A stretch of DNA of 22,939 nucleotides from a virus (Duplodnaviria; Heunggongvirae; Uroviricota; Caudoviricetes). The notes beneath the pieces were generated by a model. It was not told the DNA's origin. It did no database searches and saw only the letters and a list, made by a program, of their open reading frames with translations. This document shows positions 1-22,939 of the stretch, one piece after another. Both the position numbers and the translations under genes were made by a program. The stretch is from positions 1 to 22,939 of the IMG/VR virus record IMGVR_UViG_2671181100_000006. The stretch is one strand, 5' to 3'. The stretch's first letter is position 1; each line of letters opens with the position of its first letter.

Positions 1-1167
1 GTGGCCCTTAGTGATACCAAACTCCGTAGCATCAATGCTAAGCCATACAGCGGCGCAGCTGAGGTCACAGATGGTGACGGGCTAAGTGTACGCATAACTC
101 CCACAGGCACGATCACATTCCAGTTTCGTTATCGCTGGAACGGTAAGCCCGTTCGCCTCTCCATTGGCCGCTATCCCGCTATGTCTCTCAAGGAGGCGCG
201 CGTTGTCGTCGGTGAGATGCGCGAATTGTACCTCAAGGGACTAAACCCGAAAAATTATTTTGCCAAAGAAGATGGCGAGCTGACTCTAAAAGAGTGCCTG
301 GATCAGTGGTGGAGCAAGTATGTTGAAACGCTGAAGCCGAACACTCAGACGCTGTACAAGTCAGTTGTGTACAACACGATGTACACAGAATTCCCGGACG
401 CTCCGGTAGTAAACATTCCTGTTTCGGCATGGGTGCGTTTCTTTGATAAGCAGGAAAAGAAGAACAGCAAAAAGGCCAGGGTGCTTCTTCTACAGCTACG
501 TTCCGTCATGAACTGGTGTATCAGCCGCCAGTTGATCCCATCGTGCGAGGTCCTGAAGCTTAGCGTTAAGACCATTGGCAAAAAACCTGATGTGGGTAGC
601 CGTGTTCTCACGTATACCGAATTGGCAAAAATCTGGCTGGCGCTGGAGAACAACAAGATCGTTACCTCCAACAAGGTGCTTCATCAGCTGCTTTTGCTTT
701 GGGGAGCCAGGCTATCAGAGCTGCGTCTAGCTACCGCCAGCGAATTCAACATGGATGATCTTATCTGGACGACGCCAGGAGAGCATTCCAAGATGGGTAA
801 CGTTATCCGTCGACCGGTGTTCGATCAGGTGAAACCTTTTGTTGAAAGACTCCTCAATGCAGGAAACGATGTTCTGTTTCCTGGCCAGGAACTGGACAAG
901 CCTATAGATCGCTCGTCAGCAAATCTCTATATGAAAAAATTAAGGGATAAAATTGATATACCGGAATGGCGAACCCACGACTTCAGGCGCTCGCTTGTGA
1001 CGAATTTATCAGGGGAAGGGGTTATGCCCCATGTCACCGAAAAAATGTTGGGGCATGAACTGGGGGGCGTGATGGCGGTGTATAACAAACATGATTGGCT
1101 TGATGAGCAGAAAGAAGCATATCAATTATATGCAGACAAAATTTTATGGTACGTTAAGAAATTATGA
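1..1167 (+). CDS. int: Tyrosine recombinase / phage integrase, P4-type with N-terminal DUF4102-like arm-binding domain
   Basis: 388-aa ORF beginning with GTG at window position 1. The N-terminus (MALSDTKLR...TDGDGLSVRITPTGTITFQFRYRWNGK...) matches the characteristic start of P4-family integrases; the C-terminus carries catalytic-region motifs (HDFRRS...GH...Y). The true start could lie upstream of the window, but the N-terminus looks complete. Confidence 0.85.
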   Translation: MALSDTKLRSINAKPYSGAAEVTDGDGLSVRITPTGTITFQFRYRWNGKPVRLSIGRYPAMSLKEARVVVGEMRELYLKGLNPKNYFAKEDGELTLKECLDQWWSKYVETLKPNTQTLYKSVVYNTMYTEFPDAPVVNIPVSAWVRFFDKQEKKNSKKARVLLLQLRSVMNWCISRQLIPSCEVLKLSVKTIGKKPDVGSRVLTYTELAKIWLALENNKIVTSNKVLHQLLLLWGARLSELRLATASEFNMDDLIWTTPGEHSKMGNVIRRPVFDQVKPFVERLLNAGNDVLFPGQELDKPIDRSSANLYMKKLRDKIDIPEWRTHDFRRSLVTNLSGEGVMPHVTEKMLGHELGGVMAVYNKHDWLDEQKEAYQLYADKILWYVKKL

Positions 1168-1225
1168 ATTTATATTAATTTTAATTTTTGATGTGTTAAT
1201 TTATTAATCTTAATGAGGAAATGAT

Positions 1226-2539
1226 ATGAGCGGTGGGGTTGAGCTTAATATAGATGTCATGAAAGCACTAAGGTGGCTTGCAGAAACGACTACTGACCCT
1301 CAAGGATTTTCCGAGAGATTGGAAGTCGCTCAGGATAACTATATTAAAGAAACATCAAAGAAGGTGAATTTTGGTGCCCCGTTTGACAAAAGTTGGTATG
1401 GCGATGATGTTGTCGCTGGTTTTTTTTCGCAAGCGAAGTCTTTAATTGATAATCGACGAGCATTTGAAATATCTACCGCGTCACAAATCATTCCTTGGGT
1501 TAAACAATTAGGTCAAAACGTAAAGATTCTTAATGAAATATCAGGAGCTAAAGAGCGGGCTAAAAGAATGCTCGATAGCACCAGTGTTTATCCAGATACA
1601 GCATTGTTTGAATTAATACTTGCAGGGAATTATGCCTCAATGGGATATGAGGTTGAGTTTATTCCTGAACGAAAGGGAATTGCAAAAACCCCGGAATTTA
1701 AATGTAGTTATGATGGCGGAGTGGAGTTTTTTGTTGAATGTAAAAGACTCCAAAAAGGGTCATATGCAATCCAGGAAGAACATACACACTTAATCAGAGC
1801 CCATTTGGCAGAACTTCGAATCCATTCTAAAAGGATGAGTGTCTGGATGGATGTGACCTATAAAACTGAAGTTAAAGAGACTCCTGATAATTATCTTTTG
1901 AATCATTTAAGTAACTATTATGGGAAAGATTACTCCTGGGATGATGATTTTGGTGTTGGATTTGTAAAAGCAGTGAATTTAAATTCGGCAAAATATGATG
2001 TGGAAGTTAACGGTTCACTTTCGTTTCATAGTAAACTAGCGAGGTTACTGAAAGGTAATCCGATTGGTGATGATTTTTATAATATCTTTGCGTCTGGTAG
2101 GCCTGATGAGCGTGATCAACGGTTTATTTCAAAAATTAAATACGCATCTTTGTTGACATGGCGTTGTATTAATGAAAAATCTTTGGATTGTCGTTCTCGG
2201 CATATTAAAAGCACATTGGCTGAAATAGAAAAACAAATTTCTAATAATGGGCTTGGTGTTGGTCATGTTGCAATAGATGCTGATATTCAAAAGGATGTTG
2301 CAGATAAGCGGCGTGAGAAAAATCTTGAGGTTACGAAATCATTTAAGCTTGAGTCAAAGCTTGTACGGTTAAATATTCATTACCTTGTCCAACGTATAGA
2401 AGAAAGTCATTCTTGGATGGTTGATGAAACTCTTGACTATTTTTATACCGATAAGCTCATAGAGTATTTTATTCCAGCTGTTCAAATATTTCCTGATGCC
2501 GATGAATTTAACAACGACCTGCCAGGTTGGCATCAATGA
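1226..2539 (+). CDS. Hypothetical 437-aa protein; AT-rich cargo gene between int and xis; possible PD-(D/E)xK-like nuclease core (speculative)
   Basis: Long uninterrupted ORF with RBS GAGGAAATGAT before the ATG. Codon usage is conspicuously A/T-rich compared with the flanking integrase and early-operon genes. No family recognised by eye. Segment ...GYEVEF...CSYDGGVEFFVECKRL... has an E/D...D...ExK arrangement. Confidence 0.7.
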   Translation: MSGGVELNIDVMKALRWLAETTTDPQGFSERLEVAQDNYIKETSKKVNFGAPFDKSWYGDDVVAGFFSQAKSLIDNRRAFEISTASQIIPWVKQLGQNVKILNEISGAKERAKRMLDSTSVYPDTALFELILAGNYASMGYEVEFIPERKGIAKTPEFKCSYDGGVEFFVECKRLQKGSYAIQEEHTHLIRAHLAELRIHSKRMSVWMDVTYKTEVKETPDNYLLNHLSNYYGKDYSWDDDFGVGFVKAVNLNSAKYDVEVNGSLSFHSKLARLLKGNPIGDDFYNIFASGRPDERDQRFISKIKYASLLTWRCINEKSLDCRSRHIKSTLAEIEKQISNNGLGVGHVAIDADIQKDVADKRREKNLEVTKSFKLESKLVRLNIHYLVQRIEESHSWMVDETLDYFYTDKLIEYFIPAVQIFPDADEFNNDLPGWHQ

Positions 2540-2544
2540 TCAGT

Positions 2545-2574
2545 TGAGTGCAACCCCGTTAATGGTTGCACTCA
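2545..2574. terminator. Strong hairpin between convergent genes (11-bp perfect stem TGAGTGCAACC / GGTTGCACTCA, 8-nt loop); possible bidirectional terminator
   Basis: Perfect inverted repeat read directly from the sequence, 6 nt after the cargo stop codon and 6 nt before the 3' end of the minus-strand excisionase gene. No clear U-tract on either side, so a terminator role is uncertain. Confidence 0.3.
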
Positions 2575-2579
2575 CTTGC

Positions 2580-2765
2580 CTATGAATGTTTATTTATTCC
2601 TCCTTCATCTATCCAGCGGGTAACTGCTTTTCTACTATAACGAGTAGGATATGTTAGAACGGGTTGTGGAAAACCATGTTCTTTCCGTAATCTCCAAACG
2701 GCTGTTTTTTTCTTGCCCAACAGGTTAAAAACTTCCTGCTCTTCCATAAAATCATTCGCAGTCAT
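2580..2765 (-). CDS. xis: AlpA/Xis-family excisionase-like DNA-binding protein
   Basis: 61-aa basic protein (MTANDFMEEQEVFNLLGKKKTAVWRLRKEHGFPQPV...RWIDEGG) with the helix-turn-helix signature typical of AlpA/excisionase proteins partnering P4-type integrases. GAGGT RBS upstream. Confidence 0.7.
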   Translation of the reverse strand: MTANDFMEEQEVFNLLGKKKTAVWRLRKEHGFPQPVLTYPTRYSRKAVTRWIDEGGINKHS

Positions 2766-2787
2766 AAATTACCTCAATAATTCATTT

Positions 2788-3345
2788 TTACGCCCGAATC
2801 AAACGCTGCCAGATTGCGGAAACGTATTTAGCCTGGTGTTTGGCATCAGCAAGCGCGTTATGCATATCGCCCTCAAACGGTATGTCGCGGCGCGGATTGA
2901 TGCCAATCGCTCGACCTAATTCAACGATTGTTCGGACATCACGATCATTCCAAAATTTCCATATGCAGGGCATATACTCACGGTCATAGCTGGCCCGAAG
3001 GATTACATTGTCAAACGTAGCGCCATTACCCCAGACCTGAACTTTTTCTGGGTCGGCGTTATCACGTATGAAGCAATTCAAATTGCTCAATGCAGTAACA
3101 AGATTCATAGCCGCGTCTTTATCGCAAATGGCCTTTCGGGCCTCTTCGCTTTGCTGCATCCACCAAATAATCGTTTCAGGGTCAGGAATGGCACCGCCGT
3201 CTACTGCGCTTTTAAGGCTGACTACTCTGTAGAATTCCTCTCCGAGTTCGCCAGTTGAGGGCTCAAAAAAAACCGCACCGATGGAGACGATAGGGGCGTT
3301 TGGTTTATTGCCCATTGTTTCGAGGTCGATCATGAGGTTATTCAT
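2788..3345 (-). CDS. DnaQ-like DEDDh 3'-5' exonuclease (phage early exonuclease)
   Basis: Motifs IDLETMG (D-x-E), FDNVIL and HNALADA (H-x4-D). Start placed at the internal ATG (MNNLMIDLE...) preceded by AGGAG. Start overlaps the stop of the upstream gene (ATGA). Confidence 0.75.
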   Translation of the reverse strand: MNNLMIDLETMGNKPNAPIVSIGAVFFEPSTGELGEEFYRVVSLKSAVDGGAIPDPETIIWWMQQSEEARKAICDKDAAMNLVTALSNLNCFIRDNADPEKVQVWGNGATFDNVILRASYDREYMPCIWKFWNDRDVRTIVELGRAIGINPRRDIPFEGDMHNALADAKHQAKYVSAIWQRLIRA

Positions 3346-3725
3346 TTTTTCTCCTGCTGCGGTGCCGCTGGCAATGCGCATACTTCAACCGCTTTTTGAT
3401 AAATGAGTTTGATTGTCGGCCAGTCGATGGTCTGGTCTTCATGCCAGTCACCTCGCCCCTCACAATCGCCACAGCCGTCACCGTCACATTCAGGACAGAT
3501 GACCACACGGGGAATGCTGAACTCACCAGATAAAGCGTACTTTGCGCCGTTTTCGGCAGTCAGTTTCTTCGGCACCATCACGTAACCATCCCGAATTACA
3601 GGAGGGTTGCCAACTTTGCGGCGCTCCCTATCCAAGTCTGTTTGCAACTGAATCACCCAGCGAGCGAGTTCACCTTTTTCACCGGATTCAAGACGTAAAT
3701 CATCCAAACGATATTTATCAATCAT
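3342..3725 (-). CDS. Hypothetical protein with Cys-rich cluster (CPECDGDGCGDCEGRG), possible zinc ribbon
   Basis: ORF on the track is 3342-3782. I place the start at the internal ATG (MIDKYRLDD...) to minimise overlap with the upstream gene; start is uncertain. Confidence 0.5.
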   Translation of the reverse strand: MIDKYRLDDLRLESGEKGELARWVIQLQTDLDRERRKVGNPPVIRDGYVMVPKKLTAENGAKYALSGEFSIPRVVICPECDGDGCGDCEGRGDWHEDQTIDWPTIKLIYQKAVEVCALPAAPQQEKK

Positions 3726-4386
3726 TGCTGTTATCCTCACAGCAGTGGTGCCGCCCCTCTGGGTCAGTGGATACATGTCCACAGATATCGCACTCTATTT
3801 CATCCAGCACTACCGACGCTAGCTGCTCTTTGATGTGCAATCGCGGCTCACCATCTTTCGGCTCAGGCCACACCCGCGCCTTATTCACCGCTAGTTTTTC
3901 AATCATCGCCTTAGTGATTTGCTCGTCAGTGATACCGGCGCGGCGTTGGGCATCCCATAGCAGAAACTGCAAATCGGCCCACTCGCTGAGGTCGCCTGGT
4001 GCTGCTGCGGCTTCCAGCGCTTCTTTGCTTAAGTGTTTCAGTGGACCAATCGGGCCGACATTACCAAAGGTGGCCTGAGACCACGCGGTGTGCTCGCGGC
4101 GAACGTGCTCGCGGTCCGGCGCTGGCTGCGGTATGGCGTAGAGTTGCGCACCAAAGTCAGGAAGTTCGCCAGTGACCTGGACGAACTTTTGTTTACCTCC
4201 GTCAATTCCTAGCGGGTAGTAAGCTCTAATCTCTGCCACCGGCTCACTGTCCATTTCGGCCAGCGCGATGCGAGCCAGCTCCTCGGCCTCTTCAGCTGGC
4301 AGCATGACGTTGCTTCCGGCTCCGTAGGTTTCACGCCATGACTTAATTTTTTCCAGACGTTCTCTGGTTATGATTGATTGGGTCAT
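3718..4386 (-). CDS. MazG-like nucleotide pyrophosphohydrolase-type protein (DUF550 / dATP-dGTP pyrophosphohydrolase-like)
   Basis: 222 aa with AAGGAG RBS. C-terminal region (...SKEALEAAAAPGDLSEWADLQFLLWDAQRRAGITDEQITKAMIEKLAVNKARVWPEP...) resembles MazG-type all-alpha NTP pyrophosphohydrolase segments seen in prophage proteins. Assignment from memory, not a search. Confidence 0.5.
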   Translation of the reverse strand: MTQSIITRERLEKIKSWRETYGAGSNVMLPAEEAEELARIALAEMDSEPVAEIRAYYPLGIDGGKQKFVQVTGELPDFGAQLYAIPQPAPDREHVRREHTAWSQATFGNVGPIGPLKHLSKEALEAAAAPGDLSEWADLQFLLWDAQRRAGITDEQITKAMIEKLAVNKARVWPEPKDGEPRLHIKEQLASVVLDEIECDICGHVSTDPEGRHHCCEDNSND

Positions 4387-5456
4387 TAGCTGGACTCCTT
4401 ATCATTAGTTACAGATAAGTTTTTATTCACGATGGCATCCATCAATCGTGATGCAGCAGCCTTCTGGGCAGAGACATTGGCAATGACCGTTGGCCTGGAT
4501 TTCTCGCAGCTGGCGCAAATACCATCCCATGATGAAATGAGGAAGAAATCTTCACGATCGGCAATGCCGGTATTCATTACCAGGTCCTCAATCATCAGCG
4601 TGACCCCGCGAACTCCCCGGCCTTCACTTAACCTCTGTACTGCGTAGCCGAAGGCGTTAATCATCACAGCATGGAACTGGATGTACTCGCGTTTGTACTC
4701 AGCCTGATTCGTACCTCGGCGAATATCATCTAAACCAGTCAGCATCAGCCAAGCATTCCACAACCCCTCAAGATCATCCTGTGAGCAGGAATCTGAAAAT
4801 TTTGCCGTGGCATCACTAAGGGCTTTGAAGCTGACCCACTTATCACTTTTCGCAGGAACGACGTTATGCTCAAAATCGGTGACTTCAGAAAAGACGTCGT
4901 GTGAACTGATAAAACTGACCATCTCCTGCGCGTTCTTATCGCGCCCGTTATAGGCCATGTTGATAGCCGCAGATGGCTTCGAAACATTGTTGTTAATGTC
5001 GGAAAAGAACTGCTGCCGTGTTTTCAACGAGAGCTTATGTGTGAGCATTAGTGGTACGTGGATTGGTTCGCCAACTGTGCGGCAAAATTCGGCGATCCCC
5101 GCTGCACGGTGCTGGCCGTCGAAAAGCTTAATTTCTGCATCCATAGGGAAGCGCACAACACCAACGTTGGTATTGCCGAATTCCTGAAACTCAATCTCAG
5201 AGTTACAGTTACCGACCAGCGGTGGGATAATGAAGGGCTCTTTATTTTCGTGAGCATTAACCAGATATTCATAGAATTTCTTAGCACGCGCTGGGTTAAT
5301 TTCACGCTGAGAACGTTCTAAAGTATCTCCGTAATTATCACTGGCGAGGACGCGTGCCAAGGTTCGTGCTGGCACTGTCATCATAAGGACAATCGCTCCG
5401 CCCTGAACGCCGCGAGACGCAGGGAACTCAAAGAAATAATCTCCAACTATGCTCAT
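4386..5456 (-). CDS. DGQHR-domain protein (DndB-like, ParB/Srx superfamily)
   Basis: Contains the literal DGQHR motif (KLFDGQHRAAGI). Start placed at the ATG (MSIVGDYFF...) rather than the upstream GTG on the ORF track. Stop overlaps the start of the downstream gene by 1 nt. Confidence 0.7.
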   Translation of the reverse strand: MSIVGDYFFEFPASRGVQGGAIVLMMTVPARTLARVLASDNYGDTLERSQREINPARAKKFYEYLVNAHENKEPFIIPPLVGNCNSEIEFQEFGNTNVGVVRFPMDAEIKLFDGQHRAAGIAEFCRTVGEPIHVPLMLTHKLSLKTRQQFFSDINNNVSKPSAAINMAYNGRDKNAQEMVSFISSHDVFSEVTDFEHNVVPAKSDKWVSFKALSDATAKFSDSCSQDDLEGLWNAWLMLTGLDDIRRGTNQAEYKREYIQFHAVMINAFGYAVQRLSEGRGVRGVTLMIEDLVMNTGIADREDFFLISSWDGICASCEKSRPTVIANVSAQKAAASRLMDAIVNKNLSVTNDKESS

Positions 5457-5587
5457 GCTACCCACCACTCAATAAACATGCAGATACCAACGGTTACTAC
5501 GGCAATAAGCACCCAGCAGATCACATCGAACAAGGCGGCGAACCGACGTAGGGTGTATTTGCTATAATTCTCATGATCAATATTCAT
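5453..5587 (-). CDS. Small hydrophobic peptide (44 aa, predicted single transmembrane helix), not on the ORF track
   Basis: My own translation of the minus strand: MNIDHENYSKYTLRRFAALFDVICWVLIAVVTVGICMFIEWWVA. Its ATG overlaps the ParB-like stop (ATGA) and its TGA overlaps the DGQHR start (ATGA), suggesting translational coupling. Confidence 0.4.
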   Translation of the reverse strand: MNIDHENYSKYTLRRFAALFDVICWVLIAVVTVGICMFIEWWVA

Positions 5588-6369
5588 ACCGCCTCCCCAA
5601 TCACCCAACGAAGTGCGCTTGCATACTCACCCTCGGCTGATTCAAGGGCTTTGATGATTTCTTTGCGGGTTTTCAGGCGCGGCTTTGCCTCGCCGAGGAT
5701 CTGACGCTGACGCCGGGCTTTTTCATGGCCGGTTGTGCCAGCAGTTGCCGCTTCGATTTCAGAGACCTTCTCCCGCTGCTCTTCTGGTTTAAGCGATGCC
5801 AGCTGACGCGCCTGGGTAACGGTGACCGTTCCGGACTCCACTGCATCGCGAACAGCCTGGGTGGCATCCAGCAGAGACAGAGTTGCGCGTACGGTCTGGA
5901 CACTCACGCCAAACATCAGCGCTAAATCGTCCTCGTCGTGCCCGCGTTCCAGCGCATCAGCCATTTTCTTTGCTCGGCCCAGTGGCGTATCTGCCTGGCG
6001 GATTTCGTTAGCACTTACCATCGCCTGCGCCATGCGAACGGCGGAGCCACGTTTAGCGACTGCTGGAACCAGTAACGGTTCTTTGCCCTCTTTCGACAGA
6101 CGCTTGTTGGCTTCCAGTGTATGGCGCACACGCTGGCGACCATCGACTACACAAGACAGCCCTGTCTCCGGGTCTTTCCAGACGATAATCGGCTCAAGAA
6201 CGCCCTGGTCCATGATGTTCAGCACCATTGCCTCGCTGATAGGCAGGTGGATACGCTCATCGTAAAGCGGGTGCGTTTTGTCGGTAACCAGGTGCAGGTT
6301 TTCAGGTTCGAACGTCAAAACGTTCGTTTTGCCACTCGCGCCATATACCAGCTTTGAGTCTTTAGCCAT
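5584..6369 (-). CDS. ParB-like N-terminal domain protein (ParB/Srx nuclease-like fold plus helix-turn-helix)
   Basis: Motif ...GVLEPIIVWKDPETGLSCVVDGRQRVRHTLEA... matches the ParB box region (GERRxRAA-like). A downstream HTH-like segment (DLALMFGVSVQTVRATLSLL) follows. Confidence 0.7.
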   Translation of the reverse strand: MAKDSKLVYGASGKTNVLTFEPENLHLVTDKTHPLYDERIHLPISEAMVLNIMDQGVLEPIIVWKDPETGLSCVVDGRQRVRHTLEANKRLSKEGKEPLLVPAVAKRGSAVRMAQAMVSANEIRQADTPLGRAKKMADALERGHDEDDLALMFGVSVQTVRATLSLLDATQAVRDAVESGTVTVTQARQLASLKPEEQREKVSEIEAATAGTTGHEKARRQRQILGEAKPRLKTRKEIIKALESAEGEYASALRWVIGEAV

Positions 6370-6668
6370 TAGACAGCCTCCGGATTGCTGGTGGATGTCG
6401 TTGAGATACTCTTCAGATCGCGCATTGCTTCCAGTACGTGCATATTGCTGCGGTTTTTTGTGTGACGCTCAACAATTCGATCGCATTCTTTCGCCCAGGA
6501 AATAACTTCTTCCTTCATAGCGTCACGTTCTTTACATGCCTGCCGAAGGGTAATATTCGAAACATCGAGCATTGTTGCCAGCTCTTTAATAAGTTCTGAA
6601 TTTGCAGGAGGCATTGTTTTAGCTGCCTCAAAGGCATCTTTAATTAACTGCTGTACTGTTTTTCCCAT
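6369..6668 (-). CDS. Hypothetical early protein (99 aa)
   Basis: ORF with GGAG RBS; stop overlaps the ParB-like start codon. No family recognised. Confidence 0.5.
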   Translation of the reverse strand: MGKTVQQLIKDAFEAAKTMPPANSELIKELATMLDVSNITLRQACKERDAMKEEVISWAKECDRIVERHTKNRSNMHVLEAMRDLKSISTTSTSNPEAV

Positions 6669-6755
6669 TTTTTATTTCTCCAACTGACGCGCTGCAACGC
6701 GTTTTAGGGTGCAGCAACCCAACCCATGAGAATGGGGTAATTGCTGCTGTTCTAA

Positions 6756-7673
6756 TCAGGCTGCTGGTTTTTGTTCTTCGGGCTCTTTGTAGGCGAGCAG
6801 ATCACAAAGCTGGTTAATTACTTTACAGAACTGGAACATGTCCGTACCTGCCTGGTGACGCCAGCGGTAGGCTTTGTCGTCATCATCAGAATAATCATTA
6901 TCCTTGGTATCGATCCGCCGGAAATGGAACTTATCTGTAAGCAGAAAAGAGACGCCGCAGCCTCTTAATTCCATGTTATCGACGATAAAACCTGTGTTCA
7001 GGCTCTCCAGAATTTCACTGGTAACGGAAGTGTGTTCCGCAGAGTAGCGAATAACTTCTTTCTGTTCTGCCAGGCGGGATAGCTGGACATAATCACCGAC
7101 CTCAAACCCGGCAAAGGCTGATTCTTCGCCGTCCAGATGGTTTTTAAGGCGCGTTGTCAGGCCGTTTTTGATATCACTGATGTTGATCGTGACTGTTTTT
7201 ACTGAGCCAATCACTTTAACCAGCATCGCCCCGACTAAATTGGCAATATTTTTATTGGCGGAATTAATGATCAGCAGATTTTCTTCAGTGTTATACAGGA
7301 CCAGGATCAGAGACGACTTGATGAATGCCTGTTTGCAGAGCTGAACCTTAGCATCCTGGATAATGTTGTTACGGTCAGCGCGCTTCAATTTCTGACCACA
7401 CGCATTTTCGATGCGCTGGATACGCTCATTGGCTTCTTTCATTACGACGTGCTGGGGGATTATTTTCTCATCGCGGCGAACCACGATTGCATAACCGCCA
7501 GTAATTGGCGTAACCAGCTCGCCAGTAATCGGATTAGGGACGAAGGAAGCCCGCGCGAACTCCGTTTCTGTAAGTTCAGAGTAGGGCAATTCCTGCAGGT
7601 GCCCTTCAACCGCTTCAATGCTGGGCAAAGTAGCCCGATAGACAATGGCGTTACGTAACTTTGATATTTTCAT
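6756..7673 (-). CDS. rdgC: Recombination-associated protein RdgC homologue
   Basis: 305 aa, similar in length to E. coli RdgC (303 aa). N-terminus (MKISKLRNAIVYRATLP...) resembles the RdgC N-terminus (…FKNLMVYRL…). GAGGA RBS. Confidence 0.65.
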   Translation of the reverse strand: MKISKLRNAIVYRATLPSIEAVEGHLQELPYSELTETEFARASFVPNPITGELVTPITGGYAIVVRRDEKIIPQHVVMKEANERIQRIENACGQKLKRADRNNIIQDAKVQLCKQAFIKSSLILVLYNTEENLLIINSANKNIANLVGAMLVKVIGSVKTVTINISDIKNGLTTRLKNHLDGEESAFAGFEVGDYVQLSRLAEQKEVIRYSAEHTSVTSEILESLNTGFIVDNMELRGCGVSFLLTDKFHFRRIDTKDNDYSDDDDKAYRWRHQAGTDMFQFCKVINQLCDLLAYKEPEEQKPAA

Positions 7674-8333
7674 TTCTGTTTCCTCTGCAAAGGATTAGTT
7701 AGTTATCTCCACACAACGGAAAGAGCACTGAAGCACTGGAAACTCACTTGACTAACACAGTGCTTTTTCCTGTTGTGTGCCGGGCTTCCACCGGCTCCCA
7801 TCTGTTTTTAAAGCCACTCAGATATCGTCTGGGCTGTGCCGTCTACTTCCGGCTGTCACTGCCGTCGAGAGTGCTGGCAGCTCACTGACCTGATAACTCC
7901 CAGGATCAACTGGAGTGGTTGTTATCGCTACCAAAGCGCCACTGTCCAGGACATTTAAAAGGACCGTCTCCAAGTGGTAACTCTTCCAGTCCCGCTAAAC
8001 ACTCGTGTAAATGCTTAACGTGAATGGCTGATATCCTCGTCTCTTCCGAGGCGTCACACCTTTTCGCCGCGCTGGTGGGGCGCACGTCGTGCCTGAACAC
8101 TTAGCTTGCACATTCCGGTTGTTCTGAGAGGCATGGATAAAGGGACTCTCAGGCCGCTAACGCTGCATGTGCCATACAACGGTCATGAATATTGCCGTTC
8201 ACAACTGGAAGCGCACTCCTTCAGTTACAAACCGATCCCCACCGGAAAGAAGGGGAATGCGCTTCCATGTTGTGTTCTGTTCATCCTTGTCCGTAAGTTT
8301 CGTCATGTGCCGACGAGTAGAAGATAATCATAA

Positions 8334-8370
8334 ATTGCGAGTAACGCAATAGATGTGTGCGTAAAACGCA
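8334..8370. promoter_or_regulatory. Candidate left operator (OL) with two inverted-repeat sites, ATTGCGagtaaCGCAAT and TGCGtaaaaCGCA; probable pL region
   Basis: Palindromic GCG-N5-CGC sites read directly from the sequence, of the same type as three sites in the cI-cro intergenic region. Located just beyond the repressor-gene terminator, where a leftward early promoter is expected. Confidence 0.4.
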
Positions 8371-8380
8371 AATTTAGGGC

Positions 8381-8406
8381 GAAAAAAAAGGCCTCGAATG
8401 AGGCCT
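8381..8406 (-). terminator. Rho-independent terminator downstream of the repressor gene (minus strand)
   Basis: Hairpin AGGCCTC-gaat-GAGGCCT followed on the minus strand by an 8-nt U-tract (A8 on the plus strand at 8382-8389). Confidence 0.6.
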
Positions 8407-8424
8407 AGTTTATGATGATGAATG

Positions 8425-9120
8425 CTATCCATGCCGTTTAAAGGACTGAGACTGGCTTATTAAAACCTTTCCATAGATATAGAATCTGTGTTCATTCTCT
8501 TTAGTTATATTCCATTCTCTATAACGAGGGTTATCAGAGATGACTAGCAGTTGGTCTGGTATCATCTGCAGGCGTTTAACATAAACTTTTCCATCAAAAC
8601 CAAAGACGTAAATCCCATCCCCATCGAACTCATTGATAGTTACGTCCACAAAGATTAGGTCGCCAGGCTCAATCGTTGAGGCCATGCTATCACCGCGAAC
8701 GTTGATGACCTTTACTCCAGATGGAGTCCTGCCACCAAACATTGCCAATGCCTGATCATTGCTGAACTCGATAGCATGAATGACATCTATGACGTCACTA
8801 CCGTGTATATGTCCTGCCCCGGCGCTTGCGCTCACATCAAGTACCTCGACTCTGTATACATCCACATCCTTTACGGGAGATGCATATTTTTCACTGTTTA
8901 TATGTACAGTAGTATCATTTTCGTCAGAGGTAAATAGGTCAGGTACACTTACGCTTAAAGCTTGAGCAAGTCGGTTAAGTGTCTGTTCTGAAAACTGCTT
9001 TTGTTTACCAGTTTCAAGCCTGGAAATATTGGCAGCATCAACGCCCACAGCTTCTGCAAGCTCTGCGATTTTAATGTTCTTCGCTAAGCGAAGTTGTCGT
9101 ATGCGAGATCCTATTTTCAT
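8425..9120 (-). CDS. cI: CI-like prophage repressor (XRE-type HTH plus S24 LexA-like autopeptidase domain)
   Basis: N-terminal HTH (IRQLRLAKNIKIAELAEAVGVDAANISRLETG) and C-terminal S24 motifs (GDSM...VKRL). Divergent from cro across an operator-containing intergenic region. Confidence 0.85.
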   Translation of the reverse strand: MKIGSRIRQLRLAKNIKIAELAEAVGVDAANISRLETGKQKQFSEQTLNRLAQALSVSVPDLFTSDENDTTVHINSEKYASPVKDVDVYRVEVLDVSASAGAGHIHGSDVIDVIHAIEFSNDQALAMFGGRTPSGVKVINVRGDSMASTIEPGDLIFVDVTINEFDGDGIYVFGFDGKVYVKRLQMIPDQLLVISDNPRYREWNITKENEHRFYIYGKVLISQSQSFKRHG

Positions 9121-9141
9121 TCACTCATTACATGTTGTTTT

Positions 9142-9202
9142 TGCGTTTCGTGCAAAGCAACTTGCGCAATTCGCTAGCGTGGAATAACATGCGTAATACG
9201 CA
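9142..9202. promoter_or_regulatory. Candidate tripartite right operator (OR) with divergent pRM/pR region
   Basis: Three GCG-N5-(C/T)GC palindromes: TGCGtttcgTGCA (9142-9154), TGCGcaattCGCT (9163-9175) and TGCGtaataCGCA (9190-9202), between divergent cI and cro starts. Possible pR -35 TTGCGC / -10 TAACAT with 17-bp spacing. Confidence 0.5.
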
Positions 9203-9217
9203 AAAATAGGAGGCGTT

Positions 9218-9460
9218 ATGCAATCACCATTAAGAAAATTGCGAAAATCGCATGGCATGACCTTATTGCACGTTGCAACCGGGGTACAGGTAGATCCTGC
9301 AACGTTGAGCCGCATTGAAAGATGCGAGCAAGTCCCATCTGTCGAACTGGCGGAGAGATTAGCCAAGTTCTTTAGAGGAGAAATAAGCGAATTACACATT
9401 TTGTACCCAAGTCGCTATCAAACAGATGACGTACCAAGTGCAAATAATCGTACTGCTTAA
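9218..9460 (+). CDS. cro: Cro-like HTH transcriptional regulator
   Basis: 80-aa protein with XRE-type HTH (MTLLHVATGVQVDPATLSRIERCE). AGGAGG RBS. Divergent from the repressor. Confidence 0.75.
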   Translation: MQSPLRKLRKSHGMTLLHVATGVQVDPATLSRIERCEQVPSVELAERLAKFFRGEISELHILYPSRYQTDDVPSANNRTA

Positions 9461-9494
9461 GCGGTTATTCGATAACTACAAAAGGTAAATCAAG

Positions 9495-9956
9495 ATGGTA
9501 GAGCCAAACCTCAAAGAAGCCGTCAAAGCGATGTGCAAAGCATATCCAGGTGGGCGCGAAGCAATGGCTGGCGCACTGGGAATGACGGTGACGCAGTTTA
9601 ATAACAACCTTTACGAGAAAAACGGCTGTCGTTTCTTCGAAGTCAGCGAGCTGGAAGCGATGGAAGACATTTCCAACACGTCGTTACTGGCTGATTACTT
9701 CGCTCGCCGCCGTGGTGCTCTGCTGGTGGATGTTCCGCACCTGGAAGAGCTGGATCGCGTGGACTTGTTCAGCCGGGCAATGCGTACCTCTGCCGCCAGA
9801 GGACAGGTTGATCAGATTATCGAACAGGCACTTGAGGATGGGGTAATCGAAAGACATGAAGCTGAAGAAATCATGGTGCATCACCGCCGCCACTTGGCTG
9901 CGCGTGAAGAAGAGATTGCGGCAATTATCACGTTATTTGCACGCAAAAAGAAGTGA
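9495..9956 (+). CDS. CII-like / YdaT-like early regulatory protein (family assignment tentative)
   Basis: 153-aa ORF immediately downstream of cro, in the canonical cII position. Resemblance to prophage CII/YdaT-type proteins is from memory only. Confidence 0.45.
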   Translation: MVEPNLKEAVKAMCKAYPGGREAMAGALGMTVTQFNNNLYEKNGCRFFEVSELEAMEDISNTSLLADYFARRRGALLVDVPHLEELDRVDLFSRAMRTSAARGQVDQIIEQALEDGVIERHEAEEIMVHHRRHLAAREEEIAAIITLFARKKK

Positions 9957-10193
9957 CGCCAGCGAGTTGCAGCTCCTGGCGTCGTGGCGTGTCGTTATCA
10001 GTGGAGATTACTAACGCATGAACAGTTTATCAACACAATACCGCAGGTCGCAACTTGTAGCGCGGCCAGTTCCTGGTGGAGCAGGACCGGTGCAGTTCGT
10101 GTATGGGGTAAGAGTACCAGGCGGTTTCGAACCTGTCTGCTACCAGTTTGCTCAGTGGGTGGTAGGGGACTTTAACGGCCAGGCGGAGAAAGT

Positions 10194-10373
10194 ATGCGAG
10201 AGCTCAACCGATGGTTCAGAGATCACTACGGCGTCCCGGTCAGGGTCATACGCTGGGAGCCCCAGACACAGCGCGTTATATACCTGCGTAAAGGGTACGA
10301 GCATGAATGCTTTAGCCCCCTTGAGCAGTTCAGACGTAAATTCAGAGAAATAAAGGACGATCATGAGCACTAA
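10194..10373 (+). CDS. Small hypothetical protein (59 aa), not on the ORF track
   Basis: My own translation: MRELNRWFRDHYGVPVRVIRWEPQTQRVIYLRKGYEHECFSPLEQFRRKFREIKDDHEH. GGAGAA RBS; G/C-rich third codon positions; stop overlaps the start of the O-like gene. It overlaps the track ORF 10018-10353 in another frame, and only one of the two is likely real. Confidence 0.35.
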   Translation: MRELNRWFRDHYGVPVRVIRWEPQTQRVIYLRKGYEHECFSPLEQFRRKFREIKDDHEH

Positions 10374-11331
10374 ATTAACAGGATACGTCTGGGACGCTTG
10401 CGCATCTTCGGGGATGAAACTATCCAGCGTGGCAATCATGGCGCGCCTGGCTGACTTCAGCAACGATGAGGGTGTTTGCTGGCCTTCTATCGCGACCATA
10501 TCCCGTCAGATTGGCGCTGGTGAAAGTACTGTCAGAACGGCGATAACTGCGCTTGAGAAAGAGGGATGGCTCACCCGTACGCAACGCCGCAATGGCAACC
10601 GTAATGCATCGAACGTCTACCAGCTCAACGTTTCCAAACTACAGAAAGCGGCATTTTCTCACCTGTCAGTTTCTGACACGTCAAAATCTGACACATCAAA
10701 ATCTGAACCGTCAAAATCTGATGCGTCAAAAATTGACCCCTCAAAATTTGAGGCGTCGGAATCCACCAAAAAAACCAGTTTTGACCCGTCAGAATCTGGG
10801 GGGGATCCGTCAGTAAAATCAACTACTGATCCATCAGATATAAATCCTTCTTGTCCGGACGCTTCGCAACCGGACGAACAGGGCTCTGCTGATGAATTTC
10901 TGTCACGACATCCTGACGCGGTGGTGTACAGCGCTGCAAAGCGGCAGTGGGGCAGCCAGGACGATTTAACCTGCGCCCAGTTCATTTGGGGAAAAATTAT
11001 CAGCATGTACGAACTGGCTGCTGAAAGTGATGGTGAGGTAGTTCGCCCTAAAGAACCAAACTGGACCGCATGGGCGAATGAGGTTCGCCTGATGGTGATG
11101 CAGGACGGGAGAACCCATAAGCAAATTTGCTCACTGTTCAAGCGCGCCAACAAAGATTCGTTCTGGTGTAAAAACGTACTCAGCCCGTCGAAGCTTCGGG
11201 AAAAATGGGATGAGCTGTCGTTAAAACTATCTGCTCCACTCAATAGCTCCCGCCAGGAGTCGTCCATTTCGCGAGCCAGCTTCGATGGGGTTGATTACTC
11301 ATTGCCAGAAAACTCGGGGTTCCGCACATGA
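10363..11331 (+). CDS. Replication initiator (lambda O-like) with N-terminal winged-helix DNA-binding domain and internal origin iterons
   Basis: N-terminal HTH-like region (SVAIMARLADFSNDEGVCWPSIATISRQIGAGESTVRTAITALEKEGWL). Low-complexity linker encoded by tandem 15-bp DNA repeats. Position after cII matches O. Confidence 0.65.
   Translation: MSTKLTGYVWDACASSGMKLSSVAIMARLADFSNDEGVCWPSIATISRQIGAGESTVRTAITALEKEGWLTRTQRRNGNRNASNVYQLNVSKLQKAAFSHLSVSDTSKSDTSKSEPSKSDASKIDPSKFEASESTKKTSFDPSESGGDPSVKSTTDPSDINPSCPDASQPDEQGSADEFLSRHPDAVVYSAAKRQWGSQDDLTCAQFIWGKIISMYELAAESDGEVVRPKEPNWTAWANEVRLMVMQDGRTHKQICSLFKRANKDSFWCKNVLSPSKLREKWDELSLKLSAPLNSSRQESSISRASFDGVDYSLPENSGFRT
10666..10755 (+). repeat. Putative replication origin: six tandem ~15-bp iterons (TCAAAATCTGAnnnn) followed by an A/T-rich tract, embedded in the initiator ORF
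   Basis: Units read directly: tcagtttctgacacg / tcaaaatctgacaca / tcaaaatctgaaccg / tcaaaatctgatgcg / tcaaaaattgacccc / tcaaaatttgaggcg, then caccaaaaaaaccagtttt. Same layout as ori-lambda inside gene O. Confidence 0.6.
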
Positions 11332-12137
11332 GTAAGCCATTTCTCAAATGGGCTGGTGGAAAGTATACCCAGCTGGCTGACCTGTTCGTGCATATCCCGG
11401 CAGGGAAACGCCTGATAGAGCCATTCGTTGGTGGTGGGTCGGTATTCCTGAACAGCGAAAAGCACGCAGATTACCTGCTGGCGGACGTTAACCCAGACCT
11501 GATTAATCTGTATCAGATGTTAGCGGTGGTGCCGGATGAAGTGGAATTAAAGGCCCGCTGGATGTTTGAGCACATGCGGTCACCAGATGGCTATGAGCTG
11601 ATCCGTTCCGAGTTCAACGCTCAGACGCTGGATGCTACTGAACGCGCAGCTGCATTCCTGTATCTCAACCGGCATTGTTTCAATGGCCTGATGCGCTACA
11701 ACCAGGCGAATAAGTTCAATGTGGGCTGGGGAGGCTACAAGGCCCCGTATTACCCGATGGATGAGATGAAAGCCTTTGCGGCTATGGCGCATAACTGCGT
11801 ATTCATGACCGCTGATTACCGTCGGACAATCAGCCTGGCCGGGAAAGGGGATGTGGTTTACTGCGATCCGCCTTACGAACCGATGCCGGGAACAGCCGGA
11901 TTCACTGCCTACGCCGCTGGTGGGTTTAACTGGGAGAACCAGGTAGACCTGGCGAAGCAATGTGTATCAGCCTTTCACCGTGGGGCTCGGGTAGTGATTT
12001 CTAACTCATCCGCCCCGAAGGTTCTCGACCTGTACCGGGAGCATGGTTTTAACCTGCAATTCATCAAAGCGCGCCGTTCGATCTCCTGCAAAAGCAGTAC
12101 GCGGGAAGTCGCAAAAGACGTTGTAGCGATCCTTTAA
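11328..12137 (+). CDS. dam: DNA adenine N6-methyltransferase (Dam-like, D12 class), orphan phage methylase
   Basis: Motifs KWAGGK, FVGGGSV (AdoMet binding) and DPPY (catalytic). No adjacent restriction endonuclease gene. Confidence 0.85.
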   Translation: MSKPFLKWAGGKYTQLADLFVHIPAGKRLIEPFVGGGSVFLNSEKHADYLLADVNPDLINLYQMLAVVPDEVELKARWMFEHMRSPDGYELIRSEFNAQTLDATERAAAFLYLNRHCFNGLMRYNQANKFNVGWGGYKAPYYPMDEMKAFAAMAHNCVFMTADYRRTISLAGKGDVVYCDPPYEPMPGTAGFTAYAAGGFNWENQVDLAKQCVSAFHRGARVVISNSSAPKVLDLYREHGFNLQFIKARRSISCKSSTREVAKDVVAIL

Positions 12138-12146
12138 GGGGGCTAA

Positions 12147-12524
12147 ATGAAACTGACTTTACCATTTCCACCGAGCGTAAATAGTTACTGGCGCGCTCCG
12201 AGCAAGGGACCGCTGAAAGGCAGGCATCTGGTAAGCGAGACAGGGCGCAAGTTCCAGCAGGCAGCGAGAGCGGCGATTATTGAGCAACTGCGGGCCGCTC
12301 CCCGGCCATCCTCTGATCTGGCCGAGGTTCACATTGTGTTGTATCCGCCGGATGAGCGCCGTCGGGATATCGATAACTACAACAAAGCGCTGTTCGATGC
12401 CCTGACTCTAACAGGCGTCTGGGAAGACGACAGTCAGGTTAAGCGCATGCTGGTGGAGTGGGGGAACATCGTGAAGAAAGGGAAAGTAGAAATCACTATC
12501 CGTCGTTTTCGTGCAGCTGCCTGA
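12147..12524 (+). CDS. rusA: Holliday junction resolvase RusA
   Basis: 125-aa protein close in sequence and length to E. coli RusA (LPFPPSVNSYWR..., ...RRRDIDNYNKALFDALT...). Confidence 0.9.
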   Translation: MKLTLPFPPSVNSYWRAPSKGPLKGRHLVSETGRKFQQAARAAIIEQLRAAPRPSSDLAEVHIVLYPPDERRRDIDNYNKALFDALTLTGVWEDDSQVKRMLVEWGNIVKKGKVEITIRRFRAAA

Positions 12525-12536
12525 CGTGGAGATGAT

Positions 12537-13517
12537 ATGAGAGCACTACTAACCCCTGAGATTGCCCCACGCATGGGCGTTGTTCTGCTTCGCCCAGGCG
12601 CTGATCTCATGCCGATGTTCAGGAGAGGGCGGGTACTGATTGAGCCTGCACCGGAAAAATACAGCGACTACGCAACCGGCGCTATCCCTCCCGCCACGCA
12701 GCCACTGGCAGAAGACCCGGTTTTGAAGCCAGTCTTCGAAAACAAAGACGTCATTCTGCGCGCGGGTGGTATCAGCTCGCTGGAGGCCGAGCTGGAGCGT
12801 CGTTTTGAATGCCAGTATCCGCATGGCTCGTGGCACAGCGAAAATTTTACGCTGTTCCGGCATGAGCCTGGCAGCATCCGCCTTTGCTGGGCCTGCGATA
12901 ACCTGGTGCGTGATCAGTACACAGAGACGCTGGCAGGCATTGCGCGTGGGAACCTGGTATCCTGGTTGATAACGGTCATCCGCTCACAGCTGGGGTTCAA
13001 CGAAGACCATCAACTGACGATCCCAGAGTTGTGCTGGTGGCTGGTAATAAACAATCTGGCGCACGTCATCCCTGAATCGCTGGCCCGGAAAGCCCTGCGA
13101 TTGCCGGAAATAAAGCATCAACCGGTGATGAAGGAGAGCGATATTGTGCCGGAGCCAGCGGCGAGCGAAGTGGTGCAGAAAAAGATTCTCGGTCTTCGCG
13201 TAGATCCTGAAACGCCGGAATCATTTATGCTGCGACCAAAGCGCCGCCGCTGGGTAAACGAGAGCTGGACGCGCTGGGTTAAGTCTCAGTCGTGTGTCTG
13301 CTGTAACAAACAAGCAGATGATCCCCATCACCTGATAGGCCACGGACAAGGTGGAATGGGAACAAAAGCGCATGACCTGTTTGTGTTGCCGCTTTGCAGA
13401 GCGCATCACGACGAGTTGCACGCTGACACCGTGGCATTTGAGGAGAAGCACGGCTCACAGCTGGAGCTGCTGTTTCGATTTCTGGATCGTTCGCTGGCAA
13501 TTAGCGTGCTGGCATAG
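12537..13517 (+). CDS. Phage protein with C-terminal DUF968-like / HNH-like Cys-His motif
   Basis: C-terminus CVCCNKQADDPHHLIGHGQGGMGTKAHDLFVLPLCRAHHDELH resembles HNH/DUF968 zinc-binding regions common in lambdoid nin regions. Assignment from memory. Confidence 0.5.
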   Translation: MRALLTPEIAPRMGVVLLRPGADLMPMFRRGRVLIEPAPEKYSDYATGAIPPATQPLAEDPVLKPVFENKDVILRAGGISSLEAELERRFECQYPHGSWHSENFTLFRHEPGSIRLCWACDNLVRDQYTETLAGIARGNLVSWLITVIRSQLGFNEDHQLTIPELCWWLVINNLAHVIPESLARKALRLPEIKHQPVMKESDIVPEPAASEVVQKKILGLRVDPETPESFMLRPKRRRWVNESWTRWVKSQSCVCCNKQADDPHHLIGHGQGGMGTKAHDLFVLPLCRAHHDELHADTVAFEEKHGSQLELLFRFLDRSLAISVLA

Positions 13518-13530
13518 TGGAGAACGCATA

Positions 13531-14109
13531 ATGATTAACCCGTCCGAGGTTGGAAAAGCTGGTGAAATGGTCAGGCTGAAAACGCTGGAGGCCATCTGGA
13601 TTCAGGGGAAGCTGCGCATGTGGGGCCGCTGGTCTTACATCGGCGGCGGTAGTGGCGGCAATATGTTTAACCAGTTACTGGCTTCCGGGAAAGTCACTAA
13701 AACAGCCATCAACGAAGCATTACGCCGGATGAAGAAGTCCGGCATCTCGAAGCCAGAGCTTGAGGCGTTTTTTCGTGAAATACTCGCGGGGAAAAACAAA
13801 AGCGGCCTGGCCTTCTGTACAGACGATGAAGGACTGCTGATTGATAAGGTACTGGGGGCAGTCCTCATTACGGGTGGTCATAAAGAGCTATACCACCTGC
13901 TGGTGGAGCATTACCGGTTACGGAAGAGCAAACGCCGCATAGCGGAAGAGCTCTATGAAAAGCATCCAGACTGGTGCTTTATGACATGCAGACGAAGAGT
14001 TGATACATGGCTAAGTTTGGCAGAATCGATGCTGTACGCACCAATGTGTGACGCATTCGGCACAAATGGCGACAGATTTTACTTGCAAAGTGAGCCAGAA
14101 ACTGCTTGA
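13531..14109 (+). CDS. Q: Late-gene antiterminator Q (phage 82-type family)
   Basis: Start placed at the ATG (MINPSEV...) with GGAG RBS, in frame with the longer track ORF. Motif KLRMWGRW resembles the ERWGAW signature of phage 82-type Q proteins. Followed by a terminator. Confidence 0.65.
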   Translation: MINPSEVGKAGEMVRLKTLEAIWIQGKLRMWGRWSYIGGGSGGNMFNQLLASGKVTKTAINEALRRMKKSGISKPELEAFFREILAGKNKSGLAFCTDDEGLLIDKVLGAVLITGGHKELYHLLVEHYRLRKSKRRIAEELYEKHPDWCFMTCRRRVDTWLSLAESMLYAPMCDAFGTNGDRFYLQSEPETA

Positions 14110-14154
14110 ATTGTGATAGGCTCGGGACGTTAAAGCGAACTGAGCAGCAGAACC

Positions 14155-14186
14155 AAAAAAAACCCGCTTAAAGGCGGGTTTTGTGC
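14155..14186 (+). terminator. Rho-independent terminator after Q (possible tR' or insulating terminator)
   Basis: A8 run, hairpin ACCCGC-ttaaag-GCGGGT, then TTTTG. Confidence 0.6.
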
Positions 14187-14260
14187 GAAAAATAGCCACT
14201 CCAAGATGGCCCATTAAAGCATGGTAAAATACGTGTTAACCCCACAAAGAGGAGTTAGAC

Positions 14261-14500
14261 ATGGCTATTACCCTGCATCAAAAAGAAATCATGATTCTCA
14301 TGACGGACCCCAACTTAAAAGTGCCGGTCCAACACACCAACTTCCCTTTTGAGCATCCATACAAAATTGATTCGGCTATAGAGCAGCTATATCGGATGGG
14401 ATACATTACAGCAATACAGTCGAAATCTGATTCTAGTTGGCTCGCCACTTCAATCACACCAAAAGGTTATGTCTTTCTTAACGAGGCAGGGTTGGTTTAA
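14261..14500 (+). CDS. Hypothetical small protein (79 aa), moron between Q and the lysis cassette
   Basis: Strong RBS AGAGGAG. Upstream extended -10-like element TGGTAAAAT at about 14228-14240. Followed by its own terminator. Confidence 0.6.
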   Translation: MAITLHQKEIMILMTDPNLKVPVQHTNFPFEHPYKIDSAIEQLYRMGYITAIQSKSDSSWLATSITPKGYVFLNEAGLV

Positions 14501-14531
14501 TAGAATTTCAGCAACTGTGTATATCAAAAGT

Positions 14532-14556
14532 AAAACCCCGCTTCGGCGGGTTTTTT
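14532..14556 (+). terminator. Rho-independent terminator
   Basis: AAAACCCCGC-ttcg-GCGGG followed by TTTTTT. Confidence 0.65.
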
Positions 14557-14665
14557 CATTTATGGCCCAGGCTAAAAATTGCATATTAACCGTGAAACGC
14601 ATAAGCCTGCGGCCTGAATTCTTTCCCCTCGTTCTGAGAGGATTCACAGCAATAGAGGGGGACCG

Positions 14666-15052
14666 ATGTCCGAACCAATAACCGGCACAGGCTTAGCTGG
14701 TGGCGCTTTAACTGGGGCGAGTGTTTACGGGCTATTAACCGGTACAGACTACGGTGTTGTGTTCGGGGCATTTGCTGGTTCCGTCTTTTATATAGCGACA
14801 GCGGCCGATTTGAGCGCCCCACGACGGATGGCATATTTCGTTGTGTCCTATATTGCTGGAGTTCTGTGCTCCGGGCTGGTCGGTTCTAAGTTATCCGACC
14901 TTACCGGGTACAACGATAAGCCTCTGGATGCAATTGGTGCCGTAATCATTTCGGCATTGGCCGTAAAAATACTCACCTTCCTGAACAATCAGGATATTGG
15001 CTCGCTGGTGGCGCTAATAACGCGCCGGGGAGGTTCCGGTGGTACTAAATGA
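14666..15052 (+). CDS. Holin (multi-TMD small membrane protein)
   Basis: 128-aa Gly/Ala-rich hydrophobic protein with several predicted TM helices and a charged C-terminus, first gene of the lysis cassette. RBS GAGGGGGA. Confidence 0.6.
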   Translation: MSEPITGTGLAGGALTGASVYGLLTGTDYGVVFGAFAGSVFYIATAADLSAPRRMAYFVVSYIAGVLCSGLVGSKLSDLTGYNDKPLDAIGAVIISALAVKILTFLNNQDIGSLVALITRRGGSGGTK

Positions 15053-15320
15053 TCCTACTGCAACCATCAATGCGCTGTTATGTGCTGGTGTCGTTGTTAC
15101 GTTGATGTTCTATCGCCGCAGAGACTCACGTCATCGTAAGTGGGTGTCGCGGCTGGCATGGCTGATAACAGTGATTTACAGCTCTGTGCCGTTGGCGTAT
15201 CTGTGCGGCATCTATCCCTATTCATCATGGCCCACCATTGCGGCCAATATCATGATCCTTGTTGTGCTGCTGAGCGTAAGAGGCAATGTAGCGCGGCTGG
15301 TTGATGCACTGAGGCACTAA
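15039..15320 (+). CDS. Small membrane protein of the lysis cassette (second holin / antiholin-like)
   Basis: 93 aa with three hydrophobic segments. GTG start preceded by GGGAGG. Overlaps the holin 3' end and its stop overlaps the endolysin start. Confidence 0.5.
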   Translation: MVLNDPTATINALLCAGVVVTLMFYRRRDSRHRKWVSRLAWLITVIYSSVPLAYLCGIYPYSSWPTIAANIMILVVLLSVRGNVARLVDALRH

Positions 15321-15949
15321 TGAATCAAACACAATTCCAGAAGGCGGCTGGTATCAGCGCCGGGTTAGCTGCGCGCTGGTATCCGCATATTACAGCTGCG
15401 ATGAAAGAGTTCGGCATCACTGCTCCACTCGATCAGGCAATGTTCATTGCTCAATGCGGCCATGAAAGCCTCGGTTTTAACAGGGTGGTGGAGAATTTCA
15501 ACTACAGCATCGCCGGGCTTGCTGATTTTGTTCGTTACGGCAGGTTAACGCAGGATCAGGCCAATTCCCTCGGGCGTAGCCAGTCGGAAACAGTGTTACC
15601 TCTGGAGCGCCAGCGGGCTATCGCCAACATTGTCTATAGCAAGCGGTTGGGTAACAACAGGGCAACTGATGGATGGGCTTATCGTGGGCGCGGACTTATT
15701 CAAATAACCGGATTGTCAAATTACCGGGACTGCGGTAACGGGCTGAAGGTTGATCTAGTGGCACAGCCAGAATTACTGGAGCAGTCCTCGTACGCGGCCC
15801 GTAGTGCAGCGTGGTTCTATGTCTCAAAAGGTTGCTTGAAATATCCGGGTGAGCTTGTCCGGGTTACTCAGATTATCAACGGCGGACAAAACGGGATTAA
15901 TAACCGGCGCGCTCGCTTCCTGAAAGCAAAATCGGTACTGGTGGTGTGA
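15320..15949 (+). CDS. Endolysin, glycoside hydrolase family 19 (chitinase-like lysozyme)
   Basis: GH19 signature ...WAYRGRGLIQITGLSNYRDCG... and catalytic-region CGHESLGF. Sits between the holin genes and the spanins. Confidence 0.75.
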   Translation: MNQTQFQKAAGISAGLAARWYPHITAAMKEFGITAPLDQAMFIAQCGHESLGFNRVVENFNYSIAGLADFVRYGRLTQDQANSLGRSQSETVLPLERQRAIANIVYSKRLGNNRATDGWAYRGRGLIQITGLSNYRDCGNGLKVDLVAQPELLEQSSYAARSAAWFYVSKGCLKYPGELVRVTQIINGGQNGINNRRARFLKAKSVLVV

Positions 15950-16227
15950 TCATGGGAATCGAAGCTATCGCGGGGCTGGTGGTTGTCATCCTGGGTGCTA
16001 TCGCTGGCGCGTTCGGCATCGGCCATGCTCGCGGGACCAGTAAGGCAGAAGCCAAAGCCGATCAGCAGCGTACCGAAGAGAACGCCGCCGCCACCGTCGC
16101 CGCGGCAGAACGTAAGGCGGAAGTTGTGAAAGAGGCAAGCGATGTACAGCAAACCGTTAGTCATATGCCTGATGACGATGTTGATCGCGAGCTGCGCGAA
16201 AAGTTTACCCGCCCCGGTAGTCGTTGA
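15946..16227 (+). CDS. i-spanin (Rz-like inner-membrane spanin subunit)
   Basis: N-terminal TM segment (IAGLVVVILGAIAGAFGI) followed by a charged periplasmic domain. Start is GTG at 15946 or ATG at 15952. Confidence 0.6.
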   Translation: MIMGIEAIAGLVVVILGAIAGAFGIGHARGTSKAEAKADQQRTEENAAATVAAAERKAEVVKEASDVQQTVSHMPDDDVDRELREKFTRPGSR

Positions 16228-16357
16228 TACGGCCTGCAGCTGGGTGAGGGTCATCTACCTGACCGACCACGATATTGACGTGCTGGATAAGCAGACCAAG
16301 CGCGACATTCTGGCGCATAACAAAGCAGTGGAAGTCAACTGCCAGAAAGGGAAGTGA
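16142..16357 (+). CDS. o-spanin (Rz1-like outer-membrane lipoprotein), overlapping the i-spanin in another frame
   Basis: Signal peptide with lipobox (MTMLIASC). Begins inside the i-spanin gene in a different frame and extends beyond it. Confidence 0.6.
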   Translation: MYSKPLVICLMTMLIASCAKSLPAPVVVDTACSWVRVIYLTDHDIDVLDKQTKRDILAHNKAVEVNCQKGK

Positions 16358-16418
16358 TATTGCTCAAAATTAAATGAGATTTATCTTAATTGCTTTAGTG
16401 CCAGGAAGTAGATTGAAG

Positions 16419-16664
16419 ATGCTGCAATTGGCAGTATCACTCTGGGACATAACAATGGGACAGTATTACTACGTCAATAAAAATGTTCAGGCAAACGGAG
16501 ATCATGAGGTGCATGTCACCGGGTGTACCTTTATGCCTGCATCAGAAAACCGCGTGTACCTTGGAATATTTGAAACCTGCCGTCCTGCAGTAGTAGAAGC
16601 GAAGAAATATTATTCTCAATCAAATGGTTGTTATTACTGCTGTAGAGCTTGTCATACTTCATAG
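16419..16664 (+). CDS. Hypothetical small protein with Cys-rich C-terminus (…NGCYYCCRACHTS)
   Basis: Track ORF 16374-16664. Start uncertain (ATG at 16374, 16419 or 16455); AGGAAG lies upstream of 16419. Followed by a terminator. Confidence 0.4.
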   Translation: MLQLAVSLWDITMGQYYYVNKNVQANGDHEVHVTGCTFMPASENRVYLGIFETCRPAVVEAKKYYSQSNGCYYCCRACHTS

Positions 16665-16682
16665 TTAACCAAAAACAATCGC

Positions 16683-16708
16683 AAGGTCGCCAATGGCGGC
16701 CTTTTTTA
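16683..16708 (+). terminator. Rho-independent terminator
   Basis: AAGGTCGCC-aat-GGCGGCCTT (one G-U wobble) followed by TTTTTT. Confidence 0.5.
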
Positions 16709-16731
16709 TTGCCAGAAGCAGGAGAAGAAGC

Positions 16732-16926
16732 ATGTTAACAGTAAAAGTAATGTCACCAGATGGTGGCGAAGAAATCCATTGCGGCCTGAGCGTTGGTTTC
16801 AACCCCAATCAGCAGAGTATCGCAGTGTCGGGAATGGACCAGAACGTTTTCCTGAAGCAGGGAGAAGTGGCGTACGTGATGAACGCAAACGGAAAGACCA
16901 TTTCCCGTTACGAGCACTTGACCTGA
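16732..16926 (+). CDS. Hypothetical small protein (64 aa)
   Basis: Start at the internal ATG (MLTVKVMSPDGG...) preceded by AGGAG; the longer track ORF would run through the terminator. Confidence 0.5.
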   Translation: MLTVKVMSPDGGEEIHCGLSVGFNPNQQSIAVSGMDQNVFLKQGEVAYVMNANGKTISRYEHLT

Positions 16927-17264
16927 CAATAAGCAGCACTGGCGCCCTTCATTGAAGGGCATCAATAATGATAAACCGAAGCATCTGCCTTAAGTGTTAT
17001 AAAAAACCCCGTGGAGGAAATCCCAAAGCTACGGGGTGCTGTACAGCCAGCCAATGACTGATTGTAGCCACGAAGTTGGTTTATTTTCTACTGGTTGAGA
17101 ATAAAACTGAGAGCCAGGAAGGCTTGAGAGTGGCTCATTCATGAGCTCACGGGTAGAACGGCAGACTTTGTCATGGCAGAGCAAAGTTATAAGTTAGTTT
17201 AGGTAACATTTCGGATATAACAAGCGTAGCGGGGTATTCCTAATAATGGAGCACCGCAGCTAAA

Positions 17265-17303
17265 GCATTACAGGAGCCATTCACCGAGTGGCTTCGATAA
17301 TGC
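17265..17303. repeat. Copy 1 of a ~40-bp nested stem-loop element (GCATTACAG-gAGCCAttcaccgagTGGCTtc-GATAATGC)
   Basis: Outer inverted repeat GCATTA/TAATGC; inner stem AGCCA/TGGCT; loop TTCACCGAG. Lies 25 nt upstream of the ATG at 17329. Confidence 0.6.
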
Positions 17304-17328
17304 TCCCCACATCGCACAGAGGTAAGAC

Positions 17329-17574
17329 ATGGCAGAGATCACCGTATCCGAACAAATCCGCCTGGATATCATCAAAAAAGTTAACTACGACACCGCAGCG
17401 GCCAAGCTGGCCATTGACTGGGTAGGGGACAGCTATCTGAAGTCTGAGCTATTCGCAGACTCTTTCGATCGTGTTTTCACGGAAAGCGAGATTGTCTCGA
17501 AGACCCGTAAGGCCATCCAGGAAGCGACCGAAGCGCTGGCGCTGTTTGATACCAGCGCAGAGCAGGCGAGCTAA
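17329..17574 (+). CDS. Hypothetical protein (81 aa)
   Basis: RBS GAGGT. Flanked on both sides by copies of the stem-loop element. Confidence 0.6.
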   Translation: MAEITVSEQIRLDIIKKVNYDTAAAKLAIDWVGDSYLKSELFADSFDRVFTESEIVSKTRKAIQEATEALALFDTSAEQAS

Positions 17575-17575
17575 G

Positions 17576-17614
17576 GCATTACAGCAGGCATTCACTGAGT
17601 GCCTGTGATAATGC
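17576..17614. repeat. Copy 2 of the stem-loop element (GCATTACAGc-AGGCAttcactgagTGCCTg-TGATAATGC)
   Basis: Same outer inverted repeat. Inner stem is AGGCA/TGCCT, a compensatory G-C swap relative to copy 1 that preserves pairing. Begins right after the stop codon of the 17329-17574 gene. Confidence 0.6.
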
Positions 17615-17679
17615 CGTGCTCAATTGCGGTACTGTTGTTTCCCCTGTTAATCTGTCCCAAACAAACCGATGGGGATAGG

Positions 17680-18060
17680 GACGTGAAAAAGTTACTTTTT
17701 GCAGCATTAATTGGTGTTTCAGCTTTAACAATTACCGCATGTGCGCCAACAGTCCAGAAAGTAGATTACAACCAGAGATCAATGCTTTTATCTCTTGGAA
17801 TGAATAAAAACGACGTCATGCAGATCATGGGGTCGCCACGCAGGACTGATGTGAACCAGGAACGCGAACGCTGGATATACTGGAATAAGGCTCTCTATGG
17901 TTACACAATCATTGATAACGAACAATTGGCTAACGATCGACTGGTTATAACGTTCGTTAATGGTAAGGTCACCAAGTGGGGTCAGCAAACGCTGACTGAT
18001 GACATAATGGAGTCATCACAAAAGAGTGCACAGGCTTATGCTGAGGCATTCAAGAAATAG
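17680..18060 (+). CDS. Phage lipoprotein, BamE/SmpA-OmlA-like (moron)
   Basis: Start at GTG (MKKLLFAALIGVSALTITAC...) giving a signal peptide plus lipobox ITAC; the longer track ORF start is unlikely. BamE-like assignment (...LSLGMNKNDVMQIMGSPRR...ERWIYW...) is from memory. Confidence 0.55.
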   Translation, partial: DVKKLLFAALIGVSALTITACAPTVQKVDYNQRSMLLSLGMNKNDVMQIMGSPRRTDVNQERERWIYWNKALYGYTIIDNEQLANDRLVITFVNGKVTKWGQQTLTDDIMESSQKSAQAYAEAFKK

Positions 18061-18079
18061 ACATTTCAGTCAAATGATA

Positions 18080-18104
18080 ACCTCGCTTTGGCGGGGTTTT
18101 TTTA
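18080..18104 (+). terminator. Rho-independent terminator
   Basis: CCTCGC-tttg-GCGGGG (one G-U wobble) followed by T8. Confidence 0.6.
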
Positions 18105-18125
18105 TATCTAAAAGAGGTAAAACCG

Positions 18126-18311
18126 ATGAGCTTTAAACATGAACTTGGTCAGGTGGTAACCGTTACTATCAGTGAAGAAAAAGGGCATATCAAAGCTCGC
18201 GCTGAATATACGCATAGCCCCAATCAGTACCTTATTCATTATCACGCAGCAGACGGGCGAGCTGTAGACGCATGGTTTGAAGAAGGGGAGCTGTCTCCAT
18301 CTGCACTGTAG
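18126..18311 (+). CDS. Hypothetical small protein (61 aa)
   Basis: RBS AAAGAGG; compact ORF between a terminator and copy 3 of the stem-loop element. Confidence 0.5.
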   Translation: MSFKHELGQVVTVTISEEKGHIKARAEYTHSPNQYLIHYHAADGRAVDAWFEEGELSPSAL

Positions 18312-18317
18312 ACGCAC

Positions 18318-18360
18318 GCATTACAGAAGCCCTTCACATTGCGAGGAGCTTTGATAATGC
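18318..18360. repeat. Copy 3 of the stem-loop element (GCATTACAG-AAGCCCttcacattgcgagGAGCTTt-GATAATGC), more diverged
   Basis: Same outer GCATTACAG...GATAATGC arms. Inner region has an insertion and one stem mismatch. Begins 7 nt after the stop of the 18126-18311 gene. Confidence 0.5.
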
Positions 18361-18498
18361 GAATGAATATCATTATCGATGGATGGAAGGGGGTGTGTAG
18401 ACGTTTAGATGTCTAAATGTCTACATGGTCGATTTCTCCTGGCAATGTGCAAATGATAGTCATTATCATTTAAGGGTCCTCCCAGAGGGGGAGGTTAC

Positions 18499-18520
18499 CA
18501 CGGGGCGGCGGACTCGCGGA
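18499..18520. other. Candidate cosN (cohesive-end site); predicted 12-nt cohesive end GGGCGGCGGACT at 18503-18514
   Basis: CACGGGGCGGCGGACTCGCGG matches the phage lambda cosN region as I recall it (TACGGGGCGGCGACCTCGCGG) at 18 of 21 positions. Lies ~115 bp upstream of the Nu1-like small terminase gene, the lambda arrangement. Confidence 0.55.
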
Positions 18521-18631
18521 AAACGGCTAGTTTTCATTTTTCATAGTCATCATCATCATGTGCACAGGTTATTGATTTTCCAGATGTCGGATTTTCAATG
18601 ATGTCGAATCGTATAAAAAGTGTTCACCATC

Positions 18632-19123
18632 ATGGATCAGGAAATCGCTACTTTAAAACTCAATATCAACCAGCTTGCCGGGATTACTGGCGTACACCGG
18701 CAGACCGTCGCTACCAGGCTAAAAAATGTCAGTCCCGCCCAGGGAAGCAACAGCAAACTTAAGTTGTATCTTGTCACCGATATTCTGACAGAATTAATGA
18801 TCCCGACGGTTTCCTCATCGAATCTTGAAGAGATGACACCCCCTGATCGCCTCGCTCACTGGAAAGCAGAAAACGAGCGGTTGAAATTTGAAGTAGATAC
18901 CAAACAACTTATCCCCGCCGAAGACGTCGCACGTGAATTTTCAATGATGGCGAAAGCCGTCGTCATGGTACTTGAAACACTTCCGGACATTCTTGAGCGC
19001 GACTGTGCACTTACGCCGGTTGCGGTATCACGCGTGCAAAGCGTGATTGATGACCTGCGCGATCAGGTTGCCCAAAAAGTAATGGACGCTGAACCAGAGG
19101 AGGATGAGCCAGAGGAGGACTGA
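18632..19123 (+). CDS. Terminase small subunit (lambda Nu1-like, N-terminal winged HTH)
   Basis: N-terminus LKLNINQLAGITGVHRQTVATRL... parallels lambda Nu1 (VNKKQLADIFGASIRTIQNW...); acidic C-terminus. Start is ATG at 18632 or GTG at 18620. Stop overlaps the large-subunit start (ATGA). Confidence 0.7.
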   Translation: MDQEIATLKLNINQLAGITGVHRQTVATRLKNVSPAQGSNSKLKLYLVTDILTELMIPTVSSSNLEEMTPPDRLAHWKAENERLKFEVDTKQLIPAEDVAREFSMMAKAVVMVLETLPDILERDCALTPVAVSRVQSVIDDLRDQVAQKVMDAEPEEDEPEED

Positions 19124-21231
19124 TGACAAAACGGGCATCTGCCAGGGGGATACGCCGCGATGTCTCCGGTATTCTTCGTGCCCCACGTCGTATGCAGGTG
19201 GCCGATGCGGTCAGCTCATATATGCGTGTGCCGATGGGGGCGGGTAACTCCGTACCATGGGACCCCAATCTGGCCCCTTATATTATTGAGCCGATGAATT
19301 GTCTGGCATCCCGTGAATATGATGCGGTGGTGTTTGTCGGACCGGCCCGAACCGGGAAAACGATTGGCCTGATTGATGGCTGGATTGTCTACAACATCGT
19401 TTGTGATCCCGCTGACATGCTGGTTATTCAGGTCTCCGAAGAGAAAGCGCGTGAACATTCCAAGAAACGCCTCGATCGCACATTCCGGTGTAGTCCGGAA
19501 GTAAAATCGCGACTCAGTCCGCGTCGTAACGACAATAACGTTCACGACCGCACCTTCCGGGCCGGTAACTATCTCAAACTGGGCTGGCCGTCAGTCAACA
19601 TTATGTCGTCGTCAGACTATAAAAGCGTGGCGTTGACTGACTATGACCGCTTTCCTGAAGATATCGACGGGGAAGGTGATGCATTTTCCCTGGGTTCGAA
19701 ACGTACCACTACGTTTATGTCCAGCGGCATGACTCTGGTTGAGAGTTCACCTGGCCGAGATATTCGTGACACGAAATGGCGACCAAACACCGCACATGAG
19801 GCACCGCCGACTACCGGCATATTATCGTTGTTTAATCGTGGTGACCGCCGCCGCCTTTACTGGCCGTGTCCGCATTGCGGAGAATATTTTCAGCCGGAGG
19901 TAGCCAATATGACGGGCTACCGGGATTCCCTTGATCCCGTTGTGGCAAGTGAGTCTGCATATCTCCAGTGCCCGGCCTGCAAAGGCAGGATCACCGCAGA
20001 TATGAAACGTGAACTGAATATCCGCCATGTCTGGTTACGCGATGGAGAAAAAATAGATCGTGATGGCAACAGATTTGGGGAGCCGCGGCGATCACGCATC
20101 GCTTCATTCTGGATGGAGGGGCCTGCGGCTGCATATCAGACATGGTCGCAGATGATATACAAATTCCTGACTGCTGAGCAGGAATATGAGTCCACCCAGA
20201 GTGAAGAGACGCTGAAAACGGTAGTTAATACCGACTTTGGTCGGCCTTATCTACCCCGAGCCAGTCTCGAACAACGTAAGAGTGAGCTGCTCGAACGACG
20301 CGCTGAAGACGTGCCGAAGCGATCTGTACCAGATGGTGTGCTCTTTATGACTGCAACCGTTGATGTGCAGGGCGGTAAATCCCGTCGTTTCGTGGTTCAG
20401 GTGACTGGCTACGGTGAGCAGGGTGAGAGATGGCTGGTAGATCGCTACAACATCCGCCAGTCTCTGCGGGCAAACGAGCACGGTGAATGTTACTCCATCG
20501 ATCCGGCAAGTTACCCGGAAGACTGGGATTTACTTTTGTCTGACGTGTTCGAAAAGTCATGGCCCTTAGCGAGTAACCCGTCAAAACGCATGCGGCTCAT
20601 GGCGATGGCTGTCGATTCCGGCGGTGAGGATGGTGTCACCGATAACGCATATAAGTTCTGGCGTAAGTGCCGCCGGGATGGGCTTGGTAAAAAGATTTTC
20701 CTCTTCAAGGGCGACAGTGTCCGACGCTCAAAACTAATTACCCGAACATTTCCTGATAACACTGACAGATCAACTCGCCGGGCAAAAGCCGCTGGCGATG
20801 TGCCGCTTTACCTTCTTCAGACTGATGCGCTGAAAGATCAGGTGAATAACGCCCTGTGGCGAGAATCACCCGGCCCGAACTATGTGCATTTCCCTAAATG
20901 GCTCGGCAGCTGGTTTTACGATGAGCTGACCTATGAGGAACGTTCACCCGATGGAAAATGGAGCAAACCGGGCCGAGGTCCGAATGAAGCTTTCGATCTA
21001 CTCGTTTATGCCGATGCGCTGGCCATATTGCACGGATACGAAAAGATCAAATGGCCGGATGCGCCTGAATGGGCGAGGCGGACAACGTGGATCGAAGAAA
21101 GCACGCCGGAAACTGGCGAAGTGTCACCCACGTTATCAGCAAAAACGACCCATAGCAGAAAAAAACGGAAGGCAAATAAGCCGGATGTTGAAAACAATCC
21201 GTGGACTACATCATCAGGAGGCTGGGTGTGA
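19123..21231 (+). CDS. Terminase large subunit (lambda GpA-like)
   Basis: 702 aa. Recognisable similarity to lambda gpA: WPCPHCGEYF vs ACPHCGEEQY, VNTDFG vs VNTTLG, NEAFDLLVYADALA vs NEALDCFVYALAAL. RBS GAGGAGG. Confidence 0.9.
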   Translation: MTKRASARGIRRDVSGILRAPRRMQVADAVSSYMRVPMGAGNSVPWDPNLAPYIIEPMNCLASREYDAVVFVGPARTGKTIGLIDGWIVYNIVCDPADMLVIQVSEEKAREHSKKRLDRTFRCSPEVKSRLSPRRNDNNVHDRTFRAGNYLKLGWPSVNIMSSSDYKSVALTDYDRFPEDIDGEGDAFSLGSKRTTTFMSSGMTLVESSPGRDIRDTKWRPNTAHEAPPTTGILSLFNRGDRRRLYWPCPHCGEYFQPEVANMTGYRDSLDPVVASESAYLQCPACKGRITADMKRELNIRHVWLRDGEKIDRDGNRFGEPRRSRIASFWMEGPAAAYQTWSQMIYKFLTAEQEYESTQSEETLKTVVNTDFGRPYLPRASLEQRKSELLERRAEDVPKRSVPDGVLFMTATVDVQGGKSRRFVVQVTGYGEQGERWLVDRYNIRQSLRANEHGECYSIDPASYPEDWDLLLSDVFEKSWPLASNPSKRMRLMAMAVDSGGEDGVTDNAYKFWRKCRRDGLGKKIFLFKGDSVRRSKLITRTFPDNTDRSTRRAKAAGDVPLYLLQTDALKDQVNNALWRESPGPNYVHFPKWLGSWFYDELTYEERSPDGKWSKPGRGPNEAFDLLVYADALAILHGYEKIKWPDAPEWARRTTWIEESTPETGEVSPTLSAKTTHSRKKRKANKPDVENNPWTTSSGGWV

Positions 21232-21443
21232 AACAAACCGATATTGAATCCATTATCCAGCGTTATACCGATGCGGAAATAGCTGTGCTGGATGGAAAGT
21301 CTATTACATTCAACGGACAGCAGATGACGCTGGAGAACCTGTCCGAAATCCGCAAGGGGCGTCAGGAATGGGAGCGCCGTCTTGCATCCCTGTTGGCTCA
21401 ACGTCACGGGCGACCTGGTTATAAACTCGCGAGGTTTCCATGA
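21228..21443 (+). CDS. Head-tail joining protein (lambda gpW-like)
   Basis: Start placed at GTG 21228 (AGGAGG RBS; GTGA overlap with the terminase stop). Small protein in the W position, with a C-terminal ...RHGRPGYKLARF resembling gpW ...RRGPAGFYV. Confidence 0.55.
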   Translation: MKQTDIESIIQRYTDAEIAVLDGKSITFNGQQMTLENLSEIRKGRQEWERRLASLLAQRHGRPGYKLARFP

Positions 21444-22939
21444 GCCTGTTAGATGATGCGATTGGCGTCTTTTCCCCTGGATGGAAAGCGGCGCGGTTAC
21501 GTTCGAGAGCAATGATACAGGCATATGAAGCTGTTAAGCCTACTCGTACGCATAAGGCCCGCAGGGAAAATCGTTCCGCTAACCAGCTTAGTCAGATGGG
21601 AGCTGTTTCACTTCGAGAACAGGCTCGCTGGTTGGACAATAACCACGATCTGGTTATTGGTGTATTCGATAAGCTCGAGGAAAGGGTAGTTGGAGCTAAA
21701 GGAATTATTGTTGAGCCACACCCGGTTCTAAAAAACGGAAATATAGCAAAAAAACTGGCAGAACAAATCAGAACGAAGTGGGCCGAATGGTCAGTCAGCC
21801 CTGAGGTTACCGGACAGTTTACCCGCCCGATGCTTGAGCGGTTGATGCTCAGGAGTTGGCTCAGGGACGGGGAAATTTTCGCTCAGATGGTGAGTGGCTC
21901 AGCGCAGGGACTTGATCCAGTGGCTGGCGTACCTTTCTGGCTTGAAGCGCTAGAGGCTGATTTTGTGCCGATGACCAACAATGAGTCACAGCAACTTTGT
22001 CAGGGGGTTTATGTCGATAACTGGGGGCGCCCGAAAAAGTACCTGGTTTATAAAAGTCTGCCTGTTACCGGCCGTCAATTGGATACGAAAGATGTCGATG
22101 CCGGGAATATGCTTCATCTCAAATTTACCCGCCGTCTTCATCAGACCCGAGGGACCTCTCTCCTTTCTGGTGTGCTCATGCGCCTCAGTGCGCTGAAAGA
22201 ATACGAGGATGCGGAGTTAACGGCAGCACGTATTGCAGCTGCGCTGGGGATGTACATAAAAAAAGGAGACGGGCAAAGTTTTACGGACGATACCACCAAA
22301 GACAATCGTGACGTAATGATTGAGCCAGGCATTATTTATGATGATCTGCTGCCCGGTGAAGACATCGGGATGATCAAGTCCGACAGACCAAACCCTAACC
22401 TTGAAACATTCCGAAATGGGCAATTGCGCGCTGTCGCTGCCGGTGCTCGTCTCAGCTTCTCCAGTACAGCCAGAAACTACGATGGAACATACAGTGCCCA
22501 GCGCCAGGAGTTGGTTGAATCAACAGATGGTTATCTAATCCTTCAGGACTGGTTCATCGGCGCAATCACCCGGCCAATGTACCGAAACTGGTTAAAAATG
22601 GCGGTGGCTTCTGGCGAAATTCAGCTACCACGTGGGCTGGATATGGCGTCGCTTTACACCGCAGTTTATTCCGGTCCGGTCATGCCATGGATCGACCCAG
22701 TTAAAGAAGCTAATGCCTGGAAAGCGCAAATCCGAGGTGGTGCTGCGACAGAATCTGACTGGGTGCGAGCTAGCGGACGCAATCCGGATGATGTGAAACG
22801 TCGTCGCAAGGCTGAAGTTGATGATAACCGCGAACTGGGACTGGTGTATGACACCGATCCTGCAAACGATAAAGGAGGCACCAGTGCCGAAGTCAAAGAA
22901 CCGGACGCCCCGTCGTCCGAAAGCCAGCGCAAGAAGTAA
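21440..22939 (+). CDS. Portal protein (lambda gpB-like)
   Basis: 499-aa protein immediately after the W-like gene, with the size and position of a lambda-type portal. Stop codon at the window end. Confidence 0.85.
   Translation: MSLLDDAIGVFSPGWKAARLRSRAMIQAYEAVKPTRTHKARRENRSANQLSQMGAVSLREQARWLDNNHDLVIGVFDKLEERVVGAKGIIVEPHPVLKNGNIAKKLAEQIRTKWAEWSVSPEVTGQFTRPMLERLMLRSWLRDGEIFAQMVSGSAQGLDPVAGVPFWLEALEADFVPMTNNESQQLCQGVYVDNWGRPKKYLVYKSLPVTGRQLDTKDVDAGNMLHLKFTRRLHQTRGTSLLSGVLMRLSALKEYEDAELTAARIAAALGMYIKKGDGQSFTDDTTKDNRDVMIEPGIIYDDLLPGEDIGMIKSDRPNPNLETFRNGQLRAVAAGARLSFSSTARNYDGTYSAQRQELVESTDGYLILQDWFIGAITRPMYRNWLKMAVASGEIQLPRGLDMASLYTAVYSGPVMPWIDPVKEANAWKAQIRGGAATESDWVRASGRNPDDVKRRRKAEVDDNRELGLVYDTDPANDKGGTSAEVKEPDAPSSESQRKK

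Follow-up and report, generated by a model that had tools for sequence, protein, structure and literature searches.

A widespread hairpin family in the accessory-gene interval of Enterobacterales temperate phages, with mosaic junctions at its edges

A 22,939-nt stretch of phage DNA (hereafter, the window) contains three copies and one relic of a ca. 40-nt element that represents a conserved hairpin family of wide distribution. Temperate phages and phage-plasmids of Enterobacterales carry this hairpin in their accessory-gene (moron) interval, where it is a 3' appendage located directly behind the stop codons of small accessory genes. Its fold is under selection on the sense strand of the late operon, and its edges coincide precisely with mosaic junctions between phages. 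Judging from sequence comparisons, the element may be an intercistronic RNA processing or stability hairpin that doubles as a recombination joint; we put the probability of this reading at roughly 0.4.

The copies and their neighboring genes are listed in Table 1. The pattern GCATTACAG-N15-30-GATAATGC was found at exactly three sites in the window, all on the + strand, and was matched in none of 100 dinucleotide-preserving shuffles, which bears out the three copies reported in the initial annotation. A covariance-model search of the 22.9-kb window (model R1; 64.8 bits, E 7e-17 for copy 1) revealed no copy beyond these three and a decayed fourth one, which was matched weakly at positions 16944-16960 (10.2 bits). 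When folded as + strand RNA, copies 1, 2, and 3 each formed a single nested hairpin, as had been proposed, with free energies of −23.0, −26.8, and −19.6 kcal/mol and z-scores of −6.5, −6.5, and −4.7, respectively; the minus-strand folds were weaker on the whole (−18.3, −21.1, and −20.7 kcal/mol). The paired G-C swap noticed earlier between the inner stems of copies 1 and 2 is correct but understated, since the two copies differ by two double compensatory changes (G.U to C-G, and C-G to G-C), and additionally by one G-C to G.U change. An extra pair just outside the arms also covaries, being A-U in copy 1, G-C in copy 2, and C-G in copy 3; with the flanking A17264-U17304 pair counted, the outer stem of copy 1 is 7 bp long. 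Copy 3 has a longer loop (8 nt) and a single A.C mismatch.

Table 1. Copies of the element and neighboring genes in the window.
Feature	Positions	Strand	Remarks
Element copy 1	17265..17303	+	GAGCC-type inner stem
Element copy 2	17576..17614	+	CAGGC-type inner stem, the commonest type; R1 64.9 bits
Element copy 3	18318..18360	+	AAGCC-type inner stem; R1 51.7 bits
Decayed fourth copy	16933..16971	+	GCAGCACTG-GCGCCCTTCATTGAAGGGCATC-AATAATGA; repeat family D1
DUF2560 gene, 81 aa	17329..17574	+	Pfam PF10834, E 4e-19; element copies on both sides
77-aa ORF	16693..16926	+	phrog_3909, unknown function; stop precedes decayed copy
61-aa ORF	18126..18311	+	phrog_8618, unknown function; stop precedes copy 3
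BamE-like lipoprotein gene	17683..18060	+	Pfam PF04355; downstream of copy 2

Copies 2 and 3 begin 1 nt past the TAA of the DUF2560 ORF and 6 nt past the TAG of the 61-aa ORF, respectively. Copy 1 begins 1 nt past the TAA of a 5-codon relic (ATGGAGCACCGCAGCTAA) and is followed, 25 nt downstream, by the ATG of the DUF2560 gene, so the placement given earlier, after a stop codon or before a small gene, holds for all three. The BamE-like lipoprotein gene ends in its own intrinsic terminator (18079-18098), not in an element; for STnc100, only a weak, sub-threshold match was seen, at this terminator. The decayed fourth copy begins 7 nt past the stop of the 77-aa ORF. Its outer stem is broken, while the inner hairpin is retained, and other phages (L082, L101, and L121) have its downstream flank, TAAACCGAAGCATCTGCCTTAAGTG, behind a canonical element. 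This relic had been overlooked in the initial annotation, as had the wide distribution of the element, its strict location between lysis and terminase genes, and the mosaic junctions at its edges.

The exact arms were matched in at least 120 viral contigs, which yielded 88 distinct sequences, 72 of them hairpins. Among the carriers are phages phi80, mEp390, phiP27, ST64B, Fels-1, and ZF40, many Klebsiella prophages, and phage-plasmids. Matches were present in 47 phage records, all labeled as Enterobacterales phages except EKP1, a doubtfully labeled "Elizabethkingia" phage, and in 196 plasmid records, chiefly of ca. 54-kb Klebsiella phage-plasmids. Copy 2 is 100% identical to the element in phi80, EKP1, E. 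coli DH10B, and E. coli Nissle 1917, and elements of its type occur in 94 of 5426 complete E. coli genomes, at a single place per genome; E. coli copies whose context was checked always lay inside a prophage. The DH10B element (NC_010473, positions 1369291-1369330) sits in a phi80 prophage, the Nissle 1917 element is located at 451464-451503 of NZ_CP022686, and DH5alpha probably carries the element too. The number of copies ranges from one to four per phage (the whole genome of phi80 contains one, at 44298-44337), and several copies within one contig are invariably found on the same strand.

The element is annotated in none of the carrier records, and a search of the literature by sequence and by description found no earlier account of it. 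An Rfam 15 scan of the window produced no match on the elements at E <= 1; over positions 17230-17650, at E <= 10, only a chance microRNA match on the minus strand was obtained. With a relaxed 15-base pattern, none of the 120 matches listed from bacterial genomes was a real hairpin; these were chance matches in unrelated taxa. The element is a candidate new RNA family for Rfam. The earlier view that it is not a REP or ERIC sequence is upheld by the lack of sequence relationship and of matching Rfam families. REP stabilize upstream mRNA and affect translation when located within ca. 15 nt of a stop codon. Like the element, REP/BIME are imperfect palindromes of ca. 35-40 nt with conserved stems, transcribed at gene 3' ends or between cistrons. 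However, REP/BIME are present in hundreds of copies per chromosome, and their sequences are unrelated to that of the element, which occupies its one place per E. coli genome in a single orientation, without clustered inverted arrays and with no RAYT transposase association seen.

Across the family, an outer stem of 6-7 bp (GCAUUA/UAAUGC) is separated from the 10-bp inner stem by a 2x2 internal loop (CA/GA) that does not vary, and the apical loop is 3-8 nt long. In the 72 distinct sequences, 96.6% of cells pair, compared to 34-52% with the partners slid. Both-sided changes were observed at seven pairs (132 cells), and the covariation score was reached by 0 of 500 shuffles. Related phages thus provided both further copies and covariation across genomes. 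Read on the sense strand, the inner stems contain 510 Watson-Crick, 122 G.U, and 10 A.C pairs, and + strand RNA was the stabler in 64 of 72 instances (−22.0 vs. −17.4 kcal/mol, p = 8e-12). Because G.U far exceed A.C pairs in the inner stem, the fold is selected on the sense strand, which is most simply read as selection at the level of RNA. G.T is the best-tolerated mismatch also in folded single-stranded DNA, and a DNA-level role is therefore compatible with the strand asymmetry. Structure is not the sole target of selection: no covariation was seen in the arms, the CA/GA loop, or the apical UUC...GAG (which includes a U.G wobble), and their sequences are conserved. The proposal of the initial annotation that structure rather than sequence is selected thus stands for structure, as the covariation demonstrates, but fails in its second part.

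The conserved positions (AUUA-CA-G / Y-GA-UAAU) could be read by a sequence-specific RNA-binding factor other than RNase III, of either host or phage origin, with the hairpin insulating or tuning translation termination and reinitiation between cistrons. Conservation of the outer arms and the CA/GA loop without covariation, even in divergent copies, would be accounted for by such a factor, and the stem abuts the stop codon; judging from the size of the ribosome footprint, a ribosome terminating there would open the outer stem and halt at the base of the inner one. We nevertheless find such a factor unlikely, since no candidate protein was found, the carriers have no obvious gene in common, and no known motif or Rfam family matches. 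The DUF2560 gene is the commonest cassette accompanying the element, which directly follows the DUF2560 stop in 64 of 80 homologous loci. It is not an obligate partner, however, and its product was rejected as a specific partner, since the gene is missing from 34 of 51 element loci and from the whole of phi80.

Of the roles suggested initially, RNA processing or stability and recognition by a protein are the leading candidates. In the reading that we favor, the element would be a signal for processing and stability between cistrons of the late polycistronic transcript, with a mode of action like that of phage T7 RNase III sites or REP stabilizers. Host RNase III would recognize the ca. 19-bp helix via a canonical distal box, presented in the element as U-A and then U.G beside the loop-closing C-G. 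Binding would follow, or cleavage of one strand at the CA/GA internal loop or close to it; the upstream cistron would be uncoupled from its downstream neighbor and retain a hairpin that protects its 3' end.

The element and the T7 sites (R0.3, R0.5, R1.1, R1.3, R4.7, and R18.5) are alike in being repeated intercistronic hairpins of a polycistronic phage transcript, in which an internal loop separates an upper stem of ca. 10 bp from a lower stem rich in AU. The upper stem of T7 R1.1, GGUCAUUC-GCAA-GAGUGGCC, has the same 10-bp length as that of the element, and its top (C-G, U-A, U.G; CAUUC...GAGUG) matches the conserved element top exactly. In contrast, the internal loop is asymmetric in T7 (3-4 nt vs. 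5 nt) and a symmetric 2x2 CA/GA in the element, whose lower-stem sequence is invariant and differs from that of T7; moreover, the element is carried by temperate phages and is restricted to one interval. Covariance-model comparisons with the T7 sites were non-significant in both directions and suggestive by rank at most. The R1 model searched against T7 produced weak, non-significant matches at R3.8, R1.1, and R18.5 (E 0.24-2.8). Of the matches of the R2 model, made from seven T7 sites, in the window, copy 2 was the second best (E 1.5) and copy 1 the ninth (E 6.1), both non-significant.

The distal box of RNase III substrates consists of U-A and then U.G next to the loop-closing pair, ca. 11 bp from the cut, and the distal-box substitutions tested all weaken RNase III binding (PMC1540722, PMC8708148). 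In the element, the U-A pair is found in 69 of 72 sequences and the U.G pair in 53 (otherwise C-G in 13 and U-A in 4). The loop-closing pair is C-G in most of the 72, and pairs neighboring the box covary freely. RNase III substrates contain a helix of ca. 20 bp, often with an internal loop that confines the cut to one strand; with 7 and 10 bp and the 2x2 loop, the element has ca. 19 stacked positions, at the short end of the range given in PMC1540722. The proximal box, 4 bp by the cut, has an in vitro optimum of GC; AU/UA; AU; AU/UA, and CG or GC at its position 2 inhibits RNase III binding in vitro. The element positions that correspond to this box in the R1.1 register (pairs 14-37, 13-38, 12-39, and the A11.G40 mismatch) differ from the optimum in the 72 sequences: pair 14-37 is AU/UA in 65, pair 13-38 is C-G in 28, A-U in 22, and G.U in 16, and pair 12-39 is G-C in 51 and G.U in 20. 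The commonest element type has C-G, which is inhibitory to binding in vitro, at position 2. Moving the register by 1 bp fits proximal positions 1 and 2 but alters the spacing between the distal and proximal boxes. RNase III recognition also does not explain the invariant outer-arm sequence and the CA/GA loop.

The element is located between lysis and terminase genes in phi80, ZF40, mEp390, EKP1, phiP27, Fels-1, and ST64B, and likewise in the prophages of E. coli DH10B and Nissle 1917. It is co-oriented with the late genes wherever this was checked (eight annotated phages and two E. coli prophages). A same-strand ORF ends −1 to +12 nt ahead of the element in 92 of 129 contexts (71%), and in 71 of these 92 the ORF end lies within −1 to +3. 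The inner stem is inherited together with the upstream gene: over 26 contexts, the 3' end of DUF2560 is combined with 12 downstream families and a single inner-stem type, while the DUF2560 leader is preceded by seven different inner-stem types. On the downstream side, 22 unrelated families begin at one identical nucleotide, directly after GATAATG, the last arm base varies with the family downstream, and a CAGGC-type inner stem is retained in 63 of 64 junctions; crossovers seem to favor the 3' arm. Comparison of phi80 with the Nissle prophage revealed a sharp junction at the 5' edge of the element, with 100% identity downstream. The element is dispensable, since near-identical genes are also found beside decayed copies, solo 5' arms, or empty sites. 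If the RNA hairpin doubles as a joint, the invariant arms would provide short identical sequences at each cassette border, and inter-phage recombination would therefore resolve there, yielding leader-ORF-hairpin cassettes.

The same junctions could be produced by a recombination linker or selfish palindrome that has no RNA role, similar to promoter-early stem-loop (PeSL) cassettes or REP, and persists by promoting its own spread and gene shuffling. In addition to junctions at both edges, the low copy number within the most plastic region, the dispensability of the element, and the identity of its commonest type among unrelated phages point in this direction. A pure DNA linker requires no fold, however, and yet compensatory changes keep the pairing, a specific U.G wobble is conserved, G.U exceeds A.C by 12:1 on the sense strand, and both the co-orientation with transcription and the shared strand of multiple copies in a contig are left unaccounted for. 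No target-site duplications or associated transposase were found (the "transposase" beside the ZF40 copy is, by Pfam, a phage metallopeptidase). We therefore regard this explanation as improbable. PeSL cassettes lie in hyperplastic regions of T4-type phages (PMC2839356). They resemble the element in that a short conserved motif with a stem-loop borders small ORFs of unknown function, in the most plastic genome region, and falls at the junctions where shuffling occurs. PeSL includes an early promoter, while none was detected at the element, whose phages and sequence are unrelated and whose pairing is under clear sense-strand selection.

A more specific recombinational role would be that of an attC-like site, a hairpin formed in + strand single-stranded DNA and recognized by a host or phage recombinase that exchanges single-gene leader-ORF-hairpin cassettes in the lysis-terminase interval, as a phage counterpart of the integron array. 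As in attC, the ends are short and conserved, the center is variable with conserved, covarying structure, and the fold is strand-specific; the site directly follows the stops of small, uniformly oriented, promoterless ORFs, the center stays with the ORF ahead of it, and crossing over is close to the 3' end, the last base going with the next cassette. The uniform start of the 22 downstream families, the retained inner stems, and the sharp 5'-edge junction also speak for such exchange. Against this, arms GCATTAC and GATAATGC agree by eye with RYYYAAC/GTTRRRY at 5 of 7 and 4 of 7 positions, which is no match, and extrahelical bases are absent, the only irregularity being the symmetric 2x2 loop. 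No intI, attI, or Pc accompanies the element, and no intI-like or HUH/Y1 enzyme was found nearby. The window encodes a single tyrosine recombinase, a phage integrase of the ordinary arm-binding kind (positions 1-1167, ca. 16 kb from the elements), and in the annotated phages none lies beside the elements, save for the EKP1 integrase ca. 1 kb downstream. The ZF40 metallopeptidase supplies no such enzyme, and no gene is common to all of the annotated carrier phages compared. The folded strand is the coding strand, and junctions occur at both edges, as predicted by short-homology recombination. Finally, the hairpins have only −10 to −13 kcal/mol when folded as DNA, and in these double-stranded DNA phages a single-stranded stage for the + strand is not evident. 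An attC-like function is thus doubtful. The fuller proposal of a phage-borne integron-like system, in which accessory genes with their own 3' structured site would be inserted, excised, and exchanged by a not-yet-recognized host or phage recombinase, the reaction taking place on the folded strand and being resolved at the 3' arm after GATAATG, appears somewhat less probable still.

Finally, the arms could constitute a double-stranded DNA signal that drives or regulates the downstream accessory gene, either with GATAAT of the 3' arm as a −10 element (in some copies an extended one, TGTGATAAT), or with the arms as operator half-sites resembling Fur-box hexamers. GATAAT is invariant, TGTGATAAT is present in the common type, several copies have an intrinsic terminator ahead of them and a gene 25 nt behind, in a terminator-promoter-gene layout, and a Fur-box-like array adjoins copy 3 and continues from its 3' arm. 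However, a promoter scan found no σ70-like site at any of the three copies, a −35 element at a workable spacing is absent, and the extended −10 lacks a conserved TG (CTTCGATAAT and CATCGATAAT types). A duplex site would also leave the inner-stem covariation and the G.U/A.C asymmetry without explanation, and we consider this possibility very remote.

Several other identities were rejected. An attenuator, one of the roles initially suggested, is disfavored, as is a terminator: a terminator scan found neither an intrinsic terminator nor a U-tract at any of the three copies, and downstream flanks vary, with a minority beginning with T4-5. A frameshift or readthrough stimulator was rejected, since the frame relative to the stop varies. 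The phi80 "M3 RNA", an RNase P substrate, is placed by its record at 36229-36288 as an oop homologue, far from the phi80 element. The prophage sRNAs Pas and STnc100 occupy different loci, near Q and the holin gene. A CRISPR-repeat mimic, a ToxI-like repeat, a T-loop or anticodon mimic, a dif/Xer site, an ops/RfaH site, and a small ribozyme were dropped by eye because of sequence mismatch.

Accessory genes of temperate phages shape bacterial virulence and fitness, and both their expression inside the late operon and their movement between phages are poorly understood. The element provides a searchable 40-nt signature on many such genes in phages of Escherichia, Klebsiella, Salmonella, Pectobacterium, and Edwardsiella, which coincides with the exact points of module exchange and is useful as a marker of cassette borders in prophage annotation. 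If it is an RNase III-type signal, temperate phages would also have mRNA segmentation of the T7 style; as a recombination site, it would provide a mechanism for the capture of morons.

The window covers the left portion of a lambdoid-type prophage. The arm pattern GCATTACAG-N15-30-GATAATGC matched it at the three places where the initial annotation had put a nested stem-loop, all on the + strand, and gave no matches in 100 shuffles. In RNA folding, each copy formed a single hairpin, in agreement with that proposal, with a 7-bp outer stem (its outermost pair lies just beyond the coordinates first assigned), a 2 × 2 internal loop with CA opposite GA, a 10-bp inner stem, and a small apical loop. 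The compensatory swap noticed between copies 1 and 2 is real but was undercounted: two pairs carry double compensatory changes and a third goes from G-C to G.U. A covariance-model search of the window returned only copies 1–3 and a weak match at 16944–16960, which corresponds to the inner hairpin of a fourth, decayed copy; the downstream flank of this relic is identical to that found 3′ of a canonical element in three other phages.

Features of the window, with RNA folding energies (kcal/mol) and z-scores for the hairpin copies
Feature	Position	Strand	Remarks
Integrase	1–1167
DndB-like gene	4386–5468	−	early-left region; DNA sulfur-modification associated
RdgC-like gene	6756–7673	−	early-left region
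cI-like repressor	8425–9120	−
Replication genes			between cI-like repressor and Q-like antiterminator
Q-like antiterminator	13351–14109
Holins, endolysin, spanins	14666–16357
Run of small genes			between spanins and terminase genes
Terminator-like hairpin	16670–16711		AAGGTCGCCAATGGCGGCCTTTTTTATTG
Decayed fourth copy	16933–16971		just behind stop of 77-aa ORF; inner hairpin intact, outer arms mutated (GCAGCACTG...AATAATGA)
Small ORF, 51 aa	16995–17184	−
Five-codon mini-ORF	17246–17263		ATGGAGCACCGCAGCTAA
Copy 1	17265–17303	+	outermost pair A-U; apical loop 3 nt; −23.0; z −6.5
Copy 2	17576–17614	+	outermost pair G-C; apical loop 3 nt; −26.8; z −6.5
Weak Rfam matches	17991–18119
Copy 3	18318–18360	+	outermost pair C-G; apical loop 8 nt; −19.6; z −4.7
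Fur-box-like 19-mer	18359–18377	−
30-bp palindrome	18396–18425		TGTAGACGTTTAGATGTCTAAATGTCTACA
Fur-box-like 19-mer	18449–18467	+
Small terminase	18620–19123
Large terminase	19123–21231
Long ORF	21440–22939		probably the portal, by position

Both phi80 and ‘Elizabethkingia’ phage EKP1 carry a 40-bp match to copy 2 at 100% identity, and Pectobacterium phage ZF40 and mEp390 a near-identical one, the flanking genes being unrelated case by case. An exact-arm scan of IMG/VR matched at least 120 contigs; among the matches listed were 88 distinct sequences, comprising 72 strong hairpins and 16 chance matches. By BLAST, 47 phage records carry the element, among them phiP27, ST64B, Fels-1, the cdtI phage, Edwardsiella phage EPP-1, and many Klebsiella phages. 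It is also carried by 196 plasmids, nearly all of them ~54-kb non-mobilisable Klebsiella phage-plasmids, and by 94 of the 5426 complete E. coli genomes searched, those of DH5alpha, Nissle 1917, and DH10B among them; the DH10B copy is inside the phi80 prophage. A relaxed-pattern scan of bacterial genomes gave only chance matches among the matches listed. None of the records examined, the carefully annotated phi80 record included, annotates the element, Rfam 15 has no match to it, and text searches of the literature found no prior description. Outside EKP1 (L004 among the compared records, OM284015), which carries copy 2 at 2504–2542, the element was found only in phages of Enterobacterales, so the recorded Elizabethkingia host may be wrong.

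The covariation from which the initial annotation had argued extends to these related phages. Since the search pattern itself fixed the arms, and the sequences are related to one another, the pairing counts in our alignment of 72 distinct sequences are descriptive and not probabilities: standard pairs were formed in 96.6% of cells, versus 34–52% with the 3′ partners slid, and seven pairs (132 cells) had changed on both sides. The covariation score was reached by none of 500 shuffles. The inner stem contained 510 Watson–Crick, 122 G.U, and only 10 A.C pairs; as A.C on the + strand is G.U on the other, it is evidently on the + strand, the sense strand of the late operon, that the fold is maintained. 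As RNA, the + strand was more stable than the minus in 64 of the 72 (−22.0 vs. −17.4 kcal/mol, p = 8e-12); folded as DNA, the hairpins reached only −10 to −13 kcal/mol. Selection had been proposed to act on secondary structure rather than on sequence; the first part stands, but sequence is conserved too. Only about five inner pairs vary freely, while the arms, the CA/GA loop, G15-C36, an AU or UA pair at 14-37, and the apical U.G, U-A, and C-G pairs are near-invariant and never covary. Copies found by model or gene anchoring, for which exact arms were not required, still keep ATTACAG...YGATAAT, with the outermost two pairs looser (e.g., TAATGT, giving a G.U pair). This conservation indicates that some factor reads the element's sequence as well as its shape. 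We put the probability that this is a genuine family selected for folding on the sense strand at about 0.85.

In every annotated phage checked except EPP-1, the element sits in the interval between lysis cassette and terminase genes and shares their strand; EPP-1 neighbours are all ‘hypothetical’, and only co-orientation with adjacent ORFs was seen. The whole phi80 genome has one copy, and in multi-copy loci all copies share one orientation, typically 310–360 bp or 0.7–1 kb apart. A same-strand ORF of at least 50 aa ends −1 to +12 nt before the element in 92 of 129 unique contexts (−1 to +3 in 71 of those), the next start codon lies 9–60 or more nt 3′, and in 7/129 contexts the element stands behind the T-tract of an intrinsic terminator. 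No partner gene is common to all carriers; DUF2560, for one, is missing at 34 of 51 element loci and in phi80.

The inner-stem type tracks the upstream and not the downstream flank: the DUF2560 3′ end has a single type across 26 contexts and 12 downstream families, and the DUF2560 leader is preceded by seven types in 10 upstream contexts. We compared 80 loci whose DUF2560 proteins share at least 94% identity: the stop is immediately followed by an intact element in 64, of the CAGGC type in 63, and past the element come 22 unrelated families, all of which begin directly behind GATAATG. Which base ends the arm varies with the downstream family (GA in 21/24 of the largest; GT in 8/8, 4/4, and 3/3 of the next GT-type families). 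Nine or more (about 11) of the 80 keep only the 5′ arm, which just behind the stop (loci L252, L253, L260, L267, L277, L281, L282, L287, and L309) is GCATTACAG or differs from it at one or two bases (GCATTACTG, GCATTACAT, GCATTACGG) and is followed by unrelated sequence (TYGGTGCMTATGGAAG...), with one recurrent junction exactly between arm and inner stem. An empty site occurs at least once, and the upstream copy is missing from about 27 loci. Thus, the element is dispensable and subject to decay. Upstream of a point 3 nt before the element, phi80 and the Nissle 1917 prophage are unrelated, but from there on they match at 100% identity, so junctions fall at its 5′ edge too.

A cis-acting RNA element is the best fit, given the sense-strand fold, intercistronic position, co-orientation, and attachment to the gene upstream; within the Q-dependent late transcript, accessory cistrons would carry it at their 3′ ends. 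The cassette pattern could instead reflect attC-like recombination through folded DNA. That pattern can, however, follow from the RNA reading, since gene plus 3′ hairpin would be the functional unit and the invariant arms would offer relaxed phage recombinases 8–13 nt of identity at which to resolve. Such short identity does not fully explain the 3′-arm preference (63/64), which keeps an attC-like role alive, if improbable.

For a cis-acting RNA, the closest working model is the T7 RNase III sites, located from published coordinates (R1.1 at T7 nucleotide 5887, confirmed in PMC8708148), and by this analogy an RNase III-type processing or stability signal is a tentative assignment. Seven of these sites lie between genes and fold with an internal loop between an AU-rich lower stem and an upper stem of 9–10 bp (typically 10); in R1.1 the upper stem is GGUCAUUC-GCAA-GAGUGGCC, whose top is the same as the element's. 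Pertzev and Nicholson found every substitution tested in the distal-box pairs inhibitory, with cutting about 11 bp from the loop (PMC1540722). These pairs are conserved in the element (U-A 69/72, U.G 53/72) and neighbouring pairs covary, which is the most specific functional clue found. Against RNase III, the proximal-box positions misfit (position 2 is an inhibitory C-G in the commonest type), the helix is short, the invariant arms are unexplained, and covariance-model comparisons with T7 sites were not significant.

Other identities were rejected: phi80 M3 RNA is an oop homologue located elsewhere, Pas and STnc100 sRNAs belong to different loci, the ZF40 ‘transposase’ next to the element is a metallopeptidase, and copies 1–3 contain no promoter or terminator.

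Each Fur-box-like 19-mer has 3 mismatches to GATAATGATAATCATTATC (0.01 expected by chance), the first directly continuing the 3′ arm of copy 3. With the phi80 annotation ‘putative Fur-regulated protein’ in the same interval, they suggest an iron-regulated accessory gene just 5′ of the terminase genes. Between them, ~200 bp 5′ of the small terminase gene, the near-perfect palindrome may serve as an operator or belong to the cos region. The minus-strand ORF between the relic and copy 1 is a reverse-oriented insert with no family match; by eye, a hairpin (CCCCGTAGC...CCACGGGG) and T-run at about 17040–16995 form an apparent minus-strand intrinsic terminator, absent from the terminator-scan list. 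The mini-ORF, which terminates 1 nt ahead of copy 1, has final codons similar to DUF2560 gene 3′ ends (GAGCAGGCGAGCTAA) and is probably what remains of a deleted cassette. Weak sub-threshold Rfam matches (STnc100, RsmY, BSnc120) cover the 3′ end of a BamE-like lipoprotein gene and its terminator; as STnc100 is a prophage-associated sRNA family, a 3′-UTR-derived sRNA is possible there. The terminator-like hairpin is the window's best match to the T7 RNase III-site model (E 0.033), and in other phages an element copy lies directly 3′ of the same kind of terminator.

The element is a real, widespread structured element with a well-defined anatomy, strikingly associated with accessory-gene cassette borders and apparently undescribed before. 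As a cis-acting hairpin, whose function we infer, it is a familiar kind of thing; new are the conserved arms with a covarying core, the confinement to the lysis–terminase interval, and the coincidence of its edges with mosaic junctions.

Follow-up and report, generated by a model that had tools for sequence, protein, structure and literature searches.

A predicted lambda-type cos site preceding a DUF1441 small terminase gene in a lambdoid prophage

Positions 18474–18636 of the window, by which we mean the whole stretch of 22,939 nucleotides analysed here, appear from sequence comparison to form the cos of a lambdoid prophage with a head module of the Gifsy-2, Fels-1 and mEp213 type. It is very likely that the site is a lambda-type cos with nicks at the positions predicted below, and the assignment of three candidate small-terminase sites as R3, R2 and R1 is put forward with confidence a little better than even. 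The site is an ordinary lambda-type packaging (cos) site, common in related prophages. Its type is known, its layout follows that of lambda and its cosN variant is the commonest among close relatives, so that the general understanding of such sites is unchanged. A cos site fixes the likely ends and the orientation of the packaged genome, and knowledge of the likely ends aids both annotation and the judgement of accessory genes that lie next to a DNA end.

cosN, cosQ and the predicted cohesive end

The sequence CACGGGGCGGCGGACTCGCGG, located at 18499–18519, had been described in the original prediction as near-identical to the lambda cosN region, and formal alignment bears this out. With up to three mismatches allowed, the lambda string ACGGGGCGGCGACCTCGCGG has a single match in the window, at 18500–18519, where 18 of 20 positions are identical, and it has no match in 100 dinucleotide-preserving shuffles of the window. 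The nicking site itself, CG-GGGCGGCGGACT-CG (18501–18516), is predicted to be cut at 18502/18503 on the top strand and 18514/18515 on the bottom strand, which would leave the 12-nt 5′ cohesive end GGGCGGCGGACT (18503–18514, plus strand) on the left end of the virion DNA. This 12-mer is identical to lambda GGGCGGCGACCT at 10 of 12 positions and differs at positions 9 and 10, which read GA here and AC in lambda. Rotational symmetry of the 16-bp cosN is 10/16 in the window and 10/16 in lambda, in agreement with the partial twofold symmetry described for the lambda site (PMC9026076).

Lambda-like cos sites form a class with 12-base 5′ ends resembling that of lambda, in which the left half (bases 1–7) is conserved and the right half is free to vary (PMC4669245). 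The window resembles this class in identity of the 12-bp core, CG flanks, conservation by halves and symmetry. Across 65 related IMG/VR viral contigs, bases 1–7 of the cohesive end are invariant and bases 8–12 variable, the CG flanks (18501–18502 and 18515–18516) never vary, and the exact 12-mer is the commonest variant (32/65). The likeness to lambda extends beyond cosN, with 66 of 97 columns identical in an alignment from −57 to +35. Upstream lies the heptamer GGGTCCT (18474–18480, plus strand), which we take to be cosQ, the packaging-termination signal. It is identical to the lambda heptamer, invariant in 59/59 unique relatives and positioned 29 nt from the nick, 1 nt closer than in lambda (30 nt), as expected of a 7-bp element at a fixed distance upstream of a lambda-like cosN. 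The spacer between cosQ and cosN (18481–18500) is variable in sequence and kept in length, with 22–23 nt from cosQ to the nick in the alignment of 59 unique sequences. The 7-bp cosQ has been described as highly conserved (PMC4669245). This element had been overlooked in the original prediction.

Several deposited genome records of relatives begin at the site. The LLS record begins at the base homologous to 18503 and annotates the 5′ cohesive end GGGCGGCGCGCT, an end that is stated to be inferred (PMC12315714). The cdtI record begins at GGGCGGGAGCGT, likewise homologous to 18503 and directly after a sequence ending in CCACG, and the record of Hafnia phage yong2 begins directly after its 12-mer, at the base homologous to 18515. 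These record starts, the empty shuffles, the conservation of cosQ, CG flanks and spacing with lambda, and the GpA type of the large terminase all argue against a chance resemblance to cosN in a phage with headful (pac) packaging, which we regard as extremely improbable. The predicted 12-nt end is supported by comparison with lambda and with relatives. Exact-pattern scans gave 45 matches in IMG/VR and 22 in metagenome contigs; no contig starts or stops at the site in these scans, which makes them uninformative on virion ends. The 12-mer GGGCGGCGGACT is absent from the literature searched.

Terminase genes and the likely genome ends

Terminase genes lie directly downstream of cosN, as had been predicted, and the large subunit is indeed GpA-like. 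The gene terL (19123–21231, plus strand) encodes a 702-aa GpA-family protein, the enzyme expected to cut at cosN, with an N-terminal GpA ATPase domain (GpA_ATPase, PF05876, 1.7e-71) and a C-terminal GpA endonuclease domain (GpA_nuclease, PF20454, 1.2e-84). Its alignment with lambda gpA covers 616 columns at 24% identity (E 2e-16). Large terminases of the GpA family track with 5′ cos ends (PMC12315714).

The description of the small terminase as Nu1-like does not hold in the same way. The gene terS (18632–19123, plus strand) begins 117 bp from cosN, directly upstream of terL, at a start identical to that annotated in E. coli prophages, and encodes a 163-aa protein with a predicted N-terminal helix-turn-helix. 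TerS has no match to Phage_Nu1 (PF07471) even at E ≤ 10, against 2.5e-100 for the lambda Nu1 control, and has full-length family matches to DUF1441 (PF07278, 1.4e-40) and to phrog_141, 'terminase small subunit' (1.2e-65). TerS is a member of DUF1441/phrog_141 and only a remote relative of Nu1. Comparison with Nu1 by BLASTP is weak (E 0.27), and hhalign returns E 0.002 with a probability of 13%, the partner being a single Nu1 sequence because a scan of IMG/VR with lambda Nu1 gave only sequences 98–100% identical to it. The PHROG profiles of TerS and Nu1 cross-match in both directions (3.4e-10 and 5.6e-8). A structure model of TerS (mean pLDDT 78) has the order strand, helix, helix, strand, helix at residues 9–55. 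Foldseek finds local matches of this model to terminase and MerR-type domains, none below E 1e-3, among them the gpNu1 DNA-binding domain (1j9i; probability 0.90, rmsd 3.0 over 49 columns, E above 1e-3), and a PDB sequence search with TerS returned nothing relevant.

The gene order after cosN is terS, terL and a lambda-family portal gene, whose reading frame runs to the window's end. Upstream of cos are the Q antiterminator and lysis genes, together with a low-GC accessory cluster (16374–18311) that includes a BamE-like lipoprotein gene. As a lambda-type cosN stands in front of a GpA-family TerL, this cluster should therefore lie at the right end of the packaged DNA, where comparison supports the earlier placement of an accessory (moron) cluster. 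Judged from sequence, the packaged genome likely has its left end at 18503, with terS first, and its right end at 18514. A PICI cos, in which cosQ and cosN stand beside rpp in the absence of any terminase of the element's own, was rejected, since terS, terL and portal follow directly and the Q antiterminator and lysis genes come before. HK97-type cos sites go with a different terminase family, a neighbouring HNH endonuclease gene and overhangs of the 3′ type; the GpA-family TerL and the lambda-like cosQ and cosN made an alignment with HK97 superfluous.

The state of these genes also bears on whether the site, a true cos by descent, has become an uncut relic in a defective prophage. Many enterobacterial prophages are defective and every match in IMG/VR and in metagenomes lies inside a contig, as such a relic would allow. 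Against this, terS, terL and portal (to the window's end) are open and have full-length family matches, all conserved cos positions are intact in the window, and the plaque-forming phages LLS, mEp043, mEp213, Eeyore and Flotzy share the architecture, which together render a relic improbable.

Candidate small-terminase sites downstream of cosN

The first element downstream of the cohesive end is an I2-like segment with A and T tracts, CGGAAAACGGCTAGTTTTCATTTTTCATA (18517–18545), within which CGCGGRAAWCGGCTRGTTTT is nearly invariant in relatives; lambda carries CGCGGGTTTTCGCTATTTATGAAAATTTT at this position, and I2 is known as an A/T-rich segment at bp 18–50 (PMC4856287). It is followed by GTCATCATCATCAT (18546–18559, plus strand; bp 44–57 from the end), a block invariant in 59 unique sequences that we propose as the main small-terminase binding site. 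In lambda and N15, R3 lies at bp 48–65 from the end, a position that in lambda represents a critical spacing to cosN (PMC9026076); complex cos sites add to it an IHF site, an inverted R2 and a forward R1. The invariant block sits where lambda has this critical site, and a CATCAT run is found at the equivalent place in Fels-1 and VT1-Sakai.

Beyond the R3-like block is a candidate IHF site resembling I1, CAGGTTATTGATT (18565–18577, plus strand), with one mismatch to the consensus YAANNNNTTGATW. Matches to this consensus are at chance level in the window (22 found vs 22 expected) and were rejected as independent evidence; support for the site is positional, as the TTGAT core between R3 and R2 is conserved and cdtI has a perfect consensus there. 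An inverted, R2-like site follows, TCAATGATGTCGAATC (18595–18610, minus strand; terminase site taken as 18595–18608), in which ATGTCGAAT is invariant in 59 sequences, and after it an equally invariant R1-like site, TTCACCATCATGGA (18623–18636, plus strand). The R3-like and R1-like sites form a direct repeat (D2, 81% identical), and the R2-like and R1-like sites form an inverted repeat of 14 nt (I3, 79% complementary). Inverted sites also occur at the R2-like position in Fels-1, VT1-Sakai and Gifsy-2. The family motif TTCRWCATCTT, at up to two mismatches, has five matches within 18546–18633 vs 0.13 expected, one of them with a single mismatch in the R2-like site (18598–18608); the CATCAT run yields overlapping matches, and the clustering is not an independent test because the motif, taken from other phages, derives from homologous sequences. 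Where the CATC core is kept, TerS also keeps the helix HRQTV; cdtI TerS reads HRDTVKKRL and is accompanied by a different repeat, TTTTCACCTG. Taken together, sequence comparison points to CATCAT-core sites, set forward, inverted and forward about an IHF-like site in the manner of Fels-1 and VT1-Sakai, as the better-supported candidates for terminase binding. The literature searched holds no description of a forward, inverted, forward CATCAT cosB for DUF1441 small terminases, and the arrangement offers a comparative picture of cosB for this family.

The original prediction had looked for these sites in two direct repeats, GATGTCGGATT (18583–18593) and GATGTCGAATC (18600–18610). The repeats are real (family D4; 10 nt, 90% identity) and marginal as a repeat, since in mononucleotide shuffles of the 117-bp spacer an equally good 10-mer repeat arises in 12%, and within 30 nt in 5%. 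Both copies match the family motif on the minus strand (18581–18591 with two mismatches, 18598–18608 with one), and the second, which falls in the R2-like site, is invariant in 59 unique relatives. The first copy, part of an extra R-like copy (18581–18593, minus strand), is by contrast variable, being replaced by unrelated sequence in the LLS group and in relatives with TerS 88–92% identical (L038, L057 and L059, which have GGGACCCGGCT there). Moreover, the copies lie at bp 81–108, beyond the lambda-critical bp 48–65 (PMC9026076) that here holds the CATCAT block, and 18623–18636 is a better partner for the second copy, with which it forms an inverted repeat. That the direct repeats as a pair are the cosB binding sites is accordingly unlikely.

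Rather more weight, if still well short of even, attaches to the possibility that the block 18595–18636 is kept for terS expression, as translation start or mRNA leader, and that cosB is of the simple N15 kind, containing one R3-like site. The block runs unbroken into the start codon (ATG at 18632) and is invariant save for two half-conserved middle positions. No clear Shine-Dalgarno sequence is visible, making an unusual terS initiation region plausible, and because the R1-like site overlaps the start codon its conservation may reflect translation start. N15 itself demonstrates that a single R site can suffice (PMC4669245). However, Fels-1, VT1-Sakai, Gifsy-2 and PhiR47_1 keep the inverted R2/R1 pair well upstream of the start codon, and the separation of the pair from the start codon in four relatives argues for a role at the level of DNA. 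No promoter was found on the plus strand of the spacer. An open reading frame of 58 aa that runs across cos (18425–18601) is without a PHROG match and was treated as non-coding.

Packaging model and relation to known systems

The cos mechanism proposed for this prophage is taken from lambda. Direct observation extends to the elements in the sequence, the degree to which they are conserved and the families to which the proteins belong; binding, nick positions and activity are extrapolated from lambda. TerS dimers would bind the CATCAT-core sites downstream of cosN via the predicted N-terminal helix-turn-helix, in the order R3 forward, R2 inverted and R1 forward, with the host protein IHF probably bending the DNA between R3 and R2. 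Such an assembly would place the GpA-type large terminase onto cosN, where it may nick both strands at the predicted positions, and strand separation would expose 5′-GGGCGGCGGACT on the left end. DNA would then be pumped into the prohead rightwards with the terS side leading until the next cos of the concatemer is reached, where the bottom-strand nick that terminates packaging would require cosQ (GGGTCCT). In the virion genome terS, terL and portal would come first, from 18503 onwards, and the lysis genes and accessory cluster last.

Besides cosQ, cosN and the A/T-tract segment that follows it, the site shares with lambda a downstream large terminase of the GpA family, and it parallels lambda in a candidate repeated site at the R3 position, succeeded by candidate IHF-like, inverted and forward sites. 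It differs from lambda in its compact cosB, with 117 bp from cosN to terS vs 178 bp, in cosB sequence that is unrelated to the lambda R sites, in a DUF1441 rather than Nu1 small terminase and in a last site that overlaps the terS start codon. The phages mEp213, mEp043 and LLS are closer. They have the same large terminase, a TerS of the same family that is 85% identical, and the same cosQ, I2, CATCAT block, TTGAT core and block from ATGTCGAAT to the ATG, whereas their end bases 9–10 are CG rather than GA, the sequence from the IHF-like site to R2 differs and the first of the two direct repeats is missing. Where PMC12315714 draws on Vahanian et al. 2017, a survey of natural cosN variants, GGGCGGCGCGCT is given as their putative cos, with the end inferred.

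Fels-1, Gifsy-2, VT1-Sakai, cdtI and PhiR47_1 encode DUF1441 small terminases 40–63% identical to TerS. They share the gene order, the CACG and CGCGG frame around the end, and short repeats in forward, inverted and forward orientation, of which the first two are separated by an A/T-rich IHF-like stretch, but their last site lies 50–90 nt before terS. Gifsy-2 and cdtI have other repeat cores (GACACTGAA and TTTTCACCTG respectively), and in Gifsy-2 AGGTACT stands where cosQ would be and the CG flanks are 14 nt apart. Gifsy-1 was rejected as a named relative given head genes of lambda or phage 21 type; the DUF1441 members are Gifsy-2 and Fels-1. The 12-nt end of N15 is likewise lambda-like and carries natural changes in its right half, and N15 has conserved cosQ and I2 elements (PMC4669245), yet it differs in a simple cosB, comprising a single R3 and a distant accessory site inside terS, and in a Nu1-like small terminase. 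More distantly, the cyanophage Cr-LKS3 is reported to have 5′ cohesive ends, GGGCTCGCG, with lambda-like flanks, and shares the first four bases and the 2-nt flanks (PMC9303873), whereas its end is 9 nt long, its host very distant and its TerS identity 30%. As the TerS of its relative Cy-LDV1 matches that of the window (29.7% identity) and Cr-LKS3 has 5′ ends, this lineage supports the pairing of such a TerS with 5′ cos.

A conserved Fur-box-like palindrome, GCAAATGATAGTCATTATC, lies at 18449–18467, about 54 nt before the nick, and may not belong to cos. It matches GATAATGATAATCATTATC at 16 of 19 positions, with 0.01 such matches expected in the window, and is found at the equivalent position in 37/57 unique relatives, in VT1-Sakai and in lambda, where it is perfect (TGATAAT-C-ATTATCA) and about 55 nt before the nick; it is absent from Gifsy-2, Fels-1, cdtI and PhiR47_1. 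That host Fur, or some other dimeric protein, really binds the palindrome 54–56 nt before the nick is highly doubtful. If true, such binding would make late-operon read-through across cos, or packaging termination at the right end, depend on the iron status of the cell. In a lesser version of such regulation, the overlap of the last candidate site with the start codon of the DUF1441 gene itself could couple packaging initiation to terS expression. The window also contains a second Fur-like box, at 18359–18377.

The cos site and its conservation

The 21-mer CACGGGGCGGCGGACTCGCGG is located at 18499-18519 of the window, where the original prediction had placed a lambda-like cosN, and the likeness holds on closer comparison. 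Searching with lambda ACGGGGCGGCGACCTCGCGG at up to 3 mismatches returns a single match in the 22.9-kb window (18500-18519, 2 mismatches), and none of 100 dinucleotide-preserving shuffles of the window gives a match at that threshold. The 12-mer flanked by conserved CG pairs is GGGCGGCGGACT (18503-18514), which differs from lambda GGGCGGCGACCT at positions 9 and 10, and the 16-bp cosN (18501-18516) has rotational symmetry at 10 positions in the window as in lambda, for which the same figure has been reported (PMC9026076). The alignment against lambda that had been suggested as a check covers -57 to +35 relative to the nick and matches at 66/97 columns. The lambda cosQ, GGGTCCT, is unchanged at 18474-18480 and starts 29 nt from the nick in the window compared with 30 nt in lambda. 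Similarity to lambda stops at about bp 36, as expected because packaging specificity is carried by cosB. Immediately 3' of cosN, the I2-like segment (18517-18545) includes CGCGGAAAACGGCTAGTTTTCATTTTT, with A and T tracts, the lambda counterpart of which is CGCGGGTTTTCGCTATTTATGAAAATTTT; the lambda I2 is an A/T-rich segment covering bp 18-50 (PMC4856287).

The site is shared by a group of relatives. BLAST of phage genomes identified mEp043, mEp213, Eeyore, Flotzy, LLS, Klebsiella phage Kp4865-4 and Hafnia phage yong2, which all share this arrangement, and near-identical prophage copies occur in three E. coli chromosomes with the annotation 'DUF1441 family protein'. An IMG/VR scan with the small terminase (TerS) yielded 597 confirmed relatives, the best 80 of which were kept, and 65 of these 80 fit a cosQ plus cosN pattern. 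Among the 65 so chosen, cosQ, the CACG and CGCGG frame and end bases 1-7 are invariant, while bases 8-12 vary (GGGCGGCGGACT, n=32; GGGCGGCGCGCT, n=17; GGGCGGCTGGCG, n=8; plus five less common forms). Feiss and colleagues describe the same pattern for lambda-like phages, with the left half and flanking CG conserved and bases 7-12 free (PMC4669245). Found in 32/65, the window 12-mer is therefore the commonest variant of its group and no rarity. In an exact search of one genome per species the 21-mer is present in Phytobacter, Rahnella, Kosakonia and Klebsiella spallanzanii. It also occurs in a haloarchaeal chromosome (Halorubrum sp. DTA46, NZ_JBLWMM010000001.1, 4086-4106), probably by coincidence; with even base composition 596 Gb would give about 0.3 exact matches, a figure that rises for G+C-rich DNA.

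Genome records of three relatives have their ends at the site. The first base of the LLS record is the homologue of 18503, and its annotation includes a '5' extended single-strand cohesive site GGGCGGCGCGCT', an end deduced by its authors from the TerL family and a putative mEp213 cos, their nanopore reads having left the cos region uncovered (PMC12315714). In the cdtI record the first bases are GGGCGGGAGCGT and the last are ...GGGTCCTTCCGGTGGGGTGGCCTGCCACG, and that of yong2 starts at the base homologous to 18515, its final 12 bases taking the place of the cohesive end. Three depositors have thus put their genome ends at one or other predicted nick. No IMG/VR or metagenome contigs end at the cos site, which says nothing either way because most are integrated prophages. 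By its sequence the site is a cos of lambda type that goes with an already known terminase class, that of the Gifsy-2/Fels-1/mEp213 head module, and headful packaging with a chance resemblance to cosN is effectively excluded. A relic cos site in a defective prophage is unlikely, since none of the conserved positions or packaging genes is disrupted.

Several relatives depart from the common form. Flotzy (PP925827.1, about 1553) reads ACG-GGGCGGCGC-CGCGG, 3 bp short of its relatives, to be explained either by a 9-nt cohesive end or by misassembly at the joined ends. Lambda-like flanks with 9-nt 5' cohesive ends have been reported for cyanophage Cr-LKS3 (PMC9303873), and the TerS of its relative Cy-LDV1 is 29.7% identical to that of the window. 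Gifsy-2, which like Fels-1 belongs to the DUF1441 terminase class, has AGGTACT at the place of the cosQ GGGTCCT of others (1000-1060), and its CACG and CGCGG flanks are 14 nt apart (GGTGGCTTCGGGCT), compared with 11 nt in VT1-Sakai (GGGCGGGCGGG; about 495-515). If these two sites are functional, overhang length differs within the class. Gifsy-1 (NC_010392.1), often cited for lambda-like cohesive ends, was rejected as a member, its head genes being of lambda/phage 21 type (gpE, gpD and gpC homologues).

The terminase genes

The large terminase gene terL (19123-21231) carries both GpA domains (1.7e-71 and 1.2e-84) and its product has 24% identity to lambda gpA (E 2e-16), confirming that a GpA-like enzyme is encoded just downstream; a portal gene of the lambda family follows from 21440 onwards. 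The small subunit is less simply Nu1-like than had been proposed. Its gene, terS (ATG at 18632, to 19123), matches DUF1441 (1.4e-40) and phrog_141 'terminase small subunit' (1.2e-65), and has no Pfam Phage_Nu1 match even at E up to 10, with a BLASTP E of 0.27 to Nu1 itself. What stands is a remote kinship: profile matches run both ways, from the window TerS to phrog_57, the family of Nu1 (3.4e-10), and from Nu1 to phrog_141 (5.6e-8), and hhalign of eight DUF1441 proteins with Nu1 is colinear from residue 9 onwards, albeit at low probability (E 0.002). The N-terminus LNINQLAGITGVHRQTVATRLKN aligns with Nu1 VNKKQLADIFGASIRTIQNWQEQ. In an AlphaFold model built from 33 homologues (mean pLDDT 78), residues 9-55 are predicted to form strand, helix, helix, strand, helix. 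Foldseek of this model against the PDB gave no match below E 1e-3; the best local matches, all above that threshold, are MerR-type winged-helix domains including the terminase DNA-binding domains 6hn7_B, 7lwr_A and 7lw0_A, and the gpNu1 DNA-binding domain 1j9i (probability 0.90, rmsd 3.0 over 49 columns). Our reading is that TerS probably works like Nu1 and is a distant relative of it, outside the Nu1 Pfam family. Phages with a CATC core have in common the helix HRQTV, the presumed recognition helix; cdtI carries HRDTVKKRL and a different repeat, TTTTCACCTG. Recognition helix and repeat core covary weakly.

Candidate TerS binding sites

The original prediction had offered two direct repeats as TerS binding sites. 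Both are present, GATGTCGGATT at 18583-18593 and GATGTCGAATC at 18600-18610, and are marginal as repeats, since shuffles of the 117-bp spacer hold an equally good 10-mer repeat in 12% of cases, and within 30 nt in 5%. Conservation was computed per column over 59 unique sequences. Invariant or nearly so are 18515-18536, 18546-18559 (GTCATCATCATCAT), the TTGAT core at 18572-18576 and, two half-conserved positions mid-block excepted, 18600-18636 (ATGTCGAATCGT..AAAAAGTGTTCACCATCATGG). The first repeat is poorly conserved, being replaced by GGGACCCGGCT in three relatives with TerS 88-92% identical to the window's (L038, L057 and L059) and by AGAGGCCATTT in the LLS group, so that only the second has been kept in evolution. 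The critical site in lambda and N15 is R3, which occupies bp 48-65 counted from the end and whose distance to cosN is important (PMC9026076); the corresponding place in the window (bp 44-57) is taken by the invariant CATCAT block. That the two repeats are the only terminase sites is therefore unlikely.

A repeat finder pairs 18545-18560 directly with 18619-18634 (81% identity) and 18595-18608 inversely with 18623-18636 (14 nt, 79% complementary), and the order of sites is therefore forward, inverted, forward: candidate R3-like (18546-18559, +), R2-like (18595-18610, -) and R1-like (18623-18636, +) elements. The plan recurs in more distant DUF1441 phages, as CATCATCATCAT, GATGATGAT and TCATCATC in both Fels-1 and VT1-Sakai, as CCACCATCATC, ATGTCGAAT and TTCGACATCGAA in PhiR47_1, and in Gifsy-2 with TTCAGTGTCGAA and TTCGACACTGAA, which are 100% complementary. 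The motif TTCRWCATCTT, written from these other phages, has 38 matches in the window at up to 2 mismatches, five of them within 18546-18633 (orientation + + - - +) where about 0.13 are expected (Poisson P ~1e-5 for at least 4), a non-independent test, given that the sequences are homologues and that matches overlap in the CATCAT run. The two minus-strand matches are the predicted repeats, which are R-like and in R2 orientation. The interval from R3 to R2 contains CAGGTTATTGATT, which departs from the IHF consensus at one position and is by itself at chance level (22 found in the window, 22 expected); the TTGAT core of this sequence is conserved in position, and in cdtI the IHF consensus there is perfect. 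It is somewhat unlikely that the block 18595-18636 is invariant because it serves terS expression rather than binding, as the inverted pair is kept 50-90 nt before the start codon in Fels-1, VT1-Sakai, Gifsy-2 and PhiR47_1.

By analogy with lambda, TerS dimers would bind R3, R2 and R1, aided by an IHF bend, and TerL would nick at 18502/18503 on the top strand and at 18514/18515 on the bottom strand. The first DNA into the prohead would be the left end, which reads 5'-GGGCGGCGGACT and leads on to terS, and cosQ at the next cos would be needed for the terminating bottom-strand nick. The comparative picture of cosB for DUF1441 terminases is possibly the one element here not previously described.

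The region upstream of cos

Upstream of cos is a standard lambdoid late region with a Q-like antiterminator (13351-14109), two holins (14666-15320), an endolysin (15320-15949) and Rz/Rz1-like spanins (15946-16357). From the spanin genes to cos, 16374-18311 holds about 2 kb of small genes with G+C of 0.41-0.49 against 0.51-0.60 on either side, including a DUF2560 gene (17329-17574), a BamE-like lipoprotein gene (17599-18060; BamE Pfam E 1.8e-5) with a terminator-like hairpin (18079-18098) and a 61-aa gene (18126-18311; phrog_8618). An ORF across the cos site (18425-18601) has no family match. The cluster precedes the predicted nick, and in position the accessory (moron) genes would indeed lie at the right end of virion DNA, as does the lipoprotein gene bor in lambda.

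Two Fur-box-like sequences, GCAAATGATAGTCATTATC and GCGAATGAATATCATTATC, lie just upstream of cosQ (18449-18467 and 18359-18377), each matching GATAATGATAATCATTATC at 16/19 positions, against a chance expectation of 0.01 for the window. The box nearer cos precedes the nick by 54-56 nt in the window, in 37/57 unique relatives, in lambda and in VT1-Sakai, the lambda counterpart (48447-48465) being a perfect TGATAAT-C-ATTATCA. It is absent in Gifsy-2, Fels-1, cdtI and PhiR47_1 and is clearly dispensable for packaging; the literature searched held no link between a Fur box and cosQ or cos. Between the two boxes is a 30-bp near-palindrome, TGTAGACGTTTAGATGTCTAAATGTCTACA (18397-18426), which does not look like an intrinsic terminator because no T-run follows it. 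Many relatives, mEp043 among them, have its core, TTTAGACGTCTAAA, at the corresponding place, and TGTAGACGCA occurs twice more just upstream, at 18263-18272 and 18308-18317.

Follow-up and report, generated by a model that had tools for sequence, protein, structure and literature searches.

What might a 30-bp palindrome be doing immediately upstream of the cohesive-end site of a lambdoid prophage, given that lambda-like cos regions are among the best-mapped DNA sites? The window, i.e. the whole 22,939-nt stretch of DNA analyzed here, comes from an integrated lambdoid prophage, of which it covers the left and central parts; near-identical prophages are known in E. coli, and relatives in Enterobacteriaceae. 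The features of the window are collected in Table 1. A lambda-type portal gene is encoded beyond the terminase genes, and the DUF1441 homologs of mEp043, Eeyore and Flotzy are annotated as the terminase small subunit. The palindrome is located in a 320-nt non-coding stretch that runs from the 61-aa ORF to the small-terminase gene. The position of cosN was assigned by alignment to lambda, mEp043, mEp213, Kp4865-4, Eeyore, Flotzy and LLS, where the annotated cohesive end of phage LLS is GGGCGGCGCGCT.

Table 1. Features of the prophage window and of the region around the palindrome
Feature	Position	Strand	Remarks
Integrase	1-1167		
cI-like repressor	8425-9120	minus	cro and a cII-like gene also present
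Replication genes; Dam-type methyltransferase	11328-12137 (methyltransferase)		
RusA; Q antiterminator	13351-14109 (Q)		
Holin and endolysin, then BamE-like lipoprotein moron	17599-18060 (moron)		
Intrinsic terminator	18079-18098		after the BamE-like moron
61-aa ORF	18126-18311	+	hypothetical protein in E. coli prophage annotation; 93-98% conserved in the window's family
Fur-box-like site A, GATAATGATATTCATTCGC	18359-18377	minus	16/19 to consensus; pairwise identity 0.92 in the window's family
Hypervariable spacer B	18381-18398		between site A and array; mean pairwise identity 0.64
30-bp imperfect palindrome, TGTAGACGTTTAGATGTCTAAATGTCTACA	18396-18425		array plus 3-nt outer arms TGT/ACA
Three tandem 8-bp met boxes (candidate MetJ array)	18399-18422		AGACGTTT 18399-18406; AGATGTCT 18407-18414; AAATGTCT 18415-18422
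Hypervariable spacer D	18423-18446		between array and site E; mean pairwise identity 0.63
Fur-box-like site E, GCAAATGATAGTCATTATC	18449-18467	+	16/19 to consensus; directly upstream of cosQ
cosQ homolog, GGGTCCT	18474-18480	+	invariant in alignment with known relatives
cosN 12-nt cohesive end, GGGCGGCGGACT	18503-18514	+	aligned with the lambda end and phage LLS
Small terminase subunit, DUF1441 family	18632-19123	+	Pfam PF07278, E = 1.3e-40
Large terminase subunit, gpA family	19123-21231	+	Pfam GpA_ATPase and GpA_nuclease

The initial annotation described an imperfect 30-bp palindrome with perfect outer arms (TGTAGAC/GTCTACA) and repeated ATGTCTA units, about 75 bp upstream of cosN. All of this holds in the window, where 77 nt separate the end of the palindrome from the overhang; only the end coordinate, given as 18430, lies 5 nt too far and has to be moved back to 18425. 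The repeat finder returned arms of 14 nt (18396-18409 and 18412-18425), complementary at 13 of 14 positions (93%) around a 2-nt centre, with G8/T23 as the single stem mismatch, as well as direct repeats of GATGTCTA inside the palindrome at an 8-nt spacing. The two ATGTCTA units occupy 18409-18415 and 18417-18423. When palindromes of equal quality were defined by 14-nt arms with at least 13 matches and a gap of 0-6, the window contained one and 40 dinucleotide shuffles contained none. The outer arms TGT/ACA and the symmetry over the full 30 bp are specific to the window, the related sequences being symmetric only over the central ~18-26 bp.

The repeated units coincide with the 8-bp periodicity of a MetJ met-box array. 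MetJ operators follow a tandem-repeat rule built on the met box consensus AGACGTCT (PMC4239095). Compared to (AGACGTCT)3, the three boxes in Table 1 match at 20 of 24 positions (7/8, 7/8 and 6/8), while the best three-box stretch in each of six E. coli K-12 operators reaches only 16-18 of 24. If up to 3 mismatches to (AGACGTCT)2 are allowed, the matches in the window are confined to the array, with 0.03 expected. For scoring we used the half-metbox weight matrix and the thresholds in Table 3 of Augustus and Spicer 2011, where each box of an array must have at least one quarter of the consensus bits and the total must be at least that of the consensus, 12.58 bits (PMC3228920). With this matrix the array scores 31.3 bits (boxes 10.7, 11.2 and 9.3) and is the only qualifying array in the window; the top score from 200 shuffles of the window was 20.0 bits. 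The corresponding values for the E. coli operators are 31.2 (metJ/B), 27.2 (metA), 24.9 (metF), 21.1 (metR/E), 20.4 (metN) and 18.9 (metC) bits, i.e. the phage array scores equal to or above the native operators, and a scan of 34 kb of K-12 DNA recovered the six known operators (18.9-31.2 bits) with no false positive. The matrix does give homology-replicated false positives of 14-20 bits within a conserved large-terminase coding sequence, so that weak two-box relatives must be read with caution. The flanking "boxes" GGGTGTGT and ACATGGTC fall short of the matrix thresholds, which places the perfect outer arms TGT/ACA outside the operator proper.

Like the E. coli operators of metJ/metB, metA, metF, metC, metR/metE and metNIQ, the array has at least two in-register tandem 8-bp boxes near AGACGTCT, and the degeneracy is also common to both, with G at position 1, T at 4 and A at 2, and with GTCT/AAAC and GTTT/GGAC junctions. 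The sites of LexA, CRP, PurR/Cra, PhoB, ArcA, TyrR and IHF presumably do not apply, as we take their spacing or core to be wrong for the array. Judged by these features, the core of the palindrome may well be a functional MetJ-binding site, a host operator carried by a lambdoid prophage, and on balance we lean towards this reading. The proposal in the initial annotation of a binding site for a host factor or regulator is thus supported in silico, since its ATGTCTA repeats are what a met-box periodicity predicts. A phage-encoded ribbon-helix-helix protein was also considered as the binder and rejected: there is no such domain in the ORFs of the window, and the adjacent 61-aa ORF is missing beside the arrays of other lineages. 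Arrays are found without this ORF in mEp043, L047 and L065, and therefore it is not required for the array.

The genetic context is where the phage array departs from its host counterparts. MetJ operators overlap or adjoin a promoter, typically within ~75 bp (at most ~300 bp) of the start of the regulated gene. The E. coli operators adjoin methionine/SAM genes, whereas the phage array belongs to non-coding DNA of the late region, at 77 nt from cosN; the first start codon downstream of it, on the far side of cos at a distance of 210 nt, is that of the small terminase. No gene for methionine/SAM metabolism or transport was found near the array, its neighbors being the 61-aa ORF, cos and the terminase genes; the sole SAM-using gene in the window is the Dam-type methyltransferase, 6 kb upstream of the array. 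A sigma-70 promoter scan at the array found no convincing conserved promoter, only a 9/12 minus-strand match at chance frequency, and a hand search for -35/-10 elements from site A to site E yielded poor candidates only (TTGATA-N17-TATCGA, and a minus-strand GATAAT with an unconserved -35). In mEp043, one GenBank record has a leftward promoter annotated in cosB, on purely computational grounds. Since the contextual features, a promoter and a met gene, were not found, we call the element MetJ-operator-like, in a context new for such sites, and do not count it as a proven member of the regulon; it has the sequence features expected of a MetJ operator.

Besides lacking an identifiable overlapping promoter, the phage array is set apart from E. 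coli MetJ operators by its Fur-box-like flanks. Scored against the 19-bp consensus GATAATGATAATCATTATC with at most 3 mismatches, sites A and E are the only two Fur-box-like matches in the window, where 0.01 would be expected, and they are 42-48 bp from the array on each side. By this consensus match both pass as Fur-box-like, with putative binding. Site E recurs in almost every relative and in lambda itself (48447-48465), abutting cosQ.

Is the array conserved at all? Megablast of the 591-nt region against GenBank phages gave no match, and in the relatives found by sensitive blastn the homology begins just 3' of the palindrome, which first suggested that the element is not conserved. This was overturned by inspecting 165 related cos loci (~558 kb) retrieved by small-terminase similarity, 86 of them (290 kb) in one set and 79 (268 kb) from species-representative genomes. 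All 48 arrays in these loci occupy one slot upstream of cos, although many of the array-bearing loci share ancestry and the 48 arrays are thus not 48 independent events. The 86-locus set has 39 arrays in 38 loci, all in the slot and none elsewhere, at 96-111 nt upstream of cosN or the equivalent coordinates, with a second copy in L047 at -138; in the species-representative set there are 9 arrays in 8 loci, again all in the slot. When examined for conservation in related cos phages, as the initial annotation had proposed, the element is therefore positionally conserved in about 46 of the 165 loci. Its being facultative across them counts against the MetJ reading. The array-bearing relatives come from Enterobacteriaceae (E. 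coli, Klebsiella, Phytobacter, Kosakonia, Atlantibacter and Superficieibacter), with Phytobacter, Klebsiella spallanzanii, Superficieibacter, Atlantibacter, Kosakonia and Ca. Symbiopectobacterium as the hosts in the species-representative set; the window contains no host sequence, and MetJ has been detected in 122 of 122 non-symbiotic Enterobacteriales species (PMC3228920). Over the whole genome of mEp043 (42.8 kb) there is a single, cos-proximal array, GGACGTTT AGACGTCC, and the matrix scan of the HK97 genome found no array.

The pattern of substitutions is also informative. Among 29 unique versions of the array, the central box RGACGTCY is nearly invariant, and one neighboring box may decay (GGTCATTT in L031, AAAGAAAT in L065), in which case the other neighbor qualifies. 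The substitutions are the second choices of the MetJ matrix (A1G, C4T, G2A), as in native operators, for instance GGACGTCT AAACGGAT in metF. Within the window's family the mean pairwise identity is 0.84 for the array, 0.64/0.63 for the spacers and 0.91-0.98 for the flanks.

These comparisons bear on whether the palindrome has a selected function at all. It could be a quasi-palindrome at a mosaic recombination junction that was simply inherited, was perfected by template switching and only looks like met boxes, or it could be part of a 19-aa ORF (18357-18416), and there is something to be said for both: the palindrome lies exactly where homology to the known relatives starts, both of its spacers are hypervariable and its outer arms are lineage-specific, while the ORF is preceded by a good Shine-Dalgarno sequence (GAGGAG, 8 nt from its ATG) and terminates within the array, the stop codon in relatives being TAA, TGA or TAG. 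However, the identity of the array, 0.84, is far above the 0.63-0.64 of those same spacers, independent-looking arrays with different flanks and box numbers are found in other lineages, and a 31-bit operator match is not expected by chance when the maximum in 200 shuffles is 20. In L005, L010, L016, L022 and L036 the ORF is cut short ahead of the array, yet the array is kept, so the ORF, or a leader peptide, was rejected as the main explanation; the stop codon at the box junctions (TCTAAA, TCTAGA) is a by-product of the met-box consensus. We regard an absence of selected function, or a role through this ORF, as very unlikely.

The alternative that the element is read by the terminase of the phage itself, whether as a cosQ-like site, an accessory packaging site or extra R-like sites, goes back in part to the initial annotation, which compared it to a cosQ-type or accessory packaging element. 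cosQ is a highly conserved 7-bp packaging termination site (PMC4669245). In lambda, termination requires this site, an invariant GGGTCCT that precedes the nick by 29-30 nt. The GGGTCCT of the window is 29 nt before the nick, compared to 30 nt before the right end in lambda, and it is separate from the palindrome (Table 1), so the palindrome is not the cosQ. Each belongs to the cos region of a lambda-like phage whose terminase is of the gpA family, and each is found to the left of cosN, but the palindrome is 50-80 nt further upstream, differs in sequence and is absent in relatives with the same terminase. Among 80 viral contigs with a small terminase 80-100% identical, six at 99-100% (L009, L015, L024-L027) do not have the palindrome and carry unrelated sequence in its place, which is what the initial annotation had named as evidence against its packaging proposal, and a required accessory packaging element is hence discounted. 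Neither does the array behave as a cosB or small-terminase R site, being left of cosN and missing in same-terminase relatives. What speaks for a terminase site is that the array is near cos in every lineage, that GATGTC also occurs in cosB at 18583 and 18600, that there are GATGTCNNAT repeats downstream of cosN, and that one other lineage has arrays at the cosB-equivalent place, 44-98 nt inside the genome end. Against it, in addition to the contigs without the palindrome and the separate cosQ, the same arrays are found beside the unrelated small terminases DUF1441, Terminase_4, Terminase_2 and Nu1, and sharing across unrelated terminase families argues against a terminase-specific site. We consider recognition by the terminase extremely unlikely.

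The lineages just mentioned came from a pattern scan of IMG/VR with the core GTTTRGACGTCTAAA, which returned the expected cos contexts together with genuine host operators (upstream of metE, L240) that served as positive controls. Multi-box arrays, with up to 6 boxes and 52 bits, are found beside cos or the small-terminase gene in other lineages. In a Nu1-like family (L206 and 11 relatives) the array is upstream of the small terminase with a cosQ/cosN-like site between them; it is upstream of Terminase_4 with HNH in L249, and upstream of Terminase_2 with HNH in L191, where it is weaker at 15-16 bits. L189, a gpA-type phage, has arrays of 29.6 and 20.7 bits. In a Terminase_4 lineage, four contigs that start at the same CCTT end have 2-6 boxes, up to 52.2 bits, 44-98 nt inside that end. 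Not all of these need be separate origins: the L249 array looks like a transferred module of the window type, consisting of array plus site E, the upstream array being present in only 2 of 80 relatives of L249 in the HK97-like Terminase_4 lineage, and L206 probably carries what seems to be the same mobile module. The exact (AGACGTCT)2 was found at 5 loci only in IMG/VR, none in a terminase context. Further strong arrays, in L216, L256 and L247, belong to other phages and lie in early regions or elsewhere; the use of met-box arrays by phages thus seems to be more general, and is noticeably concentrated at the boundary of the packaging module.

That concentration raises another possibility, that an array bound by MetJ, perhaps with Fur-type proteins on its flanks, acts on packaging itself, either as an architecture comparable to IHF at I1 or as a speed bump for the motor before cosQ-cosN. 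What all the lineages have in common is that the arrays are near cos or the genome end, on one side or the other, and not near a promoter; site E abuts cosQ even in lambda; and a host factor at cos has a precedent in IHF at I1 (PMC4669245). The I1 site in lambda cosB and the array would both be host-protein sites near cos, putatively so for the array, with an accessory and not a catalytic part. I1, however, fits the IHF consensus and is found between the R sites, to the right of cosN, whereas the array is left of cosN, beyond cosQ, and matches MetJ. Moreover, MetJ and Fur are without precedent in packaging, relatives with the same terminase do without the element, arrays are also present in early non-packaging regions (L216, L256) as would be expected for ordinary transcriptional use, and the anti-correlation between arrays and terminators, described below, points to transcription. 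We judge a direct role in packaging to be quite unlikely.

Could the selected feature be an RNA? A plus-strand hairpin in the late or moron read-through transcript, with a role in processing, as a 3'-end stabilizer or as a structural element, would make the resemblance to met boxes incidental. A 66-nt stretch folds at -27.9 kcal/mol (z = -5.5), flanking sequence lengthens the stem in several lineages, and array-less relatives carry terminator hairpins in the same slot. Within the window's family the plus strand folds at -29.2 and the minus strand at -16.2 kcal/mol, and there are 68 asymmetries of the G.T(U) type to 14 of the A.C type, a bias that could indicate selection at the RNA level, with the limits that the lineages are not independent and that native met operators fold too. 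In fact, tandem met boxes fold by construction: the folding energies are -14.6 kcal/mol for the consensus three-box sequence, -11.7 for the metF core and -10.1 for the window core. The pairing itself does not look conserved, as the helix centered on box 2 pairs at 76.9%, compared to 79.0 +/- 1.3% in column shuffles, and the helix centered on boxes 1/2 at 82.8%, compared to 82.7% shuffled, with 0 double changes. The best-folding register varies among relatives, symmetry beyond ~9-13 nt from the center is not conserved, many relatives have stems of a mere 6-7 bp, and neither the 8-bp periodicity nor the conserved GACGTC is needed by a hairpin. An Rfam search at E up to 1 gave sub-threshold hits only, around the upstream terminator, with none on the element. 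The palindrome is not an intrinsic terminator either, as its stem is followed by CATGGTCGATTTCTCC with no U-tract, and the terminator scan did not call it. With no covariation in two registers, it is the primary sequence that is conserved and not the pairing; the conservation, with its 8-bp periodicity, is therefore as for a MetJ site and not as for a structural RNA. A hairpin with incidental met boxes is, in our estimate, unlikely.

The slot upstream of cosQ offers a clue to what a MetJ site could do there. An intrinsic terminator within 170 nt upstream of cosQ is found in 39 of 91 array-less unique loci and in 2 of 35 array-bearing ones, a statistic weakened by phylogenetic non-independence, and from these counts the two features look like alternatives in one slot. 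The terminators that end the moron region in relatives and the arrays share this position and hardly ever co-occur, and both could stop non-antiterminated transcription before it reaches cos and the terminase genes. The difference is that the array does not have a GC-rich stem and U-tract, so any block would be protein-dependent and SAM-conditional. It can be hypothesized that, in a SAM-replete enterobacterial host, MetJ-SAM dimers would bind one per 8-bp box and cooperate along the three boxes, and that MetJ on the array, perhaps with Fur-type proteins on the flanking boxes, would form a block just upstream of cosQ-cosN and the terminase genes. Such a conditional barrier or operator would limit transcription from the moron region into cos and the terminase genes outside Q-driven late growth; it would be functionally equivalent to the slot terminators of the relatives and would be overridden by the Q-modified polymerase in late growth. 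We infer MetJ binding to the array from its sequence, and the transcriptional consequence more weakly. If the MetJ site is functional, we would give a role as a transcriptional barrier or operator an even chance, and the whole chain, from MetJ site to barrier, is possible rather than probable.

The accepted role of MetJ is that of a regulator dedicated to methionine and SAM genes. A survey of its regulon in 2011 mentioned prophage only for mmuPM and KpLE2 (PMC3228920), and our search of the literature on MetJ with prophage, cos regions or terminase found nothing relevant. That the phages of MetJ-bearing hosts have repeatedly set strong MetJ arrays, with Fur-box-like sites on both sides in the present case, beside cos or the small terminase, thereby coupling packaging or structural-gene expression to the SAM (and iron) status of the host, is a generalization that we offer as a conjecture and hold to be rather doubtful. 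Conceivable forms of this coupling include a safety lock on the terminase in lysogens, a SAM-depletion timer in lytic growth, and the use of host repressors as architectural or braking factors for the motor. Phage SAM-degrading enzymes are known to derepress the MetJ regulon (PMC7877911), which makes the timer conceivable in lytic phages. If MetJ does bind, its regulon would reach into prophages, where an operator next to cos would equal the strongest of E. coli, and there would be a testable link from the one-carbon/SAM status of the host to late functions or packaging in the phage. Attention would also turn to site E, the conserved Fur-box-like sequence that even lambda has next to its cosQ. 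The recurrence of the array at one position in many related phages points to a link, unreported so far, between host SAM and the packaging region.

The met-box array, the run of three tandem 8-bp MetJ-operator-like boxes at the core of the palindrome, lies between two sites that agree with the Fur-box consensus at 16 of 19 positions, and these are the only two such matches in the window, where 0.01 would be expected. The site nearer to cosQ is kept in nearly all the relatives. In lambda, a 16/19 match is found at 48447-48465 (948-966 of the retrieved lambda locus, L087), 8 nt 5' of cosQ. To our knowledge, Fur-box-like sites have not been described either as bracketing such an array or near the cosQ of lambda.

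The two spacers that flank the array (18381-18398 and 18423-18446) are hypervariable, with mean pairwise identities of 0.64 and 0.63, respectively, in contrast to the surrounding sequence, which is 91-98% identical among the members of the window's family. This variability could reflect relaxed constraint, template switching at the quasi-palindrome or diversifying selection. The octamer TGTAGACG occurs three times within 140 nt, always on the plus strand (18263-18270, 18307-18314 and 18396-18403), and is absent from the rest of the 22.9-kb window, with 0.48 occurrences expected. Two of the copies lie inside or at the end of a 61-aa ORF (18126-18311), each amounting to a single met-box-like unit.

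Small ORFs also run into the array and the cos region. The stop codon of a 19-aa ORF, which has a strong Shine-Dalgarno sequence, is a TAA inside the met-box array; in many relatives the frame is preserved and closes at that position, by TAA, TGA or TAG, and in other relatives the ORF is cut to 11 aa. The Shine-Dalgarno sequence would be masked by an upstream hairpin at about 18322-18352. The 58-aa ORF that runs across cosQ and cosN is probably spurious, but similar small CDSs across the cos region are annotated in GenBank records of relatives. Within cosB, an invariant GTCATCATCATCA run (18546-18558) and two GATGTCGRAT repeats placed 17 nt apart (18583-18609) are candidate sites for the small terminase or a host factor in phages with the DUF1441 type of terminase.

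Features of the window and of other phage loci
Feature	Location	Strand	Remarks
19-aa ORF	within 18343-18416		product MRMNIIIDGWKGVCRRLDV; GAGGAG 8 nt 5' of ATG
58-aa ORF	18425-18601		from 3' edge of palindrome across cosQ and cosN into cosB
Fur-box-like site	18359-18377	-	16/19 to consensus
Fur-box-like site	18449-18467	+	16/19 to consensus; cosQ-proximal
Early-left region	2788-6369	-	Rv2179c-like 3'-5' exoribonuclease, dATP/dGTP pyrophosphohydrolase, DndB-like protein, ParB-HTH protein
Slot with TTATCGCGATAA palindromes	L269, L270 (distant relatives)		5' of small-terminase gene

Among the other genes, those of the early-left region may form a cluster for DNA modification or anti-defence, and the large terminase gene of the phage locus L212 (1763-3883) is split by an intein, with Pfam PT-HINT and Intein_splicing matches between the ATPase and nuclease domains.

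Weak 'arrays' of 14-20 bits by the MetJ matrix occur within a conserved large-terminase coding sequence of many HK97-like relatives (L276-L346, about 2640-2690), which helps to calibrate the matrix: two-box matches below about 20 bits can be coding-sequence coincidences multiplied by homology. In a Terminase_4 lineage, four contigs (L263-L266, nt 1-190) share the same CCTT... start and carry, at 44-98 nt from this CCTT end, 2-6 met boxes with scores reaching 52 bits, followed by GTATATATAAT repeats; in more distant relatives of this lineage, repeated palindromes replace the met boxes in the same slot. Strong arrays were also found away from terminase genes. In L216 (at 1116-1296), and also in L174 and L196, two arrays 160 bp apart occupy an early intergenic region adjoining a cI/cro-like pair, and further phages have a 5-box array of 51 bits (L256, 435-474) and a 7-box array of 45 bits (L247, around 1500-1600). 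These arrays away from terminase genes suggest a wider use of MetJ by phages.
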